A stretch of 64,000 bases of DNA from Phaeosaccion multiseriatum (GCA_965112735.1 OZ218961.1:1674001-1738000), one strand, 5' to 3'; positions 1-64,000 are shown, counted from the stretch's first letter. The notes: generated by a model not told the origin, from the letters alone. Translations and numbers: made by a program.

Positions 1-1951
1 CTCTCCATTGGTTTCGCGGGGTCCGTCAACCCCAATCTTTTCGCCTCCTCCCTTCTCCACCCCGCCTGGTTGTGGCGTCGCTGCGGCGGTGGCGGGATCT
101 TTTAGGCTGGGGGGTGAAAGATCCTTCCGCTTTGGTCCTGATGGTGATGAGCGCCCCGCGTATCGTATGGGACGCAGATGCAGCAGATGAGAGCCCGGCG
201 TATCGTATTGGATGGAGATGCAGCAGTGCGGATGGCCTTAGAGGGGGCTTTCAGGGGGGGAGGCATCGTGTTGGAAGCAGCAGCGCGCAGGGGGGGGAGG
301 AGCCATCCGGTACTCGCTACCCTACCGGGATTGAAGGGGATTGAGAGCTGGAGCCTGACTTCATGGTAGACACCTTCTCGATCTACGGGAGGAAGGGTTG
401 GTGGACTTTTCTCTTCTTTCGAGCGCCACAATAATAGCAACGCGAGTAGCAGCAGCAGCTACGAGTGATCCCGTCCGGCCTGTCGCTTCAGCCGGAGAGT
501 ACGGGCGCATGGACAGTGGGTGTAGTGGCAGTTAGTGCTATGGTGACGAACGGACAGATGGGAGGTGGCATTGTTTTCCTCTTCCTCGCCCCTGGAGACG
601 TTTTGCGTAGATGTGGGAGAAGGGCGGCAGCAGAAGTGAGTGAATAGGGACTCTCAGCCAAGCAGCAAGAGCCTCAGCAGCCACGGCGAGGGCGGAGTTC
701 GTGAGTGTGACAGCCGCGGTCGCATGGATGCGGAGGCAGGTATTCGGGCTATTGGAAGGAGCCGGTGGGCTCTGCTTTGGTGGTGGTTGGCGCCTTGAGT
801 AGGTGGCGTGTGCAGCGGCTGTTCTACCTGTGACCATAACAGAGAAGCGACGTACAACAGAAGGGGCGCAGCGAGCAAGGAAGGCATGGGTCGGTGGGAG
901 ACGGCAGTGAGTGTTTACAGCGCTTGCCTCCCTGACGACACAGCAGCATCTATAGAGTGGCCATCTACGTATTGTAGGGACAGGGCACTACGCTTGGGGG
1001 GGTTGCGGAGAGTGGGCAATCGAGCCATGTAGCTACTTATCTGCAATGGGCGGCGGCGGAGTGGCATTTGGTCATCCACAACAGCTGTGGAGTGAGGGTT
1101 GGGGCCTGCCTGTGCTGCGATAGTCGGATAAGGGATTTTTCGGGGTGCGTGGCACTTGAGCGGTGCGAACGAAGAAAATGGGCGAGAGCAGGCAATAGGT
1201 TTTGCTATGCTTGCGCGACTTACTGGGGGTGGTAAGGATGGCATATCCTCGTGCCAGAGTGCCCGGTGGTCGATGCTTTGGGGCAGCAGGGCTTGAGATC
1301 TTGGGCTTGTTCGTTTTGCAGGTCGACAGCAGCGAGGTGTTTTGCACTCGGTCTTTTGTCGGCCGGGTACTGCGGAAGTCCGCAGCGGACGGTTGGAATA
1401 GCAGTGAGGGGGTATCGGCACGGTGTATGCAGAAGGGCCGCGTCTACGAATTGATGTTCTAGGAGCTTGGTGCGAAAAACATAAGTGCGGCTGTTGGGGC
1501 ATTTTCTGTTTTTCTGCCGGGGTTGGTTCTATGGGATTTTTGGATCTGTGATTCCGAAAAGAATTTCAATTTGGCTAATTGAGCGACCTTGGACCTGCGG
1601 CGATGGCGAGTCTTTTAGATTGGGGGGTGAAAGATCCCTCCGTCTTGGTCCGTCATTGGAGCAGGTGATGCAGAGAGCGCCGACTATCGTAGTCGGAGGA
1701 CTCCGCGCGGCTATAGCGGTGATGGAGGAGGGAGTAGAGCTGCGCCGCTTCTCTCTCACTTTTACTGATGGCTCTGAAGGTGGGGACACAACAGATTGGT
1801 AGCGACATAGCGGCGGCGACTGGTGGCTTCTCCAGTCCAAGGTGGGCCTGGGCCACAGCATCTCAGCACGCGTGCAGGACGCCATGCGCTGGGCAGGGCG
1901 CAGTAGGATACATGCAGACACGGCTGCGCCCAAGGGACTTTGGGTGAATAT

Positions 1952-2172
1952 GGGGGATGAGCGGCTCCTCGGAACCGCTGCCCCCAAAGGCCCGTGCTCG
2001 CCCCCGTCAGGGAAGCGACACCCCGGAGACACTGTGTGCCCCGAGGTGAGTCCCTTTCAGGACTGCACTCTTAATGAAAAGTTTATCCCCCAACGTTGGC
2101 GACGACTGGATGAGGAGGAGCGAGGCCTCTCAATGGGTACCCAGTTTCGATTGAGCGCAACGACTGCGAGAA
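1952..2172 (+). repeat. 221-bp direct repeat, copy B1 (identical to 2759-2979; first ~82 bp also at 11804-11885)
   Basis: Base-by-base comparison shows identity. Lies directly after the YR relic. Confidence 0.9.
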
Positions 2173-2758
2173 CGCTGCTTCAGCAGCGAAGCCACGGAAG
2201 TTCTGTTCTCGCAGAGTGGAGTCGACGGAGAAACAGGGTATTGAGAGCCGAGGAGGGGGGAGCGTGAGCGCGTGTGCGTGGACCCCGAGGGAGCTGGTAG
2301 GATAGAAAGTATATTTATGGCAGCAGATGGAAAACAGCGGATTTGGATTTTCTGCTGGAGCTCAGAAGAGGAGGAGCCCTGCTGTACTCGCCACGCTACC
2401 GTGATTGGAGGAGATCGAGAGCAGGTGCGGGAGCGTGTACAAGCAGGGAGGAGAGTAGAGACTGATGGTGTAGGAAAGCAAGGGTCGCAGTAGGGCCCGA
2501 CTGCTTCTCTTGTGAGGGTGAAGATGCTGTGTGCTTACTTGTGTCATGCTACCTGTCGCAAACACATGAGGTGCCCCCAATGCTAACTGTCGCAAGGGCT
2601 TGCGCTACGCACACGCATCTAGTAGAAGTTTGAGAGCCTGGGCTTGATTACGTGTGTGAAGATGGTCCTCACGTCTAGCCCAAGGTTTTTTCTTTTCCAC
2701 CCACCCACCCATCTAGATTAGTTTTAGTACTGGGTAGTTAGATACTCAGTAGTTAAGG

Positions 2759-2979
2759 GGGGGATGAGCGGCTCCTCGGAACCGCTGCCCCCAAAGGCCC
2801 GTGCTCGCCCCCGTCAGGGAAGCGACACCCCGGAGACACTGTGTGCCCCGAGGTGAGTCCCTTTCAGGACTGCACTCTTAATGAAAAGTTTATCCCCCAA
2901 CGTTGGCGACGACTGGATGAGGAGGAGCGAGGCCTCTCAATGGGTACCCAGTTTCGATTGAGCGCAACGACTGCGAGAA
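2759..2979 (+). repeat. 221-bp direct repeat, copy B2
   Basis: Identical to 1952-2172 (offset 807). Confidence 0.9.
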
Positions 2980-3356
2980 TGAGCCAATGCCTGGACTGGG
3001 CATGTTGTGACCAGCAAACGCGTCGTTCGGGCTGTGTGTGCCTACCAAATATGCCAAATGTTCGGGCTGTGTGTGCCTACCAAATATGCCAAATGCCGGC
3101 TTTGGGCTTTGGGCGTCTTTGCCGACAGATTGGGCCATTTGACCCCGCTGCTTCAGGAGTGAAGCCACGGAAGTTCTGTTCTCGCAGAGTGGAGTCGACG
3201 GAGAAACATGTTATTGAGAGCCGAGGGGTAGGTTGTGGAGCGTGAGCGCGTGCGCGTGGACCCCGAGGGAGCTGGCTGGTAGGGTAGAAAGATAGTTGTG
3301 GCAGCAGATGGAAATCAACGGATTTGGATTTTCTGCTGGAGCTCAGAAGAGGTGCT

Positions 3357-3578
3357 TGTGGAGGTATGCTCACAAATGTCGTCAGTTCATAGTTTCAGTT
3401 TCTTCGTTCAGTTTCAGTTTCCTTTTAGTTCTTTCCATCTCCTAAAATATTACTTCATCTCTCGTCCTTTCGTTTTCTCACGAGTGCTCCACCTCTGGTG
3501 GATAGCGACTGACCTCCTGCTATGTGCAGGTAGGGTCTATTGCTATTGGTAGTCATCCTTTCAGTGCACGACTCCACA
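3357..3578. mobile_element. 222-bp solo-LTR-like insertion (TGTGGAG...CTCCACA) with 4-bp TSD TGCT
   Basis: TG..CA termini with a 7-bp inverted repeat; TGCT at 3353-3356 and 3579-3582; absent from the paralogous site at ~2352-2385. Confidence 0.75.
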
Positions 3579-3868
3579 TGCTGGAGCTCAGAAGAGGGCT
3601 GTACTCGCCACCCTACCGTGATTGAAGGAGATAGAGAGCAGGTGCGGGAGCGTGTACAAGCAGGGAGGAGAGTAGAGACTTTTTCTCTTCTTTTTCTTTT
3701 TTTTTTCTTGCTTGTGTCATGCTACCTGTTTGAGGTGCCCCCAATGCTAACTGTCGCAAGGGCTCGCGCTACGCACACACATCCAGTAGAAGTGAGAGAC
3801 CCTTTGCCTGGCGGTGGCGGGATCTTTTAGGTTATTATGGGGGGTGAAAGATCCTTCAGCCTTGGTCC

Positions 3869-4133
3869 TGTTGCCCTTGCATGCCTGTGCATCGATATAG
3901 CGATCACAATATAGCATGCTATAGGCATATAGGCTCAAATGCCTCCACCCCTGGGGACCTGATACTTGAATGGTATCTGGATCGCCCTCTCACTCTTCTA
4001 GATAAGCACTCTAACCTAAAGGAGACACAGGCCTCTGATTTGGACTGTGGCAAGGCCTCCAACTATTCCAGCACTTGCATCTCTTATTGGTTAGGTTGTT
4101 AGTCGCTTGCTAGCAATAGCGAGACTGGTTACA
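3869..4133 (+). repeat. 5' LTR (265 bp)
   Basis: Identical to 9887-10151; TG...CA termini. Confidence 0.96.
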
Positions 4134-4194
4134 GAAAAGCTTTTCTTTCGAAAGACCAAGACTAGAGAAAGAACTCATTACGTTGGCTACATGC

Positions 4195-4302
4195 ATGGAT
4201 AGCTCTGTTAAGGACTTAAACAGCAAAGCCAGCGATCTTCATATCTGGGACTTCGGCGAAGAAGAAGCCAACATGGCAAAGAAGAAGTCGGAGTCAAAGA
4301 AA

Positions 4303-4349
<47 letters not shown>

Positions 4350-7300
4350 GAAAGCCGCCTCGGACTCCTCAGACGACAATGGTTCAGCAGATGCGGCAAC
4401 GAATGAGGCTGCAGCTGATGAGGGGAAGGAAGGGGGTGAAGCTGGGAACGAATCTGATGAGGACAACAACGGAGATGGAGAATCTTCATCGGACCACGGA
4501 TCTGGCTCTTCATCCGGTGACGAAGGTGGTAAACGAATGTCTGCCCCTTCTGACGGATCTCAGCAGTCGTTGATAACCCCAACAATGACTGCAGCTTCCC
4601 ATGTTCCCGTGATCATGGGAAACACTGTAGAGTGCCCTAAGCTTCCTAAGGCCAAAAGCACTTTGCACACTCATTCTCAGTATGGGGACTATCATCACGT
4701 CTATTGGGCGTACTTGAGGCAGCTGGATGGCATTGAAGCTAAGCTGCGTCCAAACCCCGTACCCCTGAGTGCTCTTCTCCCTGAATCCAAGCTCCAAGCG
4801 CTTTGCATGGAACATGGTCCTCAAGGACGAACTCAAGCCTTCTTGTTAGAGTTTCTTCGCTCTTGTGCTGAACCTACCGCTGCTGAGGGCACTGGCTCAA
4901 AGTTCCAAGCCGACTTGCGAGGTGTCAAGCTGTGGGATGTGTCTGGTAACACTCAGTCGAATGGCACCGGCACTATCTTGGCCACAATCTCTGAGGCCAT
5001 GAACACACACGGAGTGCGTTCGCAGTACTTTGATGACAATCATCAGCAGGTTAGTCGGGAGGGTACCAAACTCTTGACTACCACCTTGATCAATGCCTGC
5101 CACACTGTTCCTGGTCTGAAGGACCATCTCAATAGTCACTTTCGGCTCAAGAACGACACGCTGAAGACTTGGACTGCCTTTGTCCCTGAGTGGAAAGAGC
5201 AGATCCAGACGTTTCTTCATGTCTATCGCAGCATGTCTACTGCGGTCAAGCATGAGATTTTGCCTACTTTGGAGCAGATTGCTGAGAAGCATCACCCCAA
5301 CAAGTCTAAGAAGCAACTCAACTCTGACAAGGAGCACTCTCGACAGAAGAAGCAAGCAGCGCAAGACCGCAAGCGGTCTGCCCATGCCTCTTCCTCTGAT
5401 TCCTCCCCTCCAGGCGAGAAGGAGCCTAAGAAGCTCAAGCCTGATCAGCCTCAGCGACAGCCACGCATCTGCTTTGGATGTCAAAGTCCGGATCACAGCA
5501 TTTACAGCTGTCCCAAGGTCACCTCAGAAGCGGATCGTCGCAAAATCATGGCTGACAAGGGACTACCATGGAATCCTCCTAAGAAGGGCAAGAAGAAGGT
5601 GAGTTCTGTCTCCTCTTCTGATGCTCTTGACTCGGTGTCTGAAACTCAAACTGATGGCACCATTTCTCTCTTCTCTGCTTCTCCCACTTCTTTGCATGCT
5701 CTTGCCATGGGCACAGATATGAAGAAGATGACCATCGATTGCATGGTGGACACAGGAGCAGAGACCTTTTGCCTTTTGCCCCTCCCAGTGGCAGAGAGCA
5801 TGATCGCGGAAGGTATGGATGTGCAACTTGTCACTCTACCCAAACCCGTGCAGCTCCAACCCTTTGGTCAGAGCTCAACTCAGGTCATTGTGCAACAGCT
5901 TACTGGAATTCATTTCCACATCCAAACTGAAGCTGGACCTGTCTCTTCGCTTGCACTGCCCCCTCTCTCTGCTTTGCTATATCAGCCTCGCGAGGGAGAA
6001 ACAGCAATGTTTTACTTGGGCAAACGTCTTGCACACAAACTGGGACTCAAACTGCCTCGTGAACAGCTGAAGGAAGAAGCTGAGAGGCAGGCTGCGCGGG
6101 CAGGCTCTGATGTGCCTCAAGAACTGCGCCACTCGACTGCCACTACTGCTGAAGCAGCGACAGTGAAAGTCAGTTCTCTCCTGCAGTCTTGTACTACTGA
6201 AGAAGCTCTGCCAGCCCAGCTTGATTCGACAAGCGTCAATTTCGATATAGACAACTGGGACTCTTTCATGGATGAGGTATATCAACCACTGTATACTAGC
6301 ACTGAGGTCTTTCACATAGCCTCGGCCACATTCGACTCTCAAAGTCGGGTTGGAACTCAAACTAATGAACCCTTTTCCAGCTACGATGATCCTCTACCCG
6401 AGGTGTCCGACTCTCCATGTCTTGAAGAAAATCTCATCAAGCAAAGTCTCCTTCCCATCGTAGAGAAAGCTGCATTAAACGGCTTCACTGACTCAGACGC
6501 GCTCTATGAGGTTCTCACCTCCCATCCTCAAGTGTGGCGAAGCAAAGTGCTTATGCACGATCCACCGGCCAAGGTAGATCCCATGGTCATTCGACTCAAG
6601 GAGGGAGCGGAACCCATCTGTCAACTTCCCATCTACCAATCGGGAGCTCGGAGAGACTTCCTCAAAGACTTCACCGATCAACTGACACAGTTCGGGTACC
6701 ACTACGCGAACCCTCAAGCTGTGTGGGCTAGCCGTGCCTTCTGCATCGCCAAGCCGGGCAAACCAGGCCAATTTCGGCAAGTGGCCGACTATCAAGAGGT
6801 CAATATGCGCACCCTTCGCTCGCGCTTCCCCATGCCAAACCTTAGCGAAATTTGCGCTAGGATGAGGGGGGCTCGCTTCTTTTGTGAGCTAGACCTCGCC
6901 AACATGTTTTGGCAACTCCCTTTGGCTCTCCAAAGCCAGGAGATTCTGACCTACTGCACTCCGGATGGGAAATTCACTCCCACCAGAGTCACTCAAGGCA
7001 TTCTCAATGCCAGCGAGTTTGCTCAGAGCACTCTGTCCAAGTGCCTCAGCGAGCACTTTGGCACCAACCTCGTCACTTGGATCGACAACATTACCATTTG
7101 GGCACACACGGAGGAGGAGTTCCGCTCCATTCTCCAGTCTGTGCTTGATGCTCTCGCCAAGGCTGGCTTCAAGCTTGGCCTCTCTGGCATCTCTCTAGGG
7201 AACTCTCAGAAGTTCTGTGGCAAGATCTATGACGGGGAAGGGGTTAAGCATGACCCTGCCAAGATCCAGGGCTTACTCGACCTCGAGCCACCTCAAAATG

Positions 7301-9768
7301 GGGCTGAGCTCATTCAATTCACTGCTGCATGTGGTTGGATGAGAGACAGCATTCCCGAATTTGCACGCATCGTCGCTCCTCTTTTGGAGCTGCAACACAG
7401 CGTCTTCAACAAGGCAGCGGCCAATCGCCAACAGCGTCGCCATCCTGAAACTGCCTCTACTGCAACTCCTCGCACAAAGCGTGTTGCTCGCTCCATCTCC
7501 CTCTCTTCTGTGGGGTGGGGCCCTACACATACGGCCGCCTTTCAAGAGATGAATGACGCGCTGGCTACTCAGACCAAGCTTGCTTATCCTGATCCCGACA
7601 AGGCCCGCTGTATCTTTCCAGATGCAAGCAACCCTCACTGGGGCAATGTGGTCACTCAGATTCCTACAGAGGACTTAGGCAAGCCAGTGGCCCAACAACG
7701 TCATGAACCTCTTGCTTGGCTCAGCGGTAGTTATACCGGCGCCCAGTGCAACTATGCCACCATCGACAAGGAGGCTTTTGCTATTTTGCAAGTCTTTGAG
7801 CGCCTCCCGTGGCTAGTCTCTGGGGTGCATCTCTTCATCTACACTGATCATCGCAACCTACAGTATTGCTTCAGGCCGAGCAGCATCATCAGCGATGTGC
7901 ACAAGCCTTCACGCGAGCGCTTACAGCGTTGGTCAGTCTTTCTTTCGGGCTTCGACTACGAAATTGCCCACTTGAGCGGAGAATTGAATGTGTGGGGTGA
8001 TATCATGTCGCGCTTCCGCTCACTCCCCAACTCTCCACCTGTCTCTGTCGATCCTTCTAGTGATGACACAGTGCACGTGGCAGCCCTGACGCGCAGCTTC
8101 GCTCCGGGTGCTATTCATGACTCTATGGACAGTGACTTCCTATGGCCCTCCATGGATGAGCTACGCTCTTCACAAGCAGCTGCTCAAGGAGACCTCACTC
8201 TTGAGGACCTCGCCAAGGCCCAAAGTCTCAAGTCCATTGTTCTGGATCCAATCCAAAACGTTCTTGTCATTCCCCTTTCGGAAACCTCCAACCCAATTTG
8301 GGTACCCAATGACGACATTGACCTACAGGTCCGACTTGCAGTTATCGCCCATCAAGGGTCTGCAGGCCATCGTGCCATTGACGTCACTCTGACAGTCCTT
8401 TCTGAGCGCTTCTACTGGAGCACAATGGCAAACAATGTTCAGAGCTTTGTCAATCATTGTCTTCATTGCCTTACCAACTCTAGTGGCCACCGCATTCCGC
8501 GACCACTCCGTGGATCAGTGCACCCCACCAAGCCTAACCAGATGATTCATTTTGATTTCGTCCACATGCATGACTTGGGCTGCACCACCTTGCCATATCT
8601 TCTCGTCATTCAAGACGCCTTCAGTGGTTACACCATGCTCAATGAGTGTGCCACCCCTACAGCGGACGCCGCAGTCAGCGGACTGATGCGATGGTTCAGC
8701 ACCTTTGGTGTGGTAACCAAATGGCAAAGCGACCGTGGTAGTCACTTCCTCAACCATGTGATGAAACGCTTAGCAACTGAGCTTCGCGCCCTTCATCGAT
8801 TCTCTGCCCCTTACTCTCCTTGGAGCAATGGCTTGGCAGAGCGAGCGGTTCGCACTACAGTTTCTGTGTATCGCTCTCTTCTCTCGGAGTTTAGAATCTC
8901 CCCTGACGACTACAATCTACTTACACCTCTTGTGCAAGCTGCTATCAATACCACGATCAGCTCCACACGCAAAGAAACACCTCTCTACTTGCACACTGGT
9001 CTACGCTCGACGACACCTCTTGATATCGTCTTGCAACGAGGCGACTCCTTTGACGTCAACTTTCAGTCCACTTCGATCACTCCAGAGCAACTCCAAACTT
9101 ATGGAGCACAGCTACAAGCCGTTTTGGACGACAGACATGCTGCAGTGGCTGCTCGCTTAGAGCACTCTCGAGCGACGGCTCGCACTCGCCACAACAGACG
9201 TCTGGAACTGACCTCTCTCGGACACCAGCATCGTAGGGAAATGGCCATCTCGGCTGACCTCAATTATGAGGGCCTCTACATGCCGGGCATTTATGTTCTT
9301 GTTGCTTCTAACAGCCGCTACTCCAAGCTTTCCGGAGTCTGGCAAGGCCCCTATCGTGTACTCGAGGAGATTGACACCCTCGTTTACAAAGTGGAACATC
9401 TTGTTTCTAAGCAAACTTCTGAGGTACATGCTTGTCGCTTACGCTACTATGCCGATCAGCATCTCAACGTCACTACTCAACTCTTGCACCAGATCTCACA
9501 TGACTCTGCTTCTTGGGTTGTCTCATCCTTCACGGATCTTCAACGACCGTCGCAAGGCGATTCCTGGAAGGTCTACACCTTCTGGAAGGGCTTCAATGCC
9601 GCTGACGCTACATGGGAACCTCTGGAAGTCATGCACGACGATGTTCCTGCACTTCTTAAGGACTTTCTTTCTTCTTTCCCACGTCGCACACTGGCGGAGG
9701 ACGCTAAACGCTTCCTTCGGTCTCGTGGCATCTCGACTCGACGTCGCCCACGGACAGGCCGCCGATAA
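4195..9768 (+). CDS. Gag-Pol polyprotein (zinc knuckle, protease, RT, RNase H, integrase, chromodomain)
   Basis: CFGCQSPDHSIYSC knuckle; VDTGA protease; ELDLANMFWQ and WIDN RT motifs; PDAS/DKEAFAI/TDHRNL RNase H; H-x6-H...CLHC and D,D,E integrase; WQGPY; C-terminal FWKGFNAADATWEPLE chromodomain. First in-frame ATG is 4195 (alternative 4273). Confidence 0.95.
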
Positions 9769-9886
9769 AGTTCCCTCACTGGGAACCCTTTTTTCGGTTT
9801 CTCTTACTCTTTGTACATGTACCCTTTTACTTTACTTCTAGATAATGGACGCTCATATTAGATGAGCTTTCTCTTTCGAGGGGAAG

Positions 9887-10151
9887 TGTTGCCCTTGCAT
9901 GCCTGTGCATCGATATAGCGATCACAATATAGCATGCTATAGGCATATAGGCTCAAATGCCTCCACCCCTGGGGACCTGATACTTGAATGGTATCTGGAT
10001 CGCCCTCTCACTCTTCTAGATAAGCACTCTAACCTAAAGGAGACACAGGCCTCTGATTTGGACTGTGGCAAGGCCTCCAACTATTCCAGCACTTGCATCT
10101 CTTATTGGTTAGGTTGTTAGTCGCTTGCTAGCAATAGCGAGACTGGTTACA
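9887..10151 (+). repeat. 3' LTR (265 bp)
   Basis: Identical to the 5' LTR, preceded by a polypurine tract. Confidence 0.96.
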
Positions 10152-12607
10152 GTCCTGATGGTGATGAGAGCCCCGCGTATAGTATTGGACGGAGATGCAG
10201 CAGTGCGGGTGGACTCAGGGGGGGGGCTTTCATGCAGGGGGGGAGGCATTGCGTGGGCAGCAGCAGCGCGCAGTGGTGTCGCTGCAGCCGGAGGGCACGG
10301 GCACACGGACGGTTGGTGTGTAGTATGGGAGTGAGTTCCATGGTGGCGAATGGATAGCTGGGAGGTGGCATTGTTTTCCTCTTCCTCGCCCCCGGAGACG
10401 TTTTGCGTGTGTGAGAAGGGCGGCAGCAGAAGTGAGTGAAAAGGGGCTCTCAGCCAATAAGCAGCAAGAGCCTCAGGAGCCACGGCGAAGGAGTTCGTGA
10501 GTGTGGCAGCGGCGGCCGCATGGATACGGAGGCAGGTGTTCGGGCTATTGCCAGGAACCGGTGAGCTCTGCTTTGATGGTGGTTGGCGCCTCGAGGTGGC
10601 GTGTGAAGCGGCTGTTCTACCTGTGGCCATAACGGAGAAGCCACGTACAACAGGAGGGGCGCAGTGAGTAAGGAAGGCATATGGGTCGTTGGCAAACGGC
10701 ATTGAGAGTACACAGCGCTTTCATCTCGGGCGACACAGCAGCATCTAGGGTGCTCATCTACGTATTAAGTGTGGGGAAAGGGCACTACGCTCGGGGGTTG
10801 CGGCAGAGAATGGGGAATCGACCCATGTAGCTACTTATCTGCAATGGGCGGCGGCGGAGTGACGTTTGGTCGTCCACAACAGCTGTGGAATGAGTGTTGG
10901 GGCCTGCATGTGCCGCAGATGGTCGGATGAGGGATTTTTTGATGTGTGGGGCACTTGAGCGGTGCGAACGAAGAAAATGGGCGAGAGAAGGCACTAGGTT
11001 TTGCTATGCTTGCGCGACTTACTTGGGGTAGTAAGGATGGCATATCCTCGTGCCAGCGTGCCCGGTGGTCGATGCTTGGGGGCAGCAGGGCTTGAGTTCT
11101 TGGGCTTGTTCCTTTTGCGGGACGACAGCAGCGAGGTGTTGTGCACTCGGTGTTTTGTCGACCGGGTCCAGCCGAAGTCCGCAGCGGACGGTTGGGATAG
11201 CAGTGGAGGGGTCTCGGCACGGTGTATACAGAAGGGCCGCGTCTACGAGTCGATGTTCTTGGAGCTTGGTGCGGAAAACATGAGTGCTCCCGTGGCGGCA
11301 TTTTCGGTTTTCTACCGGGTTGGTTCTATGGGCCTTTTGGATCTGTGATTCCGAAATGAATTTCAATTGGCGAATTGAGCGACCTTGGACCTGCGGCGAT
11401 GGGAATCTTTTAGATTGGGGGGTGAAAGATCCTTCCGTCTTGGTCCGTCATTGGAGCAGGTGATGAAGAGAGCGCCGACTATCGTATTCGGAGGGCTCCG
11501 CGGGGGCTCCCGGTGATGGAGGAGGGGGTAGAGCTGTGCCGCGTCTCTCTCACTTTCACTGATGGCTCTGAAGGTGGGAGCACCGCAGATTCGTAGCGAC
11601 ATAGCACCCATCTCGTCCCACTCACGGTGGAGCGATGAGGCTACATTGCAGCATCGGTCGTAAGCGGCGGTGACTGGCGGCTTCTCCAGTCTTAGGTGGG
11701 CCTCGGCCACAGAATTTCAGTACGCGTGCAGGAGGCTATGGGCTGGCCAGGGCGCAGAAGGATACATGCAGACACGGCTGCGCCCAAGGGACTTTGGGTG
11801 AATGGGGGATGAGCGGCTCCGCGGAACCGCTGCCCCCAAAGGCCCGTGCTCGCCCCCGTCAGGGAAGCGACACCCCGGAGACACTGCCATCAAACGCGTC
11901 GTTCGGGCTGTGTGTGCCTACCATATGTTAAATGCCGGCTTTGGGCTTCTTTGCCGACAGATTGGGCCATTTGACCCCGTCCGAGGCCCCACTTGATGCA
12001 TGCTGTTGTGGCAATGTAGTATCTGTCTTGGGCCTATGGTGCTGAGCAAATGCCAGCTGCTCCTAGCTACTCTGTCAGAGACTGGAAGGCGGACTGGTAC
12101 GTATGTTATTTGGGTGAGTTTCAGGGTGGTGGCAGCAGCACGGATGTTGTTGTTGCACGGAAATGGATGCTGGAGATTGGTGGGCAGTGGAGACAGAGGA
12201 AATATGCTCGCAAGGCCGCTTTAGGGACTGTCTGGGTGCCTTGTAGGCACACCAGTAAACACTTTAGCAGTCAGCACTAGTGGTGCGCAATGAGGCTTTG
12301 GCAACGCTGGTGGCGAGTAGGAGTGGAGACAGATATTGCGCGGGTGAGTTTGAGTCGTGGGATCTTCTCATCCGTGAGCCTGTGTGGGTGAGGTTGAGTC
12401 GTGGGATTTTCTCACCAATACAGAGGGTGTGTGTGGGAGGAGCGGTCGCACACATCAGGGTGAGTTTTGCATAATTCTCATCCGTTTTTTTCGGAAGCAG
12501 CATGGAGGCTTTTGCGACAGTCGAGCTTCAGTAGGCGAATCCGCTTGTGTTGCGCGGGGACACGCAACAGTCTTGTCAAGGGGATGTTGGAAGTGGCGGA
12601 TAGCTAT

Positions 12608-13055
12608 TGTTGGAAGGCCCCGGGATAGGCATTGGGGATGTTGGAAGGCCTCAGATTAGATGGGCCATAAGTCAATGGCCCAGGCCCAGGCAGATACGGT
12701 GAGAGCGGGTGGCGTGGCTCTCACTACCCTATGTGCGAAGGTGGTCGTTTAGGACTAGCATGCGATAAGTGATAGAGGCAAGCTGGCTGCTAGGCTGGCT
12801 TTGGGGTTGTAAAACGACATGCGCACGTAAAACGATATCTGTAGGCGACAGCGCATGTCGTTTTACGTGCGCATGTCGTTTTACAACCCCAAAGCCAGCC
12901 TAGCAGCCAGCCTTGCCTCTATTACTTATCGCATGCTAGTCCTAAACGACCACCTTCGCACATAGGATAGTGAGAGCCACGCCACCCGCTCTCACCGTAT
13001 CTGCCTGGGCCTGGGCCATTGACTTATGGCCCATCTAATCTGAGGCCTTCCAACA
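12608..13055. mobile_element. Palindromic foldback/MITE-like element, ~200-bp inverted arms, TGTTGGAAGG...CCTTCCAACA, 4-bp TSD CTAT
   Basis: 12639-12838 is the near-perfect reverse complement of 12855-13055; CTAT at 12604-12607 and 13056-13059; a third direct copy of the arm lies at ~13097-13268. Confidence 0.8.
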
Positions 13056-13949
13056 CTATTGGGGATGTTGGAAGGCCCCGGGATAGGCACTGGGGATGTT
13101 GGAAGGCACAGATTAGATGGGCCATAAGTCAATGGCCCAGGCCCAGGCAGATACGGTGAGAACGGGTGGCGTGGCTCTCACTATCCTATGTGCGAAGGTG
13201 GTCGTTTAGGGCTAGCATGCGATAAGCTGATAGAGGCAAGGCTGGCTGCTAGGCTGGCTTTGGGGTTGCTGTTACCTTGTCCTTTTTTCTTTTCTTTCCC
13301 ATTTACATTTATTACTACGAAGTAGCTATAATGTAATGTGAGTCTTGTTTCAGAATTGCATAATGCTCTGCGTTTTTCACACCTCCATGCTGCGCCTGGT
13401 AGTCCGGCAGGGAAGGCTACGGTAGCACGACAATAAACGGGCCTACCCAAGGATCGCGCAAAGCTTTGCGGACCCCCGCCTGCTGACCATGCATCCATCA
13501 CCTCTGTCTGCTTCTCCCCGTCGATACCCGGTCGATAAACCCACGCGGCTCCCCGGCTGGAAGGGAGCCGGCCAGCGCCGCTCTCGATTCTTCAGCTGCA
13601 TGAAGCCGACTGTGGTCCTCGCTACTGTGGGGCCGCTACCTCCCTCTGCCTAAGAGTAGGAAGGCACCCCCAAGCTGAGCGCTGCGTTCGAGGTCCCAAT
13701 AGGGGAGAGAAGAGACCAATGCTGGCACCAAGTATATTGATACAGAGACTATCCCACCCTAAGACCCTGGACAGCCTCCTTGTTTAAAGGAGAGCCATCC
13801 ACTTGGTCTATACGGGTTCAGGAGTGCCGAGGGGCCAACCAGGCCCTCAAAAAGGCCGCGTCCCACATCATTGACTTACTACCCTGCCTACCTAATAATA
13901 CGTAATTGAGCCTGTTCCACCTCCACCACACTACGCCGACCGCGTTGAC

Positions 13950-14440
13950 CACGTGCACTGCCGCGCTCAGACGCGCACGCCGTTCATGCACCCATGCCGA
14001 TGCCGACTTGAACGACCCATCCTCCTCCAAGCAATGCTGGTAGCATCGCTTGCAAGGGCACTGGTTGGTGACGCCCAAACAGTGCATAGGTGACAATTTT
14101 TGTAGGCATACGCCAGCGCTGGGACATACTCTGGTCACTGCTGAATCTGGGCTTCCACCATAGTCGCCGGCATATCCTTGAAGTTGGCCATGAATCGCTC
14201 CACCTGACCTGCTGGTGCATAGGCGTAGTGAAGACTTGTGATGACCGCAAGACTCGAAGCACATCGCCCAGAAGCGCGCTCGTGAACTGGGAGCCTGGGT
14301 CGCTCACTAGCACTCGTGGTGCACCCAACACGGTGACTACATGCCGTACAAATACCCGAGCAATATGCCCTCTGCAGTACAGTCCTTCGCACTCATGGGA
14401 ATGACCACCGTCCACTTGGTAAACCAGGCTGGGAGCTGCC
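13950..14440 (-). pseudogene. Gypsy integrase core relic
   Basis: Frameshifted FTKWTVVIPM..TAE, IARVFVRHVVTVLGAPRVLVSDPGSQFTS, GQVERF. Confidence 0.8.
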
Positions 14441-14499
14441 TCCCCTCCTTGCAGCTCCACTCCGCGTCCGTGGCCACCACCGTAGCCCGCCGCAGTACC

Positions 14500-17215
14500 T
14501 CCGACATCTGCAACACCTGTGCCTCCGTGTTCACATCGCTCCCAGGACACGGCGCTGGTGAACGGCGCCAGCTGCGCCCACTCCGCGATCACCTGCTTCG
14601 GATCTTGACAGTCCTCCTGCACAGCGGCCGAGGAGGCCAGCGTGGCGCTGCGCTGCTTGTCAGCGTGCTGGGCACCCTGACAAGCGTCATTCGCCTTAGC
14701 AAGGGCCTCCTCCACAGTCTTGGCATCATTCGCCGCCGCCTTTCCTAAAACCCGACCCGCTCCGAAGCTTGCCATGAGCAGCTCCACCCTGGACTTGAGG
14801 CTCTGCAGTCGGAGTAACGCCTTCTCCAACAGCTGAGTGAGGGAGGCGTCTTCTCTCCTCGCGGTATCCGCCCTTCGTGCAGCCTCCGCCAGGCCCGTCT
14901 CGGCCTTCTGCACCACCGCTTCGACCGCATTGATATGCTTGGACAGTTTGGTGTGGAACATAGCCGTTGACTCCCGCATCGCCCGCTCCCCCGCCCCCGC
15001 ACCTCCTCGTCCCCTCGCTCCTCTTCCTCCTTCCTCCTCTTATCCTCCCCCCACTCCCACCACCTGGGGCTCACTCTCGAGTTCCGGGTGAGGTGATCAA
15101 GCGTGGCATTGGCCTCGGTAAGGGCAAGCTCCGAGGTGGCATGGAACCCCGACTGGTGCTGACCGGAGATCGTCTGCCTCTGACCAGAGCGGGGAGGGGT
15201 GGACCTGTCCCCACCCAACCCACCCCCAACTCCCTTGTGTTGCACCTACCTTGCCACAGAGGGTCTCTTGGACAAGGCCATGGATCTCCTCCTCGACGAG
15301 CTCCAAAGCTTCTCCGCCCCCTCCGCCGCTCCCGTCGCCAGGACCAGAGCCTCCTCCGCCGCTCGCACCTCCCTCTCTGCCCCCACCACCGCCTCCCGCA
15401 GCGCGCTGGCAGTCATGGTGATACTACTCTAACTGTCGTCGTCGCCGTCGCCATTGCTGCTACTAACTACTCTTGTCGGTGGTGGTGCTGCTGCTGCCAG
15501 CCTGTGCCACCGCAGCAGCTGCCCTTGAGACGGCCGAGGAGGCGGAGAGGAGCGGAGCAGCCATCATGAGCGACACCATCTTGGCTCCCGTGTCAGCGCC
15601 GTGGTCGAGGTGCCTCCACACGCCGCTGCAGCCCCGCGATAGCCACGTGTGCTGTGCGCATCTCTTGCTCGATAAGCCTCGCGACGGGCCTTGCCTGGTG
15701 GGGGTTGGGGGGGGGGAGAGAAGGGGATGCGTGTGTGCGTGAGTGTGTCAGTACGTGAAGCAAACACGCATTGAGACAATACTGCACCCATCCAACCATC
15801 CATCAATCGCTATCCCACCTCACCCAACCCAATCGCATCATCCTAATGCCCTCCTTCCAGTCGCTCGTTTCTTCCCACCACCGCACCTGCTCTGAGCTCC
15901 CCCTCGTATCTCTCAACAGCGGCGATGGCTTCCTTGGTGCGAAGCTTGCGAGAAGAGGCCGTTTGCACGCAGGCGGAGCCACTCTCCTCTCCCGCTAGCC
16001 CTCGCCCGGTGATGGCCTGGGGAGAGCGAGGGAGCGAGGGAAGGAGGGGGAGAGCGAGGCAGGAACGGAGGAGGGGGTGAGGGAGGGAGTGAGGGAGAGC
16101 GGGCCAGAACGCGGCAAGTCATGTCGTAGTGAAGGTATATAGTGTGAGTATAAACCACAGAGTTTGGGGTACATGGTATTGGGAATAGGGTAAGGTACTG
16201 GGAACACGGTGCGGTAGGTGAGTGCAACCCCCACCTCTCCCTCCCTCCCTCCATCTCACCTCCCTCGCAGCCTTGACCGCAGCATCGGCGTTGCTCACCG
16301 CCCGAGCAATGCCCTCCTCCTCACTCAGCCCGACCAGCAGCTTATTGCTCTTGATGGCCAGCAGCTTATTGCTCGCAGCAGGCTCCAACAGATCCAGCTC
16401 CTGCTTCCTCTCCCGATCTTCCACCGCCCTCTGGGCCTTCACCATTTCAAAAACTTCTCTCAGGCGATGGCTGAGTGACAGCGCCACCTGTACCCTCCCC
16501 TCAACCTCGTCGAGAGAGCAAGGAGGAAGGAGGAGGAGGAGGAGGAGGAGGAGGAGGAGGAGGAGGAGGAGGAGGAGGAGGAGGAGGAGGAGGAGCAGCA
16601 GGAGGAGGAGCAGGAGGAGGAGGAGCTGTACCCGTCAGCGTCGGGGTAGGAGGAGTCGAACTCGAGGGAGCAGGAAGGGTCACAGGTGGCGCCTTTGAGG
16701 GCCTCTCCGACGGCAGCTTGAAATCGATGAAGGGCTTGGACGAGGGAGGGCACGTCGTCCAGCTGCTGCTCGATGGCCTGTTGGCGTTTGGTGATGGTGT
16801 TAGCGTTGGTGTTATTGGGGTGGGTACATAAGAGAGAATGTAGAGAGAGAGGGGGAGGGGGGGGGGGAGAGACAAAGACAAACAAGTAGATTGATAGAGA
16901 AACACATGAAGTTCCCGTTTTAAGAATATGTAGGATAGAAACCTTACCTTGCGTAAAACACCCCTCAGCTGCCGTCCACCCCCCCTCACCCACCCCTCTG
17001 CTGCCATCCACCCCCCCCTCACCCACCCACCTGCTGCCTGACAGCCACCACCTCCCTCTCTGTGCTGTGCAGGGTCTGCAAGCGGTCCTTCCTAAGCGTC
17101 TCCTCCTCGATCCTCATCTCCTCCGCCTCACATGCCTCGCGAGCCTCCTCCAGTAGCCGTGCCGCCTCCGCTACCGCCCCTGCATACGTCTCCACCGCGT
17201 GCCCTGCTAGAACCT
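14500..17215 (-). pseudogene. Fragmented, intron-containing coiled-coil host-like gene embedded between Gypsy pol relics
   Basis: Several Ala/Glu/Leu-rich helical exon-like segments bounded by GT/AG sites; no continuous frame could be reconstructed. Confidence 0.4.
16530..16624 (+). repeat. (GGA)n trinucleotide microsatellite
   Basis: Directly visible. Confidence 0.95.
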
Positions 17216-17849
17216 GTTTTAGGATTCAGAGGGAGGGAGGGTTAGGGTTAGGGTTAGGTAGGAGAGGGAGTGAATCTCCTTTTTCTCCTTCATTCATTCT
17301 CCCTTTCTCTTCGTTCGTGAGTGGCATTCACCTCCACACCCATATGCCCTGCCCTGCCGTGCCCTGTCCCAGCACAAAACCCTCTGAGCCCCTGAGCCGC
17401 TACCTGCGTGGCCGTAGCGACAGCCGCACGGGCCCTTCCGTTGACATCCGCCCCCGCCGGAGTACACAGCACCACAATAACGGTTGCCGCTGCTGTCCTG
17501 CAGAGAAGGAGCCGCTGCCAGGCTGTCCAACACACTCGCACCGAAGCTCAGCTTACCCTTGAGCCCTGCCCTTGCCTCCTCCACTTGGTTCCTCTCTGTT
17601 GAGGCGGCGCATGCTCTACCACCACTGGTTCCCAGCCACACACCCTCATCCGCGCCTGATGCTGAGCACGCGGGCTGCTGGGGAGCCGCTCCCCCTCCAC
17701 TACCGCACCACCCACTCGTAAGGCCTGAAGGCCCTACTGCTGCTGCCGCTGGAGAGCGGCGGCGTCCAAGCACTCCTGCGGCAGGGGCTGATACCCAACC
17801 GCCTCACCTTGGAGCTACTACTGCGCCGCCACCACAGGACGCAAGGCAG

Positions 17850-18770
17850 CGCCTTCCACACCATCCTCCCACGCGCACGCACAGTCCGCTCCCACGAAGT
17901 CGACCATCTCCACTGCCACCACAGTGGCGTGGCACCATTCCTGCACCGGCAAGGGGTTGCGGGACAAGCAATCAGGCACCACCATCTCCCTACCGGGCTT
18001 ATGGACGAACTGCAGGTGGTGATCCGAGAGACGTTCACACCAACGCAACAGTTTGGAGTTGGTGTCCTTATGCTTGGAGAGCCACAACAAGGGTTGGTGA
18101 TCCATGACAACGGTGCAGGGATGGTGGCAGATGTACATGCTCAGCTTGCGCACACGCCTCACCCCCTCTCCAGCCAGCTCTGTGCTACCAAAGCCGTGCT
18201 TCCGCAGGAGTAGTCGCCCGACTGACAAAGGTGGCCACGCGCTCCACCCAGTCGGCATCGCGCTGCGAGAACACACCGCCCAGCCCCTCCGTCGATGCGT
18301 CCGTGCTCAGCTTGAAGTCTGACTGGGGCCGGTAGCGTGGAAATGTCAACAGCGGAGAATGCAACAAGTTGTGAATAAGCCCGCCCCTCCCATGCATTGT
18401 CGTGCTGCTGCCCCCACACCGCACTCACGTCCATACCTTTCCGCAAGAGCGCATTAAGTGGTTAGCTTGGGGAATGGCGGTCAGTACCGATGAGATAGTC
18501 GATGGATAGCGGCCGATACCGTCGGGGATGATGTTCTTCACCCGTACGACGTGACGTGCTCTACGTCGAGGCTGCACTGCGCCCCCACCTCCAAGAGGCC
18601 CACCAACCCCGCCAGACCATTGGAGATGTCACTGTTGGCAGCGCCCTGGTTTTCAATCCACGAGAGGGAGCTGGCATTGTCCCCCCTGGCCAGGACGCCG
18701 GCGAGCGAGACAGAAAGCGTCTGGGTCGTGTAGCCAAAAGGTGCAGATCCCCAACACAATCACTGCTATC
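17850..18770 (-). pseudogene. Gypsy RT/RNase H relic
   Basis: APFG...SWIEN (RT core), LRKGMDVSAVWGQQHDNAW (connection), STDASTEGLGGVFSQ and DHQPLLWL..KLLRW..HKPGREMVVPDCLSR (RNase H), in different frames. Confidence 0.85.
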
Positions 18771-19449
18771 TCATGGAGATGAGCTGTGGTGATGCCCCCC
18801 TCTGATGTCAAAGATCGCCGCCGCCGTCGGAGAGCCCCAGTTTGCCGCCTTAATGGAGGGAAAAGGGAGGGAATGTCGCAGCACGGCGGGACGACAATCT
18901 CCGCAGGGAGGGGTGTAGCAAGGATAACGGCGATGATGCTCTGGGCCCGCACGGAGGAGAAGGCGGGAGAAGAGCAGGGGCCGAAGGCACAGCAGGGATC
19001 AGCCAAGCAAAGGTGACCTGACCACCGAGCCAATGATAGAGCAGAAGAAGGACCAGAGCGCGCCACTGCAGAAGTAGTAGACCCCGTTGAAGGCAGAGAA
19101 GGCGTCCGTCTTGGAGATCAAAATGTCCCACTCCGCTGGCGGAAGAGAGATATTCAGCAGGTTGTAAATCTGCGTGATGATTTCTAGCAAGGCGTTCCCG
19201 CCGCCCCATCATGTTGTTGACGAGGCGCGTCTTGTCCGTCTGGCTGTTGGAAGTGGGCTCGCCGTGGATGGAGCAGGTGGGGTCCAGTAGCTGGCGTAAC
19301 TTGCCGTTCACCTTGAGGATGGCGCTGAAGAAGCAAGGAGGGCCAAAATTGGAAGAAAAAAAATCATTCCCACCGAAAGCGACACAGCAAGCAATGCTTT
19401 AGGTACCTGCAGCCGCGCTGGCGCGCGGCCGCCATGGCTTCCAAGGCGA

Positions 19450-21100
19450 GTGCATGATCAATTCCTCCCCGTTGAGTGCGGTAGGCAAGGCGCCGGGGCG
19501 AGGTGACTGCAGAAAACTCCCCAGGTACGGTGGCCCCCTTCGTGGTGATCTCCCCCAGCTCTATCCACAGCGGCACTCGCTCCTTGGAAGACAGCACGAA
19601 TGCGGTCCCCGTGGAAGTAGTCGGGGGCAAAGGGACTGCCGATCTACTCCACGTAAGCCCCCAAGTCGCCGTGGAATGCCGCCAGGCCTTGGTCTTGAAG
19701 CTTGACCACACGCCTCCAACTCCCCCTGGCTGCTGCCCGACGCTGACTCGCTCAGGAAAGTCTGCTCGACCCATGTTGGGTATGCCTGCGCGCGGTACAA
19801 GTCCCCTTCCGGGGGCCTCGTAGCCTCCCGCGGGTGGAGGTCCCTCCTCACCACTCGCTGATGGCACCGTAGAGGGCGCTGCGGTGCCAGCGCCCGCGCC
19901 CCCTCAGTGCCACCAGGGCACGCCCGGGAGGTCCAGCTGCTGGGCCATGGACTGCGCGTGGGCGCGATCAGCGGGGGAAGGCGTAGTGCTGAGGGTCTTG
20001 AGGGCAGTGTCGGCGTTGCGCTTCTGCTGAAAGGTAACAATGCTGGGAGAGCACGGGGCAGAAGGGCGGTCATGAAGGTGCGCGCCTTCAGGAGACCGAG
20101 GCAGGCCCCGCGGCTGGAAGTGACGCCCACTCCCCTCCATTCACGGGCAGCAAGATGGATACCTTTCGAATGGGCGAGGTGCGTACACACGAGAGGACAG
20201 GCCCCCTTGTTCGCTGCCAGATGCTGACTGCGATAGACGCCCTCCGCTGCCACTTCATGGGAGAGCAGGAGCGGCAGCGAGGGGTTGGAGAGGGGGGCAA
20301 CCTACTCTACGTCGACGAGGTAGGGCAGAGGACGTCTATCACTTCTGAGCAGGTCAGCAGAGCCCTCAAGGTTGGTGCACCAAGGGCCGGGAGGGACCCT
20401 GTCTCGGCCCTGGAAGAGGTTACAGTATTCGCCGACCATAATCAGTAATCAGGCCGGCTGGCGCCAATAATCAGTAATCAGGCCGGCTAGCGCCCGTCAT
20501 AATCAGTAATCAGGCCGGCTGGCGCCGGTCATAATCAGTAATCAGGCCCGGCTGGCGCCATAATCAGTAATCAGGCCGGCTGGCGCCGGCAGTAATCAGT
20601 AATCAGGCCGGCTGCGCCGGCCGTAATCAGTAATCTGATAACCTCTTCCAGGGCCGACCTGTCCAGATCAGTGCTCACTCCCCACGGAGTGGCGGTGCTA
20701 CAGCTCTTGCTGCCAGTGGTGGGGCTGACTGGCGCTCGCTTCAGTTTTGGGGCCGCTGGCCCTCTGCGACAGCTTTCCAGTACTCTCACCGAACGGTCCA
20801 AGAGGCCCTTGGCTGGGCCGGCCGGATGCGAGCAGCGGACACGACACCCCCACAGGTACTCGGATGAAGGGGGGTGAAGCGGAGCATGGGGCGCTCACCA
20901 TGGAGACTCCCCAACCTTCCGCTACATCTGAAGACCAGTGCCCAGCCCCTGATGAGGGCGGCTCTCCTTGGAGATCAATTCGTCTCCGACGGGGGAGCCC
21001 CTCACGGGGCTGCTCTCTTAATGAAGAGTCCTTCCCCCAACATCCCCGACGCCTTTGTTTCCAGGCGTCCCATTCACAACTGGCGACTGCGTGGAGGGGA
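19450..21100 (+). mobile_element. DIRS/Ngaro-like relic: RNase H-like remnant and tyrosine recombinase interrupted by a MITE
   Basis: Removing 20404-20663 restores the frame ..QVSRALKVGAPRAGRDPV|QISAHSPRSGGATALAASGGADWRSLQFWGRWPSATAFQY (HxxR, GRW, catalytic Y) to a stop at 20867. GHGLRVGAI lies upstream. Downstream ctcttaatgaa..cccccaac resembles repeat B. Confidence 0.8.
20404..20657. mobile_element. MITE with perfect 19-bp TIRs, seven internal ~28-33-bp tandem units and 6-bp TSD CCTGTC
   Basis: TCGGCCCTGGAAGAGGTTA...TAACCTCTTCCAGGGCCGA; CCTGTC at 20398-20403 and 20658-20663; unit TAATCAGTAATCAGGCCGGCTGGCGCC. Confidence 0.9.
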
Positions 21101-21599
21101 GTCCTTCCACTTGGTCGCTCACAGGTGGCGACGCGCCGGATGTGGAGGTCCCTCAGTTCTGGCGAACACGGAGAGGAGGGCATGTTTCCCCCCCGGCTCT
21201 CGCTGACGGCTTGAGGAGGCCCCTCGGTGTATTCTCCCCCCCACCCGACCGCCGCGACGGCGCGAAGGCTTGTTCAGCAGCGCAGCAGCGGATCTTCATT
21301 TCTCGCGGAGCAGAGACGAAGGAGTGGGCGGGAGACAGCGAGGGTCCGAGGGGGGGTGCCCCTTCGCGGGTACGGCTCTGATGGGAGTGGCCTCTCCCCT
21401 GGGAAACCCGTATGCTTGCAAACATTATTTTGTTCTCATTTTAGAAGAGGAGATGATGCCTTAGTTTAGATCCTCTTTAATTTCGGTATTTTGGCGGGAG
21501 TTTCTGAGTTGGTTCTCTAAACTTTACAGCTGGCGCGATTGATTTCTCCGACGGCGGGTAACGTTTTCTTCTTTTTGTACAAAGTTCCACTACCGGCTC

Positions 21600-24352
21600 A
21601 TGGCTGAGCCTGGAGTCGGGGAGCTGTCACGCTTGCTGCTGGAGAAGAGGACGCAGAAGAAGCAGATCCAAGAATGGCTGAAGGACTTTGAGGAGAAGAA
21701 TCACAGGCCGGCGAATAATAGGTGTGTAAGAGCTTCTCCCTCTGGCAGTCTCTACCCGATGTCTCAACCCCCTCCTTCGCTCTGCCGCGCCTGCTCCCTC
21801 GTCTACCATGTTTGCGCAGAGACAAGGCTGCGGTTCGAGAGCTGTTCCTCGGCTACAAGCGTGTCTGCTCTAAACTCAAAGCGCTCGATCCAAAGAAAGC
21901 CTCGGAAGTTGTGAAGGAAGAGGAGGAAGGGGGAGAGCCCATTGTAGCTGCTGAACATGGAAATGACGGGGCAGGTGAAGACGGAAGCAATAAAACACAC
22001 TCGGGGCCAGGGAAAAGGGGGGACGACAAAGTGAGGGAAGCTGATTCGGATTATTCAGGCAGCAATCCGGTTCTGAAGGAGGTAGAGCTCGTGGCAGCTG
22101 AACAGGGAAGTGGTGACGCAGGCGAAGGACGAAGCGATGATGCACATTCGGGGGCAGTGGACAGAGGGAGCGACAAAGTGAGAGAGGCTGGTTCTGACGA
22201 TTCAGGTAGCAATCCAATTTTGGGAGAGGGACAACGCGCCTACGAGACTGGACACGTACCCCTCGTCAGTGAGGCGCTTGATCCAAATAGAGCCTCCGAA
22301 GCCGTGAAGGAAGAGGAGACAGAAACATTGCCCGTGGTAGCAACTGAACATAGAAGTGACGAGGCAGGTGAAGAAGGGGGCGATGATGCACACTTGGGGG
22401 CGGGGGGAGGGGAGGGCGACAACGTGAGGGAACCTGATTCTGATGATTCAGTGAGCCATCCAGTTTTGAAGCCCATGGTAGCTGCTGAACATGGAAGTGA
22501 CGAGACAAGCGAAGAAGGGGGTGATGATGCACATTTGGGAGCAAAGGGAGGAGGGAGCGAAAAAGCGAGGGAGTCAGATTCTGATGACGATTCAGGTAGC
22601 AATGAGCAAGGCCCACAACAGCCACGTTCCAACAAGATTGGACATTTGCATATAGTCACGACACCCAGCGAGGAGGCATCTTTGGGGCTACAAGAAGAAC
22701 TAGACGAGCGGGTGGATGGGGGCCTTTCCCTTTCTCTACCTAAGCGTCATGGTGTGGAAGAGGATGCAAAGTCGACCGCCAGTTCGAGAAGCAGCACGAG
22801 CAGGAGCAGCAGGAGCAGCAGTAGCAGAAGAAGAAGAAGAGGAAGCAACAGCGCTAAGCAGGTCGCTTCCAATTGCAGCATTTCGGTTTCCAGTGCTTCC
22901 GATGCACCTGAGGTAGAGGGAAACTCCTCCTCAGGAGAGGAGGATAGCGTGCGGAGCAAGACTCACACACAACGGGACAAGCTGAACGCTTTACGGGAAC
23001 GTTTCTTGGCGGTGAAGGCCCTTGTCACGGAGGACCTGAGTCGTGATGGGGGCTCCTCTCCACACACCAGCCCGAAGGCTACCATGCCAAGGCCGGGAGA
23101 GACGTTGTCACCAGCAGGAGTTCCGGCTCCAGCCAAGAATCGATGGAACCTTTTAAGCAAAGCAGTGAACCCCAATGCGGGTGCCGTCTCACCACCAGTG
23201 AAACGAGAGTCAAAGGTCTTGCAGGAGGGCGGCGAAGACGAGGCTCTCGATCCTGACGACCTGACGCAAGTAGAGCTCCTCTTCGAAGAGGGTCTTCCCC
23301 CGCCCCCGCCTCCTGCTATTTCGGCGAGCGCAGATATTGAAGGGGCCATCCACGACATTGAGATAGAGGCTTTGCCCAACTACACACAAGAGGTGAGGGC
23401 GTTCTTTCGCGTTGTTTCCTTTGGGGAGTGTAGCACACTTCTATTTTGTGGGGAAAGGCTTTTGACTTGTTGCACTCTCCCCTCCCCGTTAAACAGTATG
23501 AGCAGGCTGCTTTGGAATCTGAGCTCGTCGTCTCCTCCGTACCGGTGGAAGACTTAGAACGACGGGAGAGGGAGATTGAGGAGGCCAGATACGCCGCTGC
23601 GCAGCGCGAAGCGGGCTTGTATCGCCGTAGGGAGGCCAACCTTTTGTACAGAGAGGAGGCGGCTCGTCAGGACTTGTCCAGGATGCAGAAAGTCATGCAT
23701 GAAAGGTGCGGGAGGCAACAACATTCATTCGTTTCGCACTGTAGTGGTCATTCCCGCTCACTGATGAACCCCCTTCCCTTTCGTCTCTGTCACTGGGTGC
23801 ACCTTTCGCAGGGTCTTTGAGGATAGGAAATGGACGTCGCACCGTTTCGCGGTGAAAGAGCGGGCCCTTGGGCGCATGTTTCTGCGAGCTAAGCTCAAGT
23901 TAGAGGCCAAGCTTAACGCCCAGCGCTCTTCAATCACAGAGAGGTTCGGCCGAATCGAAGTGGGCGAGGGTGTGGCAGGAAGGCGGTACAACATCAACTG
24001 GAACCATGTGCCCCAGCCCATCGAGGTGCGCATACACATGATTCGCGCAGCGAAGGACAAGCTCCCCAAGGGCAAGTATGTGGTGCTCGTGAGCATGGCG
24101 GAGAGGCTGGGAGGTGGGGTTCTCAAGTGGAGCAAGCACGACCCTGCCTTTCAGACAGCGAACCAGGCGTTGGGGGGGCTTGGGCCGGCTGCCACCGCCC
24201 CAGTGAGGCATGGAGGAAGGTTCTTCGACCGAGAGCTCGACATTCAGCAGAGCGTGTTCCAGGTGAGCGCGGACGCTGGGTTGCTGTAGAGAACAGGACC
24301 TGGGGCATGCAGTCTTACCCCCCCCCCCCTCTCTGTCTCTGCTTCTCTGTCG

Positions 24353-24401
<49 letters not shown>

Positions 24402-26977
24402 TGTGTCTGCGTCCGCTTCTTGTCCCCAGCTATGCCCCTCCCGAGACGACCTCCGGCCATCCAACGTCTTGATCTTCGAAGTCTTTCAGCTGGCAGGGCC
24501 GCGGAATGCGATGGACCGCGTTGTGGGGTGGGGAGCGCTGCCGATGGCCAGCCATGACTTTCAGGTGGTGCAGGGGCGCTTCCGCCTCCCGCTGCTGAGC
24601 GGTGAGCAAGATCCGTTGATTCAGCTGCACTGCACCATGGAGAAGCTGTACACGGAAGACTTGTCGGCTTGGCTGTCCAACATGTACGTTGAGGTGCGCC
24701 ACCTCCCCAAGGCCTTTTACAGGGATGGCACCATACACAAGGAGTACGACGTTGAGTACGATCACATCAACCGCCTCTTGAAGCTCGGCCCCACCGATCG
24801 AGAGGTGCGTGAGGGGCACAAGCGAAGGCACAGCTGCGCGGGAGACCATGCAGCCCTCATGGCTCTTGCTAAGACCGACAGCACGGGGGGCGGGGAGGGC
24901 AAGGGCGCCTGGTGGGAGAAGGCTGGTACTATCTTCCATCCCAGCCGGACTCTCGGAGATGCCAAAGGTGAGGACGAGAGTGCCGCAAGCAATGACCTCG
25001 AAGCGGGCAGCACGGCCCTCGAGGAGAGACGAAAAGACGACGAGGGCCCGCCCTTGGGGCAGGGGCAGGAGGACCAAGCCTGGGACGAGTCGCACATTTC
25101 GTCAGCCGAGGCTTTGCAGGGGAAGGGTGGCGCCCCTCGTTTGGCGGGAAAGAAGCGCGAAGAGGGCTCTAGATGGGACTTACCCGGGCTGGGTTTGGCG
25201 GGCGGAGGGGACAGCAAAAAAGCCGCTGCTGCTGCCGCTGCCGCAGCCTCGCATGCCAGTCACACTTGGCACAGACCGACCGAGGCCGCTGAGATGGAGT
25301 ACTACACGCTGGCAGTCGCTCCAAACCCAGGTAAGACTTAATATGGCGTGCATTTTAGTCGCAGTGTTGCTTCTGGAAACCTAAGTGTCCTATCGCCCAC
25401 CTCCCATGGCTGAGCGCAGGACGATCGTCCAAGCCGACGGCCCACGTGATGGTGCGCAACAAGCTGCGCTACATCCGACAGGAGCTGTTTATGGACCTCA
25501 ACCCGTCGTCCTGCCGCTCCCCCGACTACTGGCTTTCCATGGCCCTGCTGCTGATGGCGCTCTGGCTGCGCATGTATCTGCATTTCCTGGGGCAGTGGGC
25601 CTTCCTCAAGTATGAGAACGTTCCAATCTACGGCTTCAGCGTAAGTGCACACTCTCCTCCCTTCCCCAATGCCCCCAAAAAGCTTAGCTCTCTTTCATTC
25701 TTATTTCATCCCACACTGTCGTCCCGTCCTCTTGTCCAATTGGCCCTCGCCCGTGCCAGCCCACCGCATACGAGATTCCGCTCAAGTACATAGACACGTC
25801 GGTGACGCTGGAGCAGGAGATTGAGCTTGTGGTGTACGGCCCTCTCTTCGTCATGGCGTGCTTCGGCTTCTTGGTGGCCGCCGCGGCCGCGGGGAGGAGG
25901 GCCTTGGGCGGTATCCCCGAACTGGCCAGCAGATTCGTCGCCGCCTTTGGTGAGGCGGACCAAACTCTCATTGGAAACACACCCACCTCCCTCCCCCCCC
26001 CCGTGCTAATAAAACCCCAACCTCGCCGCGCTCCATTCGCTCCCCCCCGCTCCAGGCGTTGCCACTGTGCTCGACCCGCTGCTGATCTTTGCTGCAGACC
26101 TGATGCTCTCCAACTACGACTGCAACCAGCGCTGCAGCGACTACACAGCGTCAGGCTGCTCGTGCCACGAGGGGGACGCCTGGAAGGTGAGGAGCTTGCA
26201 TGTGCATCTCTGCACCCCTTTCTGTCTAGTCTCCTCGGCTGCTCCTTCACAAGGCGAATCGTCAAGACACTCAACTCTCCTTGCCCCTCCTCGCTCTTGC
26301 CTTGGGCAGATCCCGACGAGGCTGGAGAGAGAAGAGAGCTCTGCCATCAATGGCGTCCTCATCACCTTGACGGTGTATTCGATGCTCATGCTCTTCTCCT
26401 GTGGGGTACTGTACACTTACTTTCTGCATATGCACTTCAACGGGCGAATCCTGGACGCCTGGCGCCGACTCAATGGGTCCGAGAAGGACTTCTTCGTTCC
26501 CCACGACTTGTAAGTCCATTCAGAAGCACGGACGGCTGCAAAGGTCCCGTGGAACGTGCTCGCTTGGCTGCAACTGACATGCATACCCTTGTGTCCAATC
26601 ACGTTACTGACTTGTCCAGAGAGGTGTCCGTTGCCGAGCTGGACTTCATCTGCGCCCAAGCTCGGCGGTGGCAGGGCCCATCCGGGGCGAGACGAGAAAT
26701 TGTCGTCGCAGAGTACGACTACGAGCCCGCCAAGGAGGTGGGCGGCAGTCGCGCAAACGCGGAGGGCGCCCAGGAGACGACCTCCCACATTGCTATTTAC
26801 ACATGCGAAGTGGACGGGTCGCAAGTAATGCACCGGAGCTTCATGCAGGGCCCGGACGGAGTCATTGTGGAGCTGTTCGGCGACATTTGCGCAAACCTCG
26901 GGTCTCGCTTTCAAGTGCCGGACCAGCTCCTGTCGCGCAAGGCAGATGGACACTTCCAGAGCCTTCTCAGTCCATGA
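21600..26977 (+). CDS. OFCC1-like multi-pass membrane protein with acidic repeat N-terminus (about 10 exons)
   Basis: Exons join in frame through GT-AG introns (e.g. 21722-21819, 23393-23496). WNHVPQPIEVRIHMIRAAKDKLPKGKYVVLVSMAERLGG recalls the OFCC1 family; hydrophobic helices in the 3' exons. Confidence 0.7.
24355..24400 (+). repeat. (GT)n microsatellite within an intron
   Basis: Directly visible; lies in intron 24263-24429. Confidence 0.95.
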
Positions 26978-27000
26978 CGAAGACGCGTAATTGAATCAAG

Positions 27001-27914
27001 CTACCCCTGAGGTCCACTACCTCCACCTCTTCGCCACGGCAGCCAAGATGCCCAACGCGAGCGTTTCTCGCTTTGCTCGCTCTGCAGACGTCCATTTGCA
27101 ACACCGGGTTTATCGAAACTGCCTTTGAGTTGGGCGGCAACAGTCTCCTCCGTCTCTTCCTGTGGCACCAGGGCGGTACCACGACTGCCCTGCTCTTCTT
27201 CCCCCCCCCCCCCAAGTCCTTCTGCAGTATTCTCCTCCGCTGCAGCCATCTCAGACCAGGCCTTTTCCAGCCCTTCCCGCAGAGACATGCCGCGCGTTCT
27301 CTCCAGTTCCGCCTCGAGAGACAGGCCCGATCCTTTCCAGCCCAGCTTGGCGAGCTGTTGGGGAACCTTTTCGTGCATCAAGTCGCTGAACTCTCCAATG
27401 CTGTCCACACTGTGTGTGGCATTCGGAATGGATGCGCGGGGTGGGTTAGTTTTGTGAGTTGGGCGTCACTTTCAAACGAAATGGGGGGCTGACTAGCCTG
27501 GGACCTCACTCACCCAAGCACTCTCGACGCGACGAACACCCCAAGACCACAGGAACTAAAGCTCAGGAGTGTGCCATACCCAAACGCTTTCAACACCAGC
27601 GCCTGATTGCCGCCGCTCAAGCCGTCCTTGGGCGCGTGCTCTCGGAGCTGTGTCCGAAAGCCTCTGTAGCCGCCCAAAGCCACAGTCAAAGCACAGCCAG
27701 CGCCAAACAGGTACCAGTAGCCCATGCTCAGGTCAGGCGCCGCCCGCCTCTCAGCTGGTCTGAGGCTTCTGGGGTAGTTCAAGCTCAGGTCTGCCCCCCC
27801 TTGCCTCTGCGTAGTTGGTATCCTGCCTTTTGGGTTTGCGGGGGCCTGCTCTAGCGCCTGGTGCGGATACTTGGAAGCGTCAAGCTGGTCCCGAGGTAAG
27901 CGTGGGGAAGACAT
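27001..27914 (-). CDS. TMEM242 (DUF1358)-like small membrane protein, 2 exons (intron 27410-27513); start uncertain
   Basis: Spliced LVLKAFGYGTLLSFSSCGLGVFVASRVLG|VDSIGEFSDLM resembles the TMEM242 ALGWG..LGVHS..DF motif. Confidence 0.6.
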
Positions 27915-28370
27915 GGAGGGAGAAGAGAAGTAGAGGATGATAAGGGATTAAAATGAGCAGAAGGACACACGGGGGGGGGAAACAAAAAGGGTAAGGGAGA
28001 ATGGGGAGACGAGAGAGAAGAAGAAGAAGAAGAAGAAGAAGAAGAGAGAGAGAGAGAGAGAGAGAGAAGAAGAAGAAGAAGAAGCTGCGGGCGTGTATGC
28101 GTATGTGTGTGTATAGTGTGTATGTGGGGCGGCCGCCGGCGGACAAATCTCACAAACGAGTGGTATATGACCAACATGCTAACAAACTCTTCCCCCCTTC
28201 CTTTCCCTTTTCCCGCTTCCCTCCATTGTCTGGACTAGCATGAATAAGTTCTCGGAGATACCAAAGGAGCATAGAGGCGGTAATAGGTGCTATGCAGCAG
28301 CAAGAGAAGCGTGCAAAGAGGAGGGAAACAAAGGAATTAAGAAATAGTGAGTCCAACTGCCGGTGACGAG

Positions 28371-31300
28371 ATGAAACCTTCGGCCGCTGGAGGAGGAGGA
28401 AAGAGCGAGCCTGTGCAAGTGATTGTACGGGTGCGCGGGGAGCCCCCTCTTCAAGAACTCAAACCGCTCAATGAGGCTGCGGCGCAGAATGGACCCACTC
28501 TGCTGGTGAAGGATGCCAACACCGTGGCGCTTCTCCCTCTATATGGACATTCCGGAGTGGGTTCGGGCAGCAAGAACTCGAACAGCAAGGTCAAGCCCCC
28601 GACTGAGACCAAGCTGTTCTCCTTCGACAGGGTGCTCAATACAAAGGCGGTCCAGGAGGATGTATATGACATTGCCCGCCCGCTCGTGGTGGGCGCGGTC
28701 GAGGGCTACAACAGTACCATCTTCGCCTATGGTCACACGTCTTCGGGTAAGACATACACCATGGCCGGGACCCCCGCTCAGCCTGGCATAATCGCTCGGA
28801 CCGTTCAGGACGTGTTTGCCATGATTGGGAGAGTCACGGCGGCGGATCCGGATGCGATTTTCTTCGTGCGCATGAGCTACGTTGAGTTGTACAATAACAA
28901 CTTTAGGAATCTTCTGGATGGGGTGGCGGAGCGGCTAGGTAAGCAGTGGGAGCGTCAGCGCACTCCTCGAGCGCCGCGAGAGCGGCCCGCGCACAGGACA
29001 CCAGACGGGCGGCAGCAGCACCAGCACCAGCACCAGCAGCAGGACGACGCGGAGCAGCAGCAGCAGCCGCAGCAGGACGTGGAGGCCGGCTCGAAGTTTG
29101 ACAGTCCGTCTTCTACGCACCCGAATCTTGTGCGGAATGGTAAGATCGAAGTGCGTGAAGACAAGACGTCCGGGGTGTTTCTGTCCGGACCCAATCTCCG
29201 CAACACCGTCACCAGCGCAGAGGAAGCCATGCAGCTGGTCGCGGCTGGCGATGTGCACAGAGCGGTTGGCTTGACTAACTGCAACGAGCACTCCAGTCGG
29301 AGCCACGCCATCCTTACGATCCACATTGAGAGCCAAAAGGGCAGGGGCGAAGACGTGCAAGCGCGGCTGGGCAAGATTCATCTGGTGGACTTGGCTGGCT
29401 CTGAGCGACTGACGCTCTCCAAGGCACAAGGCGACCGACTGGTGGAGGCTCAGAGTATCAACCTCAGTCTGTCTTCGCTGGGCAATGTCCTCGCTGGCCT
29501 CTCTCGGAGGGCGATGGACGAGTCGGACAGGGCCCCGATCCCCTACCGCGACTCCAAACTCACCTTCTTTCTCAAGGACAGCTTGGGTGGGAACAGCAAG
29601 ACCCTCATGATTGCCACCCTTAGGACCCTGGCGGAGTACCATCGGCAGAACCTCGTCACTCTGCTGTACGCGAGCCGTGCCAAGAGGATTCAAAACCAGA
29701 CGCATCTCAACATGGACACCAAGGGCGAGTCCGACATTCGCCTTGTGGCCAGGCAGATCGAGGACCTCAAACACCGCCTGCAGCAGCGCACGATGGCTCT
29801 GAACGAATTGTCCATGGTCAACGAGGACAATGCTGACCTGAGGGCGCGGCTGCAGCGCATGAGCAATACCAATACTGAGGAGAAAGCGGAGCTGGAGTCA
29901 AGACTGGCGGTGAGTGAGTTCTTCAAACAAGAGCTGCTCTGCGTTGCTTGGGGCCTCGTTCTCTCTTTACTACCACTAGATTGGCACTCATTAACTGGAT
30001 GGTCTATCTCTTTCTCTCTCTCTCTCTCTCTCTTATCGTCATCGAAAATCCCCAAACACCCGTCCCCTCTTCTTCCCCATGGACTGACAGGGTGTTATCC
30101 ATAGCCAGAGGGGGCAAATGGAGCAACAGCGGGACCAGTTTACCTCTCTACAAAGCCGATTGCACACAGAACTAGGGGCGTATCAGCAGCGTTGCGAAGA
30201 GCAGCAGCGCCAGATTGAAGCGCTGCAGGAGCACATTGGACAGGCGCCAAAAGCGCTGCGGCCTGGCGAAGCGGAGGAGATGCAGCGCGTCCTGGAGGCA
30301 TGGCAACGCCACGCCACAGCCGCGCAGGAGGAACTCAACGCGAATGTGGGCAAACTGCAGGAGAGTGTCCGTCGAGAGGCAGCGCTTGTTGGGGTGCTGC
30401 GGCTGGTGGGCCGTCAGCTGGGGGTGGATGAGGGCGCCATGGAGGGACAGACAGAAGAAGAAATGCTGGCTGCCTTGCTTCAGAAGATCACTCGAGCAGA
30501 GGAATGTCGCCAGCAGACCGACAAGGACGTACTCAGAAGTGCAGAGCAGCTTGCGGAGGCCCGTCAAGCTTCTGAACGTGCCATTTCGGAAATGCGTAGT
30601 GAGATGGGAGAAGAAAGCGCCGCTTTGAGCGGAAGGGTTCAGGGCTTGGAGGAGGAGCTCGAGACTCTCCGAAAGACCGCTGCTACTCGACTGGAGGGGG
30701 CTGTGAAGGAGGCTGTAAGCGTGGGAAGAGCCGCGGAAAGGGCTGAGCTGAACACATCGCGTACGGCGCTGGAGCAGGAGAACGAAGCCCTCAAGGCTAA
30801 GATGCACACTTTCGAAGGCATGCTCAGCGGCGTGGCAACCGACACCAAGAGACTAGTGGCAGGCAAAGACTTGAAGTTGGCAGAGATGGAGAAACGCTGC
30901 AGCATGCTCGAAGCGAGTAGGAAGGAGGAGGAGCTCAGGCACAGCACCAAGCTTGCTGCTGTGATAGACGAGTGTGCCCAAGCGAAGGAAAGAGATCTCC
31001 GCGTGGCACACGAAGCTCTGCAAGAGTCCTTCTCTCAAGAGCAAGAGTCCCTGATTAGGGGGGCGGTACTGGAGCGGGAGGCGGAGCTTCTCGCTGAGTT
31101 TGAGACCAAGTCTGCGGAGCTTCTCGCTGAGTTTGAGACCACGTCTGCGAGAGAGGCATTGGAGCACAAGAGGGAGCTGCAGCACGCCCTCGCACTCGCG
31201 TTGGAGGAGCGACGCGTAGAAGTGGAAGCGGTACAGGGGAAGTGTAAGTCTCTCGCAAAAGCGCTGGAGGTACAAGGCGCAAATGCGGAAAATACCGAGG

Positions 31301-34300
31301 GAGAGCTTGCAAGGGCCCTGAGTGCGGCACGCTCCAGCCATACAGAGGAGGTGAAGAGACTAGAACAGATGAACGAGGATCTGAGGGCCGATGTGGGCGC
31401 TCTAGGACAGAAGATAGAACACGCAGAGCGATTGAGGGCAGCTGAGACAATGGCACAGCAAGTCCGTGCTACAGAGAAATTGGCAGAGGCTGCAGAAGAG
31501 TGCCAGTCTCTTCGCCAAACCCTCGAGGAGGAGAGGTTGCGATGCGAACAACTCGCTGATCTTGTTACTGCCCACAAGGGGGAGCTGGAGCAGGCTAGGC
31601 AGGAGGGTGTGGCCATGCGAGATGCGGCACTGACACGCGCCCACGCCGACTGTGCAGTGACAATCGAGGCTGAGAAGGAGGCGCTGATGGCCGAGGTGGA
31701 GCAGGACAAGGCGAGGGCGTTGCAAGCGGCCGCGCACGAGCGACAGACTGCAGTGTCCGAGGCTACTGCTACTGCTATGGCACAAGCTGAGGCCCAGGTT
31801 GCGGAGGGAGAGAGGCTCCTGGAGGCCGCTCGGCGTGAGGCAGAGAAGAAACAGAGAGAACTCCAGCGTAAATTGAGCAGAGAAAAGGAGGAGAGAGAGG
31901 CACAAGGTATGAAACTGAAAGAGATGACGACGGAGTGGACAGAGAGGGAAGCCGCTTTTTCTCAGAATCTATCTGAGGCTCGGGCAAACCACGCGGAGGA
32001 GTTGACAAGAGTAGCAGCAGATGGTGCACAGCTCCAGAAGCAGGCCCAGGACGAGTTCGAGGAGCAGCTGAGGGCGTCCGAGGCTAAGCGCCTGCTCTTC
32101 GTGGAGGAGGCTGCGACAAGGCTTCAGCGGTTGGAGCAAGATTTGTGTAGTACTGCAGAGGAGGGCAGGGCTGTTCGTCAGACCCTTGAGGAGGCGACGC
32201 TGCAACACGAGCGAGACCTCCTGGAAGCTGCAGCGGCACATGCAGAAGAGCTGGAGCAGGCCAGACAGGAAGGCGTGGGCATGCGAGATGCGGCACTGAC
32301 GCGCGCCCAAGCCGACTTTGCAGCGACGTTCGAGGCTGAGAAGGGGGCGCTGATGGCCGAGGGGGAGCAGGACAAGGCGACGGCGTTGCACGCGGCCGCG
32401 CACGAGCGACAGGCGGCGGTGTCCGAGGCTGTTGCTTGTGCCATTGGAGCCTGTGCGGAGGCCCAGGCCGCGGAGGAAGAGAGGCTGCTGGAGGCTGCTC
32501 GGCGCGAGGCAGAGGCGAGAGAGGCACAGCACGCACAGGAGATGGACAGACTCGTCAAGAGGCTTGATGGAGAGATGAGAGAGGCCCTCAAGTCTGCCGT
32601 CGCCGAGCGAGAGCGGCAGGTGTGGGCAAAGGCAGATGCGACGCGGACTGCGGCGGTGGACGAAGCTTTGAAGCAAGAGAAGGAGAGGTGGGAAGCAAAG
32701 CTGCGTACGCAAGGGGAGGTAGAGGCGGCACTGCACCAGGAGATGGCTGCACTGACTGAGCAAAGCAAAAAGGAAGCTGCAATGGCGGAGAGTGAGAGGG
32801 GTTCGTTGTTTTCAAGGCTGGAAGCGCTGGAGGCTGAGAAGGTCCGGCTGGCCTCTGACATTGAGATGATGAAGCAGAGGTGGCTGGAGGAGGAAAGGAG
32901 CAGGGTCGCATCAGAGGCGAGCCATGCTGAGGAGATGCGAAAGAGCGAAGAAGGGCACGCAAAGTACACGACCAGCTTGCGAGCCAAAGTGTCGGCTGTG
33001 GAGGCCAGGCACTTGGAGGCGCTGCAAGATGCCGACGCGAGGCACGCTGAGGACCTTGCCCGGTGCCGTGCGGAGGCCTCAGAGACTTGTGCGGCACTTC
33101 GTATTGAAGCAAAACTCCAGGCGGAGGCTCTCCGGCGGGAAGTCGAGCGACTGAGAGCCGAGAAGGAGAGCGAGCTCGGCGCCGCGAGAGATAGTGTGCG
33201 ACAAGAGCAAGAAGAGCTCCAGCTAGCCAAAGCCGCTTCTCACCAGAAAGAGCTCCTGGAAGCTGCAGCGGCACATGCAGAAGAGCTGGAGCAGGCCAGA
33301 CAGGAAGGCGTGGGCATGCGAGACGCGGCACTGACGCGCGCACTAGCCGACTGTGCAGCGACGTTCGAGGCCGAGAACGAGGCGCTGATGGCAAAGGTGG
33401 AGCAGGACAAGGCGACGGCGTTGCACGCGGCCGCGCATCAGCGACAGGCGGCGGTGTCCGAGGGCACTGCTGCCGTCATGGCACAAGCAGCAGCGGAGCA
33501 AGAGAGGCTGCTGGAGGCTGCTCGGCACGAGGCAGAGGCGAGAGAGGTACAGCACGCACAGGAGATGGACAGACTCGTCAAGAGGCTTGATGGAGAGATG
33601 AGAGAGGCCCTCAAGTCTGCCGTCGCCGAGCGAGAGCGGCAGGTGCGGGCAGAGGCAGATGCGACGCGGACTGCGGCGGTGGACGAAGCTTTGAAGCAAG
33701 AGAAGGAGAGGTGGGAAGAGGAGCTGCATGCGGTGAGACAGACGCAAGGGGAGGCACAGGCGGCGCTGCGCCAGGAGATGGCTGCACTGGCTGAGCAGAG
33801 CAAGAAGGAGACGGAAGCGCAGCAAAGGGAGGCTGGAGCAGCGGCTTTGCGCCACGCTGCCGTGTTGGAATCTGTTGACGTGCTGAGGGTGGAGAAGGGT
33901 ATGATGGAGAAAGCACTCGAGGAGCAGCGCCGACACGAGGAAGTGCGGGCAGCGGAACTGAACTGCAAGATCAATGCCCTTGAGGCCGAGAAAGTGCGCA
34001 TTGTGGCTCAAGGTGATGCGCGCCGAGAGGCGGAGAGGGCGGAGAAGGCGGTCTTGACGGAGGCGTTGGAGAGCCTACGTACGGACAGCGTCAAGTGCCG
34101 CGAGGAGAGAGAGCAGGAAGTGGGGCGCTTGACGCAAAGGCTGTCGGAGAAGAAACTGCAAGAAAGTGAGCTGCGCAAGGCCTTGGATAGGCAGCACAAG
34201 GAGCACCAACGCGTGGTGGAGCAGTTCAGGAAGGAAAGGGCGCGTCTCTTGCAGGAGCACGAAGCCCGTCTGGAATCTGCCCTACGAGACGCCGTGCGGG

Positions 34301-34974
34301 GAGTGGAGCAGGACTGGGAGCGGAGCATTGTACACATTCAGCAGAGCCGTGTGGCAGCTTTAGAGCGCCAGGCCGAAGCGGCGATCAGAGAGGCGGTCGA
34401 GACGAGCAACCTCGAGGCTAAGCTCGCCGCGGAGCACGTGGCCCGGTCTCATGATGCAACTCTGCACGGCATGAGGGCCGCCTGGGCAGACGAAAGGGCC
34501 CTCCTCGTTGGCGAATGCCGAAAGCTGCGAGGACATGTCGGAGAGAGGAGCAAGGAAGTGGCCGAGGTGCGACAGGCCGAAATGCGCGCTCTGGAAGCGT
34601 CGCAACGGCACGAGCAGCTCTTGGCAAGACTGCAGCGCGAGAATGAGGAGCTGGTGGAGCTTTACGAGAAGCAAGTTAGTGAGTGCGCCACGATACGCAG
34701 ACAGAGCGAGCATCGCATTGTGACTGTGGAACGGCAGCAGCAGCAGCAGTACTTCCCACCTTCACCGCCTCCCAACGTTCCCTCCACCCTGCCTGCCCCA
34801 TGCGTGGAGAGACAGCTCATGGGAATGGAGGACTTAAGCGGACAGATGAGGAGGCAAGCCAAAGCCTATGCGACCAAGCTCCAGCGCCAACACAAGGCCT
34901 GCGTGCTGGAGAGGGAGCAAAGACTGAAGGCCGCCGAGATTGAATTTGCAAGGCTCAGAGTTGCAAACCATTAA
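28371..34974 (+). CDS. N-terminal-motor kinesin with very long coiled-coil tail, 2 exons (intron 29910-30090)
   Basis: YGHTSSGKT P-loop, NEHSSRSH, DLAGSE, IPYRDSKLT; the phase-0 intron joins the motor ORF to the 1618-aa coiled-coil ORF in frame. Confidence 0.93.
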
Positions 34975-35098
34975 TTAATTGGCTAATTTTCAGAAGTTTG
35001 TACATGTCTCACTCTCTCTCTCTCTCTGACAATTGTCTTCTCGTGACAGCAGAGCAGCACAGACGCATTTTGTGGCAAATAGGAGCGTGTGATGCTCA

Positions 35099-36295
35099 TC
35101 ATTTTTTGTGATTGATCTCCCCTCCGTGAATCGAGTACCCTCCGTAGTCCTTCTTGGGGTCGTATATCTCCCAGCGACTCGCTGGAAAGATGTGCTTACT
35201 CCGTTCATACCACCGTCTCTCCACAATCTTGCCGGGATGACTCTCGTCCTTCTCCACTGTGGCGTCGTTGATAAGTCGCACGTCGTCGTGCACGTCGAAG
35301 TGAAACAGAGGGCCGGACTTGCCTCGCGCCTTGGTGACGATGAGGTCGTAGAAGGAGAGGTGCTGAGGGATGATGAGATCCTCCTTGATGTAAAGCAATT
35401 GGTCCCCGCTGATGGACCGCAGCTCCGTAAACTCTTGCGAGATTTGCTTCTGCACTTCCGTTAGAAACTTCCCCACTGTGGTGCCCTTGCACACTTCTAT
35501 TTCCCTCCGATGTCCGCTGCCGTCCCAGTAACTGTACGTGATGCCCAACATCTCCTTCTTGATGCGCTCCTGCTCCGCGTGCCACTCTTCCTCCAGCTTC
35601 TTCTTCTCTCTCTCGAACTGGTCTTCTCTTTCTCGATCTGGTAGGAAAGATGTGTCTACAAACGGGTTCTTCTTGCCCTTTTTGACCACTTCTGTCTCGC
35701 CTTCGTCCTCATCCTCCCCAAAGCTGAGAGTGCCCACCTTCTTCTTCCTTTTCTTCTTGGCGCCCTTCTTCTTGGCCTGCCGCATGTGTGTGGTTTGTGT
35801 GAGTGAAGAGTGTGAGCGTGTGTGAGTGCCGGTTGTACGTAAGCGACCACCCGCAACAAGCTCCCAACCGCTTGTCTCACCTTGGCGGCACTGCCACTGT
35901 CCCCGTCCGCGCCTGGAGCCAGCCCACTTTCTGCCGCCAATCGCTTCTTTTTGTAGTCTTCCGCAGTGACCAGCCCCACGGTATCCATCCTGAAAGACCC
36001 GTCGAAAACATCGGAAGAGGCGCCTCCAAATTTGTCGCTGATACTCACTGCCCCCCGAGCAAAGTCGTCCTATTGGAGGGAGAAACAGCATTGGCATCTA
36101 TCTGTGAGAAACGCACCATAAACTCAGGGACATTATTGCGTGAGTGACCTGGATCTTTTGTTTCTTGGCCTCGTACTCCTTTTGCTCCTCTTCTCTCTTC
36201 TTGGACAGACGAGCGGCCCGTGCCCCCGCAACATTTCCTTCCACTGTGTTAATCCCCGCATTCTCTCTCTTGAAGGCGTCGTGATGAGCGGCCAT
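35099..36295 (-). CDS. FAM50: FAM50/XAP5 (XCT) family nuclear protein, 3 exons
   Basis: [54 protein letters not shown]. Confidence 0.95.
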
Positions 36296-36840
36296 TGCGC
36301 CTCTGCTCTGCCTTCACCAGGCCCCTTGCTTAGTGTTTTACGCTGGAAGAAAAAGAGCGGAAGGCCGGCGATCTCCCCTCTACACAAAATCTTCACTCTT
36401 TCTCCTCCAGTGAGAAGAAGAGAAGGGCAAACTGGAGGACATCGACGAAGAGAAGGAGAGGGGGGTGGAAGGAGAAGAGCAATGAGGGCGGCGTGTGAGA
36501 CTTTTATCCGCCTCGAACATTACCTGCACGATACGAATAGAATCCAAAGAAGGCAAGAGAGTGAGCCCGTTCGCTGGATATCTCTACGGAGGGACGGAGG
36601 CGCTGGAGAGTGGGGGGGGTGGGAGGTATCAGCTTCAGTAATTCGCCCTCGCGGGGTTGGATTGTTAAAAGCATACTACCGGTGAGAGGGGCGTATTATT
36701 AGGTTAAGGTCGAATGAACTGAACCGAACAACCCCTTCTCCCACACTTCCTTCTCTAAGCATCTCAAAATCTGTATTTACACTGACTGTGGACCATCCGA
36801 TAGGGCGGACTCCCTGCTGTACACCTCACTCGCTCTGTAT

Positions 36841-38033
36841 CTACTCAATTTCTATCACCTCGCAGGGTTCCGGGGGCTTGTACCCCTTCCGACTACTGCA
36901 AGGGGCCGTCTTCTTCCCCTCCTCCTGTCCTCTCCACGCGCGCGGCAGGGCTCCACGCTGGGCTCCACGCTGGTGGGCTTGCACGCCCCCCTCTTCCCGT
37001 TTCCTTGCATCGCCACCAGCAGCCGCAGTGGCTCCGGCAGCACCAGCGACGGCGGAAGGCTTTGCGTCTCTCTCTCTTTCCTCTCTGTCCAGTTTCTGGT
37101 GGAGCAGGCAGGGGATAGAAAGGAGAAAGGGTGGGGGGGGGGGGGGGGTTCTGAGTACCAAGCCCCAGAGGAGAGTTTTGGGTATCGTGGCGATTTGGGT
37201 ACGGTCGACCCCTCCCCCCTCACCTCTGCCATCTCCCTGTCGCTCTGCTCCAACTCCCGCTTCTCACTAATTTGGGACAGAGCGGCTTCTTGCTCTTCTT
37301 CGAGACTCTGCAGGTCCTTGCCCTCTTCGCTCAACAGCGCAAGCGCCTTTTCCTGGGCATCTTTATCGGCGATCTCAGCAGCTTTCCTCCTCTTGGCTGA
37401 AGAGAGAGCAAGAGAGACAGGAGGAGGGGAGTGGGATGTTTGCAGTTAGTGCGCCCCCCTGTCGTCACCGCAAGAAGCAAACGAGCACGCACCTTCGTGT
37501 TCTCTCTTCAGTTCGCCCTCCTCTCCGCTTTGGTGCAGTCCTGGGCGAGGGCCGGTTTCGTCGGGTTTTCTCTTACGGAAAGCTACCGCCTTTGCCTGCG
37601 TTTGAGCCGGGCAGCAGCATTAGTAACAGCGACACGCCACGCGCAGTTGCTTTTGAAGTAGGGCTCCCACTCCTCGACCAGGTACTCACCAATAAGACTG
37701 TGTCCACGTTCTGCAGACTCTTGTCTTTGAGTTTCTGCGTGAGGCGCCTCCTGTGGCTTCCTGCAAGACTACAGTAGGAGCAAACAGTCGTGCCGGTCTC
37801 TTCGAAGAATCTCTTCATGCACGTCTCGCTGGAGGAAGGTGAAGACGCGAGCGAGGATTAAAATTTGAGAAACTCCCTGCCCTTCCAGAGGGTGTCCGCA
37901 CTTACCAGATCGGAGTCTTGCAGCAGTCTAGCTGCCGGGGAACTCGCTCCTCACCGAACATTTCTTTGCAAGTCTGACAGGTGACATCCTCCTCACAAAC
38001 CACCTCTTGCCCTCGTGCTCGCCCCCCCTCCAT
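36841..38033 (-). CDS. N-terminal RING-finger protein with charged helical tail, 5 exons
   Basis: Spliced CQTC...PRQLDCCKTPICETC...VCSYC (intron 37829-37905); downstream exons join in frame to a stop at 36841. Confidence 0.7.
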
Positions 38034-38438
38034 TTCTCCACCCTGTCTCGCGCCTCGCTCTCCCTCTCAAAGGCTTTTCCTCATAACATCTTCCTCATGA
38101 GGCAATCCATTCGTCTGCTTCCCGCTGCTATTGGTCCATGCGCTCTTTCCCCTGCCCCTCCCCTTGTATGCTCTATGCTCAAAGTGATATGCTCCCTCAA
38201 GCAAAACAAAAGACCAAACCGTTACGTAGGCCTACGTAATTTTTTGCAAAGCCATTCCACGCGGCCCTACATCCCTGGAGAGACTTCGTTTCAGCCAAGC
38301 CTTCCGCCTACCACATCACGCACGCGATTGCCCCCTCTCGATAGAGGATCCGTAAGAGGGTGGGGCTCGGAAAGCTTGTGTAACCGGCTGGCTGCTTAGT
38401 GCTGCTGCTGCGGCTGTTGTTGCTAGGGAGGGAACACC

Positions 38439-39548
38439 ATGGGGGACGTCAATGAGATGCTCATCATCCCCTTGCAGAAATTCGCAAAGGTCGGTAGGGA
38501 GAGGAGGACGACGGGGGAAGCGGGCGCGCTCTTCAGTGAGCAGTGAGGGCCGGAGTGGGCGCGGAAGGAGGAGTCATGCAGGGGAGCGAGAAATGAAGGG
38601 GCGCGGGGAGCTCCATGCTCAGCGTCCCCAGAATAAAGTTCCTCTCCTTCTCCTTTTGTGGGTGTGTTGGGCTTGTATGACCCTGTGCTATAGTTGCTGC
38701 AAAGTGCTGCTGTACAGACGGCACCAAACACGCTTCCTTCGTGCTGCTGGTTAAACTTCGCCCATCCTGCCCCCCCCCCCTCGGCTGAACCTGCAGGACT
38801 CTGTTCTCCTCATCAAGAAGTGCACAAAGCCGGACAAGAAAGGTGAGTAGCACTGGCCATGGCAAGGCCGGAGAGAAGCGGGGCCTCCAATGCTTGCTCC
38901 CCCTTGATGCTGCTTTGGTGGCTGGCTTCCTGCATGGCATGGCTCGATGCGTAAATGGCCTGCTGCCTTGAAGGGCTGCAAGGAGGGCACATAAGAGCAA
39001 ACCAGTATTGGAAGGAGAGGGGAGAGGAGACTCGAGTAGGAGTAGACGGGTCTTGCAAGGACTCCGCAGCAAGTTTCATTTTCTGGCATGGTGGATTGGC
39101 TGTGAACTTCTTGGCTTTCGCGTTCGGCAACTTTTCCAACACAAGGCTCTTCCGAGCTACCGTGGGATGGTGCAGGTGCACAAGAAGTTGAGATGGCTCG
39201 TTGTGCTCAGTGTATTATGTATGCTGACAACCCTTGCTCCCCCTTGCTTGCTGCTGTACGCACTACCCACCACCCACCCCTTGGCCAACACGCACGCACA
39301 CAGAGTTCCTCATTGTGGCCCGAGCAACCACAGTGGGATTTCTGGTCATGGGCTTCATCGGCTTCTTCGTCAAGCTCATCCACATACCCATCAACAATAT
39401 TATCAGTTGCGTATGTACTGCTGCAGTAAAGAGCTATTAAGAACCTTCCCTCCCTCCCTCGCAGTTTCCTCCCCAGAGGCCTAACGTTTGGTCCCTCCCC
39501 CCCTCCCTGCCTGCCTCCCTCTCTCCTCCCCTCTCAGTGGGCGGATAG
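38439..39548 (+). CDS. SEC61G: Protein translocase subunit Sec61-gamma (69 aa, exons 38439-38489, 38797-38842, 39304-39405, 39538-39548)
   Basis: Spliced ..[46 protein letters not shown]. Confidence 0.95.
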
Positions 39549-40321
39549 CGATAGTTGTGTCTGAGACTACCACTCGGACGCTTCAAGGCTGCTCTACGGT
39601 GGCGTGGTGGAAGGCGCTACGGGGGTGTGGTGGAGGAGAGAGGTGGGGGGCATGTGAGGGAAGAAAGTGGGTGATGCTCCGTGGGGATGATGTGGAGGTA
39701 GCCTTCGCAGAGGCCCGTCAAACGTGCGGAGGATAGAATTATGGGGGGTAGCAACCACATACTGTACATCTGTGAGTTTGGCCGTTGTTGACATACAAAA
39801 AAAAAAAACTTCCTTTTTTTTTTTTCAATTCTCTAATTCTCTGCTATACAAGTACTTGTATATCCGCCTGCTGCGCCACCTGCCCCACAAGCACGACCCC
39901 CAACCCTACCACGAGACCACAACCCAATTCTACCACGACCCCTACTCGGGAACCCGGTAAATCCACCCCCTTTAATTCTCTTGCCTTCTTCCTTTTCATT
40001 CCCACCATCCTTACTGTCTCGCTTCTCCCCTCATCTCTGACTTGCTCGCACTCTGAACCTCTTTAGCCCTTCGGTGGCTGGAACAAGAGGGATAAGAGCC
40101 TGAAGCCAGCTGCAGACGACAGCAGGGGCCAGCTGCTGATGAAAATAGGGAGGAGGACCAACGAGTAGTGAAGGTAAGAGAGGGACTCGAAGCCCTGAAC
40201 AGGGGTGGGAATCCACCAGCAGCTCGTCGGGAGTTCATGACGGAGAGACACAGATAGCCACCGCCCTCTCCATGTCGGTGGAGACAACCACGGAGAGATG
40301 GTAGGAAATGAAGAGCTGCAG

Positions 40322-40460
40322 TCGACCCTGGACAAGGCTATCCGGCCCTGATTACTGATTATGGCCGGCGATTACTGATTATGACCGGGCTGATATATGC
40401 GCCAGCCGGCCTGACTACTGATTTAGTGCCGGAGCACACTGTAACCTTGTCCAGGGTCGA
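40322..40460. mobile_element. Second, shorter MITE of the same family (opposite orientation), 6-bp TSD CTGCAG
   Basis: TCGACCCTGGACAAGG(C/T)TA TIRs; internal GATTACTGATTAT units; CTGCAG at 40316-40321 and 40461-40466. Confidence 0.88.
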
Positions 40461-40607
40461 CTGCAGATGGTCACCGCTCTCACGTCTCAAACCGGTGGAA
40501 GACAACCCCGAGCAGATGGTACAACTTTTCTTCTTCTCCTTCTCTATTCTTCTAATATATAAATATATGTATACAGCATGGGATGACATCATGTGATACC
40601 AAATCGT

Positions 40608-42272
40608 TCATTCGCTGCTTATAAATCCATCCACGAGATTTCCAATCTCGTAAGCTGTGGCCGCACAGCAGCCACCCAAAAGCAGCATCTCTAATCCTGA
40701 CCAATACCAGGCTCGTGTGCCGAACTGGCTCTTGACTGCTCCCATGCTGAACAGCGCGCACCCTGTGAGTGAGTGAGTGAGTGAGTGAGTGAATGTGGCG
40801 GGGAGGGGAAGGGAGGCGAAAAAAAGGGGGCAAGTCCGGAAACAAACGGCGTCAGAAGGCGATGTTTGTAGTGGGCTGTGCCAGGCCCGGCCTCTTCCGC
40901 GCTTCTTCTCACCCGTCACCATGCAGGCAATCACGAAGAGGCTGTGCGGGGTCATGTCTGGGAAGAGTAAAGGGAAGACTGCGTACCCCAGGAGCGGCAG
41001 TGCGCCGAAGCCCGCGAATGAACAAAACATGATGACCTGCAGCAGAGACAAATTACACGCACGCACGCACGCACACGGGGAGGGGAGGGGAGCGAAGGGT
41101 TGCCAAGGGTGAGAACCCCGAGCCAGAGAGTAGCTTGAGCGATTGCGTTTGCGCTTGCCCAGGTTGTATGTGTACTTACTCCTTCTCGTACGATGCTTCC
41201 CTCGTCCTCGTCGGGCACCTGCAAGCCCAGCTCCTCCACCATCATGAGGTTGATAAAGAACTCGTCGTACTTGGCCATCTTATTGATGACGTCAGAAGCG
41301 TCTTCCCGTGACATCCCTCTCTCCGTGAAAATCTCCACCTGTTGCCCCACCCACGCCAGACCAGACAAGAAATTAGAACAGACCCAGTGTTGGGCGAAGT
41401 GAGCTAGCTCATTCAACCCCTCTCTGTGTCTGCCTCACCATCTCCATGATCTCGCCTTCCCGGTGGTTCTTTAGCTCCCATTCCTCCCGCCTCTTCTCGG
41501 CCAGAATATACTCGTTGTGCGCCTTGCTACTGAGGTACTCCCCCACACCTGGCCAAGAGGCAGGGCGAAGACGGTACGGTGTGCGGTTGGGGCATGTCGG
41601 GCAGCCAGCCAGCCTTACCTTCGACCAAGACAACAGCCACAAGCAAGACTTACCCATGCTCAATGCGTCGGCAAAGATGTTTGAGAAGCCCAAAACCAGA
41701 ACCGCGTTGATGTCGAGCCCCCCTCCCGCTGCTCCAGCTACAATGGCAAAACTTGTGAGAATGCCATCCAGACCCCCAAAAATCATAGGTTTGACGTAGC
41801 TTCCGCCTACCAGCGAGTGAGTGAGTGAGTGAGCGAGAGAATCAGTGGCCCATGGACGAGGGACAAGGGAACATAGCAGCGAGAATACCACAGGCAAAGG
41901 TACGGACGCAGAAAACAAAACGCGTGAGGGCCTCCCATACCCATATCCAAGTTGTTGGTCACACAAGAGAATGAATGGGTCTGCGCTGGCCCGGTCGGGG
42001 GCCACAACTTCGGGGGCCACAACTCCAATAGCACTGGAACAGCAAACTCTGTCGTGGGTGCCCTGCCTTGGTCCGCGGAGACCGGGCAAATCACCACAAG
42101 GAAAGAAGCTTGGGATTCCACACTCACCAGCAGAGTGGTCTTCGTCGTGCAGCATGCCTGCCCGCGAGTCGTGCAGCAGCCGGGAGGCCTCTGCGTCTCG
42201 GTTCTGATAGGCACCTTTAATTTCTTTGTCATTTGCATGCAAGAGAGGCGCTTGTTCGCCATTGAGGCTCAT
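40608..42272 (-). CDS. VIT1: VIT1/CCC1 family vacuolar iron/manganese transporter, multi-exon
   Basis: IFGGLDGILTSFAIVAG, NIFADALSMG, GEYLS, EKRREEWE, MMVEELG, FGALPLLGY. Confidence 0.93.
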
Positions 42273-42791
42273 CGTGGCCCGCCTCGAAACCACTCTCACA
42301 GCACCCACTCCCTATTCGGCGCGAGGGAGGAGCAGCAACGGAAAAAGAGACACGGTGAGTCACTGGGGGGCTGAGGAAGGAGGGCGTCCAAGGATGCAGA
42401 TGAAGTGGGAAGCTTTGGGTGCCGGCAGGGGCAGGAGATCCAACATGTGTTGCATTTGTTTCTTGTTCCAGCTATCCCAACCAAGGCTCTCCCCAAGTTG
42501 ACTTCAATTCCCGGACTGCTGTCAAGGCAGCTGCTGCTGCGCACCCCCTTCCTGCTGCTGCTTACCTCCTCTCCTCCACGCTCCTGACCGTGCTCTGACG
42601 CCCGACTTTCCTGAAGTGCACGCTCTGGGGCGAGAAGCAAGAGGCTGTAGTTTCTGCGTGGTGGCGCTGGTTGGGGGGGGGGAATATGTCAACAAATCAG
42701 ATCGCCCACGCCTTGTATCTTCACCTCCCCCGTGCTCCTCCCTCTATTGGGCGGACCAGCTGCAGCAGCAGAAGTTGCTGGCGCAGCAGCC

Positions 42792-45700
42792 ATGTCTCTC
42801 GCAGAGGAGGACGAGGAGGGCAGACAGAGGAGCGAGCAGCAGCAGCGTCGGGAGGGCAGGGGCCACGAGCGGAAGCGCCTTCGGCAGGGAGAGGACAGGA
42901 CGCGGAGTCCGAGCCCCTTCACCAAGGAGCGGCGCTCCTGGGGCACCAAGGTCTGGCAGACCTTCGAGCTGATCCGCCACAACGCGCCATCCACGCAGAG
43001 CTCCACCACCACCGCGGAGAGCGACGGGGAGGATGAGGATGGGGCGTGCAGCTGTCCCAGTCCTGCTGTGCCTGGAGGGGCGACATGTGTGGATGAGACA
43101 TGCGTAAACTATGCCATGAGCACGGAGTGCCCGAAGGGTGGCTGCCATCCAGGCTGCCGCAACCAGCGAATACAGAGAAGAGAAGGTGTTCCACTGGACG
43201 TGTTCTCTGCTGGGGGTAAGGGCTACGGCTTGAGGCTGAAGGAGGACGTTGCGGCGGGGCAGTTTATCATCGAGTACGTGGGGGAGATTATCGGGCCCAA
43301 GCTCTTGGCCAAGCGCATGGCCGCTACTGGCGGGGGTATGAAGCGCCTGTACGTGATGCAACTGTCCAAGAACCGCTACCTCGATGCTCGCTACAAGGGG
43401 TGTGTGGCGCGTTTCATTAATCACTCTTGCGAGCCCACGGCGAGGCTGGACAGGTGGCGTGCGGCGGGCAGGACGCGAACGGCAGTGTTCTCTCTGCGGG
43501 ACTTGAAGGCCGGAGAGGAGCTCACCTTCGACTACCAGTGGGAAGTACACCCCTCTCGGAAGAAGACGCCTTGCCTTTGCGGCACCCCGTCGTGCAGGTA
43601 CACTACTTGTCAGTGCACAGTGCAGCGGGCCCAGTACCACGTCTCTCAAGTCAAGGCAATTCCTCTCCCCCCCCCCCAAACGCTGCTTTTCTTTGTTGCG
43701 GACTGACTTGGCAGGAAATTCATTGAGGCGAACGAGGGGGCGGTGCCGTCGGCCATTGCCAATTCCATCAAGGGGAGGTGGAGGGTGCCAAGAGAGGAGG
43801 ACCTTGCGGACCCGAGGAAGATTGTTGGGCACAGAGTGCGAGTGTTGTGGGAGGGTAACTACATGTTCTTCTGCGCGCAGGTGATGGACTACTCGGCGGC
43901 CAAGGAGGCCTACGATCTGCGCTATGAGGAGGATGGGGAGGAGGCAGAGGAGAAGTTGCAGCTCAGTGGCGGCAACAAGTGGGAGATCTTTGAGCGCTGC
44001 GGGGAGGAAGAGTCCATGATGATTGCCAAGAAGGCGGGTCTGGTCCGCAGCATGTCCACAGGGGCTTACCATGGGGACTCTGACGAGGACGACGAGTTCG
44101 ACAGCAATCGGCGGAAGAGCAGGCTCAATTTGCTGCTACCTGTGGCCCCAGCTCCGATCAAAGCAAAGGGCCGGAAAATTATGAAACTCTTCGTCGCGCC
44201 GGGCCGAGAGATTTCGGATCTGATGCAGCGACAGAGGGAGGCTGTTAGTCGCATCCAAGCGCGGACGGGGTGCTTCGTGCAGATGGATGTGGTGCGCGGG
44301 GTGGAGCCGACGGCAGCTGCCGCGACCGCCAAGGCGCAGTACAAAGTGATCCGCTGTATCGGCACCAAGGAGCAGGTGGAGGCTGCAATAGCAGCGGTGG
44401 GTGGGGAGCGAGTGAACGTGACAAACCTCGACGACTGGCTGCACTTGAGGATGAGGGAAGAGGCGAAGCACATGGAGGCAGGGAGGGATGATCCTGCGAA
44501 GCTCCGGGTTCGGAAGCGGTGGTGCATGGGCTACGACTGGCATAGCTTCTGCCCCGCAGACCTGGAGGGCATCATCAAGGGGCCCGGCAACGTGGAGCTG
44601 AGGAACGCCCTGCAGGTAGAGGAGCAAAAAAGTCTTACGAGGGTGGGAGAACGGGCTCGATTTGTCTCTTTTACTGGCCCTTTCTCCGCTGCCACACTAA
44701 ATCCCAATTCGCCGTGTTTTGGGCAGGTGCTGGAAAGCGTCGGTGACCGCATCAAGGCCAAGGAGAAGCAGCGCTTGTCTCGGGATGTGACTTTGCACTC
44801 CGCCGTTCTCATTTGCCGCTACCTCGCCCTGGCACACTCCCCGAGGCTCGAGGCTGAGCGCAAGGCCATGCGCAAGTCCCAGGCCCGACTCGGGCTCTTC
44901 GAGGCCACCATCGCGTGCATTGCCCTGGCCAATAAGGCACTGAAAGTGCGTGCAGCTGCCAAGCCCATGAAGAGGGGCGTCTTGTTGTCAGCGGCGTACT
45001 CGGTGCAGTTTCCTGGCCGGGAGGTTGAAATCGGATCGGAGGAAGCTCGGCAGTGGGAGGTGAGGATGGACATGCATAGCGCACAGCCCCGCCCTGCACG
45101 TCTGTTCGTGAGCTTCACCCTCCTTGTCGGTGCGCTCTCCTGCTGACCTCCTCCCAGGTGAAGCTTGGCGCGACGGAAGTGGGCATTCTGCCAATGCTGG
45201 GCTGGGATACACATCTCGCTAACCCGTTTGCGCTCTACAAGAAGAAGCGCGAGAGTGGGGAGCTCACTCCGGACCAGTACCAGAAACGCTGTGACTTGCT
45301 CTTGGACAGTGCCGAGCAAGGCTGTTTGGTGTGGCTCAAGTACGCCCCTATGGACATCATCTCCGCCAATCACCTCTTGGCCGTGGCCTGTGAGAAGGGC
45401 GTGCCCGGCCTGATGAATTTGACTGTTGCCTGGGCGCAGCTGCAGCCCAAGTACCAGCTCTACGCTCAGATTTGCGGAGAGCTTGCGGCTGTGGTGTTGC
45501 CCGAGCAATCCCCTGAGTACGCGGCGTGCTTGACTCTCGTAAGGCCCGATGCCTCTCTACAGGCCATGGCGGAAGACGCTTCCTTGCGACTCATGCCTCG
45601 CGGTGTGGACTGCGCGGGGCGGCGTGGCCTCGACACGACGGACTTTGTGTCCATGCATCGGGGAAAGGGGGCGGGGGGGGGGGGGTCCGGCAGAGGGAGT

Positions 45701-47769
45701 GCGTCCAAAGTGGTGCGAGCGAGCGTTTCCTTGGAGACGCTGCAAGAGGCGGGACTGCGACCCGTGACGCACGGCTTCAGATCCAATGGGCATGCTTCAG
45801 AGCTGCACGACGGGCTAGTGGACGTGTACCTTCAGGTGAGAGTAAATGTGATTCACCTTCTCGCCCCGCTCAGGCCCTCGCACATACACTCTCTCTCTCT
45901 CTCTCTCTCTTTAACCCGCCAAAACCTGCTCTATTTTCTTCCAAATAGAAATGGCCAAGCGAGGGAAAAAAAGAGAGTGGCGAGTGCGGTTTGAGCGGGA
46001 GCGCACTGAGTGAGCTGACTCTCATGCAGGACTTGCACAGCGCCACGGCGGCTTCGGAAGGAAATAGGAGTGTGCTAATGGCCTTTGCGGTGGTGCACGG
46101 TGTGGGGAGCGAGGCTGCTGCTGCTGCTGCTGCTTCTGCCGCTTCAGCTGCTGCGGCGGCTTCAAGCGAGCAGAGAGAAGACGGCGCAGAAGCAGAGGAC
46201 GGCTCGGACACGTCTGCCGTGGACACGGAGCTGTTGCGCTCCAACTACCTACTCGTCGAGCCGGTGCCCTACTCGCTGCAAGACGCCATCAGAGTCTATC
46301 GGAAGAGGCGCTTACCTGCGCCTTTGCTGCGCGCCGTTGCGAGGCAGCTGCTCAACGGGCTGGCGCTTGTGCACGAGCGGCAAGTGGTGCTGAAAGGGCT
46401 CGACACGGAACACATTTACGTGACAGAGCACGAGACGCTGAAGCTCGGCAACTTCGGATCTGCGGCCATGTGCGTGCCTTCTTCGTCTGCGCCCAAGAAA
46501 GAAAAGGAGAGCGAGCAAAGCGCCAAGAAGAGGAAGAAGGTAAGAGAGAGATGCGACACGCAAACACCGGCCTACTGTCGCTCGCCCATGCTCGCCCTTC
46601 CACAGCTTGGCCGACTCCTCCTCCTTTGACAAGCTCGCTCGCCTCCTCCGCCGCCGCCGCCGCCCTTTCACAGGCCACGGCCAAGCTCGTCGCCAAGCTA
46701 GAGAAGGAAGGGGAGCCCTCCGCCAGGGCCCTCCTGTCCATGGCGCCCGAGCTCATGCTGGGCAGCAGCGAGCCCACCCCCGCCTGCGACCTTTGGAGCC
46801 TGGGCTGCATTCTCTTTGTGCTGGCCACGGGAAAGCCTCTCTTCATAGGGCGGACGCGGAAGCAGCAGCTGGCCCATGTCTTTAAGGTGACTGTTGCATG
46901 TAGAGTCCTCCCTCCCTCCCGACCGGTGCCTTGGCAGTCGACACACCTCTCTGAATCCCACGCACTACAAATCTTCCGCCCCTTCACCCCGTCGAAATAG
47001 GTGTGCGGCAGTATCAGCAAGACGCTCTGGCCAGCAGGTGCGGACCTCCCTCTGTACAAGCAGTGCAAGCCTGTGGACAAGGACGGAAGCACCCTTCGCT
47101 GCAAGCCTCGGCTGCGCAAGGTGCTGTGTCCGGAAGACCACAGCTTAAAGCTCGACGCAGATTTGGTGGAGCTGCTGTGCGGGTTGCTGGAGCTGGACCC
47201 GGCGGCGCGGTGGAGTGCCGCGGCCGGCCTGGAGAGCAGCTTTGTTAGGAGCGAGCAGGGGGGGGGGGGGGGGCAACTCCGAGACGCCTGGCGCGGCCTT
47301 TATTCGCTGCTGGACGGTCAAGAGAACGGAAGTAGCGACGGGGTGGAGGGTGGACGGGTGACGACAGAGGGTAATGCTGCGGCGGTGGGTGGGCATGTTG
47401 AGCAGCCGAGGCAGGGCTCGCAGGTGGAGGGAAGAGGCAACAATAGACGCGACTCAGAGGCGCGCAGGCACAGCAGGAGCAGGAGCAGGAGCAGGAGCGA
47501 CAGCCGCGGCAGGAGAGGAGAGAAGCACGCTCGGAGCCGGAGCAGAAGTCGGACGAGATGGAGCACCACTAGCAGCAGCAGCACCAGCAGGAGAAGCGCG
47601 AGTCCCAATGGGGTGAGTTCGACGGTTCGCTCTTTCCACCTCTCAACGTGCTTGACACTGACTCTCTCTGCCGCTTGTGCCCGTATCCCTTTCCTTTTAC
47701 CCATTGAACTGCTTCGCTTCGCAGCGGAGGTCGAACGGCTCTTTCTCCAACTCCTATTCCCGGCGGTGA
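42792..47769 (+). CDS. Set2-like histone methyltransferase fused to Tudor-like, KH-like, cyclin, CDK-like (pseudo)kinase and RS domains; exons 42792-43597, 43715-45059, 45158-45835, 45949-46539, 46674-46886, 47001-47612, 47725-47769
   Basis: All six GT-AG introns preserve frame (4290 nt, 1429 aa). SET motifs EYVGEI, ARFINHSCEP, GEELTFDY, CLCGTPSC; cyclin-box helices; kinase APE, DLWSLGCI, QQLAHVFKVCGS, LLELDPAARWSA. Confidence 0.88.
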
Positions 47770-47959
47770 TGCGCGTACAAGCGAGCCCTTGGAGCAAGCA
47801 AAGCGGCCTTAGTCTTTTAAAAAAATAAATAAATAAGCATCCCTCTTCATTTTTAATCCTCATCTGAGGATTGGAAGTGGAGTTTTGCTTTATTTGCCTC
47901 GGTGGGCACGAGACACCTGTCTTTGGATGTTGAGCCTTGAGGAGGATGCTCGGCCGTCT

Positions 47960-48847
47960 CTACCGTTTCTGCTGTTCTGCCTCTGTCTTCCTCCTCTTTC
48001 TCTGCGAATGACCACCGTCTTCAGGCTCCTCTACTTTCCGCCCTCGCCCCCCCCCGGCATCGTCGCCACGCCCGCCTCTGTCCCCATCCTCCTCCTCCTC
48101 CTCCTCCTCCTCCTCCTCCTCCTCCTCCTCCTCTTCCTCTTCTTGTTCATCATCGCTCTCATCCATGCTAGCATTCGGGGAATCTTCCGCCCCGTCTCCC
48201 TCGGCGCCTTCCCCCTCCTCGGCTCCGTCACCATCGTCGAACTCACGGAGGATCTTCTTTTTCTCATTGAGGAGCGCGACGCTCTTCTCAAAGCTTGCCT
48301 GCTCTCTCCTCTCCTGCTCGGCCAACATGTTTTGCATCATGATCTGCAGCCCGTCTCTGTCCTTCTCAATGATGGCCTTCGCCCGGTCTGCAAGAATGGC
48401 CTTGCTCTGCTGGGACACAGACAGCTCCAGCACACGGTGCATCACCTCGGCATGCGGACAGCCGCCGTCCGCGGTCCTCTGGGTCAGGGTGATGCTTGCT
48501 ACCCTCGACATGGAAGACGAAGCGCCCTCCTTATTCCCCCTCCTTTTGATCGTAACGCTGGCTCCCCCCGTCTCCAGCAACTTCACGACCGCTGAGAAAA
48601 AGGGCTGGGGGGGCTCGATCGCCGGGGGAGCTGGTGACGCCAACTCCTCCAACGCCGCCACGACATTGCTCTCGACCGTTCCCCTCTTCAGCTTCGGTCC
48701 TTGGAATCCTTTCTTTGCCTGCGACGGGTCTTCCTCCCACACAGAGGGCCCCTTGAGCAGCGTGACTCGGTCCAGGATGGTGGAGGAGGTGGTCTCTTCG
48801 CACAGCAAGAAGTATCCTTCCTTCAAATCACACAGAAGCGACGCCAT
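47960..48847 (-). CDS. Hypothetical protein with poly-Glu acidic C-terminus and basic NLS-like end
   Basis: Open frame of ~295 aa with protein-like composition; no family recognised. Confidence 0.6.
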   Translation of the reverse strand: MASLLCDLKEGYFLLCEETTSSTILDRVTLLKGPSVWEEDPSQAKKGFQGPKLKRGTVESNVVAALEELASPAPPAIEPPQPFFSAVVKLLETGGASVTIKRRGNKEGASSSMSRVASITLTQRTADGGCPHAEVMHRVLELSVSQQSKAILADRAKAIIEKDRDGLQIMMQNMLAEQERREQASFEKSVALLNEKKKILREFDDGDGAEEGEGAEGDGAEDSPNASMDESDDEQEEEEEEEEEEEEEEEEEEDGDRGGRGDDAGGGRGRKVEEPEDGGHSQRKRRKTEAEQQKR

Positions 48848-49151
48848 GACGCGGGGAAGGAACACAAGGCAGCTCCTGCTCAGGTCTTGAGGAGAGGGTG
48901 GCAGCAAGTCCGATCACAGCCAGAGGGAAGGAGAGAGGATGACTGCCTAAAAGTAAAATAATATCTTCCTCTCCAACCATTTTCAAATCTGAAGAGAACA
49001 AAACAAAGGAATAGCGAGGAGAGCAGCAAACAGAACAATTAACCACCAGCATCCCCAGAACCATCAGTAGCGGCATCAGAGCTAGTAGCACCAAGCCCTT
49101 TTACCCCCCGGTACGAAAGAACTCGGCTAATAACTAGGCTTGGCGTCCGAT

Positions 49152-50813
49152 ATGGGACTCTCTAGGCTGGCTGCCGTGGCCCTCCCCGCCTTGGCTGTCT
49201 GCTGGACGCATGTTGATGCCTTCATGGCCCCGATACCAGCGAGGATGCGGCCTGCTGCTGCGCCGCGCGTCCTGTCTATGGTGTCTACCTCCGTGTCAAC
49301 CGGCGGCCGCCAGCAGCGCGCGACGCACTACGAGGCGATGGTAGACATGGAGAGGGATTTTTCGCAAAGGCTCTTAAAGGTGGAAGGCGCCTACGAGGCA
49401 AAGGTGCGGGACCTGAAGGCGCAGGTGGACACCATGGTTCCCATCCAGGTGCACAGCGATATCTGCGCTTCGTACGAGCAGCAGCTGCAGCAGGGCCTCG
49501 TTGAGGCGGCAGAGCTTCGGGCTGGCGCCTTGCTGCAAGTCCAGGATGAGCTTGAGATGGCCAGTGCGAGGATGATGCTGAGCATGCCGCCACGGCAGCC
49601 GCCCCAGCTGATGGAGGACGCCGAGGAGACGGAGGAGAAGGAGGTGGTGGTGTCTCACATGGAGCGGGAGGTGGCGGATCTTCAGGCGAAGGTCGGCAGG
49701 TACGAGGCCATCTTGGCGCAGTGCTCAGCGCAGATGGAAGTGCAGCAGGGGGAGTTTGATGCGCGTGTGACGGGGCTGCGGGCGGAAGTCAAGACGGCGA
49801 GGGGAATGCTTGCCGCCCAACTCGAGCAGCTCACGTCAGGGATGGGGGGTGATGAGCAAACCCATGAGGAGGTAAGGCGCCTCCGCGCGGAGATTGTGGC
49901 CAAGCAGGACTCCATCAACAATTTGAAGACGGAGCTCTCGCGCTCTACCCGCCAGCGCGAGGAGGCGCTTCAGCAGGCGCAGCAGGACCGGTCTGACACG
50001 AGGCGGAAGGTGAGGGAAGTCCTGGGCCGCATGCACGAGGAAATGGATGCCAAGGTGGAGGCTGCACAGGCCGAGGCGCGGCAATTGACCTTGCTCGTGC
50101 AGCAGCTCAGGGAGTCTTTTCAGCACTATGTGGGCCAGTCTGCGGCAGAGCGCGTTGCTCGGGACGACCTCTTCTCTATCCGCCTTGCGGCGCTGGTGGA
50201 GACGGTGGAGCACAGAGAGCTCATCATTGACATTCTCGTGGCGCAAGAGGAGAAGCTGCGATTGGCCCTCGTCGCTGCACAGAGCGATGTCGCCGAGGGA
50301 GAGAGGCTGAGGCAGGACATGCAGGAGCAGCTCGCGCACAAGGACAGAGTCATTGAGCAGTACCAGCTGGAGATGCGCCGGGTCCTCGTCGATGGCCACG
50401 AGCAGAAGCTCCGGGCACTTTCCGCGGCGGAGGCCCGTAACGCAGCTCTGTCTGCCGAGCTGGAGAGCACCAAGCTGGCGACCGCCGCCCTGAAGGACAA
50501 GGCCGTCAATCTCCTGGCAGCGGAGTACCAGGACAAGGTGCGCGCGGTGCAGGAGATGGAGGGCCTCTTGACGGCCCAGCTCAGGGAGGTGATGGGCACC
50601 ATTGTTGCTCTCAGCGACGAGGAGCGTGCCACCAAGGAGCAGCTGCAGATGCAGCGCGACGACAAAGAGAGCTTGAAGCACCAGCACCAGCAGGACATTT
50701 ACACGCTCAGGTCCAGAATCGCCATGTTGGAGAGTCAGGTCGCTTCTTCCCAGCAACAAGACCTTCCGGTGACAAACGAGCCGGAAAGCGTACGCACCTT
50801 CGCCTTAGTGTAG
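49152..50813 (+). CDS. Intronless coiled-coil protein with bipartite plastid-targeting presequence
   Basis: Hydrophobic signal peptide ending VDA|FMAP (ASAFAP-like), Arg/Ala/Pro-rich transit peptide, heptad-rich body. Confidence 0.75.
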   Translation: MGLSRLAAVALPALAVCWTHVDAFMAPIPARMRPAAAPRVLSMVSTSVSTGGRQQRATHYEAMVDMERDFSQRLLKVEGAYEAKVRDLKAQVDTMVPIQVHSDICASYEQQLQQGLVEAAELRAGALLQVQDELEMASARMMLSMPPRQPPQLMEDAEETEEKEVVVSHMEREVADLQAKVGRYEAILAQCSAQMEVQQGEFDARVTGLRAEVKTARGMLAAQLEQLTSGMGGDEQTHEEVRRLRAEIVAKQDSINNLKTELSRSTRQREEALQQAQQDRSDTRRKVREVLGRMHEEMDAKVEAAQAEARQLTLLVQQLRESFQHYVGQSAAERVARDDLFSIRLAALVETVEHRELIIDILVAQEEKLRLALVAAQSDVAEGERLRQDMQEQLAHKDRVIEQYQLEMRRVLVDGHEQKLRALSAAEARNAALSAELESTKLATAALKDKAVNLLAAEYQDKVRAVQEMEGLLTAQLREVMGTIVALSDEERATKEQLQMQRDDKESLKHQHQQDIYTLRSRIAMLESQVASSQQQDLPVTNEPESVRTFALV

Positions 50814-51081
50814 AAATGTTTCCTTGTACGCATAGGGTCTGATGGGAAGAATTGTAAAAAGGCATTGTTTTGTTTGATTGTTTAGTAGCTAAAAAAAAAG
50901 GAAAAAATGGGGAAAATATAATAATTACAGATTCCGTAACGTTCCCGCGGATGGCAGCAGACGACCCATCGTTGCCTTACGACCACCCAGGGGGTTGGCT
51001 GCCTCACAACCCCTTTGTATCTCGACGGCTACGCTCTTCCACGGTCCAGCAGCAGCATCAACAGAAGCCGAAAGGGGTGCA

Positions 51082-52030
51082 ATGGCAAAGGCGAGCTGCA
51101 CATTAACTGGGGAGGAGGGAGTGCGGGGCTTGCTCACGTTTGCCCAGGTATAGATGAGGGAACGGAGGGAGAGTGATTTGCTTTTGCTTGGGGGATATGC
51201 TGCCCCAAAGAGAGTGATAGCTGGATCGGTGGGCACAAAGTATCTCCCCTGGCTGCTGTTGATTAGTTCCACCCGTTTTTTTGTTTGCTGAAGCCATGCT
51301 CTTGCTCCGTTTTTCGTCTGCGGCAGGCTCAAGAAGATGCTCCAACAGTGATCTCGGGAGAGATTGAGGGCCTACGCCCAGGCCGCCATGGTATGCACGT
51401 GCACGTGTTCGGGGACTTTTCAGAGGGGTGAGTGAACGAGTGAGGGAGGAAGTGGGTGGATAGAGCCAGTGGGTAGAGCAACCATGGTGCTTACGGTTCA
51501 GCTGGCCGTCCACTCTTCCCTCCATCGTTTTTTATCCTATTTCTTCCTCAGACTGGTGAGCGCGGGTGGTATTTTCAACCCTTTTAGTAAGAACCATGGA
51601 GCACCTGACGATGAGGAGAGAATGGTTGGAGACCTGGGGAACATTGACGTGGACGAGGCAGCAGTCTGCAAGGTAAGAGAAGACAATACATAGGGCAACA
51701 CAAGTTCGGGGCAGCTCTCTCATCGTGCTGCTCGATGCACGCGGTTACCCTCCACAGATCAATATTGAGGACATTAAGGTGAAGCTCATCGGCCCACACT
51801 CCATCATCGGCCGGTCGATAGTGGTCAAGGCTGGAGAGGACGACTTGGGCCGGGTAAGACGATGGGAGGGGAAGGGGAGCAAGTCTTGGGCTGCTGATGC
51901 ATCGCTCTGCTAACACAGAAACTGCCGATCTTTGTTTCACTCGCAGGGCGGGCATGAGTTGTCTCTGACGACGGGAAACTCCGGGGCACGAGTGGCGGGC
52001 GGAGTAGTGGGTATTGCGGCATCAAAATGA
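51082..52030 (+). CDS. Cu/Zn superoxide dismutase-like protein with degenerate metal site (155 aa; exons 51082-51147, 51327-51427, 51552-51672, 51758-51853, 51947-52030)
   Basis: [57 protein letters not shown]. Confidence 0.9.
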
Positions 52031-52134
52031 TCCATGAGAGTGGGTATCCTCTAAACCCAAGCGGCAGCGGCGGGGTTAGCCGAATGGACAAGGGGAGAGG
52101 ATGGGTGGGTGGAAATCTATCTATCCTGTATTCA

Positions 52135-54255
52135 TCAAGTCTTCTGCTTGAGTGATGCCGGAGAAAACTGGGGCCTAGAGTCATCTCCTCCCTTGCCCCC
52201 TTTGGCGTCGTCGTCCTCAAAGCCGGTGGCAAGGACCGTCACGGAGACTTGATCGCCGCAGCGCTCGTCTATTAGGGCCCCGATGATGATGTTCGCGTCC
52301 TCGTCCACGTTTTCCTGCACAATCTGGTTGGAGGCATGAAGAGGAGGGGGTGGGTGGAGGGGGTGGGTGGGTGGGTATGGGGTTGCGACGCAAGGCAAGT
52401 GAGACGCAACAACGGAGAGACGACGCGAGTTGGCGGGCCATTGGGGTGGCCTGTTTCTGGCCAGCTCGAAGAAATAAACCCAAGGAAGGGGCGCCACAGA
52501 TAGATACACAGTACCATCTATCCTGGCTAATACGATATGAGAAGGAGCACAGCCGATCACGTTTCAAACCAATCCTAGGCCGTACCTTGGCTGCCTGGTC
52601 CACCTCCTGCAGGCTCAGGGTCGGCCCCCCTACTATGTTGAAGATGACGCCCTTGGCCGCTGTGATTGGGAAGTCCAGCAGGGGCGAGCAGATGGCCCCC
52701 ACCGCCGCGTCTATAGCTCGGCCCTTGCCCACCCCCGTGCCGATTCCGATGAGTGCCTTTCCCGAGTTGCGGATGACAGAGCAAACGTCTGCAAAGTCCA
52801 CGTTGATCATACCTGCAGGCAGAGAGGGCAAGAGAGCAGCGCAAATGCACGCGCGGCGAAGATGGGTTGGCCTGGCCAAGACTTGTCTAGCGGTGTCCCG
52901 CCCAACCATCCTCCGAGTTATGACCGTACTCGCAAGCCCGATGTACGATATCCGATACGTCGATCGTAACACTACAAATGCTCTGACCGAATATAATCCC
53001 CTCACCTGCCCTGAGCACAATCTCCGACGTGCCAATGACGCCCTGCCTGAGGATGTCGTCGGCCACGAGAAAGGAGTCCTCCACAGACATGTCGGAGGGG
53101 ATGATCTCCAGCAGGCGGTCGTTGGACACCACTAAGCACGCATCAGAGGTCTGCATTAACTGGTCCAAGCCGTGCTGCGCCTGCTTCTTGCGTTGGGGGC
53201 CCTTTCCCGATAAGGCAGAGCAGTGTTAAGAAAAAAGGACTCTTAGAGACAGAAGGAAGCTCGGGGGACAGACAACAGAGGTGGCCTCCAATACAACAAA
53301 CCACAAGTGAAGGGGGTTCACGATCTCATCTCGTACCTCGAAGGTGAATGGCCGGGTCACGACGGCGACTGTGAGGATGCCCATGTCCTTGGCAATCTCC
53401 GCCACGAGAGGGGCCGCACCGGTGCCCGTGCCCCCGCCCATGCCTGCTGTGATGAACACCATATCAGCCCCGCTCAGCAGGCTCTCGATAGTGTCCCTAC
53501 TCTCAAATGCAGCCGCCGCTCCGACCTCTGGCATCCCACCTACCGCGGACAAGCAGGAGCGGGGAGACAAGACAGGAGAGAGAGTGGAGGACGATTATTG
53601 CGGGGGTTCATACAAGCTTGAGCTGAGCAACGGCCCCTTCTTCTCACTCACCCGCACCCAGTCCCTTGGTCACTTCCTGTCCGAGCGCGAGTGTGGTCTC
53701 AACAAGCGAGGAGGACAGCGCCTGCACGTCTGTGTTCATGGCGATGAACTCGACTCCGTTTAGATTCTTGGTAGTTCGCTTCATCCCGTTCACACAGTTT
53801 CCTCCCGCCCCTCCCACACCAATGACCTGCGAGAGAATAAAATGTGCGTGAGTCGACTGTGCAGCACTGGAGAGGAGAAAGTGAAAAAGGCATACCTTGA
53901 TGGTAATCAGAGGACTTGATAGGTCGACTGCGTCTCCACCCGCCCCGTATGGCGTGCTTCCGAGCCTCTGTGCAGGCATCCTGGGCATCCTCCCCCCTCT
54001 CGCTACCCATCCGCGCCCCGCCGCGTCATGAAGAAAGGCCAGGCAGCTCGTCTGGGCCAGCACGAGCACACACACGAGTTTCGACAGCACCACGGCTGCG
54101 CCTGGAACATGGCGGACCACACGCCTTCTCTTGAATCCACAGGGGGGGAAAGGGAGAGAAGTAGAAAACACCTTCCTCCTCGATCTACAGGGGGGGAAAG
54201 GGAGAGAAGTAGAAACCACCTCCCTCCTCGTCTCCTCGTACCATTTCCTCATCAT
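52135..54255 (-). CDS. ftsZ: Plastid division protein FtsZ, multi-exon; start codon uncertain
   Basis: [48 protein letters not shown]; signal-like segment ending CLA|FLH. Confidence 0.93.
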
Positions 54256-54640
54256 CTTCTATTTCTTCATCCTTCCATTCTCTTTCGGCGCTAAACGAGA
54301 CCCTCCCACGCGTCCGCGCCCGCGTAGCTGCAGGGGTTTTCAGAAGCGTTGCTACCAGTGGTGCTAGTTCGAGGTATCTTTGCTGCCTCTCCTTCGTGGC
54401 CAGCTCCAATTTCCGGGGCGGACCAACGGCAAATGATCAAATGGTGGGTCGGGCTGCTTCGCGTGTTGGTTGTTTATTCTCGAAGGTGTGTGCAACAGAT
54501 CCCCGTTGTTCTCTTTACCTCTCTCTGGGGCTTCCCTCCTGTATGAAAAGCCTCTCTCTTCCTTCCTCTGTGAAAAGCCTCTTATCTTCCCTCGTTTGTA
54601 ATTGTGAAGCGTCTCTTCTGTTCCCTCTTCGGGTGTGACC

Positions 54641-56368
54641 ATGGCATCAGCCCTGGGTGGCGGAGAGTCTCCTTTTGGGATTCACGATGACCTGATGAAG
54701 GCCGAGGCTCCCTCGGATCCTGGATCGCTCGCCAACCTGATCCAAGAGCTGAAGGATCGGGGGAGAGGCTGTGTGGCGTCTAAGCAGTACCGAGCGGCGG
54801 AGATGCTCTACGGAAAGGGCCTTGAGATGAAGCCTGATGCCATTCTCTACAGCAATCGTGCTCTGGCTCGTCTCAGCCAAAACAAGCACGCAGAGGCCCT
54901 CGAAGACTCAAATGCAGCCATCAAGCTCGACAGCACGTATGCAAAAGCCTTTTACCGTAAGGTATGGGTAGGGCAGTGATGCTGCTGCACTGACATGAGT
55001 GCACTGTCTAACTGTTCACGCATTGCGGGGCCTCCCACCTACCCACGCGCAGGCCCAAGCTTGTTTAAAGCTCAAGCGCCCAGTGGAGGCTGTGAGGGCG
55101 GTGGAGGCAGGCATGGAGGTGGCACCTGCTAAGGAGCAGAAGGCGATGAAGGAGCTCCTGGACAAGGCGATTCAGGCTGCAGACCAGGCCGCCAGGAAGG
55201 GCAAAGCAGACACTCCGAGTCCCTCCAGCACGCCGTCCATGTCTCCGGTGCAAAAGTCGCCCAAGAAGGTCTCTTCTTCAGTATCAAAGAACGCTGCGGA
55301 AGGCGGGAAGGCGGAAGGTGGTGCTGCTGCTGACGACAGCGACAACGAGGACGAAGCGCCGCTGTCGGGGGTGAGGGGCTACAAGAAGAAGGACGACGGG
55401 CGCGTCACCACGTACTTTAACAATGACTTGACAGAGGAAGCAAAAGCGCTGATTGGAGGTACGTGACACGCAAGAATCAAATTGCAGGCGTTGTGTGTAG
55501 CCGCGGTGGCAGTGACGCTCTGCTCGCGCCCTCCCTCCCTCAGACATCGCCCCGAAGCGCATCGCTACCGAATCCCCTCCCCCCCCGCAGAGCGGTGTGG
55601 CAGTGCCCTCCAAGACCTCTGCTTGGAACAAAGCAGGCACTTGGGAGGAGAAAGGTGAGTATGAGAGTGAAGAGAGTAAGAGAGGAAGGCGTTCGTTCCT
55701 TGCCCCAGAGACCAGGAAGGCCAGCACCTGAACGCCCTCCTCGCTACTGCCCCCCTCCTCATCTCACGCAGACTGCACCAACCAGTGCATTGAGATGCTT
55801 CGGGAAAAGCTGACAGGGGTGTCGTGTGGGGTGCCGGACAGCACGAGCAGTGATAGTGGGCCCGTGGATATTGTGGTGTCCAAGGTTAGCAACATCAAGG
55901 TAGGTCGTGGGGGGGAGGGCAGTCAGCCAACTATTGAGGCACTCTCCGTTTCATAGATACGTCCTCCGTACTCCCACGATACTCCCACGCTTAAACTCTC
56001 TTTCCTTTCTCGGGCTCTCTCTCCCTTTCCTGCCCCCCCTTCCCCCCTCTGTACCTCTCTCCCTCTAGGGCGATGCTCAAATCACGCACAGTCGGGGAAA
56101 GCGGCGCTGCCTCTTTGACTTTTCGCTGGACGTGGAGTGGAAGGCAGAGCTGTCGTGCGGGACGATCGAGGGCAAGCTTCACTATCCTGATATATCCTAC
56201 GGCTGCGACGGCGAGTACGAGGCACAGCTCACCGCCAACGACAAGAATCCGGCGGCAGCGAGTTCGTTTGTGGGTGAAAACATCCGACGCTCAGAGGGGA
56301 AGCTACAAGCAGCCCTGGCCGCGGCGCTCGATCAGTTCACCGCAGACTTTGTTGCGCTGCCGTACTAA
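54641..56368 (+). CDS. TPR domain + Aha1 N-terminal domain Hsp90 co-chaperone, 5 exons
   Basis: TPR motifs (LYSNRALA, YAKAFYRKA); SAWNKAGTWEEKD; spliced KGDAQITHSRGKRRCLFDF..VEW. Confidence 0.8.
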
Positions 56369-56539
56369 GACAGGGTATGCGTGTTTATGAGTTTATGATG
56401 GCTCACATTCAATCAACACAGACACATCTAAAGTTGTTGCGTTTGAGTGGAGAGGAAGACCGGACCGGACCCCGAGAATCTCTTGTCGGGCCGTGTCACG
56501 ATGCAACCCAGCGACGGCCACCTCCCTCCCTTTCTAAGG

Positions 56540-59500
56540 CTACCGCTCCAGGCTGTTGACGAAGTGGCTCTCGTTGGCAAGGAAGGACGCAATGACGGCC
56601 CTGCCCTTCTCAAGCCGATCCAGCTCCTGCTTTACATCCACGCAGGCACGCACCGCGCCACCGCCAGCAGTCGCCGCCGCCGCCGCCGTCCCGAGATTGA
56701 AGCCCGATGGAACCTTCCAAGCCAAGTCCACTTTCAGCAAATCGTCGCTCACCGTGTGCAGAGACAAGTGCGGCACGTTTGCTGCTGCCAGAGCTTCAAT
56801 CTCGTACCTCACCTCCCCCAGAGAGGCCTCCCCAAGGGCCTTCCTCGCGGCCTCCACGCCTGTGTTGGCCATGCGTTGCTCCTGCCCCGCCTTGGGGCCC
56901 CTGCTGCTCGCCCACTTGCCCTGATGTCTGCCTGTGTGCGGCTTGCTGTTGTTGCCGTGCAGCAGCGCGGCCTTCTGGACCACCCTATCCACTCCCCGCT
57001 GCACCTGCAAGGCCAGTGGCACGTCCCCCCTGGACCCGCCGCCGTACAAGTAGTGCTGCTGCTGGTTCTGTTGCTGCGACGACGCGGCTGCTGAGCTGAG
57101 CCCGGTCTCCAGCAACAGCCGGAGCCTTCTTGCCTCGCCTTTCTCAAGCAACACGTCCGTTCTTGCCTTGGCGATAGCGAGGCGGTCTGCTTCCGAGCGG
57201 CGCTGACTCTGCTCCGCCTCCTGCACCTGCGTGGCGAGGTTCCTCTTGGCGGCAAGGGCCTCGCTCATGAGGCTCTGCCCCTCCTTGTGCACACGCTGAG
57301 CCTCCCTTGTGGCGTCTTGCCCCTGCCGCTTTTGCCGCTCCACCTCCTCTACGGTTTCCGCGAGTGCCAAGGCCTGTCGCTGCAGCCTCTCCCTCCCTTC
57401 TTCAATGTCCCTTCTCGCCTGCTCCAGCTCGGCCCGGCTGCGCTCTGCCTCTCGCAAGTCAGTCCTGGCCGTGGCGACTCTCCCCTCAAACACCTCGACA
57501 TCTCTCTGTAGGGCATCTCTAGCCCTCTGCAGGCGATCGCTCTCCTCCTGCAGCCTCTTGTCCCTCGCCTGCTCGCGCTGGACGGAGGCCTCTTGTGCGG
57601 CCTCGAAGGAGCTCTGGGCAAGGCTGAGGCGGGCCTGCTGCTCTTCGAGCTGAGTGAAGCAGAAGGGATCAAGTAGGTTAGAGGCGCAGCGAAGAGGGGC
57701 ACGATGCGAGCAGAGGAGAGAGAAGAGTGGGAAAGAGCTACTTCAGCGGACTGCCGCCTGCGCTTTCGCCTTGGTAGTGCAGCACACACGACATACTCGC
57801 TCGGCTGATCAAGCGGCTCCTTCTCGTCGTACACGCACCTGTGCCTTGCCCACGCCCAGCTCCTGCAGCGTCCTCGCCTTGTCCTGCTCGAGAGTGGCCC
57901 ACCTGTCCGCCAACCTCTTGCGCTCCAGCTCCAAGCCTTGGCGCATGCCCTCTCCTTCCCCCAGCAGCGAGGTCTGCAGGGCTTCTAGCCTCAGGTGTTC
58001 TTGTCTGAGCCGCTCCCTCTCATCCCCGTTCTGGCCCCTCAGGTTCCGCATGACCGTGTCCATAGTCGCCAGCACGCCTTGCAGCCGCTGCAGCTCGTTC
58101 TCTGCGGCGCCCTGTGTGGTGCGTGCGTGCTCTTCAAGCGTACCTACGAGCCTCTCTCTGGCCTCCATCTGGCTCGTCTGCGTCACCTCTACCGCCTCAC
58201 TCCGTGCCTGCATTTGCGTCTGCAGCAGTCTGAGCGCCCCCGCACTGCCCTGAATTTGCGTGGCGAGATCGCTGAGGACGTTAGCGTCTGCGGCTCTCCT
58301 CTTTGCGGTGCTGAGCTCTTCTAGGTGTACTCGCTTCACCGCAGCAATAGCTTCCTGGTGGGCCTCTTCCCGAATGGCTTGCTCAGACACATACTTCTCC
58401 TCAGCCTAAAGTGAGTGAAACGAAGAGGAAGACGGAGAGGTCGTGAGGGCGAGAGCGCAGAGCTTCACGACGAGACCCCATCGGCTGCATCGTATTCTAT
58501 GCGCCGCTCACTCACCTGCGCCAGCTGCTGCTGCAGCGTCTTGTGCTCTTGCAGCAGCTCCTCCCCGTGCCTGATCTCCAGCTGCGACTTCTCCTCTCGG
58601 AGGCGGCTGCAGCACTGAAAACGGGAAAAGGGGAAACGAGGGCACACAAACGGGGGCTCGGGGTTTATGTTTGCATCCAGACGAAGGCGCTTCATTCCAA
58701 TGTGCGTGGCCCAGTGGACCGGGTCCGCCCTCCTCACCCCTCTTCCCTCCTCGCTCACCTCCTCTAGCTCGGTGACTCGTCTGCGGGCTGCCTCGAGCTC
58801 CTTCTCCAGTGCCGCCGCCCTCTCCTCCTGCTTCCCCTCTTGCGTGCTCTGCAGCGCTGCAGTAAGGCTCAACACTTGCGCTGAGTATTCAGTTGCAGCG
58901 GCTGCTGCTGCTGCCGCCACGGTTGCGGCTTCTGCTCCACTGCTGTTGACGTCGTCTGTCAGGCCGGACGTGCCTGCCCCCCCCTGCCCCCCCTCCCCCT
59001 GACTCTTCAATGCCGAGCTCTTACGACGGGCGGTAGCGGAGTCCTTCTGCTTGGCACGCTTGCTCGTCGGTAGCAGAGCGCGCTTCCCCGAGGGGGTGGT
59101 GTCCTCCAAGGCCGGCGTGTGGGCCACAGAGAGCCCCAAGCTTCTTCGGGGTCTCCTCTCCACTGTGCTGGCGTCGCCCAGCGCCCCCTTGGCATCCCCT
59201 TCTACGACTGCGCTCCTCCTCCGGGTCACTGCATCTGCAGCGGGAAAGTAGCCCGCGCCCCCTCCTCCCTGCTCCTGCGGCTCGTCTGCTTCGTCCTCCT
59301 CGTCTAAGCCCAGCGCGGCATCTTGAGCCCTCTTTCCGAGAGCGTTGAGCCCGCCCGGCGCATCATCGTCCTCATCGGATGAGTCGAAGCCCAAGATGGC
59401 AGCCGCAGACGCTGACAAGCCAGCTGTGAGTCCTCCGACTGCGACAGTACTTGGCCTCCTCCCCGCACCTGGAGCAGGAGCAGCCGAGAGACCAAGACTC

Positions 59501-60846
59501 AGGGAGGACCGTCTCTCCTTCGTAACGGCCACGGTTCCGGCTGACGGTTCATAGCGAGGGGTCTCCTCCTCCTCCTCCACTTTGTGCACTTTGGTGTCCC
59601 GCTGGGGCGGCGCTTTGTTGTCGTCACTGTCGCTAAAGCCTGGAAGATCCAGCAGCTCGTCGCTTAGCTGCTCCTCTTCCGGCTTCTGCTGCTGCTGCTG
59701 CGGCGGCTCCTTCTTTTCTATGGAGGTATCTCCCGACACGTCCAGGGCGCTGCTCGGCCTGCTCCCCCCGAGAGGCCTCCTGCGCCCCGCAAATCCAGTG
59801 CCCATCCCAGCCGCAGGCTCATTACCCCCCCTGCTGCCCGACACCTCGTCCTGCTGCTGCTGCTGCTGTTGCTCCTGGTGCTCCGCCCCCCCCCGCGGGG
59901 ATGCAGGAGGCGTGGCTTTTGTAAAGACATTCTCAGGGTTCCTCCCCACCCCCAACCGCGGCGATCGAGAGGCTGAGGTGGACCTCTCCCTCGTGGGCCT
60001 CCGAGCTCGCGGGGGGCTGGGAGCCGTCACAATGACCGGGTCAGGCCGAGGAGGGCTGCGATGGCTGCTCCCGCCTACTGCGTCCTCCGTCATTCGCAGA
60101 ATATCGTCTGGGTCAAAGTCGGTGGGGCTAGTGACAGCGCTTCTACTTCTGCGTCTGCCTCTCTGAGGACCTGCTGGAATGCTGACAGCCTCCTCCTCCA
60201 GCTGCTGCTGCTGTTGCTGGGCAGTTGTCCTCCTTCCTTGTGGCTGCATAGAGGACACTGTTGCCTCTGTGGACAGCGTAGGCTCGGGACTCTGCCCTGC
60301 AATCACTGCAGTAGTCGTTTTCGGGAATGTGGCTCCTCCAAGCTTCTTTGCAAAGCCGAAGGAGTCGTCAGACGCAACGGATGCAGCGCCCTCGTCCCAC
60401 CCCCTTTGGTTCTTAGCGGCATCTCCCAAGGCCCCCGAGAACATGTAATCATCGTCATAAGCCTCCTTCTTGCTGCTGCTGTTGCCGCTCCCCTTTCCAC
60501 GACCATCTTCTTCCACACTTACAGACAAATCCTGACCGTTCGGCGAGCTGGAGTCTCCACCTCTTCTGCGGCTACTGCTCAACACGCTCGTGTCGCTTCC
60601 CTTTCTGCTCTTGACGCTTCGCTCTCCTTTCTCCTTTTCTCTCTCTTTTTTCTTCTTCTTCTTCTTTTTCTTCTTTTGACTGCTGCTCTTGCCGTCTCCT
60701 GCTCCTTTTCCCGTCGACTCGGCATCCCAGTCGTCTCCATCATCCTCCCCCTCCTCCCTCCCTCCCACCCGGAAGCTAATATCCTTCGGGGCTGATGGCT
60801 TACCTAGAGGGATCAGGCCCCCTGAAAGCGTGGACGGTTGTGCCAT
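56540..60846 (-). CDS. FBF1-like centriolar/transition-fibre coiled-coil protein, multi-exon
   Basis: Long disordered N-terminus plus coiled coil LSDLATQIQGSAGAL..ELQRLQGVLATMD..ERERLRQEHLRLEALQ reminiscent of FBF1; family call from memory. Confidence 0.6.
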
Positions 60847-61364
60847 TTAACCCGAGCCTCCATGCATCAGTAGCTGGGAAAGAAGGGAGAAGTGGAACGT
60901 CAGAGGTGATATCCAGTCAAGAAAGAGGGTGAAACATGCGGCGGGGAAATCCCTGAGTCAGGAGCTTCTACTAGGGGAAGGAGAGGGGGATTATACATAG
61001 GAAGGAGAGGGGGCGGGCGGGATACGGGAAATGATAAAACGGGCGTATCACCAACTGGTCAACTTCTCTCATTTTTTTTTCCATTCCCTCCTTTCCCCTT
61101 CCCCAATTGGGCCGTTCTTATTAACCTTCCACACTCACACTCGCGCACACACACTTCCAGTTTCATTTTATAAGGTCTTTCCGTCTTTCCTATCTTCAAT
61201 ACTGTGTGAATAGAGAAAGGGAAAGGAAGGGGAAGAGAAGATCAAGGAAGGGCATCACACGGGGGGCAAAGAGGGAGTGAGGAAGACAGCATAATCCAGG
61301 AACAAGTGGATCACACGGGCGGAAAATAGGGTGAGAGTGAGGGAGTTCCCTCCCTATCTCTCTC

Positions 61365-61398
<34 letters not shown>

Positions 61399-61441
61399 CC
61401 TCTCTCTCTGTCGCCGGGGGGTGAGGAGAGGACCAATCGGG

Positions 61442-62949
61442 ATGGCCGTGGGCGAGCAGATCCTCGGGGTGGTGTTCTGCCTGGTGGGAGGCGTTCTCAA
61501 CTCCACATGGCCCTTATTCACCAACCTCAAGGCACCAAGGATTATCCGTATTTGCACGGAGGAGGGATGGCACTTTGAGAATGTTTGGCTCGTTTTTAGC
61601 GTGGCCTTTGCGGGTCTCAATGCGGTGTACTGCATCGGCGTGCTGGGCTTTGATATCATCAGGGAGAATTACAGGGAGGCTTCAACGCTGGACTTTAGTC
61701 TGTTGTGCTGTTTTTCGTTCGCATGGGGGCTCGGAACGCTCGGCTTCTCTTTGGCTGTCGCACTTTTAGGCGCGGTCGGCAACGCATTAGTTATGTCCCT
61801 TCTGGTGGTTATCGGCACGCTTCTCCCTCTGATCGTGGATGATCTGGACGAAGTTACGTCTGCTGCTTCGCTCACCACACTGTTTGGAGTCGCTCTGGCT
61901 GTGCTTGGTTTTACGTCATCCGCCTACTCGAGCTGGCTCAGGGATTCTGCAAGATTAAGGGCAAAGTCGCTGGACCATGAGTCCTCGCCCTCATTCGCCG
62001 CTCGCAGCGCGCTAGTGCAGCAGCAGGAGGAGGGCGAGCCCTACACTTCTTGTGTAGCTTCTGTCGACGCTCTCGATAGAGGAGATGGATTGCAGCAAGA
62101 CGAGACCAAGAGTCCTTCTCCCCATACCGGGAAGTCTAATTTCTTGGTCGGATTGCTTGTTAGCGTCGTAGCAGCGGTGGCTAGCTCCATGCTTCAGGCC
62201 GCATTCGTGTTTGGTGGACCCCTGATAGACTATGCCGAAGAGGAGCAAGGCGAAAAGGAAGTGTGGAGCTCGCTAGTGGTCTGGCTCATGGCCTTCTCGC
62301 TGTGCGGCTTGTTCAACATCATTTACGCCGCGTACCTGCTCTCGACTCGAGGTACCTGGAACAGATACAAGGCCGTCTACATGGGGAGAAGAGGGTCCTT
62401 AAAAACAAAGTTAATGGTGTTCCAAACGAGCATCATGGCCAGGTAAAGTAGGGTGGGGCTGAGGTCAAAAAGGAGGAGAGGGGCCGGCTTTTGCCTTTTC
62501 CGTGTGCCTTTGATGTGTGTGTATGCACGAGTCGTGAACTGTGGCGGGGCCTTTTCAACCACCAAACAACTGCCTCCCCCCCCCTCTCCCACTCTCTCTC
62601 GTCTCTCCCCCAGCTTTTTCGTAGCGCATATACACTTCTACGGCGTGGCTCAGTTCCTATTCGGGGATCTGGGGAGCGTCATTGCCTGGCCCTTAATCAT
62701 GTCTAGCACAGTGTTGAGCGGACAGGTGAGGAAGGAAGAAAGGAAGGAAGGAAGGAAGGAAGGTATCTGCAAAGTCACACACATTACGTACTCACATCCT
62801 CCTTTGCTCACACCCCGCAGGTGTGGGGTATTGTGTACTTCAAGGAGCTGAAGCACGCAGGCAATCGAGCGAAACGAGTCAATGTGCTTGCCATCGCCCT
62901 CCTTCTTACGGCGGTGACCGTCATCGCAATCGCAGGCATCGTTTTGTAA
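61442..62949 (+). CDS. RhaT-like (L-rhamnose-H+ symporter family, DMT superfamily) transporter; exons 61442-62442, 62614-62725, 62821-62949
   Basis: About 10 TM helices; WHFENVWLV, AWGLGTLGF..LG, IGTLLP, FYG..LGSVIAW, WGIVYFKE match the RhaT pattern. Confidence 0.75.
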
Positions 62950-63038
62950 GCGCAATAGTTTTAGCCCAAGATTGACATATTCCGATTATTGCCTGTCGCG
63001 TTACTTCTAACATGTCCAGCCCAGTCGGGGTGTTGCCG

Positions 63039-64000
63039 CTAAGTCGCACCATCCCCCTCCGCCGCCTCCCCACCTCCTTCTTCGGCGGCCGCCTCTACTG
63101 TCTGCTCGACAGGCTCGACGCTGTCCTCCCCCGGCTCCTCTTGCTCTTGCTGTGCTGCTGCTTCTTCTTCCTGCGATGGCGGCGCCCCTTCCACATGCGC
63201 TTGCTCGCTTCCTACCACCCCCTCAGCTTCCACCCCCGCCTGTTCCGCCACCACAGCTTCCTCTGTCTCCCCCTCCTTCGCCTTATCCTTCTCCGTCTTC
63301 GCCTCCTCCGTTTTCACCGGCGCCTCCGCATCCCCTTCTGCGGACAGCTCAGTACCCCCTTCTCCTTCTTCCGCCCGCATGACCGGCGCCGGCGCCTGCT
63401 CCGCGGTGGGGTCTTTTCCTTCCGCGAGCCTGACGAGTGCCTGGCACACGGCGTGTCCGGCGATGGCGTCGAGTGCCGCGTCTCGCACCCTCTCCTCGCG
63501 CATGCGACTGATCGTCTCCTCCAGCGCATCTGCAGCAGGGCTCGAAACCTCCCCCCTCTTCTGCTCCTCCTCCATGTGCACGGCCATTCGCAGCTCTCGG
63601 ATGAGCTCTTGCCTGCGGTCTTTGCCTTCGAAGATGGCGTTCTGAATGGCCCTTCCTCGGAGCAGGCGCTGCAATAGCAGCAACGCCTGGAACTTGGCCT
63701 GGCAGTGGACAGAGTAGAGAGGTGCAAATGGTGTTGAGAAAGAAGAGCCACGAACAACAAGAGAGCCCACCTGATAAGAGACACAAACAACAACCCACCT
63801 CTTCCTCTGGCCGGGCGGGCGGGTCCACTCGCGGAGTCTGTGGTCTCTCTCTTCGCGCGTTGGTGGTATTCCTCGTGGTGCTCCCCAGGTCCACCCCAAG
63901 CCCCCCCGCAGAGACCGGATTGCTGCCCCCGCCGCCCAGCCCCCCCGCGCCGCCGCCTCCGCCCACCGTACCCGTCTCTCCTCCTCGGCCGTGCATACTC
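63039..64000 (-). CDS. CFAP91: CFAP91/MAATS1-like ciliary protein, 3' part only (intron 63699-63798)
   Basis: RPQTP..LLQRLLRGRAIQNAIFEGKDRRQELIRELR motif; the gene continues beyond the window. Confidence 0.8.
   Translation of the reverse strand, partial: VCTAEEERRVRWAEAAARGGWAAGAAIRSLRGGLGWTWGAPRGIPPTREERDHRLREWTRPPGQRKRWVVVCVSYQVGSLVVRGSSFSTPFAPLYSVHCQAKFQALLLLQRLLRGRAIQNAIFEGKDRRQELIRELRMAVHMEEEQKRGEVSSPAADALEETISRMREERVRDAALDAIAGHAVCQALVRLAEGKDPTAEQAPAPVMRAEEGEGGTELSAEGDAEAPVKTEEAKTEKDKAKEGETEEAVVAEQAGVEAEGVVGSEQAHVEGAPPSQEEEAAAQQEQEEPGEDSVEPVEQTVEAAAEEGGGEAAEGDGAT

Follow-up and report, generated by a model that had tools for sequence, protein, structure and literature searches.

Does a single gene of Phaeosaccion multiseriatum, an ochrophyte (photosynthetic stramenopile), encode a polypeptide that joins a Set2-type methyltransferase to a cyclin and a CDK-like kinase, as the initial annotation of this locus proposed, and if so, what might such a protein do? 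Our analysis of the window—the whole 64,000-nucleotide stretch of DNA—leads us to the view that the locus probably holds one ochrophyte gene of a stramenopile family, encoding a SET writer with Tudor, KH, cyclin, pseudo-CDK, and RS parts, in which we infer a non-catalytic docking or regulatory module.

Gene structure and relatives

The SET-cyclin-pseudokinase gene occupies 42792-47769 on the + strand, where the seven exons read from the DNA translate into 1429 aa that end in a single stop. The six introns, each of them GT..AG, measure 98-134 nt.

41409-42308, - strand: upstream neighbor, a VIT-family iron transporter (Pfam VIT1, 65 bits)
42792-43597, + strand: exon 1, with the start codon, an acidic/basic N-terminus, AWS, SET, and the first part of post-SET
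43598-43714, + strand: intron 1 (117 nt, GT..AG), interrupting the post-SET motif
43715-45059, + strand: exon 2, an uninterrupted ORF with the end of post-SET, Tudor, KH-type fold, RxRWCxGxDW, and cyclin box 1 helices 1-3
45060-45157, + strand: intron 2 (98 nt, GT..AG), interrupting cyclin box 1
45158-45835, + strand: exon 3, an uninterrupted ORF with cyclin box 1 helices 4-5, a putative second box, a Gly-rich linker, and the start of the kinase N-lobe
45836-45948, + strand: intron 3 (113 nt, GT..AG), interrupting the kinase N-lobe
45949-46539, + strand: exon 4, with a PSTAIRE-like helix, an Ala/acidic insert, and the kinase core with a degenerate catalytic loop
46674-46886, + strand: exon 5, with the end of the activation segment (EP...MAPE) and C-lobe helices alpha-F and alpha-G
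47001-47612, + strand: exon 6, with the remaining CMGC-type C-lobe (to ~47240), a Gly run, and an Arg/Ser-rich tail from ~47440
47725-47769, + strand: putative exon 7, 15 codons and TGA ending the RS tail, read from a GT..AG pair and the frame only

On its 5' side the gene is bounded by the transporter, which lies on the opposite strand. The four runs containing the locus are DNA contigs with introns included, and the gene model is read from DNA. The single frame previously proposed is borne out by homology to relatives, which runs flush across junctions 1, 2, 3, and 5. At junction 1, CGTPSCR joined to KFIE aligns flush with the homologues' CLCxxxCRG(F/Y/T)(V/L/I)E; at junction 2, EEARQWE joined to VKLGATEVGILPMLGWD aligns gap-free; and at junction 5, QQLAHVFK joined to VCGSISKTLWP is flush with QLGQVYKSLGTPSESNWP. 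Junction 4 falls within a variable insert. For exon 4, an in-frame alternative acceptor at 46029 (exon 4 from 46030, 1402 aa) was rejected, as it drops the conserved helix LSGSALSELTLMQDLH. Acceptor 45948 adds 27 residues including this helix, which is aligned in all homologues, and it is preferred because the conserved alpha-C-like helix SALSELTLMQDLH is thereby preserved. The RS repeats of the tail, also part of the original description, can be read directly from ~47440 on. The C-terminal tails of homologues are too variable for comparison with the 15-aa exon 7, and retention of intron 6 would carry the frame on to a stop at 47826-47828.

The fusion of SET, Tudor, KH, cyclin, and pseudokinase parts is confirmed at the level of sequence as real rather than an artefact of the gene model, because the domain boundaries are free of introns, homologues exist as single ORFs, and homologues are colinear. 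The post-SET motif is cut by intron 1, cyclin box 1 by intron 2, and the kinase by introns 3-5. Exon 2 by itself links Tudor, KH, and the start of the cyclin in an ORF running from post-SET into the cyclin box, and exon 3 by itself links the cyclin to the kinase N-lobe. Two homologues carry SET and Pkinase in one uninterrupted ORF, P0020 in 4233 nt (1410 aa) and P0003 in 3891 nt (1296 aa). It is thus extremely improbable that separate genes—one for SET-Tudor-KH, another for cyclin-kinase—were joined on paper, or that internal promoters or processing yield separate products. That reading could appeal to the homologous Phaeothamnion locus, annotated as three models, and to the DNA contigs on which the Phaeosaccion model rests, but the exon 2 and exon 3 ORFs and both homologues speak against it, as does the SET-kinase fusion described in three Phytophthora species (Judelson and Ah-Fong, PMC3019232).

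Sequence comparison further places this single gene in a conserved stramenopile family whose members keep the parts in the same order. The Phaeosaccion protein aligns end to end with its homologues in colinear fashion, and colinear homologues are found in Chrysoparadoxa and Phaeothamnion. Phaeothamnion contig L003 has colinear cyclin-to-kinase parts, as does Chrysoparadoxa L005, in which AWS/SET sequence lies upstream of a shortened gene model. Of the 67 members of one ESM Atlas cluster, 100% carry Pkinase and 97% SET. Together with PITG_14137 from Phytophthora, the Chrysoparadoxa and Phaeothamnion homologues bear out the earlier suggestion that related architectures occur in other stramenopiles.

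The methyltransferase core, Tudor barrel, and KH-type fold

The N-terminal half of the protein contains the following parts.

~43086-43181, + strand: AWS (Pfam AWS, 24.1 bits)
~43221-43538, + strand: SET (Pfam SET, 75.8 bits, full-length match 1-105 of 105)
43572-43597, + strand: first part of the post-SET CxCxxxxC motif, split by intron 1
~43773-43997, + strand: Tudor barrel (AlphaFold2 model and fold search)
~44175-44405, + strand: KH-type fold without GXXG (AlphaFold2 model and fold search)
~44394-44425, + strand: conserved RxRWCxGxDW motif (exon 2)

The proposed Set2-type AWS-SET-postSET core is confirmed by sequence matches as belonging to the KMT3 type (Set2/ASH1/NSD). Besides the Pfam matches, its best PDB matches by phmmer are Set2, ASH1L, NSD1/2, and SETD2 (E 3e-38 to 1e-30), and the catalytic and SAM-binding motifs GKGYGLR, RFINHSCEP, GEELTFDYQW, and CLCGTPSC are intact and conserved in homologues. 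The core would therefore, by family resemblance, be an active lysine methyltransferase with H3K36 as its most likely target. None of the exon pieces matched SRI or WW at E up to 0.1-1—a very divergent SRI might escape such a search—nor did homologues P0002, P0003, or P0020 at E up to 0.01.

For the next two parts, an AlphaFold2 model of 43716-44705 reached pLDDT >90 over Tudor and 67-92 over KH. The model confirms the predicted Tudor beta-barrel. Its best structural match is the RDM15 Tudor 7de9_A (Z 9.5, rmsd 1.3 A over 58/58 residues, TM by target 0.85, identity 26-28%), followed by PHF1, PHF19, TDRD3, and SMN Tudors, and phmmer finds PTM/DIR17-type multi-Tudor proteins with E down to 7e-17. 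Aromatic residues are present in VLWEGNYMFF and YDLRY. The barrel would, if it resembles its family in ligand, read a methyl-lysine mark.

The model likewise confirms a type I KH fold (beta-alpha-alpha-beta-beta-alpha), with matches to FUBP1 KH4 (Z 8.9, 78/80 residues), hnRNP K KH3 (Z 8.7), and the KH domains of PCBP, Nova, and vigilin. With Pfam KH_1 the window reaches 20.3 bits, under the cut-off of 21.5, and the Discosporangium fragment P0005 reaches 26.6 bits. Within the family, the KH-like part (17% identity) and the putative second cyclin box (22%) stand barely above linkers (14-24%). The fold of the proposed RNA binder thus stands, but its label is doubtful because the GXXG loop is absent from every family member; the window reads DLMQRQREAV instead, and the model forms an unbroken helix at this position.

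The cyclin region and the kinase domain

The C-terminal half is made up of these parts.

~44778 to ~45250, + strand: cyclin box 1, split by intron 2 (family alignment and homologue model)
~45251-45520, + strand: putative second cyclin box, weakly supported (exon 3)
~45707 to ~47240, + strand: kinase domain, aa ~900-1290 of 1429 (Pfam Pkinase on exons 4 and 5)

The cyclin region was modeled with residues 570-835 of homologue P0020 as the first row and the window pieces in the alignment, giving pLDDT 70-92 over residues 1-125 and 58 overall. This homologue model superposes best on cyclin T1, with Z 14.0 and an rmsd of 1.9 A for 108 residues, then on cyclin L2 (Z 12.8), Ctk2 (12.8), and cyclin K (11.2), with cyclin C within Z 11-13. 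This structure search, which was not seeded by Foldseek, placed TFIIB cyclin folds after the cyclins and unrelated folds from ~Z 6. In Foldseek, the best 36 rows contain nothing but T/L/K/C-type or Ctk2 cyclins, and an ESM Atlas shape search ranked Cyclin_N clusters first. The window's cyclin block aligns gap-free to homologues, and its motif A.ACL.LA.K...E..VL..LGFD....DP, which is more conserved than any other non-catalytic block of the family, fits cyclin-box helices 3-5. Modeling thus confirms at least one predicted cyclin box, most like those of cyclins T, L, K, and Ctk2.

Profile searches, through which both C-terminal folds had been expected to appear, detected the kinase (Pfam, 35.7 bits) and not the cyclin, which emerged from the fold search of the model. 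The Pfam cyclin profile has no match in the window, and P0003 scores 21.8 bits for Cyclin_N against a cut-off of 23. A family profile searched against the PDB gave non-significant E-values (0.17-1.3), with 8/9 matches to cyclin L (including L1), K, or Ctk2. These shortfalls, the low confidence of the second half of the model, and the middling Z-scores that helical models frequently yield are what would favor a mere helical linker between KH and kinase, its likeness to cyclins being that of a generic helical bundle. We regard this as improbable, since transcription cyclins head the structure and Foldseek searches, with unrelated folds only near Z 6, Cyclin_N clusters come first in the ESM Atlas, the sub-threshold sequence matches are again to cyclins L, K, and Ctk2, and the conserved motif fits cyclin-box helices. 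Of the two boxes originally proposed, only the first has support from structure. The second stays putative: its region of the model is helical with pLDDT <50 and aligns weakly to cyclin K residues 131-240, including LKYAPMDIISANHLLA versus LQWEPEIIAVAVMYLA.

Sequence matches confirm the proposed CDK-like domain as a protein-kinase fold of the CMGC group. Pfam Pkinase scores 28.2 bits on exon 4 and, above the cut-off of 31.7, 35.7 bits on exon 5; in homologue P0002 it scores 73.6 bits. PDB matches include CDK2 and CDK4 for exon 4, and the best are GSK3-type kinases, CDK16, and CDK11B for exon 5 (E 8e-12 to 2e-9); for the P0002 kinase they are CDK3/CDK2 (E 1e-21 to 1e-19), then CDK12 and CDK11. 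The N-lobe, which Pfam leaves unaligned, was placed by alignment within the family alone.

The HRD aspartate, the catalytic-loop Lys and Asn, and the DFG aspartate are missing from all family members compared. In the window, VVLKGLDTEH replaces HRDLKPxN and NFG replaces DFG, and the corresponding loop and DFG equivalents in homologues are IRHLDPSQ/CLS, VRHLDPGM/GLG, and VRSLDPTM/GLG, so that LKG, IRH, VRH, or VRS stands for HRD across the family. The HMMER alignment to CDK3/CDK2 agrees with this register of the catalytic loop. The Gly-rich loop is unrecognizable and there is no unambiguous beta-3 lysine. Family members conserve the alpha-C-like SALSELTLMQDLH, including its glutamate; its resemblance to TAIREISLLKEL is by eye only. 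Without the HRD and DFG aspartates the domain cannot be the working CTD kinase that had been envisaged, and on these residues we classify it as a conserved pseudokinase. By identity it is also among the most conserved parts of the family, which points to constraint: within the P0020 group, identity is 91% in the kinase core versus 86% in SET, and across four lineages it is 37-38% in the kinase parts versus 14-24% in linkers.

Some kinases without canonical residues are active. An atypical kinase working through non-canonical residues, in a protein that both phosphorylates and methylates, would agree with the well-conserved fold, alpha-C glutamate, APE motif, and CMGC-type C-lobe. We nevertheless consider such activity very improbable, as the replacements differ by lineage (G/H/S for the loop Asp, N/C/G for the DFG Asp), the catalytic-loop Lys and Asn are likewise replaced, no Gly-rich loop or clear beta-3 lysine is seen, and the Phytophthora member was scored inactive (PMC3019232).

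Proposed function and known systems

With the kinase read as a pseudokinase, the cyclin box and the dead kinase would form a CDK-cyclin-like pair within a single chain, serving as a docking or allosteric module that transfers no phosphate. As no SRI was detected, such a module may stand in for the customary connection with the transcribing polymerase or with further CDK substrates or partners. A more specific version, in which the two parts fold back on each other as a permanent docking pair, for example for the Pol II CTD, in place of SRI, is tentative and on balance rather unlikely; if true, it would mean that stramenopiles couple H3K36-type methylation to transcription via a pseudo-CTD-kinase inside the writer itself. 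Through its RS tail, the protein may be recruited to compartments rich in splicing factors. Family resemblance is what suggests a link to Pol II or to splicing, and by such analogy the protein might act as the transcription-elongation module first envisaged.

The AWS-SET-postSET core with its catalytic motifs is common to the Phaeosaccion protein and to Set2/SETD2, ASH1L, and NSD. However, Set2/SETD2 has a C-terminal SRI that binds phospho-CTD, usually with WW, neither of which was detected here, and unlike all of these enzymes the Phaeosaccion protein has Tudor, KH-like, cyclin, and pseudokinase parts instead. The T/L/K/Ctk2-type box and CDK-like kinase recall CDK9-cyclin T, CDK12/13-cyclin K, CDK11-cyclin L, and Ctk1-Ctk2, and CDK11/12/13 have an RS tail, as does our protein. 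In contrast to these transcription pairs, both parts lie in one chain, the cyclin is N-terminal to the kinase, and the kinase is catalytically dead. CDK-like and cyclin domains share one polypeptide, likewise predicted inactive (through Asp to Asn), in the oomycete/ciliate PITG_21617 group of CDKs with an integral C-terminal cyclin domain (PMC3019232), but that family is a separate one, with kinase-then-cyclin order, strong Pfam cyclin matches, and no SET.

The closest parallel is PITG_14137 of Phytophthora infestans, a SET plus inactive-CDK fusion of 1501 aa that Judelson and Ah-Fong described in 2010 (PMC3019232). They class it as CMGC/CDK, rate its kinase, at 981-1341, as "bad", and give SET as the sole accessory domain—cyclin, Tudor, and KH are unlisted—with no orthologue found beyond P. 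infestans, P. sojae, and P. ramorum. Both proteins carry SET at the N-terminal end and, similarly placed toward the C-terminus (981-1341 of 1501 versus ~900-1290 of 1429), a CMGC/CDK-like domain that lacks catalytic residues, all in one chain of ~1400-1500 aa. They have in common a beta-3 motif VYLQxWP (VYLQSWP in PITG_14137, VYLQKWP in the window), and a comparison by eye, limited to short motifs, adds APEVLLG and LRKTL/LRKVL. On this likeness in architecture and short motifs, PITG_14137 is probably a member of the family. The SET plus inactive-CDK architecture is itself not new; the family was noted in Phytophthora in 2010 and never studied, and Phaeosaccion adds a member. What goes beyond the earlier report is that the family reaches ochrophytes and that Tudor, KH-type, and cyclin-box parts are recognized between SET and kinase.

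One chain from methyltransferase to kinase-like domain

The main finding of this analysis is that one gene on the forward strand (window 42792-47769) encodes a single chain joining a SET domain, a Tudor domain, a cyclin box and a dead CDK-like domain. The ORF map shows six long ORF pieces followed by a short terminal piece on the + strand, and joining them at GT..AG boundaries gives one 1429-aa frame with a single terminal stop. This joining and the homologue alignment reproduce the six-intron, seven-piece frame proposed in the initial annotation. All six introns are of similar length (117, 98, 113, 134, 114 and 112 nt for introns 1-6).

Predicted exons of the gene, from GT..AG joining (window positions)
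42792-43597, + strand, exon 1
43715-45059, + strand, exon 2, one ORF
45158-45835, + strand, exon 3, one ORF
45949-46539, + strand, exon 4, acceptor 45948 chosen by homology
46674-46886, + strand, exon 5
47001-47612, + strand, exon 6
47725-47769, + strand, putative exon 7, short terminal piece

An alternative exon 4 acceptor at ~46029/46030, giving a protein of 1402 aa, was dropped by homology. Acceptor 45948, which is that of the initial annotation, makes the better model because the 27 residues that it adds include a helix, LSGSALSELTLMQDLH, conserved in all homologues.

That the locus instead holds two separate genes, one for the SET part and one for the cyclin/kinase part, is very unlikely. 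First, no domain boundary coincides with any intron: intron 1 falls inside the post-SET CxCxxxxC motif, intron 2 inside cyclin box 1 and introns 3-5 inside the kinase, while exon 2 by itself covers the end of the post-SET, the Tudor, the KH and the start of the cyclin box, and exon 3 by itself joins the cyclin region to the kinase N-lobe. Second, an exhaustive HMMER search with exon 2 as query found SET and Pkinase together in single full-length relatives. Third, the spliced protein is colinear with its relatives from AWS to the kinase C-lobe, and the homologue alignment is flush across each of junctions 1, 2, 3 and 5. Moreover, one unbroken ORF encodes P0020 (4233 nt) and another P0003 (3891 nt), so that in these two relatives the fusion is independent of any splicing inference.

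Homologous proteins with SET and Pkinase in one chain
P0002, 1261 aa, Chrysoparadoxa australica
P0003, 1296 aa, JGI metagenome 3300068088, also with AWS, Tudor and a near-threshold Cyclin_N
P0020, 1410 aa, unannotated NCBI assembly GCA_024449665.1, with three sister clusters

In an ESM Atlas cluster of 67 members, Pkinase is present in 100% and SET in 97%. In Phaeothamnion confervicola, the cyclin-to-kinase parts are colinear with the window protein within 3.3 kb (positions 263-3574 of contig L003, CAXNAC020001778.1), and the SET part is missing because the contig begins inside the gene. Despite this colinearity, the annotation splits the region into three partial proteins. The deposited 1261-aa Chrysoparadoxa model is truncated at its N terminus, since a tblastn search picks up AWS and the N-terminal part of SET (positions 3231-3869 of contig L005, CAXMZZ020000684.1) ahead of where CAM9626605.1 is annotated to start. 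P0003 leaves the family alignment in the kinase C-lobe with an early stop (positions 6700-7153 of its contig, L002), and a small ORF lies after that stop at 6950-7153; the sequence suggests an unrecognised intron or a frameshift at this 3' end.

Four public runs, all from one study, contain the locus. All are DNA contigs with the introns present, and the only joints in them are repeat artefacts at poly-G and RS-coding tracts. The poly-G runs at 45675-45690 and 47258-47275 lie inside the coding sequence, where they encode Gly runs; the public contigs break at both, and one run's contig has 3 nt fewer at 47258, an in-frame length difference.

A VIT-family gene on the opposite strand marks the upstream limit of the gene, and downstream lies a minus-strand ORF with no family match. 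Elsewhere in the window, an ORF of 1861 aa (4183-9768, + strand) encodes reverse transcriptase, RNase H and integrase domains and is apparently an intact LTR-retrotransposon polyprotein. Among named proteins, those closest to a large kinesin exon (28347-30104, + strand; motor domain 292.8 bits) come from Phaeothamnion, Ochromonadaceae, Pelagophyceae and Sphacelaria (48-68% identity), and animal KIF3 also matches. This places the source among the ochrophytes, with no near relative in the protein collection searched, and bears out the stramenopile lineage of the initial annotation.

SET, Tudor and KH-type regions and the tail

The assignment of a Set2-type AWS-SET-postSET region is upheld. Pfam scores in the window are 75.8 bits for SET and 24.1 bits for AWS, the closest relatives of known structure are Chaetomium Set2, ASH1L, NSD1/2, yeast Set2 and SETD2 (E 3e-38 to 1e-30), and the GxG, NHSC and ELTFDY motifs and the post-SET cysteines are intact and conserved in the family. 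Profile searches of the window exon pieces and the homologues detected no SRI or WW domain. On its sequence, the window SET is a KMT3-type core, apparently intact in its catalytic part, and not a canonical Set2 orthologue.

The Tudor-like domain is likewise borne out. An AlphaFold2 model of window 43716-44705 has pLDDT above 90 over residues 20-94, and the predicted barrel best matches the Tudor of Arabidopsis RDM15, an H3K4me1 reader (Z 9.5, rmsd 1.3 A, 58/58 residues). The fold search also matches it to the Tudors of PHF1 and PHF19, which read H3K36me3, and PTM/DIR17-type Tudor proteins give sequence matches down to E 7e-17. For the KH-like region, originally proposed as an RNA binder, the same model matches KH domains of type I over residues 154-230 (FUBP1 KH4, Z 8.9; hnRNP K KH3, Z 8.7), which supports the fold, but RNA binding is doubtful, the GXXG loop being missing from this region of every family member in the alignment. 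Identity across lineages is only 17% here.

A short motif, RxRWCxGxDW (window 44394-44425, residues ~535-545), follows the KH-like fold and precedes the cyclin box. It is conserved in several lineages, with R, R and W invariant in family alignment A2, and has no fold assigned; model confidence is low to middling there. At the C terminus, Arg/Ser repeats can be read from ~47440, in agreement with the RS tail first described; Chrysoparadoxa has a similar tail, and the P0020 group has none.

A cyclin box followed by a pseudokinase

The best-conserved non-catalytic block of the family (...ATACLxLANKxLRARV...LLxxAYxVQFPGR...WExKLxxxExxVLxxLGFDxxLxDPF...) reads like cyclin-box helices 3-5. A model of the region (first row P0020:570-835, in a 17-row alignment including the window's two pieces) is confident over its first 125 residues. 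In a search not leaning on Foldseek, its best structural match is cyclin T1 (Z 14.0, rmsd 1.9 A, 108 residues), with further matches to cyclin L2 (Z 12.8), Ctk2 (12.8), cyclin C (11.9) and cyclin K (11.2); TFIIB-type cyclin folds come after the cyclins, and unrelated folds appear from Z ~6. The first 36 Foldseek rows are all transcription cyclins (E from 2.6e-3), and Cyclin_N clusters come first in an Atlas shape search. By sequence, Cyclin_N scores 21.8 bits in P0003 against a cut-off of 23, the family profile reaches E 0.17-1.3 in the PDB (eight of nine matches being cyclin L1, cyclin K or Ctk2), and direct searches with the window's cyclin-like pieces gave no match in PDB, Pfam or NCBIfam. 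Profile detection, whose failure for the cyclin and kinase folds the initial annotation had named as refuting, succeeded for the kinase (Pfam Pkinase), whereas the cyclin stayed below threshold by sequence and was recovered by predicted structure; we assign a low probability to the region between KH and kinase not being a cyclin. Identity across four lineages is 35% in cyclin box 1 and 37-38% in the kinase parts, compared with 14-24% in linkers. The second-box region shows 22% conservation and low model confidence. Of the two cyclin boxes first claimed, the first stands on its fold matches to cyclin T1, L2 and Ctk2, and the second is at most plausible.

Pkinase scores 28.2 and 35.7 bits on two window exons and 73.6 bits in P0002, whose kinase domain has CDK3 and CDK2 as its nearest relatives (E 1e-21 to 1e-19), ahead of PfPK5, CDK12 and CDK11; the top matches of window exon 5 are GSK3-type kinases, CDK16 and CDK11B. 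The domain called a CDK-like kinase is indeed of CMGC/CDK type, but it is a dead one, the HRD and DFG positions being replaced in the window and homologues alike. In the HMMER register against CDK2/3, HRDLKPxN becomes LKGLDTEH in the window and IRHLDPSQ, VRHLDPGM and VRSLDPTM in homologues, DFG becomes NFG, CLS and GLG across the family, and the kinase alignment contains no recognisable Gly-rich loop and no unambiguous beta-3 lysine. Within the P0020 group no segment is more conserved than the kinase core (91% vs 86% for SET). Judged by these residues, the domain is a pseudokinase under purifying selection; that it is an active atypical kinase, in spite of the replaced positions, is improbable. 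An invariant Glu-Pro ten residues before APE occupies the CDK2 Thr160 position by ungapped counting and could be a phosphomimic, which stays only a lead because HMMER puts the loop gap elsewhere. A PSTAIRE-like helix is conserved and, by eye, would fit a cyclin contact.

Proposed function and relation to known proteins

Natural fusions often mark proteins that cooperate elsewhere, and in yeast and animals the CTD kinases (Bur1/Ctk1, CDK9/12) and Set2/SETD2 act sequentially on transcribing polymerase. We propose that the window protein would methylate H3K36 or a similar lysine, that its Tudor would supply chromatin-mark input, and that the cyclin box may bind the pseudokinase within the same chain, the pair serving for docking or allosteric regulation and not as an enzyme. 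Given that no SRI is detectable, it is an attractive idea that this pair would link the protein to the polymerase CTD or other CDK substrates. Of the initial interpretation, the fusion and its domains are upheld, and the transcription-elongation role is at most a candidate function. The significance lies in a Set2-type writer whose single chain also includes a cyclin box and a dead, strongly conserved CDK-like domain. The family is a testable case of what a pseudokinase-cyclin pair does without catalysis, its natural writer-reader-cyclin-pseudoCDK chain is a good experimental handle, and it could reveal how H3K36-type methylation is targeted in a little-studied major eukaryotic lineage. The oomycetes, in which the family also occurs, include major crop pathogens.

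The suspicion that related architectures exist in other stramenopiles proved right, with homologues in Chrysoparadoxa and Phaeothamnion and PITG_14137 in Phytophthora; judged by its architecture, the family spans oomycetes and photosynthetic stramenopiles. Word-indexed searches with P0020 and the family alignment as queries returned the P0020 group only, plus unrelated plant RUNKEL kinases. P0020 is probably not from Phytophthora, since it differs from the printed PITG_14137 kinase sequence. PsKMT3, the H3K36 enzyme that has been studied in P. sojae, was ruled out as being this gene: its architecture is AWS-SET-PHD, it falls in another clade, and its paper makes no mention of a kinase domain.

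The architecture was already known, though barely described, from the report of the P. infestans protein PITG_14137 as a SET plus inactive-CDK protein (Judelson and Ah-Fong 2010, PMC3019232). The supplement of that paper lists a CMGC/CDK protein of 1501 aa whose kinase, at 981-1341, is marked 'bad' and whose accessory domain is SET, and orthologues were reported in P. sojae and P. ramorum 'but not other species'. Although the family has been present in sequence databases since at least 2010, we found no functional study of it and no later paper on this protein. By eye, the printed kinase of PITG_14137 and the window share short motifs, e.g. VYLQSWP vs VYLQKWP, and its description leaves cyclin, Tudor and KH parts unlisted (PMC3019232). 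What this analysis adds is the family's occurrence in photosynthetic stramenopiles and the domains that lie between its SET and kinase parts; the window protein belongs to a known, unstudied family and is not a new kind of system.
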